Shown here in pieces: positions 1 through 64,000 of a stretch of 64,000 nucleotides of DNA. The notes beneath the pieces are model-generated. The model saw nothing but the letters and a program-made list of their open reading frames with translations. It was not told the DNA's origin and made no database searches. The DNA lies in the NCBI GenBank assembly GCA_014727915.1, contig WJMO01000006.1:448001-512000 (forward strand), given 5' to 3'. Position numbers and translations under genes: made by a program. Every line of letters begins with the position of its first letter. Position 1 is the first letter of the stretch. This stretch comes from Candidatus Altiarchaeales archaeon. Its GTDB lineage: Archaea; Altiarchaeota; Altiarchaeia; IMC4; SCGC-AAA252-I15.

Positions 1-60
1 GAGAAGATCATAGACATGACAATGAAAGGCGAAGGAAAAAGGGAGGAGTGGATGTTCTAA
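1..60 (+). CDS. C-terminal end of upstream gene, probably 2-oxoacid:ferredoxin oxidoreductase alpha subunit (partial)
   Basis: Frame 1 reads EKIIDMTMKGEGKREEWMF* and stops 1 nt before porB; identity inferred from gene order only. Confidence 0.5.
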   Translation, partial: EKIIDMTMKGEGKREEWMF

Positions 61-61
61 G

Positions 62-976
62 ATGGCCATACTAGGATTGGACGAGAAGGAGTATTTCGCC
101 CGCGGGCACAGGGCATGCGCAGGATGCGGGGAGGCACTGGCCCTGAGGCTGGCCATGAAGGTGGCGGGCGAGAACACGGTCGTGGTCCAGTGCACAGGCT
201 GCATGGAAGTGGTGTCCACACCCTACCCTGAGACCGCATGGGAGGTCCCATGGGTCCACGGAGCCTTCGAGAACAACGCCTCAATAGCATCAGGGGTCGA
301 GAGAGCATTAAAGGTGCTCGGCAAAGAGGACGTGAACGTCATGGTCTTGGGAGGCGACGGAGGAACCTACGACATCGGATTCAGAGGACTCTCAGGCGCC
401 TTCGAGAGAGGCCACAACATAACATACATTTGCACAGACAACGAAGCCTACATGAACACGGGGATACAGCGTAGCGGGGCGACACCATACGGGGCGTCAA
501 CCACCACGTCCCCGGCAGGGAAGGTCATACCGGGGAAGGAAGAGCAGAAGAAGGACCTGGTAAGCATAATCGCGGCTCACGGGTCGCCTTATGTGGCGAC
601 CGCGTCGGTCGGATACCACGCAGACCTCGTTAGGAAGGTGAAGACCGCGTTGGAGACGAAGGGGCCGACGTTCGTCAACATATACAGCCCCTGCGTGCCG
701 GGTTGGAGGACCGACCCAGCCAAGAGCATCACAATCGCCAAACTAGGAGTGGAAACCGGGGCAACACCATTGTTCGAGATAATAGACGGGAAGCACGTTC
801 TGAACATGCCCCAGAACCCGGAGAACCTCAAACCAGTGGAAGAATACCTGAAGCTCCAGGGAAGGTTCAGGCACCTGTTCAGGCCGGAGAAGAACGAGGA
901 AATACTGTCATCCATAGAGGCGCACGCCAAAGAGAACCTTAAGAGGATAAAGGAGCTCGCGGAAAAGGGCTGCTGA
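62..976 (+). CDS. porB: Pyruvate/2-oxoacid:ferredoxin oxidoreductase beta subunit (TPP-binding)
   Basis: GHRACAGCG, TGC, GGDGG...DIG, DNEAYMNTGIQRS and SPC motifs. Confidence 0.93.
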   Translation: MAILGLDEKEYFARGHRACAGCGEALALRLAMKVAGENTVVVQCTGCMEVVSTPYPETAWEVPWVHGAFENNASIASGVERALKVLGKEDVNVMVLGGDGGTYDIGFRGLSGAFERGHNITYICTDNEAYMNTGIQRSGATPYGASTTTSPAGKVIPGKEEQKKDLVSIIAAHGSPYVATASVGYHADLVRKVKTALETKGPTFVNIYSPCVPGWRTDPAKSITIAKLGVETGATPLFEIIDGKHVLNMPQNPENLKPVEEYLKLQGRFRHLFRPEKNEEILSSIEAHAKENLKRIKELAEKGC

Positions 977-1055
977 AGCTATGTTTTTTAAGGTATGGTT
1001 TCAATAGTAATAGACGTTTACGTTTGTTTTTTACTACGTAAGTGGGGTGTAACTG

Positions 1056-2201
1056 ATGGATTCGATAGTCCAGGAAGCGATTAACAAGGCGAATGCGGGA
1101 GGCAGTGAAAGTACAAGCAGACAAGGTCCCCAGGGCAGAGGCTCCGACAGCGATGAAGAGCTGCGGAGGATAGTCGAAGGGATCAAGACTTCAATAAAGG
1201 TTGTGGGCTGCGGAGGAGCAGGCTGCAACACCATAGACAGGCTGTTGGACATGGGCGTGGAAGGCGGCGAAGTCATAACAGTAAACACTGACGCACTGCA
1301 CCTACTGTACTCAAAGGCCCCCAGCAAGATACTCATAGGCACCAGCGTGACAGGCGGTGTGGGAGCAGGCAACGACCCGGAGATAGGGGAACAGTGCGCT
1401 GAAGCAGATGTTGACAAGATATCAAGCGCATTGCAGGGCGCGGACCTTGTTTTCGTGACCTGCGGCCTGGGCGGAGGCACCGGAACAGGCAGCGCCCCGG
1501 TAGTCGCTGAAATCGCCAAGGAACTGCAGGCACTTACAATAGCGATCGTTACACTCCCGTTCAGCGTGGAAGGGCATGTTAGAGCAGAAAACGCGCTTAA
1601 AGGCCTTAAGAAGCTGAGGAAATACGCGGACACAGTGATAGTCATACCCAACGACCGGCTCTTGGACATAGCACCCAACCTGCCGTTGAACGCCGCTTTC
1701 AAGGTCGCGGACGAGCTGTTGAGCAACAGCGTCAAGGGAATAACGGAGATGGTCACCAAGCCAGGACTGGTCAACCTGGACTTCGCGGACGTCCGCGCAA
1801 TCATGAAGGACGGCGGGACAGCGATGATAGGCTTGGGCGCCTCATCAAAGGACACGTCAATGGAGGCGAGGAGCAGGGAGTCCGTCGAGAAGGCGCTGAC
1901 ATCGCCGCTGCTGGACACGGACATAAGCAACGCCGTGGGAGCGCTGATAAACATCATAGGCTCGAGGGACATGACACTGGAGGAGTCCGAGGAGATCGTG
2001 AGGATAGTCTCTGAGAGGATAAGCCCCGACGCAGAGATAATATGGGGGGCCCAGATCGAGGAAGGCCTCGAGAGGAACGTCATAAAGACGCTGCTTATTC
2101 TGTCGGGAGTCAGCGTCCCAGGCTACGAGGAGGAGCTTGAGGACAAGGTCGAACGGCATGAGGGCAAGGGAGGCGCAGACATAGGGTTAAAGAGCCTCTG
2201 A
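1056..2201 (+). CDS. ftsZ: Cell division protein FtsZ
   Basis: [15 protein letters not shown] tubulin signature, NLDFADV; conserved ftsZ-secE-spt5 context. Confidence 0.97.
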
Positions 2202-2265
2202 AACGCGGTATGAGCGTTTTAGGGAGGTTTTTATACCCTTACTTCCTTATAGTTGGAGTCAGAGT

Positions 2266-2430
2266 ATGATAGCTAAGGCCATCAGCGAGACACGGAGGAT
2301 ACTGAGGCTAACGAGGAAACCCAAGTCCTCTGAGTTCAACGAGAGCAGCAAGATATGCGCGGCAGGCATACTCTTGACAGGATTCGTAGGATTCATAATA
2401 TTCCTGATTTTCAGGGTATTATTCGACTAA
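2266..2430 (+). CDS. secE: Protein translocase SecE/Sec61-gamma (54 aa; below ORF-track cutoff)
   Basis: Manual translation MIAKAISETRRILRLTRKPKSSEF...GILLTGFVGFIIFLIF; lies between ftsZ and spt5. Confidence 0.92.
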   Translation: MIAKAISETRRILRLTRKPKSSEFNESSKICAAGILLTGFVGFIIFLIFRVLFD

Positions 2431-2431
2431 A

Positions 2432-2941
2432 ATGAGCGAGAACCCGAAGATATACGCTGTGAAGGCGACCGCCGGCCAGGAGCGCGTGGTAGCCGAGCTC
2501 CTATACCGGGAGGCCAACAACAAGAGAGACATGATAAAGGCCGAGGGAGGCGCCATATACAGCGTACTATACACCACCGGACTTAAAGGATATGTTCTGG
2601 TGGAGGCGAACAGCCCGGGCGTAGTGGACGACCTCGCGAGAGAGGTTCCTAAGACAAGGGGTCTGCTATTGAAGGAGAAGGGCAACCTGGAGAGCGCCGG
2701 GATAATACCCATCGAAGACCTGGAGAAAACACTGACTCCGACTTCGATAGTCTCTGAGGTGTCTCGCGGAGACCTGATAGAGCTGATAGCCGGCCCGTTC
2801 AAGGGTGAGAAGGCCAGGGTCGCCAGGATAGACAAGGACAAGAACGAGATAACGGTAGAGTTGATCGAAGCCGCCGTCCCCATACCGGTGATAGTGAGCG
2901 GAGACGACATCAAAGTGTTGGTGAGGGAGAAGGATGACTAA
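2432..2941 (+). CDS. spt5: Transcription elongation factor Spt5/NusG
   Basis: YAVKATAGQE, LKGYVLVE NGN domain; KOW motif GPFKGEKARV. Confidence 0.96.
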   Translation: MSENPKIYAVKATAGQERVVAELLYREANNKRDMIKAEGGAIYSVLYTTGLKGYVLVEANSPGVVDDLAREVPKTRGLLLKEKGNLESAGIIPIEDLEKTLTPTSIVSEVSRGDLIELIAGPFKGEKARVARIDKDKNEITVELIEAAVPIPVIVSGDDIKVLVREKDD

Positions 2942-3596
2942 GAAGGAGACAGTCAAGATACTGGTCGACGGCGGAGCCGCCACCGCAGGACCGCCGCTAG
3001 GCCCAGCACTGGGCCCCATGGGAGTAAACGCCCAGAAGGTGGTCGAAGAGATCAACAAGGCCACGGAATCGTTCAAGGGCATGAAAGTCCCTGTGGAGGT
3101 CATAGTGGACCCCAGCACCAAGGAGTTCGAGGTCAAGATAGGCAGCCCGCCAACGTCAGCCCTACTGCTAAAGGCACTGGGCGCTGAGAAGGGAAGCGGA
3201 TCAAAGGACGCGACCGGCGACCTGAGCTTCGACCAGGTCCTGGAAGTGGCCAAGGGCAAGCAGGGCAGCATACTAGCCAACAGCCTGAAAGGGGCTGTGT
3301 TGGAGATCGTAGGCACCTGCCAGAGCCTCAACATCACAATAAACGGTTTGACCCCTAAGGAGATGACAGCCGCCTTGAAGGAGGGCAAGCTGGACGACTA
3401 CATCTCAGGCAAGACCGACAAGCTACCAGCACTAACACACCACGAGGAGGAGAAGGTAAAGATCGTGGGCATGGAAGAGAGGAAACCCGAGGAGAAACCA
3501 GCAGAGGAAGAAGGGGAGACGAAGGAGGGGGAAACCCCGGAAGAAGGTAAGGAAAAGGACGATAAAGCCCCAGAGAAGGGGGAAAAGAAGGGATAA
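2934..3596 (+). CDS. rpl11: 50S ribosomal protein L11 with long charged C-terminal extension
   Basis: GGAATAGPPLGPALGP, PPTSALL, EIVGTCQSL. Confidence 0.96.
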   Translation: MTKKETVKILVDGGAATAGPPLGPALGPMGVNAQKVVEEINKATESFKGMKVPVEVIVDPSTKEFEVKIGSPPTSALLLKALGAEKGSGSKDATGDLSFDQVLEVAKGKQGSILANSLKGAVLEIVGTCQSLNITINGLTPKEMTAALKEGKLDDYISGKTDKLPALTHHEEEKVKIVGMEERKPEEKPAEEEGETKEGETPEEGKEKDDKAPEKGEKKG

Positions 3597-3636
3597 TTTT
3601 TAAAGGAGTATTACGTAGTGTTTTAAGCCCGTTTCA

Positions 3637-3658
3637 CCAGCCGGCTCTATCTGGCTGG
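3637..3658 (+). promoter_or_regulatory. Hairpin abutting the rpl1 Shine-Dalgarno
   Basis: CCAGCCGG-ctctat-CTGGCTGG stem running into GGAGGGAG upstream of ATG 3672. Confidence 0.4.
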
Positions 3659-3671
3659 GAGGGAGCAAACC

Positions 3672-4301
3672 ATGGAGAAGGATCAGATAAAACCCAAGAT
3701 CGAGGACGCACTGTCCAAGAGGACAGAGCGAAAGTTCAAACAGTCAGTTGAGGTGATATTCAACTTCTCCGACGTCAACGTCGAAGGAGAGCACAAGCTG
3801 AACCTAAACGTCCAACTGCCAAGGGGAAGGGGGAAGGACGTTGAAGTGGGTGTCTTCGCCGACGGCGACATGAACGTGCGCGCCAAGAAGGTGAGCAAGC
3901 ACGTACTCAGCAAATCCGAACTGGAGGAATACGCGAAAGACAAGAGAGAGATGAGGAAGTTCGCGGGCAGATGCTACAGTTTCATAGCCCAGCCGGACCT
4001 GATGGCAACCATCGGTAAGTCCTGGGGCATCGTGTTGGGCCCGAGGGGCAAGATGCCCCAGCCGGTACCGCCCAACGCGAACATCGACGATGCCATGGAG
4101 AAGGTCAAGAACACCGTCAGGGTAAAGACCAAGAAGATGCCTAACGTCCAGGTTCCCGTGGGAACGGAGGACATGACCCCGGACGACCTTGCGGAAAACA
4201 TAATGGCCGTTTACACGGCAGTAGAGCGTGTGATACACGTCGACCATATTTCCTCGGTATATGTGAAGACGACCATGGGGGAGGCGGTGCAGATATGGTA
4301 G
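3672..4301 (+). CDS. rpl1: 50S ribosomal protein L1
   Basis: RKFKQSVE, LPRGRG, LGPRGKMP, VYVKTTMG. Confidence 0.97.
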   Translation: MEKDQIKPKIEDALSKRTERKFKQSVEVIFNFSDVNVEGEHKLNLNVQLPRGRGKDVEVGVFADGDMNVRAKKVSKHVLSKSELEEYAKDKREMRKFAGRCYSFIAQPDLMATIGKSWGIVLGPRGKMPQPVPPNANIDDAMEKVKNTVRVKTKKMPNVQVPVGTEDMTPDDLAENIMAVYTAVERVIHVDHISSVYVKTTMGEAVQIW

Positions 4302-5347
4302 CCCCCTGGAAGAAGGACATGGTAAAGGAGGCGGCCAAGAGGATAAAATCCCGCAAGGTAGTGGGAGTAGTCAAGATCAGCGGCGTTCCATCAAAGCAGA
4401 TGCAGGACATGAGGAAGAAGCTCAAAGGGGACGCGGACATCATAGTCTCAAGGAGCACCATATTGAAGAGGGCCCTGGAGAAGGCGGGTGTGAAGGGCCT
4501 GGAAGAGTATCTTAAAGGCCCCTCAGGGCTTATATTGTCGGACCTCAACCCGTTCCAGCTTGAGAAGCTGCTTTACAGCAACAGATCAAAAGCCCCAGCA
4601 AAGCCGGGGAACATCGCACCATACGACCTAACAGTCCCCGAGGGTGACACTGGACTGCCTGCGGGGCCGGTGATCGGAGACCTCCAGGGCGCGGGAGTGA
4701 AAGCCAAGATACAAGGCGGGAAGATCATGGTGACCGAGGATTCTCTTCTCGTAAATGGGGGTGATCCCGTTAACGAGAAGGTCGCGACCGTGCTCGCGAG
4801 GCTCGGCATCGAGCCCATGGAGATCATGCTCAAACTTAACGCCGCCCACGAGGACGGAACGGTATACTCCGGTGACGTCCTGCACATCGACGAAGCTGAG
4901 ACGCTCGCCAGATTCCAGGACGCCCACAGGAAGGCGTTCAACCTCAGCTACCACGCGAGGATATTCAACAAGCACGTGGTCGAGGTGCTGCTGACCGAAG
5001 CCGTCTGCAACGCCAGGAACCTTATGGTGAACGCGGAGATAATCAACAAGGACACCATCGAGCTCTTCCTCGGTAAGGCGGACGCCCACGCCAAAGCATT
5101 GAGGAGCGCACTGCCCCCGGAGGCCTTCGACGGAAAGAAAGAAGAAGCTCCAGTTGACGGGAAGAAGGAGGACGCTCCGGCAGAAGAGAAAGAGACAGCG
5201 GCTGAGGAAAAGAAAGAGGAAGCTCTGGCAGAGGATAAAAAGGAGGATAAGCCAGCCGAGGAAAAGAAAGATGAGTCCCCGGATGCCGACGAGAAACCCG
5301 ATCCCCCAGAAGAAAAGCCAGCCGAACCCGAGAAAAAAGACGAGTAA
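4295..5347 (+). CDS. rpl10: 50S ribosomal protein L10/P0 with repetitive acidic tail
   Basis: VAPWKK, APAKPG...GDTGLPAGP, L.RLGIEPM; operon position. Confidence 0.95.
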   Translation: MVAPWKKDMVKEAAKRIKSRKVVGVVKISGVPSKQMQDMRKKLKGDADIIVSRSTILKRALEKAGVKGLEEYLKGPSGLILSDLNPFQLEKLLYSNRSKAPAKPGNIAPYDLTVPEGDTGLPAGPVIGDLQGAGVKAKIQGGKIMVTEDSLLVNGGDPVNEKVATVLARLGIEPMEIMLKLNAAHEDGTVYSGDVLHIDEAETLARFQDAHRKAFNLSYHARIFNKHVVEVLLTEAVCNARNLMVNAEIINKDTIELFLGKADAHAKALRSALPPEAFDGKKEEAPVDGKKEDAPAEEKETAAEEKKEEALAEDKKEDKPAEEKKDESPDADEKPDPPEEKPAEPEKKDE

Positions 5348-5428
5348 AAACTATTTGGGTTTTTCTTCAAATAATTTATAAAAATTTTCTATTTGTTTTA
5401 ATTCTCGTGTTTCCCCAAGTTTTAACAT

Positions 5429-6043
5429 ATGCCGGAGACAGTATACCGTATGATCAACTGCACCAGCCTGGTGGGTAACATCTGCGGCCGGGGAGAGGAC
5501 GCGCTACTCTACCTCGCAGACGAAGTCCGGAAGAGAGATGGCAGCCTCCCAGGTGACGGCATGTTCGGGCTTATGGGATTCGAACGGGATAGGGTAGAGT
5601 TGAACGTGGAGGAGGGCAGGAAAGCCGACGCCATGGTGACGAACACCATCTTCTACAGGTGCCCGGCAGCTTATGTTGCAATACCACGCCAGGAAGTTGG
5701 AGGATCAGGTGTTGGATTGAGCGTGTACCTGAACCGGCCCAGAACGGGGAGGAACCTGGAGAAGATATGCGACATAGCCAGCGAGGAAGTAGAACGCATA
5801 TGGGACGCTGGTGACCTCAACCCTGATTTCGCAGAGCGTGTTAAGCAAGGACCGGTCTACCACCGGGATGGGGACAGCATGGTAAGGTTCAGGCACAATA
5901 GAAAGGGAGAGCAGAGACCACAATCGACGGAAACATTAAAGGAAGACGTGATAACAGAGGAGCGGTGGACGTTGGATGGGAGGGGAGGGGCGACCATCAC
6001 CCTGAAATCATACACGCCGGAAGGCAGGAGAAGACAGGGATAA
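5429..6043 (+). CDS. Hypothetical protein (ORFan-like)
   Basis: 204-aa ORF preceded by AT-rich TTTATAAA promoter-like region; no recognisable motif. Confidence 0.6.
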   Translation: MPETVYRMINCTSLVGNICGRGEDALLYLADEVRKRDGSLPGDGMFGLMGFERDRVELNVEEGRKADAMVTNTIFYRCPAAYVAIPRQEVGGSGVGLSVYLNRPRTGRNLEKICDIASEEVERIWDAGDLNPDFAERVKQGPVYHRDGDSMVRFRHNRKGEQRPQSTETLKEDVITEERWTLDGRGGATITLKSYTPEGRRRQG

Positions 6044-6044
6044 T

Positions 6045-6359
6045 ATGGACTACATAGACGGATTCGGGTGGATAGGGATAACGTTGCTTGCGTTGATGTT
6101 AGTATACAGGCTTCTTCAGAGGATACTATTCACCCCCGAGGACGAGTTCGTGCCTGATGGATTGCTGGTCTGCCCCGCATGCGGGAGCAGGAACATATCA
6201 GGCCTGAAACACAATAAAAACTGGCTGAAACGGTTCGGGCCCATAATGGGAGTGTACACGTGCCAGGACTGCGACTACGACGGCCTGCCCCTGCAGGTGA
6301 ACACTGAAAGGGACCAGCAGCTTTTGGAGGACATGAAAAAGGATGAAGATAGAGTTTGA
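6045..6359 (+). CDS. Membrane-anchored zinc-ribbon protein
   Basis: N-terminal TM; CPACG...CQDC. Confidence 0.7.
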   Translation: MDYIDGFGWIGITLLALMLVYRLLQRILFTPEDEFVPDGLLVCPACGSRNISGLKHNKNWLKRFGPIMGVYTCQDCDYDGLPLQVNTERDQQLLEDMKKDEDRV

Positions 6360-7110
6360 CCTGAGGAAGACCGTTCCAGAGAACGCGACAGAACACTACA
6401 GCAGGTCCAAGAAGTACAAGAGGAAGCTACCAGGTATGGAGAAGGCCATAGCCGACACCAAAAAGAAACTGGAGAACGTGGTCGAAGACGCGCCGGAAGA
6501 GCCCAGGATGAGGAGGAAGGTAGAGCGCAGGTGGTATGAGAAGTTCCGGTGGTTCAGGAGCAGCGACGGCCTCCTCGTGCTAGGAGGGAGGGATGCGACC
6601 ACCAACGACATACTCGTGAAAAAGCACCTTGAAGCAAACGACTTGGTCTTCCACGCCAACGTCCAGGGCGCGCCCTTCATCGTCGTCAAGAACGAGAGGG
6701 GAGGCGAAGTGCCTGAGAGGACGATAACAGAGGCTGCGACCGCTGCCGCATCCTACAGCAAGGCCTGGAGCCGGGGGATGGGCAGCTGCGACGTCTACCA
6801 GGTGAACCCCGACCAGGTGAGCAAAACACCTCCAAGCGGCGAATACCTCCCCAAGGGGGCTTTCATGATATACGGGGAGAAGACCTGGCACAAGAACACA
6901 CCCCTGGAAGTGGCGGTAGGACTATTGGATGATAATGTCATCGGAGGGCCGGCGGAGGCCGTGAAATCCCGGACAGACAACTATGTAACCGTCGGCGTTG
7001 GTGATGTTAAGCAGGGAGCCCTCGCCAAACAAGTCCGCAGCAGGCTCGGAGGCGGAGACTTGGAAGAGATACAACGGCACCTGCCCGGAGGAAGCGGAAA
7101 AATAAAATGA
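6343..7110 (+). CDS. NFACT RNA-binding (DUF814) domain protein, short Rqc2/RqcH-like
   Basis: WYEKFRWF, GGRDA..ND.LVK, FHA, YSKAW, QVSKTPPSGEYLPKGAFMIYG. Confidence 0.9.
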   Translation: MKIEFDLRKTVPENATEHYSRSKKYKRKLPGMEKAIADTKKKLENVVEDAPEEPRMRRKVERRWYEKFRWFRSSDGLLVLGGRDATTNDILVKKHLEANDLVFHANVQGAPFIVVKNERGGEVPERTITEAATAAASYSKAWSRGMGSCDVYQVNPDQVSKTPPSGEYLPKGAFMIYGEKTWHKNTPLEVAVGLLDDNVIGGPAEAVKSRTDNYVTVGVGDVKQGALAKQVRSRLGGGDLEEIQRHLPGGSGKIK

Positions 7111-7313
7111 ACCCTGTTTTGCTGATAATAGGATTCATGCTTGTTGTTGCTGGCAGCGGGAATTTTCTGATAAAGAAACATTTCCTTGACAAGATGGAGT
7201 CAACGCCCATTCCAATATTCAAAGGAGATTTAGCAGGCAGAATACACACGATAGGTTCCATAATGATCATATCGGTTGGATTATCATTTATTGCTCTTGG
7301 AGTAGTCAGTTAG
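7107..7313 (+). CDS. Small two-TM membrane protein
   Basis: 68 aa, two hydrophobic segments, ATGA overlap with upstream stop. Confidence 0.55.
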   Translation: MNPVLLIIGFMLVVAGSGNFLIKKHFLDKMESTPIPIFKGDLAGRIHTIGSIMIISVGLSFIALGVVS

Positions 7314-8344
7314 GTCTGTTTTGCTAGTCTCGTCTTCCGGGGTTTGAATATCAGGTACGCTATCAGAAGCACTGCAGCTGCTGCCAGGGCAGCCAACCTT
7401 ATGCCCCTGGTTTCCAGCAGGAGCTGATATGCTAGCAGAGATGATGTTACAGGTATCGTCTTGGCTATGCCCTTTATCTCCGATAGCTTGATTGCGACGA
7501 AGGCGAGTGGTATTGCTATTAGGAGGAGCGAAGTGGACAGTAACAGCACTATTACCGTGAACTTCAACGCTATTGCAACATATGATGCGAGCTGGCCTTG
7601 AACCTGTTCGACTGGGAAGTAACCCTGGGATGTGAACACCAGCGCCGCCAGGAACGCAAGGAAGAACACCGCACTGAACAGGTTCTTAGAGAGTGAGCCA
7701 AATGATCCTCTGAAGTCAACGCTGCTGGGGGCGGCCCCAACTGCAAAGCAGAACTGCAGATAGATGAATAGGAACACAACAGGCTGGGTGAAATCCAACC
7801 GTGAAGCAGAGTCAACCATCAATGAGATGATGGAGGATGATAGGGCAAGTGCATCGCCAGAATTCCCTATGGGATCTGGATTCACCAGGTCCAAGAGCGT
7901 GCCGCCGTTCAGGAGGTTGAAGAGGAAGAGCATCAGCCCGCAGCCGAAGAAGGGAGCGAAACCCACAATGAACTCCCGGAAAACGATCCACTTGTCCCGG
8001 CGCTGGGTGTATGATACGAACCCGACGACGCCGGTGCGTGGGTTGGGCTTGAACAACGACACCTTCGTCACGGTGCAGCCGGTGATAAGCGCTGCGAACA
8101 AGTGACATAGCTCGTGCAGGATGGTCCCAGGGGCTATTAGCAGTGTGAACCACCGGGTCCTATACCCCACTTTGGACACGAGAATATCCTCCAATACGTC
8201 GCTCAAGGTCACCTGTACCGCGAATAAAGCCGGGATGGCGGATATGAGATAACGGTAGGTGAAAGCTTCCAGCAGGTGCCATAGGACGGCGGAAAACACG
8301 GCCAAAAGCAATATTGTTGGTAGTCTGCCCTTGAAGAAAGCCAT
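7310..8344 (-). CDS. Membrane metalloprotease, M50B-like
   Basis: PGTILHELCH (HExxH), G.V, APFF, PSSVD; multi-TM. Confidence 0.75.
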   Translation of the reverse strand: MAFFKGRLPTILLLAVFSAVLWHLLEAFTYRYLISAIPALFAVQVTLSDVLEDILVSKVGYRTRWFTLLIAPGTILHELCHLFAALITGCTVTKVSLFKPNPRTGVVGFVSYTQRRDKWIVFREFIVGFAPFFGCGLMLFLFNLLNGGTLLDLVNPDPIGNSGDALALSSSIISLMVDSASRLDFTQPVVFLFIYLQFCFAVGAAPSSVDFRGSFGSLSKNLFSAVFFLAFLAALVFTSQGYFPVEQVQGQLASYVAIALKFTVIVLLLSTSLLLIAIPLAFVAIKLSEIKGIAKTIPVTSSLLAYQLLLETRGIRLAALAAAAVLLIAYLIFKPRKTRLAKQT

Positions 8345-8385
8345 ATCGTATATAACATTCCCTGGCATATAATAAACCTGTAATT

Positions 8386-9465
8386 ATGGAATTAGAGGAC
8401 CAGATACGCGAGATAGAAGAGGAAATAGCCAACACCAAATACAACAAGGCCACACAGCACCACATAGGGAAGCTGAAAGCCAAGCTCGCCCAGCTGAAGG
8501 AGAAGGTCGAAACACGCAAGAAGAGCAAGGGAAAAGGCCTTGGATTCGGGGTCCGGAAGACAGGTCACGCGACCGTCGTGTTCGTGGGGCTGCCGTCGGT
8601 GGGAAAGTCCACCCTCTTGAACAGGCTCACCAACGCCCAGAGCAGGGTGGGGGCCTACGAGTTCACCACATTGGAGGTGATACCCGGGATGATGAGCTAC
8701 GAGGGCGTGAACATCCAATTGCTCGACCTGCCGGGGCTGATAACCGGAGCCGCAGGCGGGAAAGGACGGGGTCGTGAGGTTCTTTCGATGGTTAGGAACG
8801 CGGACCTGTGCCTGATAGTGTTGGACGTGAACCGGATAGCGTCCGGGGAGGAGATAAAGAACGAGCTCGAGGACATAGGAGTCAGGCTGGACAAGGAAGA
8901 ACCCGACATAACCCTCAAGAGGAGAGACCGGGGAGGCATCAAGATAACCAAGACCCGGAAGGTCAGGAGATTGGACGAGCAGACAATAAAATCCATACTC
9001 GGCGTCCATGGAATACACAACGCTGACGTGCTCATCAGGGAGGACATAAACGAAGACCAACTGAACGACGCAATACTGGGGAACAGGGTATATGTTCCAT
9101 CCATAGTGGTGGTCAACAAGATAGACACCAAACCAGGCGCCCGGCTGCCCAGAGGATACCTGCCCATATCAGCCGAGGACGGGAGCAACCTGGAGGAGCT
9201 TAAGGACCTCATGTTCAAAAAACTGGACTTCATAAGGGTTTACATGAAGCCGCAGGGGGGTAAGGCAGACTACAAGGAGCCGATGATACTCAAGAAGGGG
9301 GCCACAGTTAAGGATTTATGCGAGAAAATGCATAAGGATTTCGTGGAGAAGTTCAGGTACGCGATCGTCTCGGGGGATAGCGTGAAACACGACGAGCAAC
9401 GGTGCGGGATAACCCATGTACTTAAAGACAGAGACACAGTAACAATAATCAAGGAGCTACAATGA
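8386..9465 (+). CDS. DRG/OBG-family GTPase with TGS domain
   Basis: KYNKATQHHIG, GLPSVGKS, YEFTT, DLPG, NKID, TGS C-terminus. Confidence 0.95.
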   Translation: MELEDQIREIEEEIANTKYNKATQHHIGKLKAKLAQLKEKVETRKKSKGKGLGFGVRKTGHATVVFVGLPSVGKSTLLNRLTNAQSRVGAYEFTTLEVIPGMMSYEGVNIQLLDLPGLITGAAGGKGRGREVLSMVRNADLCLIVLDVNRIASGEEIKNELEDIGVRLDKEEPDITLKRRDRGGIKITKTRKVRRLDEQTIKSILGVHGIHNADVLIREDINEDQLNDAILGNRVYVPSIVVVNKIDTKPGARLPRGYLPISAEDGSNLEELKDLMFKKLDFIRVYMKPQGGKADYKEPMILKKGATVKDLCEKMHKDFVEKFRYAIVSGDSVKHDEQRCGITHVLKDRDTVTIIKELQ

Positions 9466-10109
9466 GGTGGATACTGGCTTTGGCGGGTATGATGCTCTTA
9501 AGCGGGTGCATATGCTGCGGAGGACTGGGAGGGGGAGACACGGTAGAATGCGACCCACCCTACATGGAATACGGGACAGGATGCTGCCTGGACGCCAACG
9601 GTAACAGCGTCTGCGACGGGGACGAGACCGTGGACACCACAGTGCCGTCGCCGCCTACACTGCCGCCGGAGACCCTTCCGCCATCTACGAACCCTCCCCA
9701 GACGACCATAGCCACCACATCATCAACACAGCCTACGGAGTTGACCGTGCCGCTCGCCACAATGCCCCCTAGCACCCTGAAGGCCACATACAACTGCGTC
9801 AAGAACGCGGGATACAACCCAGACCACTTCTTCTTCCTATACAGCAGGGGATGCGGGAGCAAATACACCGACGAGGCGAGGACCGCTTCATACCAGAAGG
9901 GCGTCGATGTGACGCTGGTGGACATTGGCATGCTGGAGCCTGAGGAGATACAGATGATGGAATGCTTCTACGGGACATACACGGAAGGCAACCCAACATT
10001 CGGGGAATGCCCGAAGCTCCTTTGCCCAAAGACGGGAGCGGTGGAAGTCGTCACAGGAAGGCCCGCAGTCCTAACCCAGATGAGGGGTTTCGCAGTCAAG
10101 TGCAGCTAG
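9462..10109 (+). CDS. Cys-rich lipoprotein with Pro/Thr linker
   Basis: Lipobox LSGCICCGG; CCLDANGNSVCD; P/T-rich linker. Confidence 0.75.
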   Translation: MRWILALAGMMLLSGCICCGGLGGGDTVECDPPYMEYGTGCCLDANGNSVCDGDETVDTTVPSPPTLPPETLPPSTNPPQTTIATTSSTQPTELTVPLATMPPSTLKATYNCVKNAGYNPDHFFFLYSRGCGSKYTDEARTASYQKGVDVTLVDIGMLEPEEIQMMECFYGTYTEGNPTFGECPKLLCPKTGAVEVVTGRPAVLTQMRGFAVKCS

Positions 10110-10112
10110 AAG

Positions 10113-11285
10113 ATGCCCGTCGAAGAACTAGTCCTGGGAGACAAGACCGTATACATTGTAGGCACCGCCCACGTCAGCGACGAGAGCGTGAAATCGGTTG
10201 AAGAATCCATAAGAAAATACAGGCCGGACGCTGTGGCGGTGGAACTGTGCGAGCAGAGATACCAGGCACTGAAGGAAGAGCGCAAATGGGACGAGACAGA
10301 GATCACCGAGGTCCTGTCCTCCGGGAGGGTGTACCTGTTCCTGATGCAGCTGCTGCTGTCCAACTTCCAGCGGAAGATAGGGGAGGAAGTCGGGGTTAAA
10401 CCGGGAGCTGAGATGATGAAGGCCGTGGAAGTAGCAGAAGAGGAGGACATCAAAGTCGTGCTGGCCGACCGGGACGTGCGAGTGACGCTGAAGCGGGCCA
10501 TGGACCTCATGTCAGCGAAGGAGAAGATAAGGCTTCTCTACGGCATAGTCGGAGGCTTCATAGAGGGTGAGGAGATAAACGAGGAGCTCATAGAGAAGAT
10601 GAAGGAGAAGGACGTCCTCACCGAGCTCATGGAAGAGCTCGCAGTGGAAACACCCTCCATAAAGAGGGTCCTGGTGGATGAGAGGGACCAGCACATCGCC
10701 CACAGGATATACTCGGCTGAAGGGAGGAGGATAGTGGCCGTGATAGGAGCGGGACACATGGAAGGCGTGAAAAGATGGCTTAACAGATTCAACGAGACGG
10801 GAGGCGTCGTAACATACACGCACAGCATGGAAGGGGTCGAGATAGGCGGGGTGAGCAGGAAGAAGATAAACCTGATAGCATACGGGGTCCCCGCAGCCTT
10901 CATAATACTCATCATATGGGGTTACATACAACACGGGAGCGCCATGACCCTGGACATGATATTCAGGTGGTTCCTCATAAACGGGACACTGTCCGCCCTC
11001 GGAGCGGCGCTGGCGCTGGCACACCCTCTGACTGTGGTGTCAGCCTTCCTGGCAGCACCCTTCACATCCCTGAACCCTGCGATGGCAGCAGGGTGGGTGG
11101 CAGGATACGTGGAGCTGAAGATGAGAAAGCCCAGGGTAGTCGACTTCAAACAGCTTGTCAAGCTGGACACGAGAGAATACTGGAAGAACAGGGTCACAAG
11201 GGTGGTTTTGATAGTTGTGTTCGCGAACATAGGCAGCACCATAGGGACGTTCATAGCACTGCCCTATTTGGCCAGCCTATTATAA
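10113..11285 (+). CDS. TraB/PrgY (pheromone shutdown) family protein
   Basis: IVGTAHVS, VAVELC, PGAEM, LADRD, ERD, GAGH; C-terminal TMs. Confidence 0.93.
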   Translation: MPVEELVLGDKTVYIVGTAHVSDESVKSVEESIRKYRPDAVAVELCEQRYQALKEERKWDETEITEVLSSGRVYLFLMQLLLSNFQRKIGEEVGVKPGAEMMKAVEVAEEEDIKVVLADRDVRVTLKRAMDLMSAKEKIRLLYGIVGGFIEGEEINEELIEKMKEKDVLTELMEELAVETPSIKRVLVDERDQHIAHRIYSAEGRRIVAVIGAGHMEGVKRWLNRFNETGGVVTYTHSMEGVEIGGVSRKKINLIAYGVPAAFIILIIWGYIQHGSAMTLDMIFRWFLINGTLSALGAALALAHPLTVVSAFLAAPFTSLNPAMAAGWVAGYVELKMRKPRVVDFKQLVKLDTREYWKNRVTRVVLIVVFANIGSTIGTFIALPYLASLL

Positions 11286-11308
11286 ACCACTTTGGAGAAT
11301 ATTATACG

Positions 11309-12136
11309 ATGAGCGATTTCGGACTGATAGGCCATCCCGTCGAGCACAGCATGAGCAAGGTGATGCACGAGGCAGCCTTCGAAGAGATGGGATTGGAATA
11401 CGTATACGGGCTTTTCGACGTTGAGGAAGCAGAACTCGAGCTTTTCATGGAACACGCCAAATTCAGGGGTTTGAACGTGACCATACCGTTGAAGACGGCC
11501 GTCATCGAACACCTGGACGAAGTCAGCCCGGAAGCTGACTTCATAGGTTCGGTAAACACCGTGGAGTTCTCCGGGAACAGGAAGATAGGCCATAACACTG
11601 ACGTCCTGGGTTTCATGAAATGCCTGGAGGAGGCGGAGGTCGAGTTGGAGGAAAGCACGTTCCTAGTGCTGGGCAGCGGCGGAGCGGGAAGGGGGATCGT
11701 TTTCAAGCTGGCGATGGAAAAGCACAGGGTCTACAACTTCGACGTGGACGAGATGAAATGCGCCCGGCTGGCCGAGGACGTGATGGAGAAGGTTGGGGTG
11801 AGGGTGGAACCAGTGAAGGTGGATGGGATAAAGGACACGATAAAGAACGTTGACGTGCTAGTCAACGCAACACCAGTAGGCATGCACCCCAAGATAGACC
11901 GGATGCCCGTGCCACCCGACATCCTGCACCCAGCACTGACGGTCGTGGACATAGTATACAACCCGTTGGAGACCAAGCTGCTGAGATACGCGAGGCAACG
12001 CTGCGAGAAAGCAGTTAACGGCGTTGGTATGCTGGTACACCAGGGGGCTGAATCCCTCAGGATATGGCTTGGACAGGGCCCACCCGTCGAAGTCATGAGA
12101 AAAGCCGTCTTAGAGAGGCTAGAAAGTCAGGGTTGA
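11309..12136 (+). CDS. aroE: Shikimate dehydrogenase
   Basis: GHPVEHSMS, NVTIPLK, NTD, GSGGAG, NATPVGM, DIVYNP, MLVHQG; start set at ATG 11309. Confidence 0.95.
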   Translation: MSDFGLIGHPVEHSMSKVMHEAAFEEMGLEYVYGLFDVEEAELELFMEHAKFRGLNVTIPLKTAVIEHLDEVSPEADFIGSVNTVEFSGNRKIGHNTDVLGFMKCLEEAEVELEESTFLVLGSGGAGRGIVFKLAMEKHRVYNFDVDEMKCARLAEDVMEKVGVRVEPVKVDGIKDTIKNVDVLVNATPVGMHPKIDRMPVPPDILHPALTVVDIVYNPLETKLLRYARQRCEKAVNGVGMLVHQGAESLRIWLGQGPPVEVMRKAVLERLESQG

Positions 12137-13016
12137 GCGCCTCCTCGAACAGCTTCCTCCTGCAGGATAGGTATTCCCCATATGATCTGTTGAAGTCCTC
12201 TATTCTGCCGTCCAGGTCACCCCGTAGGTACGAGTCCACGAAGGCTATCGACTTACTGTGCAATTCCATCTCCAAATCCTTCAGCTCCTCGCTTCCGTAT
12301 AGAAGGAAGAGCCTGTCGGAAACGCGCTTGAGCTCCGGTAGGGACATGCCAGAAAGCTGGGATTCATCCAGGTAACCCAGGTATTTGGTCAGCTGGAGGG
12401 AGACCGCCATCGAGCACATGAAATCCGAACAGCAGATAGGGCGTATGCCCTTAAGATACAACGAGCACCGGTCCCCGTCCAGGAAGGCGCATGCGACGGA
12501 CCTGCGGGTTATCCAAAGCCTTGTGCCATCCCACCTAAGCGGCAGGTTATAGAATTTCTCTGAGGATATCTCAGGCCCTGTGGCACGCACCTCGTAGAAT
12601 TTCTCCACACCATCCCGTTCGAACACGAATAGTTCCCGGGGAAGGGCCCTCATCAGCTTGTCGGGAAGGCCCTTGAACCGGCGCTCTGCAATATAGTTTT
12701 TGAAGTCCCGGCCTGAAGACTTCAGGAGGCGCTCTATACCGGATATGGAAGGCAAGTCCATCTGGACCGTTATCTCATTTGGGGGGAAGTGACAGCATAG
12801 GGCACCACAGCGTATGGTGCAAGACGTGTTCTGCGCGGCGTCTATCAGCTTGGCAAGCCGCATGTACATGTTCATCAGCACATCGAATGCAGTGTAGGAT
12901 TCGCTGGTGTTCCTAGGCTTGGAGGCTATCCTGTGCATGTTCAGGTCCAGGTACCTTAGCCTAGCGGCCTGCAGCTCAACCCACTCGCTCACCCCAGCCT
13001 CTTTCTCACCTTCCAA
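12093..13016 (-). CDS. YkgJ-like Cys-cluster (Fe-S/Zn) protein
   Basis: CTIRCGALCC ... CAFLDGDRCSLY ... RPICCSDFMC. Confidence 0.7.
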   Translation of the reverse strand: MEGEKEAGVSEWVELQAARLRYLDLNMHRIASKPRNTSESYTAFDVLMNMYMRLAKLIDAAQNTSCTIRCGALCCHFPPNEITVQMDLPSISGIERLLKSSGRDFKNYIAERRFKGLPDKLMRALPRELFVFERDGVEKFYEVRATGPEISSEKFYNLPLRWDGTRLWITRRSVACAFLDGDRCSLYLKGIRPICCSDFMCSMAVSLQLTKYLGYLDESQLSGMSLPELKRVSDRLFLLYGSEELKDLEMELHSKSIAFVDSYLRGDLDGRIEDFNRSYGEYLSCRRKLFEEALNPDFLASLRRLFS

Positions 13017-14062
13017 TTTACCCTATCCCCCGCCTCCTTGAACGATATGCCATGGGCTTCAGCCACCCTCTTAAGATCGTCATATTCCGGCTTGAAACCA
13101 TTGGGTGTGAACTTCACAGTAACCTCCTCATATCCGCGGCCGAACCTCAACTTGAAGGTCCTTGAAGACCTTGGAAGCTCATACCTGTACTCCAGGGGGT
13201 GCACGCGAACTCCCAAGGAGCCTGTCTCTGACATGATCTTAGAGGCGTGTTCCCCTGGACGGTCTGACAGCACCCTCACAAGGAATCCTATCCTGCCCTT
13301 CTTCATCACGCAAGGTATCGTATGAACGTCCAAGGCACCGGCTTTCATCAGTGAGGACATGGAGTAGGAGATCTGCTCGGGGGTGCAGTCGTCTATGTTG
13401 GACTCCAGTATCACCAGTTCCCTGCTCTCAGCAACTCCAAGAACGTTAGGCCGTTTCAACCGCATCGAACCAGCGCCAAACCCCGACGGGGAGCAATCCA
13501 TGTCCCTGTAGTCGGGGTTCAAGGCTGCCAGTATGGCGGCTCCCGTAGGGGTGACCAATTCACGGTCGGAGACATGGCGGACAGGTATGCCATATTCGGA
13601 TATTATCCCCATTGTCGCAGGGGCGTTGAAGCCGCAGGAAACAATCGAAGAGGTGAAGTCCATGTCAATCCATCCCAGGTCGTCCAACGCGACGGCAGCT
13701 GCAACGGAGTCCACGACGCAGTCAACTGCCTCGTGCAGGTGAACCCTTCGGAGCGTTATACCATGGGCTCTGGACTCCGCCTCCCCCAACACCTTAAGGA
13801 CCCGGAGGGCGAACCTGCGAACGCGTGGTTTCAGCTTCAAACTCCTGACCGTCCTCGCCAGGTCATAGTACCTCCGGGAATCTGGCTCGAATTGAACGTG
13901 AAATTTGACCGCTTTAACTCCAGCGCGGGAGACATTTGAGGCTGAAGTCTTTGCAACGCCCTTCAACGCCTTCCCTATCCTAGCGTGATCTGCGCCGGCG
14001 TCGATCAACGCGCCCACGAACATGTCGCCGGCGATGCCAGACCCGCAGTCCAAGTAGATCAT
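12989..14062 (-). CDS. larC: LarC family nickel insertion protein
   Basis: YLDCGSGIAGDMFVGAL, VHLHE, ELVTPTGAA, LESNIDD, GALDV, MKKGR, KPEYDD. Confidence 0.9.
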   Translation of the reverse strand: MIYLDCGSGIAGDMFVGALIDAGADHARIGKALKGVAKTSASNVSRAGVKAVKFHVQFEPDSRRYYDLARTVRSLKLKPRVRRFALRVLKVLGEAESRAHGITLRRVHLHEAVDCVVDSVAAAVALDDLGWIDMDFTSSIVSCGFNAPATMGIISEYGIPVRHVSDRELVTPTGAAILAALNPDYRDMDCSPSGFGAGSMRLKRPNVLGVAESRELVILESNIDDCTPEQISYSMSSLMKAGALDVHTIPCVMKKGRIGFLVRVLSDRPGEHASKIMSETGSLGVRVHPLEYRYELPRSSRTFKLRFGRGYEEVTVKFTPNGFKPEYDDLKRVAEAHGISFKEAGDRVNWKVRKRLG

Positions 14063-14529
14063 CTTTCCTCGTCAAGGAGCATCATGCCCAGGCGCCTGAA
14101 CCGTATGTCATCGCCCGCAGACTCTATTATGCGGCCGTACTCCTCCCAAGCCTGGTCGAATCGGCCGGTGAAATAGTACAATAACGCCAGGTTATGGCGG
14201 GCCTCGTGGAATTCAGGATCCAGCTTAATCGCATATTTGAACGCCCTCTCAGCCTTATCAACCCGTTTCTCGTCCTCGATCAACTCTGGGGGGTTAGTGT
14301 AGAGGACGCCGATGTTATAGTGTGTGAGGGGGTTTTCGTAGTCGTAGAGGAGGGACAGCTTAAGCAGGGACTCCGTGAGGTCTGGGTACCCCTTCAGGTA
14401 GTTCAGGGTGCCGGCGAACTCCGTTAGCTTGGAGGCGAGCTGCTTCTTGTCCTCCACCGATTCCATGGCCTTCAAGGCCTCCTCGAACCTCAAACCCTTC
14501 AACAGGCCTACAACATCGTCTGAATTCAT
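14059..14529 (-). CDS. Tetratricopeptide repeat protein
   Basis: HYNIGVLY, AIKLDPEFHEARHNLALLY; translationally coupled to larB and larC. Confidence 0.8.
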   Translation of the reverse strand: MNSDDVVGLLKGLRFEEALKAMESVEDKKQLASKLTEFAGTLNYLKGYPDLTESLLKLSLLYDYENPLTHYNIGVLYTNPPELIEDEKRVDKAERAFKYAIKLDPEFHEARHNLALLYYFTGRFDQAWEEYGRIIESAGDDIRFRRLGMMLLDEER

Positions 14530-15173
14530 CTTATTATCTGGTATGCAAGTACGGCAGCGCCGTATCCGTTGTCTATGTTAACCACTGCGACGGGAGTGCA
14601 TGAGGTCAGCATCGCGTTCAACGCCACCCTACCACCCCTTCCGACGCCGTAGCCGACAGACGTGGGAACACCTATTACCGGGACGTCAACCAGGCCAGAC
14701 ACCACTGAGGGGAGGGCTCCCTCCATCCCGGCGACCACTATCAGGACCTGTGCTTCCGTCATCTTCTCAAGGGCTGGGTATACCCGGTGAACGCCGGCTA
14801 CGCCCACATCATATGCGGTTATTGATTCGCATCCAAGCTCCTCGAGTATTGTCCTCGCCTCCTCTGCGACGCCTATGTCGGATGTGCCAGCGGTTATTAT
14901 CCCCGCCTTGCCCCTGGCCTCTACCTTGAATCCTCTTTTCTTCAAGACCAGTACGCCGGAGTCCTCGTTGTATTCGGAGTCACGGTCGGTGAACCTCTCT
15001 AGCAGGGGCTTCGCCTTTTCCGGGTTGACCTTGGTCACTATGACCCTGCCTGCCCTCTCGAGGAAAGTCTCGGCTATGCTCAATAGCTGTTCCTTTGACT
15101 TTCCCTGCCCGTAGACTATCTCAGGTATTCCGCAGCGTTCCATCCGTTCGAAGTCAGGCTCCACTATTTTCAT
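14526..15173 (-). CDS. larB: LarB nickel-pincer cofactor biosynthesis carboxylase (PurE-like)
   Basis: R.ERCGIPEIVYGQGK, AGTSD, DVGVAG, AGMEGAL, VPTSVGYG, VVNIDNGYGA. Confidence 0.93.
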   Translation of the reverse strand: MKIVEPDFERMERCGIPEIVYGQGKSKEQLLSIAETFLERAGRVIVTKVNPEKAKPLLERFTDRDSEYNEDSGVLVLKKRGFKVEARGKAGIITAGTSDIGVAEEARTILEELGCESITAYDVGVAGVHRVYPALEKMTEAQVLIVVAGMEGALPSVVSGLVDVPVIGVPTSVGYGVGRGGRVALNAMLTSCTPVAVVNIDNGYGAAVLAYQIIR

Positions 15174-15838
15174 TTCCAGAGGATCTCCTTGAGAGCTTTC
15201 ATCTCATCCAATGTGTACTGTCCGGGAGCGGTTCTCTTCTCATGGGACACCGCAGCGAACGTAATGAATCCTCCCAGCAGGGGACCTACAACGCGGGTCA
15301 GACCTCCGAGCTCCCCCATGCTGAGCGCTATCACAGGTATCTTCAGCCCGGAGGAAGCCTGCGCCCGGAGGACTTCCACGACGTCGGCTCTGGTCTCGGG
15401 CTTGAAAGCCACCTTAGCTATGTCAGCGCCCGCGGACTCCTCCTCCTTCAAAAGGGCTATTATCTCGTCTGAGGGGGGTGTCTTCTCGAAGTCGTGGAAT
15501 GCGATGACCACCTTGACTCCGGCAGACTTCACCTCCTCTATTAGCTGGTTGCGCAGCTTCTCCTCCGCTCTCAACTCCACCGTCACATAGTCAGCGTGCT
15601 CCAGTGAAGCCCTGAGAAGGCCAAAGCGGTCCTCTTCAGAGCCCTTGAACCTCCCCCCCTCCCAAGCGGGCATGCAAGTAACCATGAGGGGCTGCTTGAG
15701 GTTGGAGAGCATTCTTAGGTCGGGGCTTCCGCTGAGGAAGTCCAATCTAGCCTCCACCAGGTCGCATTCCAGGCCCTCCGCTGATTTAACCTGAGAATCC
15801 AAAGATTCATCCATCAACGGCACGCATATCAAAGACAT
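15170..15838 (-). CDS. aroD: Type I 3-dehydroquinate dehydratase
   Basis: ICVPL, EARLD, EGG, FHDFEKTP, DIAK, MGELG..TR, TAPGQ; start set at ATG 15838. Confidence 0.92.
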   Translation of the reverse strand: MSLICVPLMDESLDSQVKSAEGLECDLVEARLDFLSGSPDLRMLSNLKQPLMVTCMPAWEGGRFKGSEEDRFGLLRASLEHADYVTVELRAEEKLRNQLIEEVKSAGVKVVIAFHDFEKTPPSDEIIALLKEEESAGADIAKVAFKPETRADVVEVLRAQASSGLKIPVIALSMGELGGLTRVVGPLLGGFITFAAVSHEKRTAPGQYTLDEMKALKEILWK

Positions 15839-15865
15839 AAAAGATAGAAGGGAGTACAATATTAA

Positions 15866-16252
15866 ATGGGAGAGATGAGAGTAGTGGACGAGACGCGCGG
15901 GACAGTGATATCCGAGGAGGCGGAGCTTAGGAGCTCTTTCCTCGGGCGTTTCAGGGGTCTTATGCTGAGCGGGAGGAAGGATATCATACTGGAATGCCGG
16001 AGGGAGTCCATACTGGACTCGACCATACACATGATGTACATGCTATACCCCATAGACGTGGTATGGGTGAACGGTCAGATGGAGGTAGTGGACTTGGAAA
16101 AGGGCGTGAGGCCGTTCAACCCGTTGAAGCCCTGCACCTGGAGGCTGCACAAGCCGCGGTCTCCCGCAAGATACGTGATCGAGCTGGGAAAGGCCGGGTT
16201 AGAGGAGGACGTTAAGGTAGGGGACATGGTGTCATTTTCTGTTGATGAATAA
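15866..16252 (+). CDS. DUF192 family protein
   Basis: RFRGLM, IHMMYMLYPIDVVW, ARYVIEL. Confidence 0.85.
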   Translation: MGEMRVVDETRGTVISEEAELRSSFLGRFRGLMLSGRKDIILECRRESILDSTIHMMYMLYPIDVVWVNGQMEVVDLEKGVRPFNPLKPCTWRLHKPRSPARYVIELGKAGLEEDVKVGDMVSFSVDE

Positions 16253-17056
16253 GCCTAGCATTATCAATGCCGTTCCGATGAAGAAGCGTAGGGTCATCTC
16301 CTCCCCTATGAACAAGCTGAAGAGGATTGCCAAGGGTATCGTGAAGAAGGATATGACACTCCCCCGGGTGGGTTGGACGTACCGGTAGCCGTATGTTAGA
16401 TTGAGCTGGCCGAGGAAGGTTAGGACCGCGACAGAAGATAGCAATAGGACCCCGGATAATTCCAGGTTGGCGGACTCCCCGATGGAAGGAGAGCAAGCTA
16501 GCAATCCTAGGAGGCAGGGAGCCAAGTATACGATGACGGGGTTGTTTCGCTCCCTCGACTTCCTTATGTAGTGCACCGCAAACCCTGAAAGAGCGCCCGA
16601 GGCCAGCCCAAGAAAGTTCCCGAACAGCGGGTAGTATGTTCCGTCATAGAAGACTGTCAAAACCCCTATGACGCAGAGCAGTATGCTGAAAACATTACGC
16701 CGGGTTATCGCCTCCTTGAAGAATAGGAATCCATAGAATGCGACGAATATGGGGTAGGTTAGGTTGAGTAGCGTGGCGCGGCCGCTGCTAGTGAACTGGA
16801 TGGCATGGTAGTAGGAGACCATGGCTGAGACTCCGAACACCGCCCTCAATGTGAGGTGCTTCAGATCATATGCTCTGAAGTCCCGGTGGAACGCCTTCAG
16901 TGCTAACATTGAGAGGACGGCCCCGAGTGAGAACCTGAAGAACGCTATGAACAGTCCAGAGAAGGACGAGGATGCTAGCTTTATCAACAATGCCGCCAGC
17001 GCAAAGAAAAGGCAGGAGGACAGGATCGAAACCTCCCCGCGGCGCACAGCATCCAT
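16232..17056 (-). CDS. DMT/EamA family transporter
   Basis: About 10 TMs in two repeats; FFRF, ATLLNLTYPIF, FFKE. Confidence 0.88.
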   Translation of the reverse strand: MDAVRRGEVSILSSCLFFALAALLIKLASSSFSGLFIAFFRFSLGAVLSMLALKAFHRDFRAYDLKHLTLRAVFGVSAMVSYYHAIQFTSSGRATLLNLTYPIFVAFYGFLFFKEAITRRNVFSILLCVIGVLTVFYDGTYYPLFGNFLGLASGALSGFAVHYIRKSRERNNPVIVYLAPCLLGLLACSPSIGESANLELSGVLLLSSVAVLTFLGQLNLTYGYRYVQPTRGSVISFFTIPLAILFSLFIGEEMTLRFFIGTALIMLGLFINRK

Positions 17057-17092
17057 TTTAAAATATTGTGACAAATAGCCGATTATATTAAA

Positions 17093-17899
17093 TTATTTCA
17101 ACTTTATCCTTTTCTTTAGTAGGTAGCCCGTGCAGAAACCGACCGCCAGCACGGAGGCTATCAGGACAACGACCTCAACGGTCGGGAAGGGAATCGACTG
17201 CACGCCAGCAGAGTCTGGTTGATGATACAACATGGGAGCGAGTGTTGTAGACACCGACTCTGAAACACGATCCACAATAGTGGATGCCACAGTGGTAGTG
17301 GTTTCTGTGATACTGTCCAACGCATTAGAGGCGGTCCCAGCTGCCTCCTGGACAGAGTCAAACGTGGCATTGACCGAATCATCCGGCAGATTGGATGGTG
17401 CGGAGTATTTCATCATGCGCGACCCTTCACCAGCGCCCTCCAACAGAGGCGACACCGTCTCGTTATAGACGACAGTCTTCGCGGCTTGTATCATTCCAGG
17501 CCCGCCCATCGCCATCTCATCAGCTGGTGCTGGCACAGACTTCAACATGTTCCCATAGGTTAACTTCGTGAAGATGGACATCGCGCTGCCGGCCAATGCC
17601 AGCAAGGAGGTCCCGAGGAGTATCCACACCTTTGTCTCGTTTGGGCTGACTATCCCCTTTCCCTTGGGGGTTAGATGATAGTACTTCCACTTGGTCCCCC
17701 TGTCCTCGGCCTCTATCAGTCCTGCCTCCACCAGACGGTCGAGGTGCTCCTTTATTGTCGAAGGCCGCATGCCCATCTGCTCGGCTATGTCCGAAAGGGT
17801 GAGCTTATGAAGCGAAAGCTTCTTAAGTATCTCTATGCGTGTGTCCGCAGCCAACACCTTGAACGTCTCCCGGTCCAAGGTTATCTTGTCACTCATCAT
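17093..17899 (-). CDS. ArsR-type winged-helix regulator with TM segments
   Basis: TLDRETFKVLAADTRIEILK..HL..L.EAGLI..KWKYY.LT.KG followed by a TM, a T/S-rich region and a C-terminal TM. Confidence 0.85.
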   Translation of the reverse strand: MMSDKITLDRETFKVLAADTRIEILKKLSLHKLTLSDIAEQMGMRPSTIKEHLDRLVEAGLIEAEDRGTKWKYYHLTPKGKGIVSPNETKVWILLGTSLLALAGSAMSIFTKLTYGNMLKSVPAPADEMAMGGPGMIQAAKTVVYNETVSPLLEGAGEGSRMMKYSAPSNLPDDSVNATFDSVQEAAGTASNALDSITETTTTVASTIVDRVSESVSTTLAPMLYHQPDSAGVQSIPFPTVEVVVLIASVLAVGFCTGYLLKKRIKLK

Positions 17900-20540
17900 G
17901 CATCCACTCCGGCTTAACTGGCGGGTTGTCCTGGAGCATCTGACGCCATTTCTCGTCCGTCAGCCTGTCAGCCATGGGGTGCTTGAACTCGTAGTATGTG
18001 AAGACCGGGCCTGCACCGAGTATTACGCGGCCGTCCGGGACCTTGTAGGCGACAATCACCAAGTCCACGTAGCCGACACCCTCCTCCAACACCATCATGG
18101 AATTGGTGTCTGTGTGCACGTCCGCCACTAGGGTGGTCTTCTTGGCCTTGTCGTCGACCTCGGAGATGACGGCGTTCAATTCATCCCCGAAGTCCTTGAT
18201 GAACTCGTAATCCTCGTCTGAGAGCTCCCTATTCTCCAACTCCCTATCTGAGATATCTACAAGCCTTGAAAGTATCGTATCTAGTTTGGTGAGCCGCCTC
18301 TTGGAGGCTTCGCCCAACACTCCCATCTCGTCCAAGCCGGAGTTGGTCATCCTCGTCAGCGAAAGGAGGCGGGCGTAGAATTCGGGCACGGGTTCTACGT
18401 AGCCGACGACCGGCTTCTCCTCCGGTTCGACTGGCATCCCGGTCAATTTCATGGTGTAACTCTGCTTCGCATACAGTATTGTGTCGTGGCGGAGTTCCGT
18501 CCAGGAGGCCAATGCTGTGTTCAACTCCTTCTCCTCCCATTCGTCAGATTGCATGAACGTCGGATATCCGCTCCCATACTCTTTGAGCAACGGCTTAAGC
18601 GAATACAGCCAGCTCCAGTACAGGTTCCTGTTCCAGTCCTCCTCGGTGAAGCTGTTGAACTCGGCGGAGAGGTTCTGGTATGATTCGTCGTAGCGGGTGT
18701 ACATGGTGTCGTTAAGCTCGTCCAACAGCTCAGCCGCCCTCGCGGAGCCCAGCAATGCCATGACGTCCAAGCCCCGGGGGAACACCCGCGTGGAACCTCC
18801 GTCAGTGAATCCGTATGTGAAGGGAGTGGGTGCTCCGCCGGTGTAGAACCCGGCTCTACCAGCGCCTACAAGGTTCTGGAACATGTAGCTGTCGGGTATG
18901 AAACGCTGGCCCATCAGCCGGAATCCCTTAGTCGACTCGAGGCATTCTAGCACATCCTCCCTAGAACCCGGCGATACCTCGCACAAGCCCGTGCCGCCAT
19001 ATATTTTGGGGCTTGGGTAACCTGCCAGCTCCTCCCTGAGGCTCCATAGGAGGTCTTCGTCGAAGTCGGAGGGTCTGAACACGCCGCCAAAGCAGAGTTT
19101 GACCGTTTCCTTCACGTCACCCTGGAAGATGTCGACCTCACGGCACTCCTGGCCCGACAGGCATTCAAAGTCTGCCCTGCATCTCCTGTGGCATCGCAGG
19201 TCGCCGGTCTGAGGCCCGCAGTCCACACCCTCTGGTGTGGGGCTGCACTGCCGTGAGCTATAGCACATCTCATCATCGGAGCAGTTGGACTTGCAGTAGT
19301 CATAGCCTCCGGCGACAGCATCCAACGCTCCCATGTACTCGTAGGGGCCGAGGTCGTCGCTGAAGCCAACATAGAAGGCTGTCACCCCGTAGATGCGGTC
19401 CCACAAGGCCCTGGTCTCATCGTCTCTTTTCATCTGGTCGGCGAGCAACGAGGCCTGAAGGGTCTGTATCCTCGAGTCCTCCTCGGAGATGATGTCACTC
19501 TCCCGCAACAGGAAGCTCATCCTACCGTACCACATCAACGCCTTGAAGTAGTTCCTCAGCTTCTCGCTCCGAGTGTAGTGGCCGCGCGGCAGGTACTGGC
19601 TATAGTCCTCCTTGTATTTGAATACCTGGGACCTGGCGAATCCTGCGTGGGCTTCTATCAAAGAAAGCTCTGCCTCAACATCATCGGAAACGTAATCTGG
19701 CGGGTTGAACATGTGGCTCATGCGTTCGTCCTCTGTGAACTTCCCCCCCGAGTAGATACACTCGTGGTCTTTCCTAACGCAGTACTGGCCGTTCCTTGGC
19801 TTGAGCAGCTCCAACCCAACGGACAGGAAGGCAACGTTCCTCCGGTAGGCTTCCTTCAGCTCCCCAGTAGAGGAGCCGTAACCCACTATGTTCTCGGTCA
19901 GAAGGTCCATGGAGACGTTCCATATGCTGTCGTAGAACTCGCGCTCCTCGATTATCCGGAGGGTCTCGTCGAATTGTATGTGGTACATGTGCAGGAGGGA
20001 ATCAGCGGTTATGAACACGGGAATCTCATCGTCCTTAAGCCGGTCGTATACGTTGGTAATGTCCTCCTCCGCAGGGTTGAATGGATTCTCCACGGTCGCG
20101 AAACCGTATTCTAGCAGGTGTGCTTCAGAGTATGAGAGGCCCACCTTCGAGCTTACATCAGCATAGTTCGATATGGAGGATGCCTTCAACGGCAAGTCAT
20201 AGTCGGGAACCCGGGGGTTGACTTTTGCTTCGGTGGATGTGTAGTGCTTTAGGAACATCGACTCCATATTGGATTTGCCGGTCAAATCCTTAGATTCTGA
20301 ATCCAGGGGCATGTCAGGTATCGGGGGCAGTGTCTGCTCTGTCACCTCACATTCCCAGGCGCATTCTCCGGCAACACAGCTCCAACCACCGGTGCATTGT
20401 ATGTGGGGGCGGCCATCACAGTCGGATGGGGACCTACACATGGCGAACTCTGAGAGTGTCGTGGTGGTGACACCACCAGAAGGTGAGATACACCCGGATA
20501 ACAGTGCTAAAACTGCCAGTAACACGATTGAGGATTTCAT
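17889..20540 (-). CDS. DUF3160-domain lipoprotein with Cys-rich inserts
   Basis: Lipobox LSGC; FITADSLLH, DYSQYLPRGHYT, YFKALMWYGR, NLYWSWL, SWTELRHDTILYAKQ, GPVFTYYEF, RLTDEKW. Confidence 0.88.
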   Translation of the reverse strand: MKSSIVLLAVLALLSGCISPSGGVTTTTLSEFAMCRSPSDCDGRPHIQCTGGWSCVAGECAWECEVTEQTLPPIPDMPLDSESKDLTGKSNMESMFLKHYTSTEAKVNPRVPDYDLPLKASSISNYADVSSKVGLSYSEAHLLEYGFATVENPFNPAEEDITNVYDRLKDDEIPVFITADSLLHMYHIQFDETLRIIEEREFYDSIWNVSMDLLTENIVGYGSSTGELKEAYRRNVAFLSVGLELLKPRNGQYCVRKDHECIYSGGKFTEDERMSHMFNPPDYVSDDVEAELSLIEAHAGFARSQVFKYKEDYSQYLPRGHYTRSEKLRNYFKALMWYGRMSFLLRESDIISEEDSRIQTLQASLLADQMKRDDETRALWDRIYGVTAFYVGFSDDLGPYEYMGALDAVAGGYDYCKSNCSDDEMCYSSRQCSPTPEGVDCGPQTGDLRCHRRCRADFECLSGQECREVDIFQGDVKETVKLCFGGVFRPSDFDEDLLWSLREELAGYPSPKIYGGTGLCEVSPGSREDVLECLESTKGFRLMGQRFIPDSYMFQNLVGAGRAGFYTGGAPTPFTYGFTDGGSTRVFPRGLDVMALLGSARAAELLDELNDTMYTRYDESYQNLSAEFNSFTEEDWNRNLYWSWLYSLKPLLKEYGSGYPTFMQSDEWEEKELNTALASWTELRHDTILYAKQSYTMKLTGMPVEPEEKPVVGYVEPVPEFYARLLSLTRMTNSGLDEMGVLGEASKRRLTKLDTILSRLVDISDRELENRELSDEDYEFIKDFGDELNAVISEVDDKAKKTTLVADVHTDTNSMMVLEEGVGYVDLVIVAYKVPDGRVILGAGPVFTYYEFKHPMADRLTDEKWRQMLQDNPPVKPEWMHDE

Positions 20541-20577
20541 TGTAAAGGATTAGCCAGAGCGCATATAAACCTGTTAT

Positions 20578-20606
20578 CCTTTGTTTCGGCGATCGCCGAA
20601 AAAAGG
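20578..20606. terminator. Palindromic hairpin downstream of marC
   Basis: Perfect 18-bp palindrome TTTCGGCGATCGCCGAAA (20584-20601) extended by CCTTT/AAAGG. Confidence 0.45.
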
Positions 20607-20619
20607 TTTTCCAGGGTTT

Positions 20620-21216
20620 TCAGATGGTTTTTAGGAATGTTTGGACGCCGGCGAGCGTCATCTGGACTGCTATGGTGGCTACTATAAGACCTGTGATGCG
20701 TATGAGAGCGCCCATCATGTTATGGTTCACAAGGAAAGATCCTATTATCCTCGAGCATAGCATTACTGATAGGTTAATCAGAACTGCCAGGGACATTGCA
20801 GCGGCCGTCAATGCGAAGCCGTACTCTGGGGAGAATGATATCACAGCCGTTATGGTGGCGGGGCCGGCTATCATGGGCGAGGCCAAGGGCACTATGGACA
20901 GTTCTTCAAGGGACTCCTGCTCGCCGACCTCGAAGAAAACCCCCTTTGTCAAGGCCTGGAATCCGAAGTAGAACAGGACCAGGCCCCCGGCAATCTTCAG
21001 GCTGTAGATGTCAACGTGGAATACGTTGTGGAGTATCAGGTTCCCCACCGCCGCTGATGCCAGGAGCATTGCCATGGCGATCAACGTTGACTTTATCGCG
21101 ATCAAACGTATGTCTCTGTAGTGGTTGTCCTTGAGCAGGACGGAGAAGATGAAGACTTTGCTTATGGGGTTTATCAGTGCGAGGATATACAGGGTTAGGT
21201 CGAATAGTCCGCTGAT
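20620..21216 (-). CDS. MarC family membrane protein (apparent ATC start)
   Basis: Frame extends upstream of the track ORF to include LALINP; IAGGLVLF, IVPLASPMIAGPATIT, RITGL; SD AAGGTGA 4 nt before in-frame ATC. Confidence 0.85.
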   Translation of the reverse strand: MSGLFDLTLYILALINPISKVFIFSVLLKDNHYRDIRLIAIKSTLIAMAMLLASAAVGNLILHNVFHVDIYSLKIAGGLVLFYFGFQALTKGVFFEVGEQESLEELSIVPLASPMIAGPATITAVISFSPEYGFALTAAAMSLAVLINLSVMLCSRIIGSFLVNHNMMGALIRITGLIVATIAVQMTLAGVQTFLKTI

Positions 21217-21342
21217 GGTATCACCTTGGGTTCGACCCTACTGGGGATCCGGCGAGCCAAATGGACCCGCCGGACCCAGTGGGGTGCGATAACAGGCTTA
21301 AGTAATACATACGCAGACTCCATTAAAAAGCATGAAGGTGGT

Positions 21343-21699
21343 TTAGGGACGGTTTTGTATCAGCTTCCTCTTTCTCGCCTCGTTCAACAGCATCTCGTCA
21401 TCTGCCGATTCCAGGGTATTGCCTTCCAGTTCGACTATTACCCTGCCGAGCTCCCTTTGGGCTTCCGACTTGGATTTTATCTCCTGGAGGATTATGTGCC
21501 GGTAGAAGCGGTCCTTGTCTGATTGTACTGTGAGGTCGCCGCAGAATACCATGCTGTCAGCGGATTCATTCTGTGCTGCGAGTTTTTGGACCCTCTTTTG
21601 CTCGCGATTCGAGAGGGCGGGCATGATGTCCCATAGGTATGTGTCGTCGCATGCGAGGACTCCCGCCTCGCCTTTGAACACGCGTACTCTCCGGCGCAT
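21343..21699 (-). CDS. Hypothetical protein
   Basis: 118-aa ORF with ATG start in an otherwise non-coding gap. Confidence 0.55.
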   Translation of the reverse strand: MRRRVRVFKGEAGVLACDDTYLWDIMPALSNREQKRVQKLAAQNESADSMVFCGDLTVQSDKDRFYRHIILQEIKSKSEAQRELGRVIVELEGNTLESADDEMLLNEARKRKLIQNRP

Positions 21700-21756
21700 C
21701 TTCTAGAGGTTATATGTGATTGTGTTTTTTTAGATTTGAATCCTCAAATTGATACC

Positions 21757-22503
21757 ATGAGGGCGGCTTATGTTATGCTGGCGACTATGCTGTTGTGCGG
21801 GTGCACTTCCGACGACATCGGGACTGCCACGACAACCTCCACTCCGGAGACTGTGCAGACTACGCCGACAGCCCATGAGATGCCGCTTGAGTACCTTACA
21901 GTTGACATTAGCGCTTTCGAAGGCTATGGTTGCGTGGACCGGGGGAGCTATGTGGATTGTTTTGCTGTCGGCTTCGAAGACGACTTTGACGTCTCAGAGT
22001 TCACTCGCGCCTCCGACTATCTCGGAGGATTAAGCCCAGGATATCAGATGCTAGAAGCCCATGTCCAAAACCCGGGTATTGGCAGGGATGAGGCGCTCCA
22101 TTGGATGGGATGTAGGATGCCGACTGCGGTGAAGTACCTTGTCAAGTTGGAGGACAGGTTGGAGCTGGTGGACGATCGGGAGGAGTTCAGGTCCTTGTTC
22201 GCTCCCGTGGGGAGCAGGGGTGAAGCCCTGGGTTTTGCAATAGCGCACAGCGGAGGGGAGCCGATGTTCGAAGTGGGTCTGCCGGAGGGGTATGTGAAGG
22301 TCATGGAGGAAATACCGCCGACTAATGTCGAAGAAGCTGGGGGGCTATACAAGGTCAGGCTGTACAAGAAGCAGGTGTGCGGCTGCGGACCACATCCATA
22401 CTTTATGGTAGAGTATCTTGTGAGAAGGAACGGGGAGGTCAGCGAGTTCAACCGAAAGGAAGCGTACAGGAACCCTGAAGAGGACGGCCTGTGCGTTGAC
22501 TGA
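21757..22503 (+). CDS. Lipoprotein of unknown function
   Basis: Lipobox LLCGC, Thr-rich linker, CGCGPHPY motif. Confidence 0.7.
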   Translation: MRAAYVMLATMLLCGCTSDDIGTATTTSTPETVQTTPTAHEMPLEYLTVDISAFEGYGCVDRGSYVDCFAVGFEDDFDVSEFTRASDYLGGLSPGYQMLEAHVQNPGIGRDEALHWMGCRMPTAVKYLVKLEDRLELVDDREEFRSLFAPVGSRGEALGFAIAHSGGEPMFEVGLPEGYVKVMEEIPPTNVEEAGGLYKVRLYKKQVCGCGPHPYFMVEYLVRRNGEVSEFNRKEAYRNPEEDGLCVD

Positions 22504-22515
22504 CTGTTAGGACTG

Positions 22516-23457
22516 TTAGATGTGTATCCAGAACCTGCGATAGTGGCCTGCGAGTTCTTCTGGGGTCCTGGCAACCAGGATCTTGCGTTCGGGGAAGGCC
22601 TTTGCTAGCATCTGCTGGAACCTGTTCATGTCTGCTCCAAGCTTTTCCTCATCTATTTTGAAGGGTTCATCGTATGATCCGGGGTCGAATGCGAGAGGGT
22701 GGGCGACTATAGTGGCTGCTATCTCCGAGTTGCGCACTTTCTTGGTGATTTTGAGTAGGCCGATCTCGGGTCCGGCCTCGCCCCTGGCCCTCCAGTCGGC
22801 TGCGATCGAATATATCTGCTCCAATGGCATGTCCGCGTGTACAGGGGAACCGCGGGTGAGGAACTCAGTCTCCGTTGCTGGCCGGATGACGTGAACAAAA
22901 GACGCTTCCAATTCATGTTTTAGCCTGGGCAGCCCATCATCGCTCACCTCGCCCAATGCCATGTCCCTTATCATCAGGGGACCTCCCAGTTTAACTGTGT
23001 TCCCATAACCTAGTAGCATTTCCTTCAAGGCCTCGTCAGCTATGAAACGCTGGCCTGAAGCCTGTATTCCCCCGGATTGTATCTGGTGGATTATGGCGTC
23101 CTTCTGGCAGTGATGGAGTACGCAGGCGGTCTCGGGTGTTATGACCCCATGGCGGTTCTCCAGGAATACGATCGAGCGTAGTCTGCCGTCAACTCCGAAG
23201 TATGCGTTAGAGTTGTCCCCAAGCGGATGTGGGGGTATGCCGAGCGTGACAGCCTGCGCAGAGTATGCTTGATAGTCAGCGATTTCAGCCACTCCCAGCT
23301 CTGCTTTTGCAACCTCCAGGCTGGGATAGGATTTTACGGGCGGTTCGGAGAAGATGCCGGGATGGCCGCCAGCAGTCTTTGAAGCTTCGAGTATCTCGGG
23401 TGGTATGTTAGGGTTGTTGGAGGCTATGAAGACGCAGTGTTTCCGGGCTTCTTCCAT
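22516..23457 (-). CDS. Hypothetical protein (ORFan-like)
   Basis: 313-aa ORF starting 1 nt after the srp54 stop; no recognisable motif. Confidence 0.6.
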   Translation of the reverse strand: MEEARKHCVFIASNNPNIPPEILEASKTAGGHPGIFSEPPVKSYPSLEVAKAELGVAEIADYQAYSAQAVTLGIPPHPLGDNSNAYFGVDGRLRSIVFLENRHGVITPETACVLHHCQKDAIIHQIQSGGIQASGQRFIADEALKEMLLGYGNTVKLGGPLMIRDMALGEVSDDGLPRLKHELEASFVHVIRPATETEFLTRGSPVHADMPLEQIYSIAADWRARGEAGPEIGLLKITKKVRNSEIAATIVAHPLAFDPGSYDEPFKIDEEKLGADMNRFQQMLAKAFPERKILVARTPEELAGHYRRFWIHI

Positions 23458-23458
23458 C

Positions 23459-24766
23459 TTACATCCCCATCTGTTTCATGAGTTGTTTCATCTTGCGGCC
23501 GCCACCGCTTCCTTTCATCATCTTCTTCATGCGCTTGTAGTATGTGAGTAGTTCGCGGACTTCTGACGGGTCTGTGCCGGAGCCTGCTGCAATCCGTTCT
23601 ATGCGGTCTTTTTTGATTATTGAGGGGTCTTCTTTCTCGGCCCAGGTCATGGAGTCCATTATGTACTTGAACTTTTTTATCTTCTCTTCCTGCATTCCCA
23701 CGAGCTCTTTGGGTATCTTAGCGCCGAATGGTAGCATCTCCATTATCTTGTCCATGCTTCCCATGCCCTGCATCTGCTCTATCTGCTGGTAGACGTCCGT
23801 GAGGGTGAACTTTCCGGATAGCATCCTCTTAGCGGATTCCTCGTCCAGGTCGACTTCCTTTGCTTTCTCGAGTAGCCCTTCCATGTCGCCGAATCCCAGG
23901 AGTTTGCTAACGAACCGTTTGGGGTCAAATACTTCCAGGTCCTCTATGTGCTCTCCGACTCCGATGAAGTATACGGGGCTGCTTGTTTCGGCGCATGCCG
24001 CCAGCGAACCTCCGCCTTTGGCGCTGCCGTCCAGTTTGGATATGATGACCCCGTCTATATTGCAGGATTCGTTGAAGGCCTTGGCCTGCTCGCCAGCCGA
24101 CTGCCCTATGGTGCCGTCCAACACGAGGAAGGTCCGGTCGGGTTCTATCTCCCTGTGTATCCTGTTGATCTGGGACATTAGGTCCTTGTCGAGCTTGTGG
24201 CGGCCTTCGCTGTCGACTATTATGAGGCCCTGGTTCTTGAACTCCCTCAGCCCTGACTGTATTATCTTCAGCGTGTCCTTCTCTTTGTTGTCGCCGTAGA
24301 AGGGGGTTTGGGATTCTTCGGCTAGTTGTTTGAGCTGGTCGTAGGCTGCGGGGCGGAAGGTGTCTGCGCATATGAGCTTCGAGTTCAACCCCTTCTTCTT
24401 GTAGTGTTTGGCGAGCTTGGCCGCGGTGGTGGTCTTTCCGCTTCCCTGGACCCCGACCAACATCACCTTCATGCCGTCTGAGAGCTCGACCTCCCCTCCA
24501 GTGCCGAGTAGGTTGGTGAGCTCGTCGTAGGTTATCTTTATGAGGTTCTCCTTGCGGGTCAGCGTGCCGGGGGGCTTCTCGAGCAGCCCCCGGTCCTCGA
24601 TCTTCTTGGAAAGTTCTAGGACCAGTTTGACGTTTACGTCCGCAGATATGAGGGCCTTCTGTATGTCCTTGAGGTAGGCTTTGATGGTCTTCTTGTCCAC
24701 CACCACCGCCTTCTTCAGGTTGTTGATCGCCCCCTGAAGTCCGTCCCGTAGCTTGTCAAAGGCCAT
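23459..24766 (-). CDS. srp54: Signal recognition particle protein SRP54
   Basis: GVQGSGKTT, DTFRPAA, DSEGRH, KLDGSAKGGG, Met-rich M domain. Confidence 0.96.
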   Translation of the reverse strand: MAFDKLRDGLQGAINNLKKAVVVDKKTIKAYLKDIQKALISADVNVKLVLELSKKIEDRGLLEKPPGTLTRKENLIKITYDELTNLLGTGGEVELSDGMKVMLVGVQGSGKTTTAAKLAKHYKKKGLNSKLICADTFRPAAYDQLKQLAEESQTPFYGDNKEKDTLKIIQSGLREFKNQGLIIVDSEGRHKLDKDLMSQINRIHREIEPDRTFLVLDGTIGQSAGEQAKAFNESCNIDGVIISKLDGSAKGGGSLAACAETSSPVYFIGVGEHIEDLEVFDPKRFVSKLLGFGDMEGLLEKAKEVDLDEESAKRMLSGKFTLTDVYQQIEQMQGMGSMDKIMEMLPFGAKIPKELVGMQEEKIKKFKYIMDSMTWAEKEDPSIIKKDRIERIAAGSGTDPSEVRELLTYYKRMKKMMKGSGGGRKMKQLMKQMGM

Positions 24767-24883
24767 GTTGTAGGTTTTAGATTAAGAAGAAGGGGTAAAT
24801 AAGGACGGGGATGAGGTGGTTGAACGGCCCTTTTATTCATTGCAGGGATGTTTAATTTTAGGGCAGTCTAATATGTTGGATGT

Positions 24884-26233
24884 ATGGTTTGCGGGTTTTT
24901 TCATGATCGGCGACGGACCATATTCCTCTTCTCCATTTCAACCGCATTCTTCCTCTACCAGCACATGATCGGTTTATCATGGGATTTCTCCGTTTACGTG
25001 TTGAACGCACGTTACATGTTCGGGGGCGGTCATTATATGGAGTGGTTGAGGGCGCCGCTCATGCCGTTCCTCCTTTTCACATTGAGCTTTGCAGGATACA
25101 GGTTAGGGGAGTATCTGTACATAGTGTTGGCTTCCATGTTGTTCGCTGTGGCTTCGGTGAAGTTCGCCGGAAAGGCGGGGTTGGACGGGAACATTTTCTA
25201 TGCGCTGATGTTAAGCCCGTATGTGTTGAATTGGGGGCTGCTAGCAGGCACGGAGCTGCTGACCCTGTCCTTGCTCATGCTGGCCTTAACGTATCTGAAG
25301 ACGTGGAGGTCGTGTGTTTTCTTCGGTTTGGGAGTTCTCGCGAGATACACGACGGTGTCGTATCTTGTCCTGCTAGCGTACAAGAGGAACGTGAAGGACG
25401 TTATACTCTGCCTTGCCGTATTGGTATTGGTTTTCACGCCGTGGATGGCGTACAACAAGGCCCTGAAAGGCCATCCACTGTACTCGGTGGGGGATTCGAT
25501 GTTCTTCAACATGGTATACCGGAGACAATACGCCACCGAATTCAGCCTATGGCATGTGGCAGGCGTCATAGGAGCGTATCTGCCGTTCATGGCCTATGGT
25601 TTGTGTGCGTGTTTAAGGCGGAGGCTGCCAGGCTATGAGGGGCTGGTGCTCGCCTTCATGATACTGGCACTGATCTCATACTGGAGGATCCCTGTGAAGG
25701 AGATAAGACACCTGTTCAACCTCTCCCTGCCGGCGGCATATTTCACCGCCGTCGCATTGAAGAGGCTTGAGCCAAGTGTCGGGAGGGAACTGGTGCTCGC
25801 CTCCATTGTTCTGCTGAACTTCTCGATGGGTACTCTGACCTTTGAGAGCATCGGACTGTGGCCAGGCTTCTATGAAGGGGCAGAGGCTGTTCGCGGCGAT
25901 TGCATGGTAATGTCCAACATGTGGCCGCAGCTGAACTACCTGGGAGTCAGGGCGGAGACCTACCCGGAACGTGTTGAAGTGCGGGCTGAGATAGGGGAGG
26001 GCAAGAGGATAATACTGTACAAGTACGGGCCAGAGAGCGAGCCAGAGTACATGCACGACGTGGATTTCATGGGCGGCCTGCCTACGATCGATGAGACGTA
26101 CTCCTATGTCATCTTGGGGGAAATCGGCAGGTGCGCCCCACAAGAGGATGTTGACGGTTCGATGATGGAATTGCTCGACAATAGGGGATACGACGCCGAG
26201 CTGTGCCCGCTCCTTCCTTTGATGTGCGGTTAG
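24884..26233 (+). CDS. Multi-TM GT-C fold glycosyltransferase (PMT/ArnT-like)
   Basis: SWD..VY..NA, RAPL, TE, LARY, KEIRH; many TMs followed by a soluble C-terminus. Confidence 0.7.
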   Translation: MVCGFFHDRRRTIFLFSISTAFFLYQHMIGLSWDFSVYVLNARYMFGGGHYMEWLRAPLMPFLLFTLSFAGYRLGEYLYIVLASMLFAVASVKFAGKAGLDGNIFYALMLSPYVLNWGLLAGTELLTLSLLMLALTYLKTWRSCVFFGLGVLARYTTVSYLVLLAYKRNVKDVILCLAVLVLVFTPWMAYNKALKGHPLYSVGDSMFFNMVYRRQYATEFSLWHVAGVIGAYLPFMAYGLCACLRRRLPGYEGLVLAFMILALISYWRIPVKEIRHLFNLSLPAAYFTAVALKRLEPSVGRELVLASIVLLNFSMGTLTFESIGLWPGFYEGAEAVRGDCMVMSNMWPQLNYLGVRAETYPERVEVRAEIGEGKRIILYKYGPESEPEYMHDVDFMGGLPTIDETYSYVILGEIGRCAPQEDVDGSMMELLDNRGYDAELCPLLPLMCG

Positions 26234-26234
26234 G

Positions 26235-27509
26235 TCAGCGGTTCTTCTCCCAGATGTTTATGTGCCCGCCCATCCGAGTCCATGGTAGCACCTCCAACAG
26301 GAAGGGTAAGACGAAGTAGACGAGTGTTAGTAGGTAGTAGGGGAAGAGGAAGAATATCACCAATAGTATGCGCAGGTTCAACCGTCCGATCCTCTCAACC
26401 GAGAGGAAGTTGTAGAGCATGTTAAGTATGTAGGATACAATGAAATAGGGGAATATGGGTGTCATCGGCCACACCCCAGATAACGTGTTGTATATGAACT
26501 GCAGGGTTCCGTACATGGAGAAGGACGCGAAAAAGTACTGTAACACGGTGAGCGACAGGTAGTTGCCGTGGGCCACGTACCACCTCATGTACCCCCCAAA
26601 TATCTGATAGAAGGTTATGGGAAGTATGAAGAAGGATTGGACGAAGAAGTATATCTGGTTGGGAAGGCCGTACAATCCTATGAACCCGTATCGTGGGTTC
26701 AAAACCATATCCCAGTGCTTTCTTATGACCTGGACTGTGCCCCGCCCCCACCTGAACCTCTGCCTTGCGAGACCGCCGACTGTCTGGGGCACGTTGGTAT
26801 ACATTACCGCCTTGGACATGACAAGCCTCCACCCTGCCTTGTGCAGCTTCAAACCGATGTCGAAGTCCTCCGACAGCGTATCAGTGCAGAAGAGCCCTAC
26901 ATTCACCAGAGCCTCCCGCCTGAACGCGGCGAACCCCGGCAGGACATAAGTGCATCCGAGCTTGTCGAATATGTACCTCCACATGGAGCTGAGTATGTAC
27001 TCGAAGTCCTGGAACCATACAAGTGGGTTGCGGTTTATCACCACCCTTATTATCCCCGAGACCGCTCCTACCTTGGGGTCTGAGAAGGGAGCGGCCAGGT
27101 TCGACAGCGCGTCCCCCGCCAGCTGGGAGTCGGCATCGAGGAAAGCCACTATCTCGCCGGAACACTCCTCAACTCCGCGGTTGACGGCCAATGCCTTCCC
27201 CAGATGGTCTGTTTCGATCAGGCGCAGCCTCTCATCCTCGGAGGCCATCTTGGACACTATATCGCCTGTGCGATCCTTTGAGCCGTCATCGACGACCACC
27301 ACCTCCACCCTGCCAGGGTAGTCTGAGTCCAATATGCTCCTGACCGTTTCCTCGATAACGCTCTCCTCGTCGTGTGCGGGAACAACAACAGATATGTGGG
27401 GGTGATTTTTCAGCTTGTGCCTGCGCTCTGGCATGAAGCCGAGGACGGTCCAGAACACGAAGGTGAAGATGGAGATTACGAAGGTCGCGAGGAGTATCTC
27501 GTCTATCAT
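26235..27509 (-). CDS. Processive GT2 glycosyltransferase (PgaC/BcsA-like)
   Basis: PAHDE, DDGSKD, GKA, DAD, SED, RQRFRW; C-terminal TMs. Confidence 0.9.
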   Translation of the reverse strand: MIDEILLATFVISIFTFVFWTVLGFMPERRHKLKNHPHISVVVPAHDEESVIEETVRSILDSDYPGRVEVVVVDDGSKDRTGDIVSKMASEDERLRLIETDHLGKALAVNRGVEECSGEIVAFLDADSQLAGDALSNLAAPFSDPKVGAVSGIIRVVINRNPLVWFQDFEYILSSMWRYIFDKLGCTYVLPGFAAFRREALVNVGLFCTDTLSEDFDIGLKLHKAGWRLVMSKAVMYTNVPQTVGGLARQRFRWGRGTVQVIRKHWDMVLNPRYGFIGLYGLPNQIYFFVQSFFILPITFYQIFGGYMRWYVAHGNYLSLTVLQYFFASFSMYGTLQFIYNTLSGVWPMTPIFPYFIVSYILNMLYNFLSVERIGRLNLRILLVIFFLFPYYLLTLVYFVLPFLLEVLPWTRMGGHINIWEKNR

Positions 27510-27516
27510 TTTTTAG

Positions 27517-28200
27517 TCAGTTGCATATGGAGACGTTGGGAGAGTTCTCGCACAATAGCCGCTCTATCTCGTCCTTGTCCCTGAGGCCGCAGTAGGTGTT
27601 CCCCTCTATCACCGTGCACGGGTGCTCGCCCACGCCGTACACTTCAGCCAGAACGTTTACCGAGGACACGTTCAAGTCCGAGTCGAAGCTGAATATGGCA
27701 AGCTCCTCGTCTATCCTCTTGTTCAGGTGGTCTAGGACGTAGGCCTGGTCGTCGCATTGCTTGCAGTCCTCGCCGCGCCGGTAGAAGTAGAGTATGACCG
27801 TCTGGTCTATGTCGCATTTGTCCCGTACCTGGGTGAGAAGCGACAGGTACAGCACTTCCTGGCGGTTGAACCTCCTCTTCTGCTTCAGGTAGTAGGGGTC
27901 TGTCATGTACTCTTCCGTCAGCCGCTTGTAGAGCTCGATCTTGTCGCCTAGCCTCCAGATGTTCTGGTCCAACAACTCAAGCTGGGACTTCAAAGTGACG
28001 CAGGTGGCGTTCTCTCCGAACATGCGCATAAGCTGCGTCAACGCCTCCATCTCCTCCAGCGTGTCGATGGTGGCCTCCATCCTCGACTCCAGGTTGGCCT
28101 CCCGCTTCTCGTTGATGTAGACGTTGATCGAGTATATCACCACAAGGACAAAGACCGTCAAGACAAGGGCTTTGGCGAATATCCACCTGCTCACCTCCAT
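27517..28200 (-). CDS. Membrane-anchored coiled-coil plus thioredoxin-like protein
   Basis: N-terminal TM; ILYFY...CKQC; YGV..HP. Confidence 0.7.
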   Translation of the reverse strand: MEVSRWIFAKALVLTVFVLVVIYSINVYINEKREANLESRMEATIDTLEEMEALTQLMRMFGENATCVTLKSQLELLDQNIWRLGDKIELYKRLTEEYMTDPYYLKQKRRFNRQEVLYLSLLTQVRDKCDIDQTVILYFYRRGEDCKQCDDQAYVLDHLNKRIDEELAIFSFDSDLNVSSVNVLAEVYGVGEHPCTVIEGNTYCGLRDKDEIERLLCENSPNVSICN

Positions 28201-29438
28201 TTTACCTTCCTCCCCGCGAGGACAGAGTAAAAGGAGCTGAGCCAGAAGAACTGGTAGAGTAGGAAGAAGAAGATGAACCCTATGAAGCCCGATATGTTCT
28301 CCCTGAGCCTCCTGTGCATCACGCTCATGCTGGCCTTGGTCATCAAAGCGATTGACAGCATGGAAGACAGCATGAGAAAGTGGAATATGCTAACCGTCAA
28401 CAGGTCGAAGTCCAATATGTCAAATGGGAGCAGCTCGAAGTTCGTCAGGATCAGGTGTTTCACATGCTGGAATATGTTGTTGGCCAATAGCCCGGCCGAG
28501 TATACGCCCATCAGCAGGCCCAATGTTATGGTCAGGTAGTTGAGGGGCAGGAAGAAGACGCCGAAGCAGCCGAGAGCCCGGTTGAACATGGTGTCCTTAT
28601 GCTGCAGCAGGGTTATGAGGGATCCGCTGTACCACCTCTTCCTCTGCCTGTACAAACCGTTCAAGGTGGAAGGCACGATTGTGTAGACGCCTGTGTGGAG
28701 GGTGTTCTCTATCCTGTAGCCTGCCTTGTGTATCCTAAAGGCTATCTCCATGTCCTCCACTATGTTGTGCTCGTCGAAGCCGCCAATCTCCAAGAGCATG
28801 GACTTCCGGTAGATGCTGAACGGCCCGGGGGTTACATGCATGGCATTCAGGTAGGAGAGTATCTTGAGCGAGAGCGAGAGGCCGACCACGTATTCTATGT
28901 CGACTATCCTCTCCAAAAGGTTCCTGGGCTCGCTAACGTGAACGCGGACCGTCACAGCCCCGACGCCCTCGTCCCGGAACATGCCAACGGTCTTCTTCAA
29001 TATGTCACTTTTGACCACGCTGTCAGAGTCCATCGTAGCAACATAATCCCCCTTGGCTGCTTCAATGCCCTCGTTCAGGGAGAACGCCTTCCCATGGTTT
29101 TCGCTCCGGTCTATGAAAACCGCCCGCATTTCTTTGTGGGAGGAGATGAAGTCTCTTATGAAATCAGAAGTCCGATCGGTGCTTCCGTCGTTAACGACTA
29201 TAACCTCATACCTGCCCCATGGATAGTCCATGTCATAAAGCGACTGAAGGGCCGGTAGAACCCCTTTTTCCTCGTTTAGAGCCGGAACTACAACGCTTAC
29301 AAAGGGCAGGCTATCATCTGGTTCCCCATATGATTTCAGGTCCTCACGCTTCTCAAGCATGATCAACAACACCAATGCTATGAAGTAAGTGGACAGGAAC
29401 CATACGGTCAACGTTAATATGGAATACATCAAATCCAT
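28191..29438 (-). CDS. Processive GT2 glycosyltransferase (PgaC/BcsA-like)
   Basis: PALNEE, NDGSTD, GKA, DSD, VED, RQRKRW; TMs. Confidence 0.9.
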   Translation of the reverse strand: MDLMYSILTLTVWFLSTYFIALVLLIMLEKREDLKSYGEPDDSLPFVSVVVPALNEEKGVLPALQSLYDMDYPWGRYEVIVVNDGSTDRTSDFIRDFISSHKEMRAVFIDRSENHGKAFSLNEGIEAAKGDYVATMDSDSVVKSDILKKTVGMFRDEGVGAVTVRVHVSEPRNLLERIVDIEYVVGLSLSLKILSYLNAMHVTPGPFSIYRKSMLLEIGGFDEHNIVEDMEIAFRIHKAGYRIENTLHTGVYTIVPSTLNGLYRQRKRWYSGSLITLLQHKDTMFNRALGCFGVFFLPLNYLTITLGLLMGVYSAGLLANNIFQHVKHLILTNFELLPFDILDFDLLTVSIFHFLMLSSMLSIALMTKASMSVMHRRLRENISGFIGFIFFFLLYQFFWLSSFYSVLAGRKVKWR

Positions 29439-29526
29439 GGTCTAAAACACTCCCCCGCAACCAGCCCACTATATGATTAGCTGATATTATAATAAATAAA
29501 GTCTATATATTGGTCTGGTGTCGTCT

Positions 29527-30090
29527 ATGGATGAGGACAGGCTAGAATTTAAGCGGCAGATGGTCCATCTATTCAACGGATCGGTCATTGGAGGCCTCGT
29601 ATACGCCCTAAAGCCCGTATACGGGCTTTGGATACTTGTGCCGCTGGTATTATCGCTTTTCATATTGCACGCGGTCCCAAAGCTAACACCGGATTTGAAG
29701 GTGGCAAACCACTTATTATACCATTTTGAGCGTCGGAAGGACATAGACAACTTCCCCTTCAAAGGCGCCATATTCTACGGATACGGGATAATATTCCCAA
29801 TAGTCCTCTTGGAGACAGAGTATGCGGTCGCAACCATACTCGTTTTGAGCGTTGGAGACGCCTTCAGCAACCTCGTAGGGAGGAAATATGGGAGGATAAG
29901 GATATTAGACAAGAGCATGGAGGGCACGCTGGGTTTCTTCTTCAGCGCATGGCTGGCAGCATCCCTGCTAGTTGACCCAACCCACGCGCTCATAATGGCA
30001 GCAGTAGCTTCCGTAATAGAACTGTTCAGCTTCTGGGATGACAATATCACAATACCCTTAGGCCTCTCCCTGCTTGTTCAACTCCTCTGA
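29527..30090 (+). CDS. Dolichol/phytol kinase-like CTP-dependent polyprenol kinase
   Basis: RQMVH, GDAFSNLVGRKYG, KSMEG, DDNITIP. Confidence 0.85.
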   Translation: MDEDRLEFKRQMVHLFNGSVIGGLVYALKPVYGLWILVPLVLSLFILHAVPKLTPDLKVANHLLYHFERRKDIDNFPFKGAIFYGYGIIFPIVLLETEYAVATILVLSVGDAFSNLVGRKYGRIRILDKSMEGTLGFFFSAWLAASLLVDPTHALIMAAVASVIELFSFWDDNITIPLGLSLLVQLL

Positions 30091-30688
30091 CCCGGACCCT
30101 CCGGCCTTCAACGGTTAGCCTGCCCTCAACGTACCATTTCACCGCCTGGGGGTAGATGAGATGCTCCTGCTCCAATATCCTGCCGGCAAGACTGTTGACG
30201 TCGTCGCCTTCGAGCACGGGAACAGCCGCCTGTACGATTATGGGACCGTGGTCGACTTCCTCGTCGACGAAGTGTACGGTGCAGCCTGAGACCTTGACAC
30301 CGTAGTCGAATGCCTGCTGCTGGCCATGCACCCCCGGAAAAGACGGCAACAGCGCGGGATGGATGTTCATAAGCCTGTCCTTGAAAGCCCTTACAAAATA
30401 GGGGGTTATTATCCGCATGTAACCAGCTAGGAGAACCAGGTCAACATCGCGCTTCCCCAGCTCTTTCACAACTTCCTTGTCGTAGTCCTCCCGCGAAACA
30501 TATCCGCTGGGGTCCAGGTGAAGGGATTCAATTCCGTGGCTCTCAGCCCGCTCCAACGCGTAGGCGTCCTTCTTGTCGGATACTACGACGACCACCTGGG
30601 AGTCGGGTATCCACCCAGACTCCACATTGTCTATGATGGACTGCAGGTTGCTACCCCCGCCGGAGGCCAGGACGCCGATTAGGGCCAT
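30047..30688 (-). CDS. purN: Phosphoribosylglycinamide formyltransferase
   Basis: SGGGSNLQ, LAGYMRI, NIHPALLP, GCTVHFVD..VDHGPI, EH. Confidence 0.96.
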   Translation of the reverse strand: MALIGVLASGGGSNLQSIIDNVESGWIPDSQVVVVVSDKKDAYALERAESHGIESLHLDPSGYVSREDYDKEVVKELGKRDVDLVLLAGYMRIITPYFVRAFKDRLMNIHPALLPSFPGVHGQQQAFDYGVKVSGCTVHFVDEEVDHGPIIVQAAVPVLEGDDVNSLAGRILEQEHLIYPQAVKWYVEGRLTVEGRRVRVRGVEQAGRGLRVL

Positions 30689-30726
30689 ACGAGAATATTA
30701 TATGTTGAGTTTTATAATGTGTATGT

Positions 30727-31218
30727 ATGAGGTTACTGGCCGTCCTGGCGCTCGCCCTGCTGGCCTGCGGGTGCATGACAGGAGCTTCAGAAGAGCCTGT
30801 GAAGGTCGTGGACGTGGGCTCTGACCAGGGGAGAGTCGTGGAATCGGTGGTCGAGACTACCACAACAACTGTAGAGGTGGCGGAGACGGTCGATACGGCG
30901 GAACCCCAGGAAGGCGATGTCATCGAGGTCGGAGACGACGTGGTCATAGAGATAAGACAGACCACAACATCAACCACCGCAACTTCAACTACCACAACAT
31001 CCTCCACTACAACAACCACTACGGATTCCACGACCACAACAACTTCCACGACCACGTCGAGCACATCTTCGACCACGCTTCCGTGCACCATAGAATGCTA
31101 TGAGATAGAATACCCCAACCCCAGCAGCTGCGAACGGGGATGCTGCATAAGCGAGAACACCAGATGCCAGTACATAACCGGCGGACTGAGCCAGGGCGGA
31201 CGGTGCAGGTGCCGTTAG
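30727..31218 (+). CDS. Thr-rich lipoprotein with Cys-rich C-terminus
   Basis: Lipobox LACGC, poly-Thr/Ser tract, 8-Cys tail. Confidence 0.7.
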   Translation: MRLLAVLALALLACGCMTGASEEPVKVVDVGSDQGRVVESVVETTTTTVEVAETVDTAEPQEGDVIEVGDDVVIEIRQTTTSTTATSTTTTSSTTTTTTDSTTTTTSTTTSSTSSTTLPCTIECYEIEYPNPSSCERGCCISENTRCQYITGGLSQGGRCRCR

Positions 31219-32459
31219 AGGTCGATCCTGTCCCTCCACTTCCTTATGGCCTCTCCAGCAACGTAGATGGAGCCAGTGATGAGCACTAGGTCGTCCTCGG
31301 ATGCAATGGACAATGCGTGGTCGACCGCGTCGGACACGCGCTCAACCGGGACGCCGTCCGCGTGCTTGAGGATTTCGCACGCCCCAAGAGCCCTCTTCAA
31401 ATCGGCTCTGGTGGCGATGAGCACGTCAGCCTCTGAAAGAAGCCCTATCATGGGCTTGTATTCCTTGTCGGACATGAAACCCGCCACCACGACCAGCCTA
31501 TCGTAATCCAGGGACCTTATGAAAGCCAGGGACTCACGCATACCCGCCGCGTTATGTGCTGAGTCAACTATTACCCTCGGGTTTTCCCGGACCAGGTCCA
31601 GCCTGCCGGGCCAATAGGCCTTCGGGACCGCTGACAGAATGTCACCACGCGTAGTGCCTAACTCTTCTGCTGCTGAGACCGCGCAGGCAATATTCAACGC
31701 CTGGAAGCCTCCGCGCATGGGAGACCTCAGCACATAGGATTCCCGGCCGGTCTTCATCTTGAACGAAACACCATCAAGGGAGGACTCGACATCACATAGG
31801 ACTACATCCCCCCCGACCTTAACAACCCTTGAACCCCGCTCAGCCGCCGCGGAAGATATTATGTCCAATGCCTCCCCGGACGCAGCGGTCACAACCACCG
31901 ACCCGCCGTGGATTATCCCTGCTTTCTCGACGGCGATCTCGCCGACTGTCGAGCCTAGATAGCTGGTGTGGTCGATCTCGACGTTCGTTATCACCTGGAG
32001 CTTCGACTCCACCGCATTGGTCGAGTCCAACCTGCCGCCCATCCCAACCTCCAAGATAATGACATCCACGCGCTCGTCGGCGAAATGCTTCAACGCCAAC
32101 GCTGTGGTGGCCTCGAAGAAAGTGGGCTTGGAGCCCATAGAATCAATATGTGGCTTCAACCGCCCTGCCAATTCCGCGAACCTCTCCCTGTCGATCTGCA
32201 CACCATCCACGCGAACACGCTCCGTGAAGTCGATCAACTCGGGTGAAGTGTAGAACCCAACCTTCCTGCCCGACATGCGGAGTATGGAATCCAACACACA
32301 GGCACAGCTACCCTTCCCATTGGTGCCCGCTATATGGACTATCTCACCGTCGAAACCGAACCCCAAAGAATCCAAGAGATCGCGGGTGTTCTCCAATCTG
32401 AAACGGTAGCCAAGCCGCTCAAAACCGCGAAGATAAGACAACGCACCCGAGTAGTCCAT
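31215..32459 (-). CDS. folC: Folylpolyglutamate/dihydrofolate synthase
   Basis: HIAGTNGKGS, TSP, ER, TFFE, EVGMGGRLDSTN, WPGRL, DSAHN, GSIY. Confidence 0.94.
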   Translation of the reverse strand: MDYSGALSYLRGFERLGYRFRLENTRDLLDSLGFGFDGEIVHIAGTNGKGSCACVLDSILRMSGRKVGFYTSPELIDFTERVRVDGVQIDRERFAELAGRLKPHIDSMGSKPTFFEATTALALKHFADERVDVIILEVGMGGRLDSTNAVESKLQVITNVEIDHTSYLGSTVGEIAVEKAGIIHGGSVVVTAASGEALDIISSAAAERGSRVVKVGGDVVLCDVESSLDGVSFKMKTGRESYVLRSPMRGGFQALNIACAVSAAEELGTTRGDILSAVPKAYWPGRLDLVRENPRVIVDSAHNAAGMRESLAFIRSLDYDRLVVVAGFMSDKEYKPMIGLLSEADVLIATRADLKRALGACEILKHADGVPVERVSDAVDHALSIASEDDLVLITGSIYVAGEAIRKWRDRIDL

Positions 32460-34117
32460 CAGAACAAACCGCTTATCACACCGTCGTCGTCGATGTCTAT
32501 CACTTCGGCCGCAGGCCTCCTGGGCAACCCGGGCATGGTCATAACCTTCCCAGTCAACACCACGATGAAACCGGCGCCAGCCGACAAATGTATCTTCTTG
32601 ACCGTTATCTTGAAGCCGTCCGGCCTCCCCAGCAATGTTGAGTCGTCGCTGAGGCTCTTCTGGGTCTTGCTCATGCAAACCGGGAGCTTGTCCAGGCCCT
32701 GGGCCTCCAGCTCCCGGATCTCATTCAACGCCCTCTCAGTGTATGTCACGCCGTCAGCCCCGTATATCTCCCGGGATATGGCCTCGATCTTCTCCCTAAT
32801 GGGCTTGCCAGGATCATAGAGGAACCTGAAATCTGACTTTGACTTGGACGCCTTAAGCACTGCCTCAGCCAGCTCCAAACCGCCGTCGCCCCCCATGGAA
32901 TGCACCTCCGACAGCGCGCAGTCGACCTTCTTGTCCCTGCACCTCCCCAGCACAAAGTCGACCTCAGCGTCCGTGTCAGTGGCAAACCGGTTGACTGCAA
33001 CAACCAAGGGCACATTGAACTTCAACACGTTCTCTATCTGCTTCTCCAGGTTAGGCCATCCCTTCTCCAACGCCAGCAAATCCTCCATTTCATATTCGCT
33101 GCATCCGCCATGGTGCTTCAACGCCCTCACCGTCGCCACCAGGACGACCGCGTCAGGCTTCAAACCCGCCTGCCGGCACTTGATGTCGAAGAACTTCTCA
33201 GCGCCCAGGTCCGCGCCGAACCCGGCCTCGGTCACGACAACATCCGCCAGCTTCAACGCCATCTTCGTCGCCACCACGCTGTTGCACCCGTGGGCGATGT
33301 TAGCGAACGGACCGCCATGGATTATGGCAGGCCCGCCCTCCATGGTCTGCACCAGGTTGGGGTTGAACGCGTCACGCAAAAGGGCGGCCATGGCACCCTG
33401 GACCTTCAACTGCTCGACGGTGACAGGGTCGCCGAAGAACGTATAACCAACGACCATCCTGGCAAGCCGCTCCCTCAGGTCATGGTAGCTCTCAGACAGG
33501 CACAACACGGCCATGACCTCGCTGGCGGCGGTGATGTCATACCTGTCCTCCCGAGCCAGGCCAGAAGAGTCGGCCAAACCGACGAATATGCGGCGGAGGC
33601 TCCGGTCGTTCATGTCCGTGACTCGATGCCATCTGACACGGTTGGGGTTGATGTTGAGCTCGTTACCCTGGAATATGTGATTGTCCACGACCGCGGACAA
33701 CAGGTTGTTGGCCGCGGAAACCGCGGGTATGTCGCCTGTGAAGTACAGGTTGATGTCCTCCATGGGAAGCACCTGACTGTACCCGCCGCCGGCCGCACCG
33801 CCCTTGATGCCCATAACAGGGCCGAGGGACGGCTCCCTTATGCACAAAACCGCGTTAACGTCCTTCTTCCGAAGCGCCTGGGTCAAGCCGACGGTTGTGG
33901 TTGTCTTCCCCTCACCCGGGGGTGTGGGAGTCATCGAAGTAACTAGCACCAGCTTACCGTCCCTGTTCTTCTTCAGCCGCTCCAAGAGCTTAACAGGCAG
34001 CTTGGCCTTGAACTTGCCATATGCCATGAGATCATCGGGTTCCAGGCCCAAATCTCCCGCAACCTCCTCGACAGGCCTCAGATCAACCGAATGCGCTATC
34101 TCAATATCAGATTTCAT
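32459..34117 (-). CDS. fhs: Formate--tetrahydrofolate ligase
   Basis: [54 protein letters not shown]. Confidence 0.97.
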
Positions 34118-34188
34118 ATTTGAATAAGAAACAAGGGATGAACGCTTAAAAAGAAAACATAATAACTATGCTTTCCATTAGATAGTAT

Positions 34189-35958
34189 ATGGCTGCTACG
34201 AGGAGGGTTGAGAGAATAGGATTTGACGGGGATCTGCCCAGGATCATAGCACACCCCGTGGACGAGCAGATAGTCGTATTAAGGAACCCCGACGTGCCCT
34301 TCAGGAGGGATGGGAAACATGTTGAAGGCCCGGTGGTCATGACCCGCGGGGGCATAGGCTACGTCGTCGGCAGCAACAGATTAGACGCCAGGGACGAAAG
34401 CCCTGAAAGAGCAGCCGAACTAGTCCGGATGAAGGATAGCATGGACCGGGGGGAGATCACCATAACAACACCATATGATATCTACACCGGCGGACTTTTC
34501 GGGGACAAGAGCAAACTGGCGATCGTGTTCACAAGCGGGGGGGAAGGGTCGAGCATCGGAGTCAACAACGCGGAGGTCACACGGGAACTGAGCAGCACAC
34601 ACGTCGTCCTAGGAGCATGGCAGGGCTTCCAGGCAGGGGTGAAGACAACAGAGGAGTTCGCAAGACAGCTTACCGTGTTAAACGACCCGGCAACCACCGA
34701 GAGGATGAGCCGCACGGGAGGCTCCACCCTTGGAATGTCACGCACAAAGGTCAGATTCGACTCCGAAAATCCAGAGGACATAGAGGCTGCTGAAAACCTC
34801 TTCACCAACGTGCGATACGTGGGCGTAGTATTCGGGAACGGGGGCGGAGACCACACACAGAACTTCATGAACTTGTACCTGAAGGCGCAGGCAGAGGGGG
34901 CAAGCCAGATTGTCATAGGAGTGACGCCGAAGAGCATGGACAACGACCTGGCAATAAATTTAAACGACGGGACAATCGCCAACTCACTGATGCTGGGATT
35001 CCCAACAACCGCGTATGTTATGCGCCGGCACTTCCTGGACGAGATGCAGAGCGCAGCCGGAGCAGGACGCGGCACGGTGGGGTTCTTCTTCGGACGCGGA
35101 GCGGGATGGACCGTCCTGGGAGCCATAAGGAACGACATGGAATACAGGGAGAATATGCGGGAGGACGGCATATTGACGGCGGACATGGAGAACAAGATGG
35201 ACAGCCTCGGACCGCGGACGATAGGATTGGTGCCCGAGTATCCGGTGTCAATACCCTACTTCGCAGCCTCGATTAACAAAATCTACAACGAGGGTAGCAT
35301 AGACGGGCAGGGAGGGGAAGTCAGGGACAAGTTCGTCGGAGTCGCAGTATCCGAAGGCTTCATGTTCACGGAACTGATCTCCGAATTCGAAAGGCTCACC
35401 AGGGAGAGGGAGGAGGGAAGGCTCACTGAAGAAATCGTCATCGAAAAGGTGTCCAGAAACGATTTGGAAGACCTGATAGAGGACGAGAACGTCAAGAGGA
35501 TAATGGGTGAAAACCCGGAGATGGCCAAGAAATTCTTCGAACAAGTGATGAAGCCCAAACTGGACGTCTGGGAACACCCCAAAGTTGACTTCGGACCCCA
35601 GTTCGTGCACGCGGTGATGAACAGCAGCCTAACGGACGTGCCGAAAAACAATTATGCAGAGATAAAATACGAGGCGCGCACCGGAGAGACCGTACCCGCC
35701 GACCGGGCCCTGGGAGAGGTCACCGGCAGGGTGGAAGCCGAGACTATAAGAGCCGGCAGGTCGGGGGTGACCACTGTGACTTATGAGGCGGGCGAAGACC
35801 CGTTACTGATAGACCCCCGCAAGCGGGGGGCAAGCTTCATACCCTTCGAGGACATAGCCGGGATGAGCGAAGACCAGAACAACCTAAGGACTTTGGACCC
35901 CAACTACCTCAGAAAGCTGGGGATACTCATCGAACCCCATTTTGAGATGCCAGCCTAA
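34189..35958 (+). CDS. Highly divergent PfkA-family phosphofructokinase-like protein
   Basis: TSGG, GGSTLGMSR, GGGDHT, PKSMDND, LGFPT, FGRGAGW, VPE, VSEG, YEAR in canonical PFK order. Confidence 0.75.
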   Translation: MAATRRVERIGFDGDLPRIIAHPVDEQIVVLRNPDVPFRRDGKHVEGPVVMTRGGIGYVVGSNRLDARDESPERAAELVRMKDSMDRGEITITTPYDIYTGGLFGDKSKLAIVFTSGGEGSSIGVNNAEVTRELSSTHVVLGAWQGFQAGVKTTEEFARQLTVLNDPATTERMSRTGGSTLGMSRTKVRFDSENPEDIEAAENLFTNVRYVGVVFGNGGGDHTQNFMNLYLKAQAEGASQIVIGVTPKSMDNDLAINLNDGTIANSLMLGFPTTAYVMRRHFLDEMQSAAGAGRGTVGFFFGRGAGWTVLGAIRNDMEYRENMREDGILTADMENKMDSLGPRTIGLVPEYPVSIPYFAASINKIYNEGSIDGQGGEVRDKFVGVAVSEGFMFTELISEFERLTREREEGRLTEEIVIEKVSRNDLEDLIEDENVKRIMGENPEMAKKFFEQVMKPKLDVWEHPKVDFGPQFVHAVMNSSLTDVPKNNYAEIKYEARTGETVPADRALGEVTGRVEAETIRAGRSGVTTVTYEAGEDPLLIDPRKRGASFIPFEDIAGMSEDQNNLRTLDPNYLRKLGILIEPHFEMPA

Positions 35959-36147
35959 CAAGATTGTCAGGTTAGGTTGTTGGGGTTCCCCTGGCAGTTG
36001 ACGCCGTTTTTCATGTGTCAAAGCACACTATTTTTTTATTATCACATCACCAACCACAGAATTACCCGCGAGCCCACCGTGTGGGCGCGCATCCATCACA
36101 CTTTAGAGAACCCCAGAATAGCTATGGGAATACAACGATAAAAAGAC

Positions 36148-37692
36148 TTAGTGGAGGAAGCAGCGCACGCCGGTGAAGACCATGGCCATCCCATGCTCGT
36201 CCGCGGCCTTGATGACCTCCTCGTCCCGTATGCTGCCCCCCGGCTGTATGACCGCGGTGACGCCGGCTTTCGCAGCCTCGTCGATGCCGTCACGGAAGGG
36301 GAAGAAGGCGTCCGACGCCATCACCGAGCCCTTGGCCAAATCCCCCGCCTTCATTGCGGCGATCTTCACCGCGTCAACCCGGCTCATCTGGCCGGCCCCC
36401 ACGCCAACGGTCCGGTCACTGTTTGAGAGGATTATGGAATTGGACTTGGTGTGCTTGCACACCTTCCAAGCGAACAGCATGGCCTCTACCTCGTCGTCTG
36501 TGGGCTTTCGCTTGCCGACGGCCTTAAGGTCTGATTTCACTAAATCCTTCAAGTCGGTCGTCTGCAGCAGTAATCCGCCAACGACCCTGCGGACGTCCAA
36601 TGCGTTCTTGTTGGCCTTCCTTATCTGCCCCACCTCCAACACGCGCATGTTCTTCTTCCTTTTCAATGTCTCCAACACCTCCTCAGAGTATGCGGGAGCG
36701 GCAACCAGCTCGACGAACGTGGAGGTGATGTCCTCAGCGGTCTTCGCATCCGGCTGGCGGTTCAACGCCACGATGCACCCGAACGCGCTAGTGGGGTCCG
36801 CGCTGTGAGCGAGCTCGTATGCTTTGGAGATGTTATCAGCCACACCCACACCAGAGGGGTTCAAATGCTTCACGATAACGGCTGCAGGGCGGTCGAACTC
36901 CTTCACCAGCTCCAATGCGCTGTTGACGTCTATGAGGTTGTTGAATGATAGGTGCTTGCCCCCCGCGACGAGGCGGGTCTTGGAGACTATTCCTTCCCCG
37001 GCGTTGTCATAGTAGTACGCGGCCATCTGATGGGGGTTCTCCCCATAGCGGAGGTCGTATGCTTTCTCAAGGTTTATGCTGAAATGCTGTGGGAAACTGC
37101 CGGGCTCGTACTCCTGACTCAAGTACCTGCTTATCGTCGAATCGTATCTTGCGGTGTGGCTGAACGCCTTGACAGCCAACGCATTCCTCGTCTCCCCCGA
37201 GACGCCCCCGGACTTTCGCATCTCCTCCAATACGAGCCCGTAGTCGGAGGGGTCGGTGACGACTGTCACATGCTTGTGGTTCTTGGCAGCTGCGCGGACG
37301 AGAGTCGGGCCACCTACGTCTATCATCTCCAACGCATCATCCAAGGTTACATCCTCCTTTAGAATGGTCTGCTCGAAGGGGTATAGGTTCACCACCACCA
37401 GGTCTATGGGCTCGATGACCTGCTCCTTCAACTGGCGCATGTGCTCCCCGCTATCCCTCCGCGCCAGGATGCCCGCGTGGATCTTAGGATGCAAGGTCTT
37501 GACCCGCCCGTCCAGCATCTCAGGGGACTCGGTGACATCAGACACCCTTACGACAGGCAGGCCAGCATCAGACAACACCTTAGCCGTGCCACCGGACGAT
37601 ATCAGCTTCACCCCGAGCTCATGAAGGCCCCTGGCAAAATCCACAACACCGTCCTTGTCATACACGCTGAACAACGCAGTCGCAGCCTTCAA
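36148..37692 (-). CDS. purH: Bifunctional AICAR formyltransferase/IMP cyclohydrolase
   Basis: SVYDK, GRVKTLHP, VNLYPF, LRYGENPHQ, KH.NP, GQMSRVD, SDAFFPF, QPGGS; TTG start. Confidence 0.97.
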   Translation of the reverse strand: MKAATALFSVYDKDGVVDFARGLHELGVKLISSGGTAKVLSDAGLPVVRVSDVTESPEMLDGRVKTLHPKIHAGILARRDSGEHMRQLKEQVIEPIDLVVVNLYPFEQTILKEDVTLDDALEMIDVGGPTLVRAAAKNHKHVTVVTDPSDYGLVLEEMRKSGGVSGETRNALAVKAFSHTARYDSTISRYLSQEYEPGSFPQHFSINLEKAYDLRYGENPHQMAAYYYDNAGEGIVSKTRLVAGGKHLSFNNLIDVNSALELVKEFDRPAAVIVKHLNPSGVGVADNISKAYELAHSADPTSAFGCIVALNRQPDAKTAEDITSTFVELVAAPAYSEEVLETLKRKKNMRVLEVGQIRKANKNALDVRRVVGGLLLQTTDLKDLVKSDLKAVGKRKPTDDEVEAMLFAWKVCKHTKSNSIILSNSDRTVGVGAGQMSRVDAVKIAAMKAGDLAKGSVMASDAFFPFRDGIDEAAKAGVTAVIQPGGSIRDEEVIKAADEHGMAMVFTGVRCFLH

Positions 37693-37734
37693 CCTAAAAC
37701 ACCAGTAAAAAACTAAGGACTAACCAGTATAAAA

Positions 37735-38568
37735 CTACTCGACCGCTTGCGCAGCCTTTAATGTGTTCTCCAAAAGCATGGCTATGGTCATCGGGCCCGC
37801 GCCGCCTGGGACGGGGCTTATGTACGAGCATTTGTCTTTGACTTTCTCAAAATCCACGTCGCCGACGGTTTCGCTATCTTTTTTCGCCACCCCCACGTCA
37901 ACGACGACCGCGCCCTCCTTCACCATGTCCTCCTTGATCAGGTGCGGGACTCCCGTCGCAGGCACGAGTATGTCAGCACGCCTCGTGTGAAACCCTAGGT
38001 CTTCTGTCTTCACATGGCAGACTGTCACGGTAGCGAACCGGTTGAGGAACAGCATGGCCAACGGCTTCCCCACCACAGTACTATGGTTGACTATCACAAC
38101 CTCCCTGCCCTCAACAGGAATCTCATACTCGTCCAATAATCTTATCACGCCCTTTGGGGTGGCTGCTACCATGCGCTCATCACCGGCCATAAGCTCCCCC
38201 ATGCTCCGGGGGTGGAAGCCGTCAACGTCCTTCGAGTGCGACACCGCGGCTAACACACGGTTTACGTTGATGTTGTCAGGTAGCGGGAGCTGCACGAGGA
38301 TGCCATGGACTTCCTTGTCTTTGTTCAACCCATCAATCACAGACAACAGCTCTTCCTCGGACACATCCTCGGATAGGTCTCTGCGGACAGAATGAAAACC
38401 AGCTTCCCGGCAGGCCCGGTCCTTCATGCCGACATACATCCTAGAAGCAGGGTCACCGCCGACGAGGACAGTTGCAAGACCTGGTTTAACGCCAAGTTTA
38501 GAGGCTTTCTCCTTCAGCTCGGCCCTTACCCTGGCCGAGACCGCCTTGCCATCCAAGATTACAGTCAT
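37735..38568 (-). CDS. folD: Methylene-THF dehydrogenase/cyclohydrolase
   Basis: [39 protein letters not shown]. Confidence 0.96.
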
Positions 38569-39812
38569 TTGTAGACCGGAAACTTACTGCAGAGGCTGCC
38601 AACCTCCGCCTTCACCTTATCCCTTACCTTCTCGCTCGAGGGGTCCGATAACACTTCGCTTATCCAGGAGCCGATCAAGTTCATCTCAGACTCGCCCATA
38701 CCCCTGACAGTGACCGAAGGGGTGCCAACCCTTATCCCAGAGGTGACGAACGGCTTCTCATTGTCGTAGGGTACGGTGTTCTTGTTCAAGGTTATGCCTG
38801 CCGCGCCCAACGACTCCTCAGCCAGCTTCCCAGTGAGTCCCTTGTTCGAAAGGTCCGCCAGAATGAGATGGTTGTCCGTCCCGCCCGACACCAAGTCGAA
38901 ACCATTATCAGAGAGTGTTGAGGCCATTGCCTTGCTGTTCTTCACCACCTGCTCCATCACCTTCTTCCTCTCACTTGTCATGTTCTCCTTGAAGCAAACG
39001 GCCTTCGCAGCGATTATGTGCATGAACGGCCCGCCCTGACACCCGGGGAAAACCGCACGGTCAACGTCCTTCGCATGCTCTTCCCGGCACATTATCATCG
39101 CGCCCCGGGGGCCCATCAGCGTCTTATGGGTTGTGGTAGTGATATAGTCCGCATATCTCACAGGCGACGGATGAACTCCCGCAGCAACCAATCCTGCGAT
39201 GTGAGCGATGTCCGCCAACAGCAACGCGCCGACGTCGTCGGCAATCTCCCGGAACTCCTTGAAAGGCACAGTCCTCGGGTAGGCGCTGTATCCGCAGACG
39301 ATGATCTGGGGCTTCACCTCCCGGGCCCGGGCGAGCACCTCATCATATTCTATCACACCCGTCTCCTTGCTGACGGTGTAGAACTCCCCCTTGTAGATTT
39401 TCCCGGACTCGTTTATTTTGTAGCCGTGACTGAGGTGGCCGCCGTGGCTCAGCTCCATGGACAGTATCTTGTCCCCTGGCTTCAACGCCGCAAGATACAC
39501 GGCAAGGTTGGCCTGGGTGCCGCTGTGGGGCTGCACGTTAACATGATCAGCGCCGAATACCTTCTTGGCCCTTTCTATGGCCAGGTCCTCAACCAAATCG
39601 ACGTTCTCACAACCCCCATAGTATCGCTTATGAGGATAACCTTCAGCGTACTTGTTGGTCATCACGGAAGAGCATGCCTCGCGCACCGCCTGCGATGTGA
39701 GGCTCTCCGAGGCTATGAGGTTTATGCCCTCCTGCCGCCTCTCCTCCGCCCCTATAGCCTCCAAAACCCGGGGGTCAACCTCCGCCAAACTCCTGTAAAA
39801 CGAAACGTCCAT
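38565..39812 (-). CDS. glyA: Serine hydroxymethyltransferase (bacterial-like)
   Basis: [42 protein letters not shown]. Confidence 0.97.
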
Positions 39813-39973
39813 GAGGATACAATATATGGGACCCATATTATAATAAAAACAGGACAAAACCGGATTTCACAATAGTTTAAACAATTATATGAACTATTAA
39901 AAGGAAAACAGGTATAATTCAAACAAAGACAAGCCTTATATTGCCATCCTCCCTACTACTATAAGCTGTTTCT

Positions 39974-40054
39974 GGGCCTGTAGCCTAGCGGATGCTGCTC
40001 ACATGCGTTCGCGCAGACGAAACTGCAACAGCAGTCTAGCCTAAGGCGACAGCC
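39974..40054 (+). pseudogene. Duplicated 5' half of tRNA-Arg with a 49-nt insert in the D-loop
   Basis: GGGCCTGTAGCCTAGCGGAT [39994-40042] AAGGCGACAGCC matches 40088-40119 exactly once the insert is removed. Confidence 0.8.
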
Positions 40055-40087
40055 CAAAATAGAAAACATAGAAGGAAGCACATTCAC

Positions 40088-40239
40088 GGGCCTGTAGCCT
40101 AGCGGATAAGGCGACAGCCTTCTACGAGCCCCTTTCTTTTAAAAAAAGAAAGGTGCTTCACCCCCAAAGAAAAAAATAGGGTGGTGAGGAAGGGTTCGGG
40201 GATAGCTGTAGATCATGGGTTCGAATCCCATCAGGCCCA
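40088..40239 (+). tRNA. tRNA-Arg(TCT) with 79-nt intron at 37/38 (40125-40203)
   Basis: Acceptor GGGCCTG/CAGGCCC, D stem GCCT/AGGC, AC stem ACAGC/GCTGT, T arm ATGGG-TTCGAAT-CCCAT; BHB with central helix CTTC/GGGG, bulges TA|C and AT|A, outer helix GAGCCC/GGGTTC. Confidence 0.93.
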
Positions 40240-40296
40240 CAAGAATTTTTTATGTTGGGGTTAAGGGGTTTTATTTCCATCATTTTAATCCCTAAT

Positions 40297-41727
40297 ATGC
40301 GCTTATGTTGTCTGATAGTCCTTATCCTCATTTTCTCAGGCTGTATGGGAGGATATGACAAAACAGAAGAATCAAAGCCAGACAATTATTGTGAAACCGA
40401 TCGAGATTGCAGCCCTCTCGGATGTTGTTGTCCTAAAAAATGTACGGGTTCAGTATATGCCAGCCAGTACTATTATGAAAACTGTAAAGGGAAACCCTGT
40501 CCAGAAGTAGTATGTAACCCTGTTGTGACATGCACTTGTGAAAATAACATGTGTAAAACACACAAAGATAGTGTATTCAAAAAAACCACTTCATCAACTC
40601 AATCCACCACGACAACTTTGAAGATTGGGACTGATTATTCTGAACTAATCCACATGTATACTGACAAATTCGACTCAAACAGTTCTATAATCAAATGCCA
40701 AAATGATGATGACTGTATCTTAGTCCCAAATATTGGTAGTTGTAATGCTGGTGGCATAAATATAGCCATCAATAAGGATTTCCAAGAGGGGTGGAACAAG
40801 CAACTAAATGAAGAACGTAGAGGGATGGTGTTTGCAGGAGTCATGTCGCAGCATTCATCATGTTTCTCAAATCCAGTTTGTAACGATAATAAATGCACGA
40901 CTGAGATTAACAATACAATGATTTGCAGTCAACAGGATATTCGTGGAAACTGTGAAAATCCTGCATATGCGAATAACTGGAAAAAGGAACTGGGTATACG
41001 ATGTGAAGATCTTAATGCAATATGTCAGTGGGGGATAGGGAATATCAATGCATCAGACTTCATAAATTGGGATGAGAACTTCGGGTCGTGGGGGGATGAA
41101 TACGGGACATTCATCCAACTTAGAGATTTTAGCGGATATGAGTACGACCTAAACTCCTCGGTGGACGAAAAATTAAAGGTCTACGCATTACGTCGTGAGA
41201 AAAGCAGGAATATATCAAAGGAGTTCATAGCTTTCCTGAAGCAGTTGGATGTGAGTATAGATGAGGATAGGAGTTTCGGGAAGATAATGGTTGTCGGAGG
41301 ACGAAAAGATGACATGCAAAAGGTCATCTTCCACCCCTATGTCGAGTCATATTCCAGAGATAACCCGGGATTCCCGGAGGATATTTTCACAGAAACTGAG
41401 CTGAAATATTGCATGACTGATGATGACTGCATAAGTATTGAAGCATATAGGAATGGATGTACGGCCGGTGGGACATCAATACCCATGAATAAAAAATTCA
41501 AGGAGTATTGGACCGATAAGAGATTGTCAGATACTCTTTTTACAGGAACTACTGGGGTGCTATCCTTCCATTGGTCCTGTTTTGCAATCCCAAAATGTCT
41601 GAACCATAGGTGTGCATTAGTCAATACAACGTGTTCAAGTCCTGAGGATTGTGACGGAGGATACTACTACGAAAAGTTCAGTGAAGGAATAATATGCAAA
41701 GACAATAAATGTTATGGGGATATTTAG
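40297..41727 (+). CDS. Cys-rich lipoprotein with repeated C-x2-D-x-D-C modules
   Basis: Lipobox FSGC; CETDRDC, CQNDDDC, CMTDDDC, CSSPEDC; internal repeat (GSCNAGG..AINK / NGCTAGG..PMNK). Confidence 0.8.
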   Translation: MRLCCLIVLILIFSGCMGGYDKTEESKPDNYCETDRDCSPLGCCCPKKCTGSVYASQYYYENCKGKPCPEVVCNPVVTCTCENNMCKTHKDSVFKKTTSSTQSTTTTLKIGTDYSELIHMYTDKFDSNSSIIKCQNDDDCILVPNIGSCNAGGINIAINKDFQEGWNKQLNEERRGMVFAGVMSQHSSCFSNPVCNDNKCTTEINNTMICSQQDIRGNCENPAYANNWKKELGIRCEDLNAICQWGIGNINASDFINWDENFGSWGDEYGTFIQLRDFSGYEYDLNSSVDEKLKVYALRREKSRNISKEFIAFLKQLDVSIDEDRSFGKIMVVGGRKDDMQKVIFHPYVESYSRDNPGFPEDIFTETELKYCMTDDDCISIEAYRNGCTAGGTSIPMNKKFKEYWTDKRLSDTLFTGTTGVLSFHWSCFAIPKCLNHRCALVNTTCSSPEDCDGGYYYEKFSEGIICKDNKCYGDI

Positions 41728-41847
41728 GCTTCAAAAAAGGTTCTATTTTTGTCTAATAGTTGTTCCAGACTAACTTATAGTGACTATATATTGCAATAAT
41801 CTATATTATAGATATCGAGAAAAATTATATATTGTAAAAGATATATT

Positions 41848-43017
41848 ATGAAAAGGAGTGATTTTCCAGCCCCAAATGGCAGGTTTTCAAAGAATTCCGA
41901 TGGAGACCTTACATTCATCCCAAACAGGATAATCCGGGATATTGAGGGACTATACTCTTCGGAGATAGTGAGCCTTCTTTCAAAGGCTGACAGGATGCTT
42001 GGTTCCCTGGACCGGTGTAGTCAAAGCGACCCGAACATTGACTTCCTCGTCGCGCCCTACATACGGCTCGAGGCTGTCGCGAGCTCAAGAATCGAGGGGA
42101 CTCAGACAACTTTAACGGACTACTACAAGCTGGAGGCAGAAAAGAAAGGGGAACACGACCCGGACTATATCGAGGTCAACAACTACATCAAAACGATGAT
42201 GGCAGGCTTTGAGAGGGTCATTGGCGGACAAAAAATCGACCTCCCCTTCGTCAAATCACTTCATAAGACCCTTGTAGCGGGAAGCGAGCGCACAAAGGGG
42301 GTTCCCGGCCATGTCAGGACGAAACAGAACTGGATAGCCCCCATGAACTCGCCGATAGAGCTTGCGACATATGTCCCACCAGATCCAATTAAACTGGAGC
42401 CCCTGCTAAAGGATATGCAAGGATTCATCCTGAAAGACGATGACATCCCGCCGCTCATAAAGACGGCATTGATACACTATCAGTTCGAGGCGATACACCC
42501 GTTCGAAGACGGAAATGGGAGGGTCGGGAGAATCATCAACTCCCTCTACCTCGGCCAGGCAGGATGCCTCCACAGCCCGATCCTGTTTTTGAGCTTCTAT
42601 TTCCAAAAGCACAGGGACGAATACTGGGCGAGGTTGTTGAGGACCAGCCAGCAAAGCGACTTCGACGGATGGCTTAGATTCTTTTTGAAGGGCATTATAG
42701 AGCAATCGCAAAGGTCTATAGAGCTTTCAAACAAGATAGAAGGGTTGCATACCAGCTATCAGGAACGTCTTGAGAAAAAGAGGGTCACAGCGACCACATT
42801 AAAGGCTTTGAGGCTGCTTTTCACAGGCAACCCATTCGTGTATATGACCGAGCTTGCAAGGGAGCTGGACGTCCATCTTCCGACGGCAAAGAAGGCGATA
42901 ACACAGCTTGAGAAAGAAGGCATCCTGAAGCAATCAAAGGTCAAAAAGCCAGCAATCTACTTCGCCCCCGAGATAATAGATACATTACGGAAGGCTGAAA
43001 AGGAAATGCTCAAATAA
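41848..43017 (+). CDS. Fic family protein with C-terminal HTH
   Basis: EAVASSRIEGT (S/TxxxEG inhibitory motif), HYQFEAIHPFEDGNGRVGR. Confidence 0.93.
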   Translation: MKRSDFPAPNGRFSKNSDGDLTFIPNRIIRDIEGLYSSEIVSLLSKADRMLGSLDRCSQSDPNIDFLVAPYIRLEAVASSRIEGTQTTLTDYYKLEAEKKGEHDPDYIEVNNYIKTMMAGFERVIGGQKIDLPFVKSLHKTLVAGSERTKGVPGHVRTKQNWIAPMNSPIELATYVPPDPIKLEPLLKDMQGFILKDDDIPPLIKTALIHYQFEAIHPFEDGNGRVGRIINSLYLGQAGCLHSPILFLSFYFQKHRDEYWARLLRTSQQSDFDGWLRFFLKGIIEQSQRSIELSNKIEGLHTSYQERLEKKRVTATTLKALRLLFTGNPFVYMTELARELDVHLPTAKKAITQLEKEGILKQSKVKKPAIYFAPEIIDTLRKAEKEMLK

Positions 43018-43090
43018 CGCTCACAAGGACGCAAAAAAGGGAGTACGTACTGGTGGGGTGGTCAGGCATCAGGCCCGCATCAAATTAGAT

Positions 43091-43172
43091 TAGACCAGGG
43101 GTTCGAACGCTCGGAAACCGAAGGTTTCCGGCGCGCCAAAATCCGCAGGCTTTTGAGCGTCCCATCAGGCCC
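43091..43172 (+). pseudogene. Duplicated tRNA-Arg 3' end (att remnant) with a 52-nt insert in the T-loop
   Basis: TAGACCAGGGGTTCGAA [43108-43159] TCCCATCAGGCCC versus tRNA TAGATCATGGGTTCGAA TCCCATCAGGCCC. Confidence 0.8.
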
Positions 43173-43200
43173 GATACAGGATAATAATTGGGTGAGTGTT

Positions 43201-43245
43201 TGCTTGAGGCCGAAACACACTTTTTTTCCGTTGGAAAAAACCGAC
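43201..43245 (+). repeat. Structured element, copy A (homologous to 50725-50777)
   Basis: TGCTTGAGG-CCGAAACACAC-T7-CC-GTTGG-A6-CCGAC. Confidence 0.7.
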
Positions 43246-43283
43246 CCAGCTGGCGCAGGGAATAAAGACCCGAGTCAGGTGTG

Positions 43284-43832
43284 CTAGAATGCTCTTGCCA
43301 CAATAACCGAGGCAGCTGACAACAGAAGAGTTAGCACTGGCATGCAAACACACGCAGTATCGGCTGGTCTATCGGGAGAGGGAACAGTTGATGATGGTTT
43401 TCGGGCGGGGTATTTCGCTTCGTTTATGATTTCAAATGCTGCGGTTTTTGTCTCGTCCTTTTCCGGGTTTAATATGCTCACATCAAGTGTGTAGTAGACG
43501 CCATCAGAGTAGAAGTCGAAAAAACACTGTTCCTCGTCGGAGCCCGCCATTTCACATATGTAATATAGAGTGTGGCCAGAGTATGTGGCCTTTCCCACAT
43601 TTCCCTGTTCATAGCCTTTTTTTAGGTCAGTCCATTCCGAGCTGCTCATATGTTGTTTCTCGAAGATGGCGACGATCCTATCGTCTGTTGAAGCATAGGA
43701 TCTGCTGTTCAGGCTTTCCTCAACCATGGTCAGGTCTAATGCTGGCACATGGTCAGGGAAGGTTAGTTCGGCGACCGCCGGTGGTGAAAGGATGAGGAGT
43801 GCGAGGATGGCGAGATTGGAATGTTTCAGCAT
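43284..43832 (-). CDS. Secreted protein with C-terminal Cys-containing membrane anchor
   Basis: Signal peptide; C-terminus ACVCMPVLTLLLSAASVIVARAF. Confidence 0.7.
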   Translation of the reverse strand: MLKHSNLAILALLILSPPAVAELTFPDHVPALDLTMVEESLNSRSYASTDDRIVAIFEKQHMSSSEWTDLKKGYEQGNVGKATYSGHTLYYICEMAGSDEEQCFFDFYSDGVYYTLDVSILNPEKDETKTAAFEIINEAKYPARKPSSTVPSPDRPADTACVCMPVLTLLLSAASVIVARAF

Positions 43833-43943
43833 ATAGAATGATTTGAGGAAGTGAATAAAAAACCCAGATTCTGCCATCAACACCCACAATACAGAAATCC
43901 CATTAAATATTTTTTTATATTGAATATTGCATTAGATAATGTC

Positions 43944-44381
43944 ATGAAAATAGGTTTAATCCTGGGTTTGGTGATGTTAGCCTCTGGGTGTCTCTGCTGC
44001 TGCAGTGGGGGATCTGACTATGGAGACTATGACTATGATGATTGGGATGCACCAACGGATTATGCGGCAGCTACGGTAGCCTCTCCCAGTGGGGGCCCCA
44101 GGTTGGACTGCCTAGACGGGCATACACTCAATGACATCATGTGCTACAAGGCAGGGGGTGGGATTTCAACGGATGCCAGCCTCTGCAAGCAGATAGATGA
44201 TCCGATTGGAGTTGCCGCATGCCTTGGTGGTGTGGCAGCAGTTAAAGACGATCCTAGCCTATGCAGTCAAAGCAGGGGGGACTTGCATGATTTCTGCGTT
44301 GACGTATCCAATAGCAACTTCGCAGGAGAAACGGCAGGTAGCTTGGAGGAGAAATATCCCTTCCTGAAGCGGTGGGAGTAG
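43944..44381 (+). CDS. Cys-rich lipoprotein
   Basis: Lipobox ASGCLCCCSGG; D.SLC..I / DPSLC repeats. Confidence 0.7.
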   Translation: MKIGLILGLVMLASGCLCCCSGGSDYGDYDYDDWDAPTDYAAATVASPSGGPRLDCLDGHTLNDIMCYKAGGGISTDASLCKQIDDPIGVAACLGGVAAVKDDPSLCSQSRGDLHDFCVDVSNSNFAGETAGSLEEKYPFLKRWE

Positions 44382-44441
44382 GGCGTTCATGGATATCCTG
44401 TCACCGGTATTTAACCTTTGTTTGCCTAAGTTCTTGTCATA

Positions 44442-44630
44442 ATGGCGGATAGGATGTGGACCTACCCTGAGTTGAGGTTTGTCTTCGTCAACCAGTTGAA
44501 GTACACACCCCAGGAGTTGGCCCTGCATGTCAATCGGGAGTTCCACGATGGGGATGACGTGAGGAGCGCCGTTGACATAGAGAATATCAAGAGGGGCAGG
44601 AACATATTCAACAAAGACCAGGGCTTCTGA
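44442..44630 (+). CDS. Small hypothetical protein
   Basis: 62-aa ORF with ATG start preceded by a TTTAA box. Confidence 0.5.
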   Translation: MADRMWTYPELRFVFVNQLKYTPQELALHVNREFHDGDDVRSAVDIENIKRGRNIFNKDQGF

Positions 44631-44664
44631 CCGCTTTTAATTCTGTTGTTTCTTATGAGTTACG

Positions 44665-47022
44665 ATGAAATCCGCTGACTTGAAGTCTTCAGCCGCCGCT
44701 GTCTTCGCAGTGTCGATGATGGGCTATCTGATGACCTTGGCTCCCACCGTGTATGGGGGGGACAGCGGGGACATGATAACAGCCTCGTATAATCTTGGCG
44801 TGGCACACCCCACAGGGTACCCCCTTTATATGCTGTTGGGCAAGGTGTTCTCGCTCATCCCGGTTGGGACGGTGGCCTACAGGTATAATCTGATGAGCGC
44901 GGTGTTCAGCGCTTTGGCTGCGGTTTTCATCTGCCTAACCACGATTTCTTTCACTAAGTCCAGGTTGGCGGGTGTGGGGTCTGGGTTGATGGTGGCCTTC
45001 TCCCACGCGATTTGGGACCAGGCCACTGTCGCGGAGGTCTACGCCTTGAACGGTTTCTTCGTTTCCCTGCTGATCTGGCTGGCCGTAAGGTTCAGGGAGA
45101 AGCGGGATAAGACTCTGCTTAGATACATCGCCTTCGCCTTTGGGCTGGGTTTGACAAACCACATATCCCTGGTGTTTTACGCGCCCGCATTCGCGTACCT
45201 GTTGTATGAGGGCAATAGGAAGGCGTTTATGAAGATAGGAGCGGAGGTCAAGGCCTTCCTTGTGGCGCCGCTCCTCTTGTATCTATACATTCCATTGCGG
45301 GCTGGCAACAGGGTTTACAGCTGGGGTGACCCCAGGGGCGCGGCGGGTTTCATAAGGCATGTCACGGGGAGCATACACCGGCAGACCTACACTCTAACAT
45401 TGAGCAAAGAGGGTGTTTTCGAGCGTTTCTTCGGTTTGTTGTATCATTATTTCAGGCAGTTCTCCCTTGCGGGTGCGCTTGTGTTGGCTGGCCTATACAA
45501 CCACGGCGGCAAGAACAGGACATACCTCCGGTTCACTGGCCTTATGGTTGGCGCCGACCTCATCTACGCCCTCTTCATAAACGATGTTTCGCTTCGGATC
45601 ACCACATTCTGCATCCCCAGCATAATGGCCTTGGGCGTCTGGTCAGGTTATGGATTCCGGGACGTCTTCAAAAGTTTCAAGAGGGGAAAGGACAATGCCT
45701 TTGAGGCGGTCGCGGTGGCGGTTGTAGTCCTGATAGTGTTCGCCTCCAACCATTACATAAGCGACCGGTCCGATAATCTCATAGCATACGATTATGCGAT
45801 GAACATATTGAGGTCCGTGGACGAAGGGGGTGTTGTCTTCGCGGAGGGTGATAATACCGTGCTGCCTTTGAATTATCTTCTGCTTGTCGAGGGAGTTAGG
45901 CCGGATGTGACCTTGTACGAGCGCACGGGTTTCCTAAGCCACAGACTATACGGGAAAGACTTCATATTCCTAGATGAGGATGAGCACGGGGAAGCCCGGG
46001 ACAGGGTCGAGTATGAGGTGGTCCAGGAGGGCAGGCCGGTATATTATACGACCAAATCCGATGTTGACCTTCCAGGGTACGATCTGGAGCAGGCGGGTTT
46101 AGTGTATAAGGTCGTGGCAGAGGGTGAAGAAGGCCCCTCAGAGGATTATTGGAACCTATACGACTACCGGGGAGTTTGGAACCAGACCACCTACGAGGAC
46201 TTCATGACCAGGTACATAAAGGCGGCCTATTACCTTCGCCTTGCGGAATACCGTATGGGAGAGGACAAAGACGCCGCTTTGGAGTTGCTCAACGACGCCA
46301 AGAGGCTCCTCCCAGACAATGTGGAACTCCACTATGACATAGGCAACATACTACTGAGCAAAGGCGACTATAAGGGCGCGGTGGAGGAGTTCGGGAAGGT
46401 TTTAAAGGAAGACGCCGAGAATGTGAAGGCCTTGAACAACAGGGGCTATGCATATGCGATGATGGGATACGGTGAAAGCGCCAAGGAGGATTATATCAAG
46501 GCTCTGAAGTTGGAGCCAGGATATCTTAAGGCGCGTTTCAACCTGGCGGGGGCGCTGATGGCAGAGGAGAGGTTCGGAGAGGCCAGCCAACAGTACAAGC
46601 TCATAGTCGCCGCTGACCCCGAGTACGCTAACGCTTACTTCAACATGGGAGTGAGCCTGTACAGGACCGGCGACCACCAGGGCGCAGTGGATGCGTGGAC
46701 CAGGTATCTGGATTTGAGCCCTGACAGCCCCAGGGCCGGGGAGATACTCGAGCAGATTGAGATAATAGAGGACCAGTATGCTATGGAGCAGAACCTGCTA
46801 GAATGCTCCAACGACAGCGACTGCACAGTAACAGAATATCCGATAAACGCGTGCTGCATGCAAAGGAAGTGCAGGTGGAGGGCTATAAACAAGGAAGGGC
46901 TTGAGCTCCAGGAGAGATGGAGGGAAGATGAGTGCGGAGAGGAAATCAAGTGCATGGTGGATGACTGCGGGGAGCCGGACCGGGAGGTACAGTGCGTCAA
47001 GTTCAAGTGCAAGCTAATATAG
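44665..47022 (+). CDS. DUF2723/TMEM260-like membrane glycosyltransferase with TPRs and Cys-rich tail
   Basis: TLAPTV.GGDSGD, GVAHPTGYPLY, AEVY, GDNT, RPDV, TPRs. Confidence 0.87.
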   Translation: MKSADLKSSAAAVFAVSMMGYLMTLAPTVYGGDSGDMITASYNLGVAHPTGYPLYMLLGKVFSLIPVGTVAYRYNLMSAVFSALAAVFICLTTISFTKSRLAGVGSGLMVAFSHAIWDQATVAEVYALNGFFVSLLIWLAVRFREKRDKTLLRYIAFAFGLGLTNHISLVFYAPAFAYLLYEGNRKAFMKIGAEVKAFLVAPLLLYLYIPLRAGNRVYSWGDPRGAAGFIRHVTGSIHRQTYTLTLSKEGVFERFFGLLYHYFRQFSLAGALVLAGLYNHGGKNRTYLRFTGLMVGADLIYALFINDVSLRITTFCIPSIMALGVWSGYGFRDVFKSFKRGKDNAFEAVAVAVVVLIVFASNHYISDRSDNLIAYDYAMNILRSVDEGGVVFAEGDNTVLPLNYLLLVEGVRPDVTLYERTGFLSHRLYGKDFIFLDEDEHGEARDRVEYEVVQEGRPVYYTTKSDVDLPGYDLEQAGLVYKVVAEGEEGPSEDYWNLYDYRGVWNQTTYEDFMTRYIKAAYYLRLAEYRMGEDKDAALELLNDAKRLLPDNVELHYDIGNILLSKGDYKGAVEEFGKVLKEDAENVKALNNRGYAYAMMGYGESAKEDYIKALKLEPGYLKARFNLAGALMAEERFGEASQQYKLIVAADPEYANAYFNMGVSLYRTGDHQGAVDAWTRYLDLSPDSPRAGEILEQIEIIEDQYAMEQNLLECSNDSDCTVTEYPINACCMQRKCRWRAINKEGLELQERWREDECGEEIKCMVDDCGEPDREVQCVKFKCKLI

Positions 47023-47044
47023 AAGCGAGGCGATTGATTAAACG

Positions 47045-48205
47045 ATGATCGGGAGGAAGAGCATTGAAGAGGTTGTTGGAGGATACGACGGGGAAGATGT
47101 TAAGGTCGGGGTTCTAGCATCCCACAGCGCGTTGGATGTGGCTGAGGGCGCGGTAGCTGAGGGGTTCCGGACGGTGCTCTACTGCCAGAAGGGACGGGAG
47201 AAGACCTACGCAGAATACTTCAAAGCCCGGCGTGACGGCGAGGGTAACCTGGTGCGTGGAGTGGTCGACGAGGCCAGGGTCTACGGCAAGTTCAGGGAGA
47301 TGGTATCCGAAAAGGAGCAGGAGAGGATGAAGGAGGATAACGTGCTTTTCATACCCAACCGTTCCTTCACGTCATACATTGACCTCAAGACCATCGAGGA
47401 TGACTTCAGGGTGCCCATGGTGGGTTCGAGGAACATGCTGAGGAGCGAGGAACGGGGTGAGCAGCAGGACTACTATTGGCTTCTCGAAAAGGCGGGGCTG
47501 CCGTTCCCGGAGAAGATTGACAACCCAGAGGCCATTGACGACCTTTGCATTGTTAAACTACATCACAAACAAAAAAGGTTGGAGAGGGGTTTCTTCACCT
47601 GCAAGAGCCAAGAGGAATACGAAGAAAAATCCGCCCAGCTGATAAAAGACGGGGTTATAACAGCTGATGCGCTGGAGCATGCGCGAATCGAGCGGTACAT
47701 CATCGGCCCCGTCTTCAACCTGGACTTCTTCTACAACCCCTTGGAGGATGAGTTGCCTAAGATCGAGCTCTTGGGCGTTGATTGGAGGTTCGAGTCCTCA
47801 CTGGACGGGCATGTGCGGCTGCCCGCAGCCCAGCAGATGGAGCTGGTGGGCACGAAGCAGGAGATACCTGAGATGACCGTCTGCGGCCACAACAGCGCAA
47901 CACTGCGAGAGTCGCTCTTAGAAAATGCCTTTGACCTGGCTGAGAAGTTCGTGGAAGCCAGCAAGGAACACTACAAGCCAGGTATCATAGGGGCTTTCTG
48001 CCTGCAGACCTGCGTGGACAAGGACCTCAACTACTACATCTACGATGTCGCCCCGAGAATCGGAGGGGGGACGAACGTTCACGTGGCGGTCGGCCACCCC
48101 TACGGGAACGCGCTGTGGAGGAAGGAGATGAGCACCGGCCGACGCACCGCCCAACTCATAAGGGAGGCTGTGGAGCAGGACCGGGTGAATGAGATAGTAA
48201 CCTGA
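47045..48205 (+). CDS. purP: PurP-family AICAR-formate ligase paralog (ATP-grasp)
   Basis: LASHSALD, PNRSF, ERGFF, RFESSLDG, TLRESLL, IIGAFCLQ, RIGGGTN, MSTGRR. Confidence 0.88.
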   Translation: MIGRKSIEEVVGGYDGEDVKVGVLASHSALDVAEGAVAEGFRTVLYCQKGREKTYAEYFKARRDGEGNLVRGVVDEARVYGKFREMVSEKEQERMKEDNVLFIPNRSFTSYIDLKTIEDDFRVPMVGSRNMLRSEERGEQQDYYWLLEKAGLPFPEKIDNPEAIDDLCIVKLHHKQKRLERGFFTCKSQEEYEEKSAQLIKDGVITADALEHARIERYIIGPVFNLDFFYNPLEDELPKIELLGVDWRFESSLDGHVRLPAAQQMELVGTKQEIPEMTVCGHNSATLRESLLENAFDLAEKFVEASKEHYKPGIIGAFCLQTCVDKDLNYYIYDVAPRIGGGTNVHVAVGHPYGNALWRKEMSTGRRTAQLIREAVEQDRVNEIVT

Positions 48206-48255
48206 CCTTAACCGACTAGCTCGGATTTAAGGTTTTGATTCGAAAGAATAACAGT

Positions 48256-49095
48256 ATGGGCAGCATCAGGTTCTCCGCTTTCCAGAAGAGAAACGAGTCG
48301 GTCCCGGCAGAGCTTGTGCCAGATATAGAGGGGATGTGGAGTTACTGGGCCGGTACCGTATGGCCGCCGCAGATGGTGCTTCAACCGCTTGACCTCCGAG
48401 ACACCGATGTTTTCATGGACGTTGGTTGCGCTATTGGAGAGCACGCGATATACGCGGGCTGCAGGGGAGGGACGTCTGGGGCAGGGGTCAGGGAATCTTA
48501 TGGCCTGGACAATCCTAAGAAGATGATACGTCTGGCGAACATGCTGTCAAGGGCCGTGAAAATGGGGCATCCACTGGCTGATAAGGTATGGGACTATCAC
48601 CGATACGGACAAGACGCCCTAGGAGGCATGAGGATGCACGTTGAAAGATGCCAGGATGAGATAACTGATAATGCGCCGCTGCTGGATAACGTGAGATTCG
48701 CCTGTGTCAACCCCTATTATCTGCCAATAAGGTCGGACTCTGTGGACAAGCTGCAGAGCCTGTCAACGATCTCATACGAGCCTGACCCGTTGAAGAGGAG
48801 GAACATGATCAAGGAACAATTGAGGGTCGTCAGGGCGGGAGAGGGGAGGATACATGTTTTGGGCCACGACTACCACCCCACAAAAATGCCCAGGAACATG
48901 TTTGACGACCAGCCACTCCACCTGCAAAACGAGTATATCACGCTGCCTCATGAGTTCGAGGAAGTAGCAGGATTACTGGGTGTGAAGCTAAGGAGGGTCC
49001 AGGATTCGCCCGTATATGATCCTGGAAGGCACGGTGCAGTATATTTGGTGGAGGAGAAGGCCAAACCCCTGCCGAAAGGAATATTCAGGTTTTGA
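48256..49095 (+). CDS. Divergent class I SAM-dependent methyltransferase-like protein
   Basis: FMDVGCAIG motif I; LPIRSDSVD; EQLRVVRAG. Confidence 0.65.
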   Translation: MGSIRFSAFQKRNESVPAELVPDIEGMWSYWAGTVWPPQMVLQPLDLRDTDVFMDVGCAIGEHAIYAGCRGGTSGAGVRESYGLDNPKKMIRLANMLSRAVKMGHPLADKVWDYHRYGQDALGGMRMHVERCQDEITDNAPLLDNVRFACVNPYYLPIRSDSVDKLQSLSTISYEPDPLKRRNMIKEQLRVVRAGEGRIHVLGHDYHPTKMPRNMFDDQPLHLQNEYITLPHEFEEVAGLLGVKLRRVQDSPVYDPGRHGAVYLVEEKAKPLPKGIFRF

Positions 49096-49130
49096 ATTAT
49101 TATATTTGTCTGATTCCTAAATTTTATATT

Positions 49131-49601
49131 ATGAGCATAGCAACCGCGGATCCTGCAACCGTAGAGGGGGCTAATATTCCTGTGGAACTGGCAGAGGACC
49201 CTGCAGAGCACATGATCACCCGGAAGGAGTATGACGCCTATTTGAAGGCTGCCCGTGAGCGGGCCAGGATACCGCCGGGAAGCCAGAACAGTAAGGGCTA
49301 CGAGGACATTGAAGGCAGGCTATCTGGTATGGAGGGCATGAGCAGGCGAGAAGCCAGGACCCTGGTGAAAAGAGTATGTCATGATCCTAACCGGCAGGGG
49401 GCGGACTGCGACCTCGGGGGAACGTGGCAGCCCATGTTCTTCGCATACCTATACTACAGGATCAGCAAGGACGCGGGTTTGAAATATGACCCGATAGTGC
49501 CGTATATCACAGTGGACAAACTCGACGGAGACCTGCACGCGAGGATGGCTGAGGCGCGGAGAAAGAGGTTCTCGCCGCGCAGGTTACTGGATGGGGACTG
49601 A
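49131..49601 (+). CDS. Hypothetical protein
   Basis: ORF behind an AT-rich promoter-like spacer. Confidence 0.55.
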   Translation: MSIATADPATVEGANIPVELAEDPAEHMITRKEYDAYLKAARERARIPPGSQNSKGYEDIEGRLSGMEGMSRREARTLVKRVCHDPNRQGADCDLGGTWQPMFFAYLYYRISKDAGLKYDPIVPYITVDKLDGDLHARMAEARRKRFSPRRLLDGD

Positions 49602-49635
49602 AAGGCTTTTATAGCTCGTTTTCTATAATGCTTTA

Positions 49636-50718
49636 ATGGTTGCTGTAGCTGAAGTACACCGGATTCTCGACGATTACGATCACAGCAGCGTCTCCGTAGC
49701 CACCATCGGCAGCCATAGCGCATTGAACATCTTCAAGGGAGCGAGGGAGGAGGGTTTCAAGACCGTGTGCATCTGCAAGAAAGGAAGGGAGAAGACATAC
49801 AACCGGTTCGGGCTGGTGGACGATTACATCATGATAGACGACATGAACGACACCGCCTCCGAGGAAGTGCAGGAGAAGCTCAGGGAATTGAACAGCATCG
49901 TAATACCCCACGGTTCCTTCAACGCCTACATAGACCAGGCTAGGATGGACGAGTTCAGAGTGCCCATAATGGGCAACCGCACGCTGTTGGAGGTGGAGAC
50001 CTCACGGGTCAAACAGCACGATTGGATGAGGTCCGCGGGTTTGAAGGTCCCGAAGATATTCGAGTCCGCCAAGGACATCGAGGAACTGGCTTTCGTCAAA
50101 TTTCCAGGGGCGAAAGGTGGGAAGGGCTACTTTGTGGTGGACAGCGAGGCAGCCTTCAAGAAGAAGATGAAGCTTATGCTCAAGAAGAATCTCATAACCA
50201 AGGAGGAGGCCAAGAACCCCTATATACAAGAGTACATAATCGGCGTGAACGCCTACCCCCACTACTTCCACAGCCCGTTGAGGGATGAGACTGAGTTCCT
50301 CGGCGTGGATAAGAGGTATGAGTCGAGTGTGGACGGCGTCTTCAGGATACCGGTGCCAGAGCAGATAGGGCAGGAGATAAGCCCAACATTCAGCATCGTG
50401 GGCAACTTCCCCATGGTGCTGAGAGAATCGCTTTTGGATGAGATATTCGACATCGGCGAGAAGATCGTGAAGGAAAGCGAGAAACTCGCCCCTCCAGGGC
50501 TTATAGGCGCCTTCTGCCTTGAAGCCATCATAAAGGAGGATCTGGAGATAATAGCCTTCGAGATATCCTCTAGGATCGTGGCCGGCTGCAACGCCCTGAT
50601 AGGGAGCAGCCCATACACATACCTGATGTACAATGAACCGATGTACATGGGCAAGAGGATAGCCAGGGAGATAAAAGAAGCAGTCAAAGAAGACAAACTC
50701 AAAGAACTGGTAACCTGA
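49636..50718 (+). CDS. purP: Formate--AICAR ligase PurP
   Basis: IGSHSAL, IPHGSF, GAKGGKGYF, RYESSVDG, GNFP..LRESLL, FEISSRIVAG, MGKRIAREI. Confidence 0.93.
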   Translation: MVAVAEVHRILDDYDHSSVSVATIGSHSALNIFKGAREEGFKTVCICKKGREKTYNRFGLVDDYIMIDDMNDTASEEVQEKLRELNSIVIPHGSFNAYIDQARMDEFRVPIMGNRTLLEVETSRVKQHDWMRSAGLKVPKIFESAKDIEELAFVKFPGAKGGKGYFVVDSEAAFKKKMKLMLKKNLITKEEAKNPYIQEYIIGVNAYPHYFHSPLRDETEFLGVDKRYESSVDGVFRIPVPEQIGQEISPTFSIVGNFPMVLRESLLDEIFDIGEKIVKESEKLAPPGLIGAFCLEAIIKEDLEIIAFEISSRIVAGCNALIGSSPYTYLMYNEPMYMGKRIAREIKEAVKEDKLKELVT

Positions 50719-50848
50719 ACCGGGTGCTTGAGGGGCGTAAGCCCCGAAACACACCTTTGTCGTCGGCTAACTCCGACATGGGCAAGAGGATAGCCAGGGA
50801 GATAAAAGAAGCAGTCAAAGAAGACAAACTCAAAGAACTGGTAACCTG
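50645..50848 (+). repeat. 73-bp perfect direct repeat of the purP 3' end (50645-50717, 50776-50848) around a 58-nt spacer
   Basis: Direct sequence comparison: ACATGGGCAAGAGG...GGTAACCTG twice. Confidence 0.9.
50725..50777 (+). repeat. Structured element, copy B (homologous to 43201-43245)
   Basis: TGCTTGA-GGGGC-GTAA-GCCCC-GAAACACAC-CTTTGTC-GTCGG-CTAACT-CCGAC. Confidence 0.7.
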
Positions 50849-50946
50849 GTATTTGGGGGGTGTTTTATTTCATTTTTAATAGGTGTGGTCTCAATATATT
50901 GTATCTCTTATTCAGAGTCGAAAAAAAAAATTTGAGGTGAAAAAAC

Positions 50947-51213
50947 ATGGGTGAAGGACAGCAGCCTCCCGCGGGTGTGAACCCGGACAGGGTGGGGATA
51001 TTCATGGATGTGTTGGACAACATAATTAGTGACTTGAACGATAACGCTGAATTACAGAAGGTCTTTGGCGTGCCTGTTTCCCGCGCGCTGGTGGTCGTTG
51101 CAGACAACAATGACCTGCGCATCGAGGAAGGAGGCAGGGTGCCCTTGAACGAGGAACAGCAGCAGCTATTCCTGAGGGTGTTGGACGAGGTCATAAGGGC
51201 CAACTCAGTGTAA
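50947..51213 (+). CDS. Small hypothetical protein
   Basis: SD GAGGTGA; 88 aa with typical codon usage. Confidence 0.7.
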   Translation: MGEGQQPPAGVNPDRVGIFMDVLDNIISDLNDNAELQKVFGVPVSRALVVVADNNDLRIEEGGRVPLNEEQQQLFLRVLDEVIRANSV

Positions 51214-51214
51214 G

Positions 51215-51514
51215 GTGAAGAAGCCTTCGCTGAGGATCTCAGACTCCGGCGTCATATTCGAGGTCAGGGTCACGCCGTCAGCAAGGGAAGAGGGTGTTTC
51301 CCTTGAGGAGGGTGTGATAAGGGTCAGGACACGCGCGCCGGCGGATAAGGGCAAGGCTAACAAGGCCGTCGTCCAGCTTTTGAAGGAGTTCTTCGGCCCC
51401 TGCGAAATCGTGGGCGGGCAAAGGTCAAGGAAGAAGACGGTAAAAACTGGAAAACGCGATGAAGACGGCTTTTACGCCTGTTTAGAGGCTCTTGGACGGG
51501 GGCAGACGGTGTGA
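51215..51514 (+). CDS. DUF167/YggU family protein
   Basis: VRVTPSA, APADKGKAN, G.RSRKK. Confidence 0.85.
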   Translation: MKKPSLRISDSGVIFEVRVTPSAREEGVSLEEGVIRVRTRAPADKGKANKAVVQLLKEFFGPCEIVGGQRSRKKTVKTGKRDEDGFYACLEALGRGQTV

Positions 51515-51552
51515 TTGGCTTTTATAAGCCATGAATGCGTAAAAATAGGCAA

Positions 51553-51660
51553 TTGAATTCGCAAGTCAGGAATTCAAATTCACAAACATCACTTTCATAA
51601 TCTGCACGCAGGTTAAATCAGACGTTTGTTGTAACGCTTTTTCTGGCTTGTAGGAGTTGA
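51553..51660 (+). promoter_or_regulatory. Structured 5' leader of dnaG (two stem-loops plus possible pseudoknot)
   Basis: TTGAATTC/GAATTCAA; ACAAAC/GTTTGT enclosing TAATCTG/CAGGTTA; loop GCAAGTCAG complementary to CTGGCTTGT; TTTTATAA box at ~51520. Confidence 0.5.
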
Positions 51661-51681
51661 GAAACTTTAGAGGTGATAAGT

Positions 51682-52815
51682 ATGGCTAAAGCACCAGCTG
51701 ATACGGTAAAATACAACATATACGCAGACATAACCATCGACGGCGTCGTGGAGAAGCCGGACGTGGTAGGAGCATTATTCGGGCAGTCCGAGGGTCTACT
51801 CGGGGAAGAATTGGAGCTGAGGGACCTGCAGAAGACGGGTAGGATAGGAAGGATAGAAGTCGACATAAAGACGAAGTCTGGGAAGAGCCAAGGCAAGATT
51901 CTAGTGCCCTCCAGCCTGGACATGGTCGAGACCTCGATCATAGCCGCCACTATAGAGATGGTGGACAGGGTCGGACCCTGCAATGCGAACATCAAGGTGA
52001 CTAACGTCGTTGACGCGCGGACCAGCAAGAGGAAGTCCATGGTCGACAGGGCCAAGATAATCCTTAAGAAGCTTATGCAGGATGAGATACCCGAGAGCAT
52101 GGAGTTGGTGGATGAGGTCCGGAAGTCGGTGCAGTTATCGGAGATAACGACCTACAGGGGCTTGTCGGCTGGGCCGGCAGTGGAGGACAGTGACTCTGTG
52201 ATATTGGTCGAGGGCCGGGCTGACGTCCTGAACCTGCTCAAATGCGGGATCAAGAACGCTGTGGCAATAGGCGGGACGAACATCCCCCGGGCGATCTCGG
52301 AGCTGAGCAAGAGCAAGACAAGCATAGCCTTCGTCGACGGGGACCGTGGCGGGGACATAATATTGAACGAGCTGCGGCAGGTGGCGGACATAGACTTCGT
52401 CGCCAAAGCACCGTCCGGGAAGGAAGTGGAGGACCTGGGCAAGAAGGAGGTCATCATGGCCTTGAGGAAGAAGGTCACCACAGACCAGGCCAAAAACGGC
52501 AGGGGCCGGAAGAACGGAGCGGCCGCGGACGGGGAGAGCCTTTTGCCCGAGCTGTCGAAGGTGAAGGGAAAGCTAAGCGCTCGACTCTACGGTGCGGATA
52601 AGAAGATGATAACCGAGATAGAGATCAAGGACCTGATAAGCACCCTGGGGAAGGTGCAGCCGGCGTATGTCGTGTTGGATGGGATAATAACCCAGCGTCT
52701 TGTGGACAGCGCACATGGCAGCGGGGTCAAGGTCTTGATCGGCGTGAACACTGCAGCCGACATAAAGAACAAGCATAACATAAGCTTGCTTACTGAGAAG
52801 GCTGCAGCCGGTTAG
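51682..52815 (+). CDS. dnaG: Archaeal DnaG (TOPRIM; exosome-associated)
   Basis: GVVEKPDVVGALFGQSEGLLG, VEGRADV, DGDRGG, GKEVE. Confidence 0.96.
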   Translation: MAKAPADTVKYNIYADITIDGVVEKPDVVGALFGQSEGLLGEELELRDLQKTGRIGRIEVDIKTKSGKSQGKILVPSSLDMVETSIIAATIEMVDRVGPCNANIKVTNVVDARTSKRKSMVDRAKIILKKLMQDEIPESMELVDEVRKSVQLSEITTYRGLSAGPAVEDSDSVILVEGRADVLNLLKCGIKNAVAIGGTNIPRAISELSKSKTSIAFVDGDRGGDIILNELRQVADIDFVAKAPSGKEVEDLGKKEVIMALRKKVTTDQAKNGRGRKNGAAADGESLLPELSKVKGKLSARLYGADKKMITEIEIKDLISTLGKVQPAYVVLDGIITQRLVDSAHGSGVKVLIGVNTAADIKNKHNISLLTEKAAAG

Positions 52816-52909
52816 AGGAAAATCTGCTCCTAATGCGGTGTGCGCGGTTTTTAAGCGCACGCCCATCCTCGCTTATTTTAACCCGTGGCCGTATTGTCTA
52901 TACGGTAAC

Positions 52910-54376
52910 ATGATATTGGATGATATAGAGTCTACTGCTGACGTGGTTGTGCCCAGCGACCCGATAGCCCGGGTCATAGGCCAGGATAACGCCATCGAGA
53001 AGATACATGTTGCCATACGGCAGAGGAGGAACCTGTTGCTCGTAGGGCCGCCGGGTGTGGGAAAGAGCATGCTCGCTCAGGCGTTGGCCAAGCATCTGAC
53101 CCCTCCCCAGCAGCAGATAAGCGTATTGCACAATCCCAAGGCCCCAAACAGGCCTGTCGTCGAGGTCATGCGGAAGGACGAGATAAGCAGCAGGAGCCAG
53201 AAGGAGGGGTTGGCTACGGGGCGTGTCGTAAGCCCCATGGAAGTCCCTTCCTTCGTTGCTGAACGGCTTGGGTTCAGGTGTGGGAGCTGCGGCTCATTGA
53301 GCGGGGTGGAGTTCCTAACCTGCCCCCGCTGCGGGTCCAACAAGTACAGCAGGATGGTCAAGAGCAGGCAGGAGAACCCTGTGAACAAGATGCTCACTGA
53401 CGTGTTCGAAGTCGGCCCTGTTAAGCCTGAGAAGGAGGTGCAGACGTCTAGGATAGGATACGGGGGTTCGGAAGAGGTCGTGGTATACCAGAGGACCAGC
53501 GAGGGGAAGGTGCGGGTCCTGGACCAGAAGGCTTTGGAGGAGATAAGGCAGTTGAACGAGAGGGATAAGCGCCATGTCATAGTCCCGTTGGAGCGGAAGA
53601 ACTTCGTGCACATGAGCGGGGCTACTGAGACGGAGCTGTTGGGGGATGTCCGCCACGACCCCTACGGCAGCCACCCGGAGATCGGAACACCCGCATATCT
53701 AAGGGTCGTGGCGGGCGCTATACACGAAGCCCATGAGGGGGTCCTGTTCATAGATGAACTGCCCCACCTGGAGCACCTGCAGAACTTCATCTTGACCGCC
53801 ATGCAGGAGAAGAAGTTCCCAATAACGGGCAGGAACCCCCAGAGCGCGGGGGCTTCCGTGAAAGTCAAGGACGTGCCCTGCGACTTCCTTTTCGTCGGAG
53901 CCTGCAACATAGTGGACGTGTCCAAGATCCTTCCGCCGCTGAGGTCGCGCATCATAGGTAACGGTTATGAGATTCTCTTGGAGACTACCATGCCTGACAC
54001 ACCAGAGAACAGGGATAGGATACTGCAGTTTGTGGCGCAGGAGATAGCCACTGACGGCAGGATACCTCACGCTTCCCCGGAGGTTGTTAAAGCCATCATC
54101 GAGGAGGCTAAGGTTCGCGCTCAGGGGGTTGACAACGCTAAGAACTCGCTGACCTTGAGGCTCAGGGACCTGGGGGGTGTCGTCCGGATGGCGGGGGACC
54201 TGGCGGTGTTGGAGGATAGCGAGTACATTGAGTATCGGCATGTTGAGCGGAGCCTTAAGGAGTCCAAGTCAATCGAACACCAGCTTCAGGAGAGGTATGG
54301 GAGCGTCTGGAGCGGTTTGGAGAAGGACAAGTCCATAGTCTTGGACCATGATTCCGCGGACAGGAGCTACGGGTGA
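52910..54376 (+). CDS. LonB-like AAA+ ATPase with zinc ribbon, lacking the protease domain
   Basis: VIGQD, GPPGVGKS, CGSC..CPRC, LLGDVRHDPY, GAIHEAHEGVLFIDE, TLRLRDLGG; ends without a Lon_C domain. Confidence 0.85.
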   Translation: MILDDIESTADVVVPSDPIARVIGQDNAIEKIHVAIRQRRNLLLVGPPGVGKSMLAQALAKHLTPPQQQISVLHNPKAPNRPVVEVMRKDEISSRSQKEGLATGRVVSPMEVPSFVAERLGFRCGSCGSLSGVEFLTCPRCGSNKYSRMVKSRQENPVNKMLTDVFEVGPVKPEKEVQTSRIGYGGSEEVVVYQRTSEGKVRVLDQKALEEIRQLNERDKRHVIVPLERKNFVHMSGATETELLGDVRHDPYGSHPEIGTPAYLRVVAGAIHEAHEGVLFIDELPHLEHLQNFILTAMQEKKFPITGRNPQSAGASVKVKDVPCDFLFVGACNIVDVSKILPPLRSRIIGNGYEILLETTMPDTPENRDRILQFVAQEIATDGRIPHASPEVVKAIIEEAKVRAQGVDNAKNSLTLRLRDLGGVVRMAGDLAVLEDSEYIEYRHVERSLKESKSIEHQLQERYGSVWSGLEKDKSIVLDHDSADRSYG

Positions 54377-55737
54377 CTTACGTGAGCGCTGAGGGCAACC
54401 GCAGAATATTGCTCGTATACCCCCCGTATGAGAAGCCATTGATGCGGCAGGGACTCCATTACACCTCCATACCCTTGGGCGTGGGGTATTTAGCATCTGT
54501 GTTGGAGGCGTCAGGGTTTGAAGTATCGGTGGTAGACTGCAACATCAGAGAATCCTCCCCGGAGGGGATGGCAGAGTCCATAGGCGAATTAAAGCCGGAT
54601 ATCGTCGGTTTGACCATTACGAGCCCGGGTCTGAGATACGCCTATAAGCTAATATCCGAACTCAGGGAGGGGGGGCTCACTTCCACTATTCGCGTGGCTG
54701 CTGGTGGCCCGCATGTAACGGCAGATCCCGGGGCTTCGACCTGCCTTGGGGCTGACTTGTACTTCACGGGAGAGTCGGAATACGCGTTCAGAGACTACTG
54801 TGTTAGCAGGAGGGAAAACGCAGGGAGAAACAACATCATAGAGTCTGGTTTGATAGGGGACTTGGACTGTCTCCCATACCCCGCCCGGCACCTCTTCAAC
54901 GGGGGGAGTTACAGGTTCACTCCGGTGGCCGCCTCAAGGGGCTGCCCCTTCAACTGCGGCTACTGCGGCATATCAGGGACACAGTACCGGAAGAGGAGTA
55001 TTGCGAATGTCAGGGGCGAGATCGAGCATCTCGCCTCCTTCAATACGAGGTCTGTTGACTTCACAGACGACATATTCACATTGGACCGGCCCTACGCGAG
55101 GGGGGTTGCGGAGGTGATGGGCGAGTATGGGATGGGATGGTCATGCACTACCCGGGCCGACCTAGTGGACGGCGGGATACTGGAGCATCTGGCGGATAAT
55201 GAATGCCGGCATATAAGCTTCGGTGTTGAAACAGGAGTCGAGCGGATAAGGTATAGGATGGGGAAGAAAGTGCCGGACAGCAGGTACCAGAATGCGTTCA
55301 AATCCTGCAGGGATGCGGGGATCAGAACAAGGGCTTATGCTATGCTAGGCTTTCCGGGCGAAACATTGGAGGACGTTCATAGAACCTTCGATTTCGTGAA
55401 CGGTTTGGGGGCTGATGAGGTCCTGTATTCGCCCACGATAATCTACCCAAACACGTGGTTGATGAAAGCGGCTGTTGAAGAGGGAAAGACAGGTTCGGAC
55501 GCTTGGGTTAGGTACATGCGAGGGGAGGGTGGAATACCATACTATCTCCCGGAAGGCTTGAGTCTCGAAGAAGTTAACGCGTTAATCTACGAGGAGGGCA
55601 AGCGGTTCTACCTGAATCCAAAGCGGATATTGGCCAGGATGAGGGATGCGCAATCATTGGATGACATCGCAGACTCGTTCAAGGCCCTGGCAGTATGGAT
55701 GGTGGGGGCCATTAATAAACAAACCAGGACAAAATAG
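54373..55737 (+). CDS. B12-binding radical SAM protein
   Basis: PLGVGYLAS, GGPH, GESE, SRGCPFNCGYC, GVETG, MLGFPGET. Confidence 0.9.
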   Translation: MTYVSAEGNRRILLVYPPYEKPLMRQGLHYTSIPLGVGYLASVLEASGFEVSVVDCNIRESSPEGMAESIGELKPDIVGLTITSPGLRYAYKLISELREGGLTSTIRVAAGGPHVTADPGASTCLGADLYFTGESEYAFRDYCVSRRENAGRNNIIESGLIGDLDCLPYPARHLFNGGSYRFTPVAASRGCPFNCGYCGISGTQYRKRSIANVRGEIEHLASFNTRSVDFTDDIFTLDRPYARGVAEVMGEYGMGWSCTTRADLVDGGILEHLADNECRHISFGVETGVERIRYRMGKKVPDSRYQNAFKSCRDAGIRTRAYAMLGFPGETLEDVHRTFDFVNGLGADEVLYSPTIIYPNTWLMKAAVEEGKTGSDAWVRYMRGEGGIPYYLPEGLSLEEVNALIYEEGKRFYLNPKRILARMRDAQSLDDIADSFKALAVWMVGAINKQTRTK

Positions 55738-55856
55738 AAGATAGAGGCGGGTAGCGGACCACCACAGGCTCCGGTCGTTAGGGCATGAAAGGCGATAACG
55801 CCCCCGGGTCCGGGAGCTTGGAAAAAGAGAAAATCCAGACCGTCGGAGTGCAGACA

Positions 55857-56666
55857 ATGACAAGATTCGGGTTGTTGGGGTGCGGCGCTATGGGTTCGGC
55901 CGTCGCCCAGGCCTTCGTTTCCGGGGAGATACCAAGGACACTGTCCTGCGTGTACGACGTAAGGGCAGAAGCTGCTGAAGAGCTCGCCCAGCGGTTCAAG
56001 GACCCGCCGAGGATATGCGAGTCCATCGGAGAGCTTATTGAAAACAGTGACTTCATAATAGAGGCCGCCAGCCAGGAAGCGGTCAGAGAGCATATGCCCG
56101 CGGCGTTGAAGGCGGAGAGGGACGTTCTGATAATGAGCGTCGGGGCCCTGCTGGACGATGATGTGAGGGATAAGGTATACTCAGCTTCTAAGGAGAGCTC
56201 AGCCAGCATATACCTTCCAAGCGGAGCCCTCGCAGGCGTCGACGGTATGCTGTCTGGCGCGGTTGTGGGTGTTGATGCAGTGACACTGACAACCACCAAA
56301 CCACCAGGGGGTTTGAGGGGAGTTGCATATCTAAAGCAGAGAGGAGTGGATGTCGAGCGACTGGCAGAGCCTACTGTTGTCTTCGAGGGGTCGGCTGTGG
56401 AGGCGGCGCGCCTGTTCCCGAAGAACATAAACGTGTCTGCTGTAGCGTCGCTCGCGTCGGGGAGAACAGCAAATGTGAGGATAGTATGCGACCCAGACGC
56501 CGAGCGGAACACCCATGAGATATGTGCAACTGGGCCGTTCGGGGAGGTCACCGCCAAAACGACAAACCTCCCTTCGCCTGACAACCCGAAGACATCATAC
56601 CTGGCAGCATTGTCCGTCATAGCAACTCTCAAGAAGATTACAGGGAACATAAAGATAGGAAACTAA
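55857..56666 (+). CDS. nadX: L-aspartate dehydrogenase
   Basis: GCGAMG, EAAS, MSVGAL, PSGA..G.D, FPKNINV, NTHEI, NPKTS. Confidence 0.93.
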   Translation: MTRFGLLGCGAMGSAVAQAFVSGEIPRTLSCVYDVRAEAAEELAQRFKDPPRICESIGELIENSDFIIEAASQEAVREHMPAALKAERDVLIMSVGALLDDDVRDKVYSASKESSASIYLPSGALAGVDGMLSGAVVGVDAVTLTTTKPPGGLRGVAYLKQRGVDVERLAEPTVVFEGSAVEAARLFPKNINVSAVASLASGRTANVRIVCDPDAERNTHEICATGPFGEVTAKTTNLPSPDNPKTSYLAALSVIATLKKITGNIKIGN

Positions 56667-56688
56667 AGAAAACACCGCAGTATTCAAA

Positions 56689-57477
56689 ATGTCCATTAGG
56701 GAGCGTGTTAGGTTCTGGTTCGAGGATTTGGAGACGCCCATGGGCAAGGCCGTCGACATAGTGGTGTTGACTCTCATATTCCTTGCCTGCGCCGTCTACG
56801 CAGCCCAGAACTACCCATTGGATGCGGATACGCTCTCCATGCTCTCGACGGTAGAGGTCATCATCGGCCTGGCGTTCACCGCAGAGTACCTGCTCAGACT
56901 CTGGTCTGCTGAAGACCGGGTCCGTCATTCGTTGAACGTATACTCCATCATCGACTTGGTGGCGATAATGCCCGTGTTCCTGGCGTTCACCAGCCTACAG
57001 TTCCTCCGCGTATTCCGGGCCTTCAGGATATTCCGGCTGCTGAGGTTCCTCGAGAACCGACACTTCTTCTTCGGGAGCATAACGGAAACCGGGCTAATCG
57101 CGGCAAGGATACTCTTCACATTCTCCACTATCGTGTTCGTGAGCGCCAGCCTCATACTGATAGCTGAGGTCGAAGTTAACAGCGAGTTGAACACTTTCAC
57201 TGACGCGGTTTACTTCTCGGTGGTCACATTGACAACCGTGGGGTTCGGGGACATCGTTCCCCTCACAGAGGGAGGGCGGTTGATCACCCTGTTCATAATA
57301 GTCTCGGGCATCATATTCATACCCTGGCAGCTCGGCAGCCTCATACGGCAGCTAATCGCGGCCGGCGGGAAGAGGAACATAATCTGCCGGAACTGCGGGC
57401 TCACCCGCCACGACCCAGATGCAGTGCACTGCAAACACTGCGGTGCAACCATATACCAGGAGACAAGAGGAGCCTGA
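56689..57477 (+). CDS. Voltage-gated potassium channel-like ion transporter
   Basis: S4 RVFRAFRIFRLLR, filter TTVGFGD, C-terminal CxxC..HD.DA.HCKHCG. Confidence 0.9.
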   Translation: MSIRERVRFWFEDLETPMGKAVDIVVLTLIFLACAVYAAQNYPLDADTLSMLSTVEVIIGLAFTAEYLLRLWSAEDRVRHSLNVYSIIDLVAIMPVFLAFTSLQFLRVFRAFRIFRLLRFLENRHFFFGSITETGLIAARILFTFSTIVFVSASLILIAEVEVNSELNTFTDAVYFSVVTLTTVGFGDIVPLTEGGRLITLFIIVSGIIFIPWQLGSLIRQLIAAGGKRNIICRNCGLTRHDPDAVHCKHCGATIYQETRGA

Positions 57478-57485
57478 AAAGCACG

Positions 57486-57623
57486 GTTAGGCACTACAGG
57501 TTTTGTTGTATTCTTTAACAGGCAAGGGACAATCATAATCTGATGGAAAGGATAGAGGACCTGAAGGTCGAAAGGGGCGAGACCGCCAAGTCACTAACGA
57601 GAAAGTTAGGCACTACAGGTTTT
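57486..57623 (+). repeat. 19-bp direct repeat (57486-57504 intergenic; 57605-57623 inside dhs)
   Basis: GTTAGGCACTACAGGTTTT twice, 119 bp apart. Confidence 0.8.
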
Positions 57624-58445
57624 CAGGGTAGTTGGGTGTCAGACGCCGCGGAGCTGATAAAGAAGATGCGTAAGGAGAAGTGCACGGTATTCCTGACGTT
57701 CACCGCCAACATGATGGCCTCCGGACTCCGGGGCATATTCACCCAGATGATAGAGGAGGGACTAGTGGATGCTGTAATAACAACCGGAGGAAGCATAGAC
57801 CACGACATAATCAAGAGCCACAAACCATACCTGCTCGGCGACTACTACCTCGACGACGTTAAACTCCACAAGAAAGGAGTGAACCGAATAGGCAACATAC
57901 TGGTCCCGAACAACAGATACCTGCTATTGGAGAGGAAGATTGGGGGGTACTTCAAGGCATTCAACAGGATGCAGGACGTGTTCGCGCCATCCGAGCTCAA
58001 CGAATTCATGGGCTCCCAGCTGCCGAAAGGCAGCTTCCTGAACGCGTGCAACCGTAAGGCAGTTCCTGTATTCTGCCCAGGGATGGTAGACTCCGCAATC
58101 GGAATGCACCTCTACTTCTACCGCCAAGACCACAAAGACTTCATAATGAACCCGGCAGCAGACCTCGAAAGACTGGGGGACATTGTGTTCAATGCAAAGA
58201 AGACTGGGGGGATAGTCCTTGGAGGGGGGATCAGCAAACACCACCTCATCGGCGCCAACCTAATGCGCGGCGGCCTGGACTATGCAGTGTACGTCACAAC
58301 CGCTGCCGAGTATGACGGCAGCCTAAGCGGCGCACAACCACGAGAGGCGAAAAGCTGGGGCAAGATAAAAGAGACGGGCAGCACAGTCACAGTCCACTGC
58401 GACGCCACCCTCGCGCTGCCCCTGATAACGGCCGCGATCAGATGA
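57543..58445 (+). CDS. dhs: Deoxyhypusine synthase
   Basis: TGFQ, TANM..SGLR, NRIGN, LGGGISKH, DGSLSGA..REAKSWGK, DAT. Confidence 0.95.
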   Translation: MERIEDLKVERGETAKSLTRKLGTTGFQGSWVSDAAELIKKMRKEKCTVFLTFTANMMASGLRGIFTQMIEEGLVDAVITTGGSIDHDIIKSHKPYLLGDYYLDDVKLHKKGVNRIGNILVPNNRYLLLERKIGGYFKAFNRMQDVFAPSELNEFMGSQLPKGSFLNACNRKAVPVFCPGMVDSAIGMHLYFYRQDHKDFIMNPAADLERLGDIVFNAKKTGGIVLGGGISKHHLIGANLMRGGLDYAVYVTTAAEYDGSLSGAQPREAKSWGKIKETGSTVTVHCDATLALPLITAAIR

Positions 58446-58494
58446 ACGGCCATAGTGCACAGGTAATAACCAATAAACCCCCAATAGAGCTAAC

Positions 58495-59427
58495 ATGGGG
58501 GTCGAGAGGGAGGGCGCGCACCCTCCAAGCCAGGAGCAACCGATGTTCTCAGAGCTTATGGGCTTGGGACCTGTCGAGAAGCAGATGGCCGTCTATCTAA
58601 TGTCTGTCATATTCCGAGACGCTAACACCCCAGATTTCGACGCTAGGCTAGGGAGGATGATGTCACGGCTAGGGTTCAGCCCCGAGGAGATAAGGGACAG
58701 CTATTTTGTGCCCCCATTGGAGGAAGTCCTTGCGGTCGAGGTAGGTGAACGCGACTTACCCCACTCTGGAGGAACAGTTAAGCTGCCTGTCATGGACAGG
58801 AACCTGAGCACGTCGAAGGGCCCTGTCGAATGCCGGATCGTGGGCACATCCCATGGAAAAAGGCATTTCGTGACTGAACAGGTCACCGACGCCAGTCGGA
58901 GGGTTCTAATGGATGCTGACGGCCACGAACATGGCTTCCCCCTATTCTATGGGGTGGAGGGGAGAACGGCGCCGCTGGACATGTCCAAGGAGATTATGCC
59001 CTTATTGAGCCCGGAGATGACAGCACAGTTCGGGCTCAAGCTGATCGGCGCCACAATCATGGATTTCGCAGCGGAGACGGGCCACCCTCTGGCGGAGACA
59101 TTCACCCGAGGGGGTAGGTACGGCGGCAGACGGAACCTCCAAGAGGGAATGTGGAATTCAGTCAGCCGGTTCTACGAAACACGGGAGGCCATGAGCGGCA
59201 ACCAGCTGAGATATGAGTGGAACGACCTCATAGCAAGAAGCGCGGAACAGGCACACAGCATAGCATCGATAGCGGAGGCAAAGACCGGCCGTGAGAACAT
59301 CGCCTGCTCGTTCATAGTTGGAGCAGGACACCTACCATTCATAGGCTGGTTCCTCGACCATCCAAGAGAGAGGAACATGACCCTATTGCAGATGAGCAAT
59401 CTGGCAGGGCCCGGAACACAACAGTAA
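58495..59427 (+). CDS. Divergent TraB/Tiki-superfamily-like protein
   Basis: IVGTSHG ... IARS ... IVGAGHL parallel the TraB IVGTAH/ERD/GAGH motifs. Confidence 0.5.
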   Translation: MGVEREGAHPPSQEQPMFSELMGLGPVEKQMAVYLMSVIFRDANTPDFDARLGRMMSRLGFSPEEIRDSYFVPPLEEVLAVEVGERDLPHSGGTVKLPVMDRNLSTSKGPVECRIVGTSHGKRHFVTEQVTDASRRVLMDADGHEHGFPLFYGVEGRTAPLDMSKEIMPLLSPEMTAQFGLKLIGATIMDFAAETGHPLAETFTRGGRYGGRRNLQEGMWNSVSRFYETREAMSGNQLRYEWNDLIARSAEQAHSIASIAEAKTGRENIACSFIVGAGHLPFIGWFLDHPRERNMTLLQMSNLAGPGTQQ

Positions 59428-59508
59428 AGGCAGACGCGACACCAGACCACCACGAGGTAACCAGGCACCTTAAATAAGCCTATGACATATTGATAAGGAT
59501 AATCCAAG

Positions 59509-59733
59509 ATGGAAGACGAGGTTAAGAAGGCTTTGGAGAAGGTCAGGCCCATGCTGCAGGCAGACGGGGGGGACGTGGAGTTCGTGTCAGTGGACGACGA
59601 GGGCGTCGTTAAGGTCCGGCTCAAGGGAGCCTGCCACGGGTGCCCGATGAGCCAGATGACGCTCCAGCACGGGATAGAACAGGTACTGAAGAAGGAAGTC
59701 GAAGGCGTGAAGAAGGTCGAGCCCGCCGACTAG
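59509..59733 (+). CDS. NifU C-terminal (Nfu) domain protein
   Basis: RPMLQADGGDVE, GACHGCP.S..TL. Confidence 0.93.
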   Translation: MEDEVKKALEKVRPMLQADGGDVEFVSVDDEGVVKVRLKGACHGCPMSQMTLQHGIEQVLKKEVEGVKKVEPAD

Positions 59734-59798
59734 GCCGGGCCCGTTATTTATTCTAGTATTCAGATACCTAAACCCAGACTCTGTGAGGTGTGGTTGGG

Positions 59799-61931
59799 AT
59801 GGTTTCTAAGGTCAAAAAGAGAGACGGGCGGACAGTCAAGTTCAACAAGCAGAAGATAGTAGACGCGATAGAGAAGGCCATAGAGGCCGTTGAAGACAAT
59901 GACGGAGAGGAAGCCAGGAAGCTCGCGGCCAAGGTCGTCAAATACCTGAACAGGAAGTATCGGGGCAAGACGCCCACGGTCGAGGAGGTCCAGGACGCTG
60001 TGGAGAACGTTCTCATAGACGAGGCTGACCCGGAAGTAGCTAAAGCATACATACGTTACAGGGACGAGCGAAAGAGGATACGGGAGGCCAAGTCGATGAT
60101 GGGCGTTGACGACGACATCAAACTCTCATTGAACGCTGTCAAGGTTCTGGAGAAGAGGTATCTGATAAAGGACGACAACGGCGTCGTGGAGGAGACTCCT
60201 AAGCAGATGTTCCACCGGGTCGCCAACAACATAGCCGAGGCTGACAAGGTTTACGACAAGAAAGCGGACGTGAGGAAGACCGCGCGGGAGTTCTACAACG
60301 TCATGGCCTCATTGGAGTTCGTCCCTAACAGCCCCACGATGATGAACGCGGGCCGCCAGCTGCAGCAGCTTTCAGCATGCTTCGTCCTGCCAGTCGAGGA
60401 CACCATGGACAGCATATTCGAAGCCATAAAGAACACCGCCCTCATACACCAAAGCGGCGGGGGGACCGGCTTCAGCTTCTCCAGGCTCAGGCCCAAAGGC
60501 GACATAGTCGCGTCTACCAGCGGGGTTGCCAGCGGCCCCCTGTCCTTCATGAACGTCTTCAATGCAGCCACCGAAGTCATCAAACAGGGAGGAACGAGGA
60601 GGGGGGCTAACATGGCCATACTGAGGGTGGACCACCCGGACATACTGGACTTCATAACAGCGAAGGAGAAGGAGGAGGTCCTCAACAACTTCAACATATC
60701 CGTGGGCCTGACAGGCGAATTCATGAAGGCGGTAGAGCACAACCAAGAGTACGAGCTCATAAACCCCAGGACAAAGGAGGTCGTGAACAAGATAAGCGCG
60801 CGCACCGTCTTCGACCTCATAGTCACGATGGCCTGGAAGAACGGGGAGCCGGGCATAATCTTCCTTGACCGGATAAACCGGGACAATCCCACCCCTTCTA
60901 TAGGGGAGATGGAATCAACCAACCCCTGCGGGGAACAGCCGCTCCTGCCCTATGAGGCGTGCAATCTGGGAAGCGTTAACCTGGCCAAGATGGTCGACAA
61001 CGGGAAGATCAACTACCGGCGATTGAGGAGGGTTGTTCACACGGCCGTCCACTTCCTGGACAATGTCATTGACATGAGCAAGTTCCCACTGGATAAGATA
61101 ACAAAGATGGTGAAGTCAAACCGGAAGATCGGATTGGGCGTGATGGGCTTCGCGGACATGCTGCTTGAGATGGGAATAGCCTATAACAGCGGGGAGGGCG
61201 TTGAGGCGGCACGGGAAGTCATGAAGTTCATAGACGAGGAGTCGAAGAAGGCTTCCGTTGCGTTGGCTGAGAAGAGGGGCAGCTTCCCGAACTTCAAGAA
61301 GAGCACCTGGAAGGAGAGGGGCTATAAGATGCTCAGGAACGCCACCACCACGACCATCGCCCCGACAGGAACCATCAGTATCATAGCCAACAGCTCAGGG
61401 GGCATAGAGCCGTTGTTCGCCATATCTTTCATACGGAACATACTGGACAACACCGAGATGATAGAGGTGAACCCAATATTCGAGAGGGTGGCCCGTGAGA
61501 GGGGATTCTACAACGACGACCTTATGCGAAAGATCGCGAAGAGGGGCACCATACAGGACATAGACGAGATACCAGATGATGTGCGGAGGGTTTTCGTCAC
61601 GGCCCATGACATCACGCCCGAATGGCATGCCAGGATGCAGGCTGCTTTCCAGGAGCACACGGACAACGCAGTATCCAAGACTGTGAACTTCCCGAATCAC
61701 GCCACCACAAGCGACGTCGAGGAAGTGTACATGCTCGCATACCGTCTCGGGTGCAAGGGAGTCACCATATACCGAGACGGAAGCAGGAGCAACCAGGTCT
61801 TGAACATAGAGTCCGTTAAGAAATCCCCCGGTGGAGTGGAGAGCGCATGCCCCGAGTGCGGGGGCAAACTCTCCTTTGAGGAAGGATGCAGCAAATGCCA
61901 CGGCTGCGGTTACTCTGTCTGCAGCGTCTGA
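59799..61931 (+). CDS. nrdJ: Class II (AdoCbl-dependent) ribonucleotide reductase with ATP cone
   Basis: VKKRDG cone, [45 protein letters not shown]-terminal Cys ribbon. Confidence 0.95.
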
Positions 61932-61938
61932 GATCAAG

Positions 61939-62520
61939 ATGAGAAAGCGCAAGAGGAAAGGACTGGTTCACGTGTACACAGGTGAGGGTAAGGGAAAGAC
62001 CAGCGCGTCCGTTGGTTTGGCCACCCGCGCACTGGGGCATGGGCTGAAGGTGTACATGATACAGTTCCTCAAGGGCGGAGGGCATTCCGGGGAATACCTC
62101 GCCTCAAAGGAGTTCCTACCGAACTTCACCATCAAACAGTTCGGGAAACCATGTCCCTACAGCGAGGAGATGAAAAAGGGGACGATGGAGTGCGGCAACT
62201 GCAAGGACTGCTTCCTAAGCCGGCGTGAAGAGCGGGAGAAAGTCAGCGAGGGGTTGGAGCTGGCTGAGAAGATAGTGAAGTCTGGGAAATACGATGTTGT
62301 GATATTGGACGAGATAAACAACGCGGTAAGCAGGAAGCTAACTTCGGTTTCGAAGGTGGTGAAGCTGATAAGGGGGCGTAAGTCCAATGTCGAGCTCATA
62401 CTAACTGGCCGGCACGCCCCCAAGGACGTCATAGACGATGCGGACTACGTCACAGAGATGAAGCGAATAAAACACCCTTTCATGAAGGGTGTTAGGGTGC
62501 GGCATGGGATAGACTACTGA
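61939..62520 (+). CDS. cobO: Cob(I)alamin adenosyltransferase (CobO/BtuR/CobA) with 4-Cys insert
   Basis: VYTGEGKGKT, QFLKG, ILDEI, LTGR, ADYVTEM..IKHPF, GIDY. Confidence 0.92.
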   Translation: MRKRKRKGLVHVYTGEGKGKTSASVGLATRALGHGLKVYMIQFLKGGGHSGEYLASKEFLPNFTIKQFGKPCPYSEEMKKGTMECGNCKDCFLSRREEREKVSEGLELAEKIVKSGKYDVVILDEINNAVSRKLTSVSKVVKLIRGRKSNVELILTGRHAPKDVIDDADYVTEMKRIKHPFMKGVRVRHGIDY

Positions 62521-62587
62521 CACACCCCTGCCTGCTAGGCGTTTCTCCCGCCATTTATATGCCTTCCCTCAGCTATCATATACTCAG

Positions 62588-63382
62588 ATGGACCTTTTCA
62601 GCATATTAGCGGGGTTGGCGTTGGTTTTGGGGGCTTTCATGCTTTTTGCCGGAGTGATGGGTATTTTGTTAACTGTTGTTGGGGTCGCTTCAGCCCTCAT
62701 ATTCCTGAAGACGCGACAGATAATCGTCCCGCGCGTAACCTTGTTCATATTGAACATACTGGAGGCTCCCGTCCGCTACATGCTATGGATGTTCGGTATA
62801 GAGGAGGATGTGGTGAGCAACCTGGTGATAGAGGTCCGGAACCTGCTTTACACCCGGTCCTACAACAAGACGCCCTACAAGGACCGGGCCATATTCCTGC
62901 CCCAGTGCCTTAGAAACCCCAAATGCCCTGCTCCATTGACTCCTGAGGGCATAAAGTGCATGGGGTGCGGGCGATGCGGGATTGGAGCCATAAAGGATGA
63001 GGCTGAGCGGCTTGGCACTAGGGTTTTCATAGCCCCGGGCAGTTCGCTTATAAAGCGGATGGTCAAGAAATACCGTCCCAAGGCTATATTGGGGGTCGGG
63101 TGCCACATGGAAGTGAACGAGGGAACCGCCAAGATGGCCTCCTACGGGCTTCCAGTCCAAGGTGTTGTGTTGGACCGTGATGGCTGCGTTGACACCCGAG
63201 TCAACGTCCTTGAACTGTTGGAGAGGATAAAATCCCACAGCGCCTACGGCAGATACCACATCGAAGAAGACCTGGAATTCCAGGAGAAAGCCGTTGAAAT
63301 ATCCAAGCTTTGGGGCGCGGGCTCAGCCACCGAAGTCGAGATAATCGAAGCGGTCAAAAAGAGCGAAAAAGGCAAGTGGTAG
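62588..63382 (+). CDS. DUF116 membrane protein
   Basis: N-terminal TMs; FLPQCLR..KCPA, C.GCGRC, GVGC, GCVDT. Confidence 0.85.
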   Translation: MDLFSILAGLALVLGAFMLFAGVMGILLTVVGVASALIFLKTRQIIVPRVTLFILNILEAPVRYMLWMFGIEEDVVSNLVIEVRNLLYTRSYNKTPYKDRAIFLPQCLRNPKCPAPLTPEGIKCMGCGRCGIGAIKDEAERLGTRVFIAPGSSLIKRMVKKYRPKAILGVGCHMEVNEGTAKMASYGLPVQGVVLDRDGCVDTRVNVLELLERIKSHSAYGRYHIEEDLEFQEKAVEISKLWGAGSATEVEIIEAVKKSEKGKW

Positions 63383-63399
63383 AACACGCGTCAACACCA

Positions 63400-63810
63400 C
63401 AAACAACATCCAATACTAACAGGAGGACAACACACAACCACCACTAACCACCCAATAAACCACTAACACTAACTGATATTACCACTAACATCTAAAAAAT
63501 AGCACCACTACTAACCACTTACTACTACCCAACTATTACTACCACTTACTACTACCTATTCCTTACTACCGCCACTACTACTACACACCACTAACTTTCA
63601 CTACTATCTACCCCCAACTACTAGCCATCACTATCTATCACTACTATCTATTATTATTATTATCTATTACTACTATCTATCTGTCAATAGCTACCACTAC
63701 TACCTATCATTATCTGCCACTTACTACTATCTGCCACCAACCACCACTTACTAACAACTAAGACCACCCGCAACTGTCACTAACACCACCACAAGATAGC
63801 GGACAACAAA
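63400..63810. repeat. Degenerate, strongly G-poor low-complexity tract
   Basis: Recurrent CCACTTACTAC, ACTACTATCTA, ACCACTAAC and ATT units between convergent genes. Confidence 0.75.
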
Positions 63811-63821
63811 CGTCATCCGCG

Positions 63822-64000
63822 TCATCCGACAAAGGGGCTCATCCACCTTAACCTTTCCACCACTTCACCAACAGACACGATTACATAGTCTATCTCCTCC
63901 CATGTGTTATCCCGGCCGAGGGTGAACCTAATGCTGCCATGGGAATCCTCCGGCCTCCGGCCTATAGCAGCCAGCACATGGCTGGGTGTCAGGCTCTTGC
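63822..64000 (-). CDS. iscS: Cysteine desulfurase IscS/NifS, C-terminal part (partial)
   Basis: Manual translation KSLTPSHVLAAIG....SHGSIRFTLGRDNT.EEIDY......VERLRWMSPFVG*. Confidence 0.88.
   Translation of the reverse strand, partial: KSLTPSHVLAAIGRRPEDSHGSIRFTLGRDNTWEEIDYVIVSVGEVVERLRWMSPFVG

Follow-up and report, generated by a model that had tools for sequence, protein, structure and literature searches.

A family of small structured elements, putatively mobile, at gene ends in Altiarchaeota and other DPANN archaea

Two related elements in the window

In the genome of a Candidatus Altiarchaeales archaeon (assembly GCA_014727915.1), a short structured sequence separates two perfect copies of the 3' end of purP. 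What is this sequence, and how did it come to lie there? The window that we analyzed is a stretch of 64,000 nucleotides (nts) of contig WJMO01000006.1. A first-pass annotation of it had described two related elements, copies A and B, starting at 43201 and 50725, with terminal hairpins that have 6-nt loops and a middle stem of variable length, and both elements are present as described. The pattern TGCTTGAGG-N0-20-CCGAAACACAC matches the window twice, at these two positions and both times on the + strand, and it matched none of 100 dinucleotide-preserving shuffles of the window. The middle stem, P2, is collapsed to GG/CC without a loop in copy A, which also has a 2-nt bulge in its first stem, P1; in copy B, P2 reads GGGGC-GTAA-GCCCC (Table 1).

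The annotation had also placed both copies at direct-repeat scars, which is right for copy B and wrong for copy A. A search for a flanking repeat of copy A's own, of at least 11 nts, found none. Copy A starts 23 nts downstream of a 13-nt copy of the tRNA-Arg(TCT) 3' end (43160-43172), and this tRNA remnant belongs to a separate event. When scored with the family model, R1, copy A is a weak match (19.9 bits), copy B reaches 43.2 bits, and a third copy in this genome, which sits after a tRNA-splicing endonuclease gene, reaches 51.9 bits. Copy A is an old, decayed relic of the family.

Copy B is the spacer between purP duplicates, as the annotation had stated. The two direct repeats, DR1 and DR2, are each 73 nts long, 100% identical, and spaced 131 nts apart. 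DR1 is the final 73 nts of purP, whose TGA stop codon consists of the last two bases of DR1 and the next base; at the corresponding point, DR2 reads TGG. The final two bases of copy B's terminal hairpin, P3, are also the first bases of DR2, and DR2 is followed by native intergenic DNA that aligns with intergenic DNA of relative G001. In G001 and three other relatives (G002, G016, and G018), the purP site is empty. Genome G004 has a different hairpin pair at the identical purP position; the linker and P3 of this pair are multi-copy in its genus.

Table 1. Positions of the element copies and neighboring features in the window
Feature	Position	Strand	Basis or remark
tRNA-Arg(TCT), 79-nt intron at 37/38	40088..40240	+	Context of copy A, outside the element
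tRNA 3' fragment (T-arm and acceptor 3' strand; 53-nt insert in T-loop)	43095..43172	+	By-eye comparison with tRNA-Arg 3' end
Copy A, whole	43196..43245	+	
Copy A, P1-core-P1' GTGT(TT)G-CTTGAGG/CCGAAAC-ACAC	43196..43220	+	Sequence; model R1, E 0.058
Copy A, pyrimidine-rich linker TTTTTTTCC	43221..43229	+	Aligned with other copies' linkers
Copy A, terminal hairpin P3 GTTGG-AAAAAA-CCGAC	43230..43245	+	Sequence
purP gene (DUF1246/DUF1297)	49636..50718	+	Domain matches
DR1, upstream copy of 73-nt direct repeat (purP 3' end)	50645..50717	+	Repeat search
Copy B, whole	50722..50777	+	
Copy B, P1 (GGGTG)-CTTGA-P2 (GGGGC-GTAA-GCCCC)-GAAA-P1' (CACAC)	50722..50754	+	Model R1, E 7e-9; covariation
Copy B, linker CTTTGTC	50755..50761	+	Sequence
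Copy B, terminal hairpin P3 GTCGG-CTAACT-CCGAC	50762..50777	+	Sequence
DR2, downstream partial copy of purP 3' end	50776..50848	+	Repeat search; alignment with G001

Structure and distribution of the family

Altiarchaeota and other DPANN archaea carry small interspersed elements of an uncatalogued family, to which copies A and B belong. The element is ~55 to 60 nts long and consists of an irregular first hairpin, a U-rich linker of 6 to 9 nts, and the terminal hairpin P3. The first hairpin is made up of a 5-bp P1, an invariant 5'-CUUGA/GAAA-3' internal loop, and P2, whose length varies; the element often starts with TAA or TGA, directly ahead of P1. All three stems covary. In an alignment of 23 sequences, 99.7% of the cells pair, 6 of the 14 pairs have changed on both sides, and the covariation score was reached by none of 500 shuffles; sliding the partners cut pairing to 23 to 54%. 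Pairing was 95.4% in an alignment of 12 sequences. The stems are nearly pure Watson-Crick, G-U (15) and A-C (8) being similarly rare among ~1320 pairs. The unpaired CUUGA/GAAA and P3 loop NNAACU do not vary between phyla; within the internal loop, tandem G-A pairs could form and leave a C bulged. The G004 variant at purP has Watson-Crick pairs in place of the G-A pairs. No Rfam family, ribozymes included, matched at its gathering score or at E values of up to 10.

Model R1 found three copies in this genome and gave matches in 20 of the class's 61 genomes; genome G036 alone accounts for 36. Part of the G036 matches lie in tandem arrays with a period of 114 to 136 nts and units unlike one another; contig-end copies also occur. 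When 185,579 species genomes were scanned for the exact pattern, 59 stretches matched, almost all of them archaeal; a metagenome scan gave 32. The total collected was 86 distinct copies, with family records from Altiarchaeota, Woesearchaeota, Nanohalarchaeota, Micrarchaeota, and Iainarchaeum. The majority of copies are found between genes or where protein genes end; loci are unrelated between genomes, and copies lie in both orientations relative to neighboring genes.

Target duplications

Exact flanking direct repeats of at least 12 nts were present at 32 of 54 copies versus 0 of 54 in a reversed-flank control. In a larger set, exact direct repeats of the target, at least 12 nts and up to 93 nts long, surround 40 of 77 copies; the downstream repeat of most of these starts no more than a few nts from the 3' base of P3. 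At loci L038 (z = 4.5) and L310 (z = 2.3), what follows the upstream repeat is homologous to the native continuation but diverged from it, and the same holds at the purP gene of G004 (LKRLADIVT-stop versus QHRLPDIVT-stop). By our own reading, two further loci have the same pattern: L003, with two alternative N-termini of a GatE-like gene, and L198, where TTT TAA versus TTC TAG encode an identical residue and a stop.

The further copies, covariation, target duplications, and lack of an Rfam match bear out the first-pass suggestion of a structured mobile element that is undescribed and probably non-autonomous. Of the neighbors that it had named, target duplications and tRNA genes were found beside copies; tnpA and tnpB were not.

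A proposed mobile gene-end cassette

With moderate confidence, we interpret the element as a non-autonomous mobile gene-end cassette that acts at the DNA level and enters by homology-anchored recombination or copying, with its P3 end fixed. The moving unit would be the module plus a stretch of whichever gene terminus adjoined it. A new site could be entered when a small circular copy undergoes a single crossover, or by insertion of a one-ended, homology-facilitated or template-switch kind. Of the two ends, the one at the 3' base of P3 would always be fixed, and the other junction would arise wherever the carried stretch and the resident gene match. The product would be an intact gene (its terminus sometimes exchanged), the module, and the displaced partial gene terminus from P3 on. 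At purP, copy B supplies the last base of the stop codon, with a hairpin and U-run just behind it. Inserts in tRNA or rRNA genes would persist only if the transcript could be spliced at a motif of the bulge-helix-bulge (BHB) type. We infer an intermediate, and also that enzymes of host recombination or replication are used. Movement is probably at the DNA rather than the RNA level because the stems are almost purely Watson-Crick, with G-U about as rare as A-C, and because one copy is antisense in a tRNA-His intron.

Other observations count against the cassette. The invariant unpaired nucleotides argue that the element has a specific partner, a protein or an RNA; no such partner was found. In 10 of 13 testable events, the carried stretch has no nucleotide homology to the native continuation, and so homology anchoring there would rest only on the 12- to 24-nt repeat. 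To explain why perfect repeats directly adjoin diverged homologous stretches, one must assume something more, for example gene conversion or mosaic donors. The relatives have a stop where DR2 of copy B reads TGG; the native purP would then have carried a tail of 10 codons, unless a mutation arose precisely at the edge of the repeat.

Copies at tRNA and rRNA genes

Intron positions are occupied by 2 of the 86 distinct copies, whose sizes, 88 to 90 nts, fit small archaeal introns. One lies antisense inside the 37/38 intron of tRNA-His. The other, in a Micrarchaeota 23S rRNA gene, is in the peptidyl-transferase domain, splits a full-length LSU match (model positions 1-2987), and has a BHB-like fold, a 4-bp helix between 4-nt and 3-nt bulges; by our own reading, symmetric cuts at these bulges would restore GAGCUCAUAUCGACGG. 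P3 is flush with tRNA +1 at L184 and 1 nt away at L213, is flush with tRNA 3' ends at L209 and L219, and also abuts an intron 5' splice site. The element may help account for the spread of archaeal introns.

The sites that P3 abuts are RNA processing sites, so that an RNA intermediate would fit them better. The element could be an RNA-mediated mobile mini-intron, with the RNA 3' end at the base of P3 and the 5' end at a transcript start or processing site. Such an RNA would be circularized by the archaeal RNA ligase, like excised BHB introns; its DNA copy would then be inserted by recombination into a homologous gene, and the splicing endonuclease would remove tRNA and rRNA copies. Both intron-position copies favor this route, as does the arrival of archaeal introns being still an open question according to a preprint (bioRxiv 10.64898/2026.10.13.758758). 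We consider it unlikely. The reverse transcriptase RVT_1 was not found in any of the 6 genomes searched, the copy in the tRNA-His intron lies antisense to this tRNA, G-U pairs are not appreciably commoner than A-C pairs, and splicing is unnecessary for most copies, which are intergenic. The region around copy B folds without a BHB motif, and its stability does not exceed that of shuffles (z = -0.67).

Search for a dedicated enzyme

The module could instead be a true transposon end or the site of a DNA enzyme (such as an HUH nickase, structure-specific nuclease, or recombinase). The invariant loops would be recognized, the cut made at the base of P3, and the element inserted, with long staggered cuts producing the target-site duplications of 12 to 93 nts. 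The invariance of the unpaired nucleotides across phyla, the exact end at P3, and the high copy number in G036, which carries Y1, Y2, and TnpB genes, are consistent with such an enzyme. Nevertheless, we find this explanation doubtful. The unit has no conserved 5' end, duplication length varies eight-fold, and in several events the module adjoins a stretch homologous to the target, a pattern that cut-and-ligate insertion does not predict. Genomes G000, G010, and G038 have copies, but Y1 and Y2 genes were not found in them. No copy lies within ~1.5 kb of the TnpB, Y1, Y2, and integrase genes inspected, and no recurrent ORF family was found beside copies. Y1 transposase, Y2, and RAYT genes were not found in this genome. 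All genomes are incomplete MAGs (57 to 97% complete), and the absence of an enzyme is therefore weak evidence.

Position at gene ends

TAA directly precedes P1 in 30 of 78 copies, and an ORF of at least 190 codons ends within 6 nts of P1 in 6 of 78. This placement, and a hairpin and U-run that resemble a terminator, would suit a cis-regulatory element or small RNA gene that is inherited vertically (such as a terminator, RNA-stabilizing hairpin, or tandem-G-A protein-binding site), immobile and merely near repeats. Protein-binding RNA motifs form tandem G-A pairs, as the internal loop could. Such an origin is nonetheless very improbable, given the unrelated loci in different genomes, the empty purP site in four relatives, the target duplications, the tandem arrays and contig-end copies, and the occurrence of both orientations. 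A terminator role after insertion is compatible with mobility.

It is scarcely credible that the element is a catalogued one, whether a hammerhead-type self-cleaving ribozyme or an IS200/IS605 right end, resemblances that the first-pass annotation had raised, or a palindrome-associated derivative of IS200/IS605: GAAAC stands behind a hairpin, the minus strand has a subterminal hairpin, and the linker reads CUGAUGA in some Nanohalarchaeota-type copies, but Rfam gave no match, the junction has two stems rather than three, CUUGA stands where the CUGAUGA core is expected, the linker CUGAUGA lacks the required GAAA and third stem after it, no Y1 transposase was found in this genome, target duplications are present, which IS200/IS605 elements do not make, and no copy lies beside a TnpA or TnpB gene.

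Comparison with known systems

Like bacterial REP/BIME sequences and MITEs, the putative cassette is short, structured, multi-copy, mostly extragenic, at gene ends, non-coding, and sometimes in arrays, and some of those can act as terminators or RNA-stabilizing hairpins. It differs in having no terminal inverted repeats, in being conserved only in its 3' part, in carrying pieces of gene termini, and in its long and variable duplications (theirs are short and fixed); no RAYT or Y1 gene was found in this genome.

The two intron-position copies resemble archaeal BHB introns. Unlike those, most copies need no splicing, the tRNA-His copy is antisense, and the conserved module is not within the BHB motif itself.

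Tyrosine-recombinase islands and archaeal proviruses with a replacement gene end in attP also duplicate a gene terminus, leave the gene intact, sometimes with a foreign terminus, and favor tRNA 3' ends. In contrast, the whole insert here is ~100 to 160 nts and encodes no integrase, the targets are many and unrelated with no single att core, and no copy lies near the integrase genes inspected.

IS200/IS605 ends with their palindrome-associated derivatives and IS91/Helitron-type one-ended rolling-circle elements have a hairpin at one exact end and a variable other end, and the adjacent carried DNA recalls gene capture by Helitrons and ISCR. Those elements make no target duplication, whereas ours does; their Y1/Y2 enzymes were not found in this genome, and here the junction coincides with the base of the hairpin instead of lying some nucleotides farther on.

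Hammerhead domain 2 and the non-canonical stem of the K-turn have tandem G-A/A-G pairs by a G-C pair and a GAAA strand, and the element resembles both. Its junction is two-way, however, its internal loop is 5+4 versus 5+2 in the K-turn, no Rfam family matches it, and the G004 variant replaces G-A with Watson-Crick pairs.

Finally, introners, the mobile spliceosomal introns of eukaryotes, are likewise a repeat family whose copies become introns where the host splices them and are flanked by target duplications. They belong to another domain of life and another splicing system, and here only the two copies described above are at intron positions.

A family of small structured repeats

Copies A and B in the window belong to a family of small structured DNA repeats, here called the module, which consists of a stem (P1), a CUUGA/GAAA internal loop, a hairpin (P2), a U-rich linker, and a terminal hairpin (P3). 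There is good support for regarding the module as a family of mobile, non-autonomous elements: its loci are scattered, orthologous sites are empty, targets are duplicated, arrays occur, and different genomes share distinct sublineages. The two copies were as the first-pass annotation had described them: the window holds two occurrences of the words that they share, separated by a variable gap, and 100 shuffles yielded no occurrence. Rfam gave no match at A or B, either at the gathering score or at E values up to 10. An array of module-containing units in genome G036 matched no Rfam family.

The further genomic copies that would be expected of such an element were found by both pattern and covariance-model searches. 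A relaxed pattern search of 49 genomes of the order returned many more copies, in which the middle stem was different yet still paired; one was a third copy in this genome (G000). The covariance model R1, built from 12 copies, gave 51.9 bits for the third copy, 43.2 for B, and only 19.9 for A. R1 had matches in 20 of the 61 genomes of the class; G036 had 36 matches, G038 had 7, and no match came from families f8 and f9 (12 genomes).

When one genome per species was scanned for the exact pattern (185,579 species), 59 stretches were recovered; by our own estimate about 4 matches were expected by chance. The record titles name Altiarchaeota/Altiarchaeales, Woesearchaeota, Nanohalarchaeota, Iainarchaeum, Micrarchaeota, one Methanosarcinales metagenome-assembled genome (MAG), and unnamed archaea. 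Five matches were bacterial, lay in apparent coding sequence, and lacked the terminal hairpin. A metagenome scan added 32 stretches, and overall 86 distinct copies were gathered, several of them at contig ends. Viral contigs, scanned with the pattern GCTTGAGG-N2-14-CCGAAAC, gave at least 118 stretches. Among the 118 matches listed, all five P1 pairs were intact in 3, and neither a completely paired P2 nor any P3 hairpin was seen, which lends no support to a viral carrier. Four Nanohalarchaeota-type records (L228, L238, L242, and L259) have a second small hairpin element, GTGACCTAAA..GGTCGC, interspersed with the module and followed by a hairpin of the same type, CAACCTTT-loop-AAGGTTG.

Positions and contexts of the module copies and associated features (window positions unless a contig or record is named)
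Feature	Position	Target or context	Repeat or junction
Copy A	43196-43245	Downstream of tRNA-Arg(TCT) remnant	
Copy B	50722-50777	purP	73-nt repeat
Repeats around B	50645-50717 and 50776-50848	3' end of the PurP gene	Identical
PurP gene	49636-50718		
Second purP paralogue	47045-48205		
Displaced purP end	50776-50879	33-codon ORF	
tRNA-Arg(TCT), intact	40088-40240	79-nt intron	
Intron of tRNA-Arg(TCT)	40125-40203		
Sole Rfam match in window (gathering score)	40088-40239	tRNA	
Copy of tRNA-Arg 5' end	39975-40087		20 nt
Segment between tRNA-Arg and its remnant	40252-43017	2.9 kb	
tRNA 3' fragment	43066-43172		
Third own copy, L168	G000:C11:6572-6707 (pattern match at 6601-6623, minus strand)	Directly behind the tRNA-splicing endonuclease gene endA	Last 71 nt of gene duplicated behind copy
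L198		RNase J-like gene	93-nt repeat
L003		GatE-like gene, 5' end, opposite strand	33-nt repeat
L186		Another gene, 5' end	45-nt repeat
L184		First 18 nt of tRNA-Met	P3 flush with +1 of intact tRNA
L209, L219		Convergent tRNA genes	P3 flush with tRNA 3' ends
G004 insert	L280:1918-1991	purP, at exactly B's position	Between duplicated purP ends
16S rRNA gene of L267	L267:901-2711	Micrarchaeota record	

Conserved structure of the module

P1 is a 5-bp stem (e.g., GUGCG/CGCAC, GAGGG/CCCUC, or GGGUG/CACCC), and the internal-loop strands CUUGA and GAAA are invariant. P2 begins with a G-C pair and beyond that varies in sequence and length. The U-rich linker joins the P1-P2 hairpin to P3. In the subfamily represented in the window, P3 reads GUCGG-NNAACU-CCGAC; elsewhere it has other stems and a loop that sometimes carries long insertions.

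The covariation expected of a conserved structure was present. Across 23 sequences (29 minus 5 in which the P3 register was shifted and minus A), 99.7% of cells paired and 6 of the 14 pairs had changed on both sides: 1 in P1, 3 in P2, and 2 in P3. The covariation score was reached by 0 of 500 shuffles, and sliding the partner strand lowered pairing to 23 to 54%. Pairing in the 12-sequence alignment was 95.4%; A was excluded from the model alignment because the first MAFFT alignment had misaligned it. In the internal loop, U-A, U-A, G-A, and A-G pairs could form and leave a C bulged out. Only 15 G-U and 8 A-C combinations occurred among ~1,320 pairs, and the stems are so nearly pure Watson-Crick that they give no clear sign that sense RNA is the sole folding strand.

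Copies in the window and the tRNA-Arg locus

Copy B separates two identical repeats that are the 3' end of purP. The displaced purP end reads as an ORF, MGKRIAREIK...FHF-stop, that gene callers could take for a small gene. Copy A follows a remnant of the tRNA-Arg(TCT) 3' end at a distance of 23 nt. It no longer has P2, its P1 carries a 2-nt bulge, and no repeat flanks it; it is a decayed copy.

The segment between the intact tRNA-Arg and its remnant holds two ORFs, one of 491 amino acids without a Pfam match and one for a Fic/DOC protein with a winged-helix tail, and no integrase is present there; it looks like the remnant of an integrated element without its integrase. The tRNA-Arg 5' end has a 20-nt copy 113 nt upstream of where the gene actually starts; behind this copy come 41 nt rich in hairpins and then a piece resembling a D-arm plus anticodon stem; this is a further gene-terminus duplication, and the module is absent from it. 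At the other end, the tRNA 3' fragment (GGGGTTCGAA ... TCCCATCAGGCCC) is split in the T-loop by a 53-nt insert, and another CATCAGGCCCG remnant lies ~90 nt upstream of it. The T-loop insert and the additional remnant point to several layers of events at this locus.

Duplicated gene ends at insertion sites

Exact flanking direct repeats of at least 12 nt were present at 32 of 54 copies versus 0 of 54 in a control with reversed flanks, and at 40 of 77 copies in a larger set, with lengths of 12 to 93 nt. In most repeat-flanked copies the downstream repeat starts at, or a few nucleotides from, the 3' base of P3, and the 5' boundary of the element is not conserved among copies. The inserts are ~100 to 160 nt long and have no ORF. 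Their targets are unrelated (purP, endA, an RNase J-like gene, a GatE-like gene, and several tRNAs), and no common target word was visible at the junctions inspected. B's junction lies inside the palindrome ATGTACAT.

The purP site is empty in G001, a genome of the same genus, and in G002, G016, and G018. In G004 it is occupied by a different hairpin pair, with Watson-Crick pairs in place of the G-A pairs. The linker plus P3 of this insert is multicopy in G004's genus. Its second hairpin, CAGCCTTAGTAAGGCTG, is multicopy there and is similar to the G036 unit's first hairpin. The G004 pair at B's purP position and the likeness of CAGCCTTAGTAAGGCTG to the G036 unit suggest that the superfamily is wider and that its hairpins can be exchanged.

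The module of G036 sits within a 114- to 136-nt unit that forms tandem arrays; neighbors within the array are unlike each other, and their first hairpins are truncated to different extents. A constant unit size near 128 nt (the first four were 127, 131, 127, and 128) was dropped, as the spacing between repeat starts ranges from 93 to 250 nt, and most of the cluster at 114 to 136 nt is due to a single unit that has multiplied in two genomes, G036 and G038. With that spacing, the ideas of an Okazaki fragment and a histone ruler were dropped too. A rule that the repeat starts at an in-frame ATG fits B, the third own copy, and the G004 insert and is 1 nt off in L198; it fails in L310, L003, L038, and L040.

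Several events have, between the upstream repeat and the module, a stretch that is homologous to, but diverged from, the native continuation beyond the downstream repeat. At G004 purP the two read LKRLADIVT-stop versus QHRLPDIVT-stop; against shuffles, the carried and native stretches gave z values of 4.5 in L038 and 2.3 in L310. By our reading, L198 has TTT TAA versus TTC TAG, and L003 has two alternative N termini, each with its own ATG. Ten of the 13 testable events had no nucleotide homology of the carried stretch to the native continuation. In B and the third own copy the module stands almost directly behind the repeat, and the stop codon TGA consists of the repeat's final TG plus the first A past it. 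TAA immediately precedes P1 in 30 of 78 copies. ORFs of at least 190 codons end within 6 nt of P1 in 6 of 78 copies; ORFs of at least 80 codons likewise numbered 6 in a control window placed 60 nt upstream, so this count is descriptive and not an enrichment.

The module also matters for annotation: gene ends are cut short or replaced by it, the pseudo-duplicates that it leaves behind can be mistaken for small ORFs, and MAG assemblies break at it.

Enzymes near the copies

No RVT_1 reverse transcriptase domain was found in this genome or in five copy-rich genomes. Among the genomes searched, TnpB was present only in G036 and G038 and the Y2 transposase only in G036. The Y1 transposase (PF01797) occurred in 2 of 5 genomes (G036 and G027), and integrases occurred in 4 of 5. 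No TnpB, Y1, or Y2 gene was found in G000. The module was absent from the retrieved loci around TnpB, Y1, Y2, and integrase genes. When the 602 ORFs located within 2.5 kb of copies were clustered, no ORF family recurred in contexts unrelated to each other; clusters had at most 6 members, and those of that size came mostly from the same or orthologous loci. The genomes are 57 to 97% complete, so the absence of an enzyme is weak evidence.

Copies in RNA genes

Only two copies interrupt a functional RNA gene such that their removal would restore conserved sequence. One is in the 23S rRNA gene of L267, a Micrarchaeota record whose large-subunit match in Rfam covers model positions 1 to 2987. The insert, ~90 nt long, lies in the conserved GAGYUCAUAUCGACGG region and is absent from the 23S gene of G000. 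A motif of the bulge-helix-bulge (BHB) type has two 3-nt bulges, with a 4-bp helix between them, at the splice sites. The minimum free energy fold of L267 (z, −4.2), with the motif identified by eye, has exon-exon pairing and then a 4-bp helix between bulges of 4 and 3 nt, both of which read AUA. By our reading of this fold, symmetric cuts at the bulges would restore the conserved 23S sequence, and the insert looks like a BHB intron. The fold around B has no BHB motif. The 16S rRNA gene of the same record is 1,811 nt long versus 1,478 model positions, with ~330 nt of insertions.

The other copy is antisense within the 88-nt 37/38 intron of tRNA-His(GUG), for which L222 and L182 have the same sequence. 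The 79-nt intron of the window's tRNA-Arg has a long stretch in common with 123- to 125-nt introns of other tRNAs in other genomes (tRNA-Met in L184; tRNA-Gln and tRNA-Gly in L219). The common stretch includes a hairpin of the TTTCTTTT-loop-AAGAAA type and GGTGCTTCACCCCC, and it looks like a second family of shared tRNA introns, distinct from the module.

A 2026 preprint (bioRxiv 10.64898/2026.10.13.758758) treats the arrival route of archaeal tRNA introns as still open, and PMC11782384 reports that 213 introns, including 5 of archaeal type, have direct repeats of 4 to 30 bp at their borders or close to them. The module family offers concrete, testable candidates for the route by which BHB introns arrive in archaea. 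On a bolder reading, which we consider rather unlikely, the two-hairpin modules would be to archaea what introners are to eukaryotes. A self-propagating circle of ~100 to 160 nt (RNA or DNA) would spread among the genomes of DPANN archaea, carry a piece of its last host gene, insert by homology, and become a BHB intron where it entered a tRNA or rRNA gene at a site that the splicing endonuclease can process. If true, this would be the long-sought route of archaeal intron gain.

How the module may spread

The mechanism is inferred. The exact P3 end, the variable other boundary, the long and variable duplications, and the sometimes exchanged homologous terminus are best fitted by homology-anchored insertion. 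The inserted unit would be the module plus a neighboring gene terminus, placed by homology. It might be a small circle that integrates through a single crossover; alternatively, one-ended homology-facilitated or template-switch copying might halt at the P3 hairpin.

A route through RNA, in which the transcript is processed at P3, circularized, and copied into DNA, would account for P3 junctions that are flush with tRNA ends and a splice site; however, no reverse transcriptase was found, the intron copy is antisense, and G-U pairs are nearly absent. Homology-anchored insertion, the reading that we prefer, offers no explanation for the invariant unpaired nucleotides. A further rival reading would be an enzyme that reads these loop nucleotides.

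We found no description of the module in the literature on Altiarchaeota introns or repeats, DPANN rRNA introns, or archaeal intron mobility. The word "intron" has zero occurrences in the available text of the Altiarchaeota literature found, and no paper containing the phrase "homology-facilitated illegitimate recombination" was found.

Comparison with known elements

Hammerhead ribozymes have three stems around a core, CUGAUGA ... GAAA ..., with a UH cleavage site. The resemblance to this core noted in the first-pass annotation was not supported: only two stems meet at the module's loop, its 5' strand is CUUGA, and A, B, and the G036 array had no ribozyme match at E values up to 10. In a K-turn, a 3-nt bulge is followed by tandem sheared G-A pairs and the opposite strand runs straight into the canonical stem (a 5+2 loop). 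All aligned copies of the module have a 5+4 loop (CUUGA versus GAAA) and therefore neither a K-turn nor a hammerhead core.

The proposed likeness to an IS200/IS605 end was likewise not supported. These elements insert on the 3' side of a fixed tetra- or pentanucleotide and do not duplicate their target, whereas exact duplications of 12 to 93 nt flank 40 of 77 copies of the module, Y1 was not found in G000, and the TnpA/TnpB loci retrieved have no module. Miniature inverted-repeat elements (MITEs) end in inverted repeats and produce short target-site duplications whose length is fixed; the module's 5' boundary is not conserved, its duplications vary in length, and no inverted pair flanks B among the longest 25 of the 41 pairs found. 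Attachment sites of tyrosine recombinases come with an integrase gene in the insert or with a single conserved core, and the module's inserts without ORFs and its unrelated targets do not agree with either. Diversity-generating retroelements and CRISPR repeats were rejected on three grounds: the identity of the repeats, the failure to find a reverse transcriptase, and the lack of repeat-spacer arrays.

The insertion signature fits none of the standard classes: one end is exact and lies at a hairpin, gene termini are duplicated over long and variable lengths, and no gene for an enzyme is present. Small structured repeats are already known in bacteria, but this family had no match in Rfam, and it is common to several DPANN phyla.
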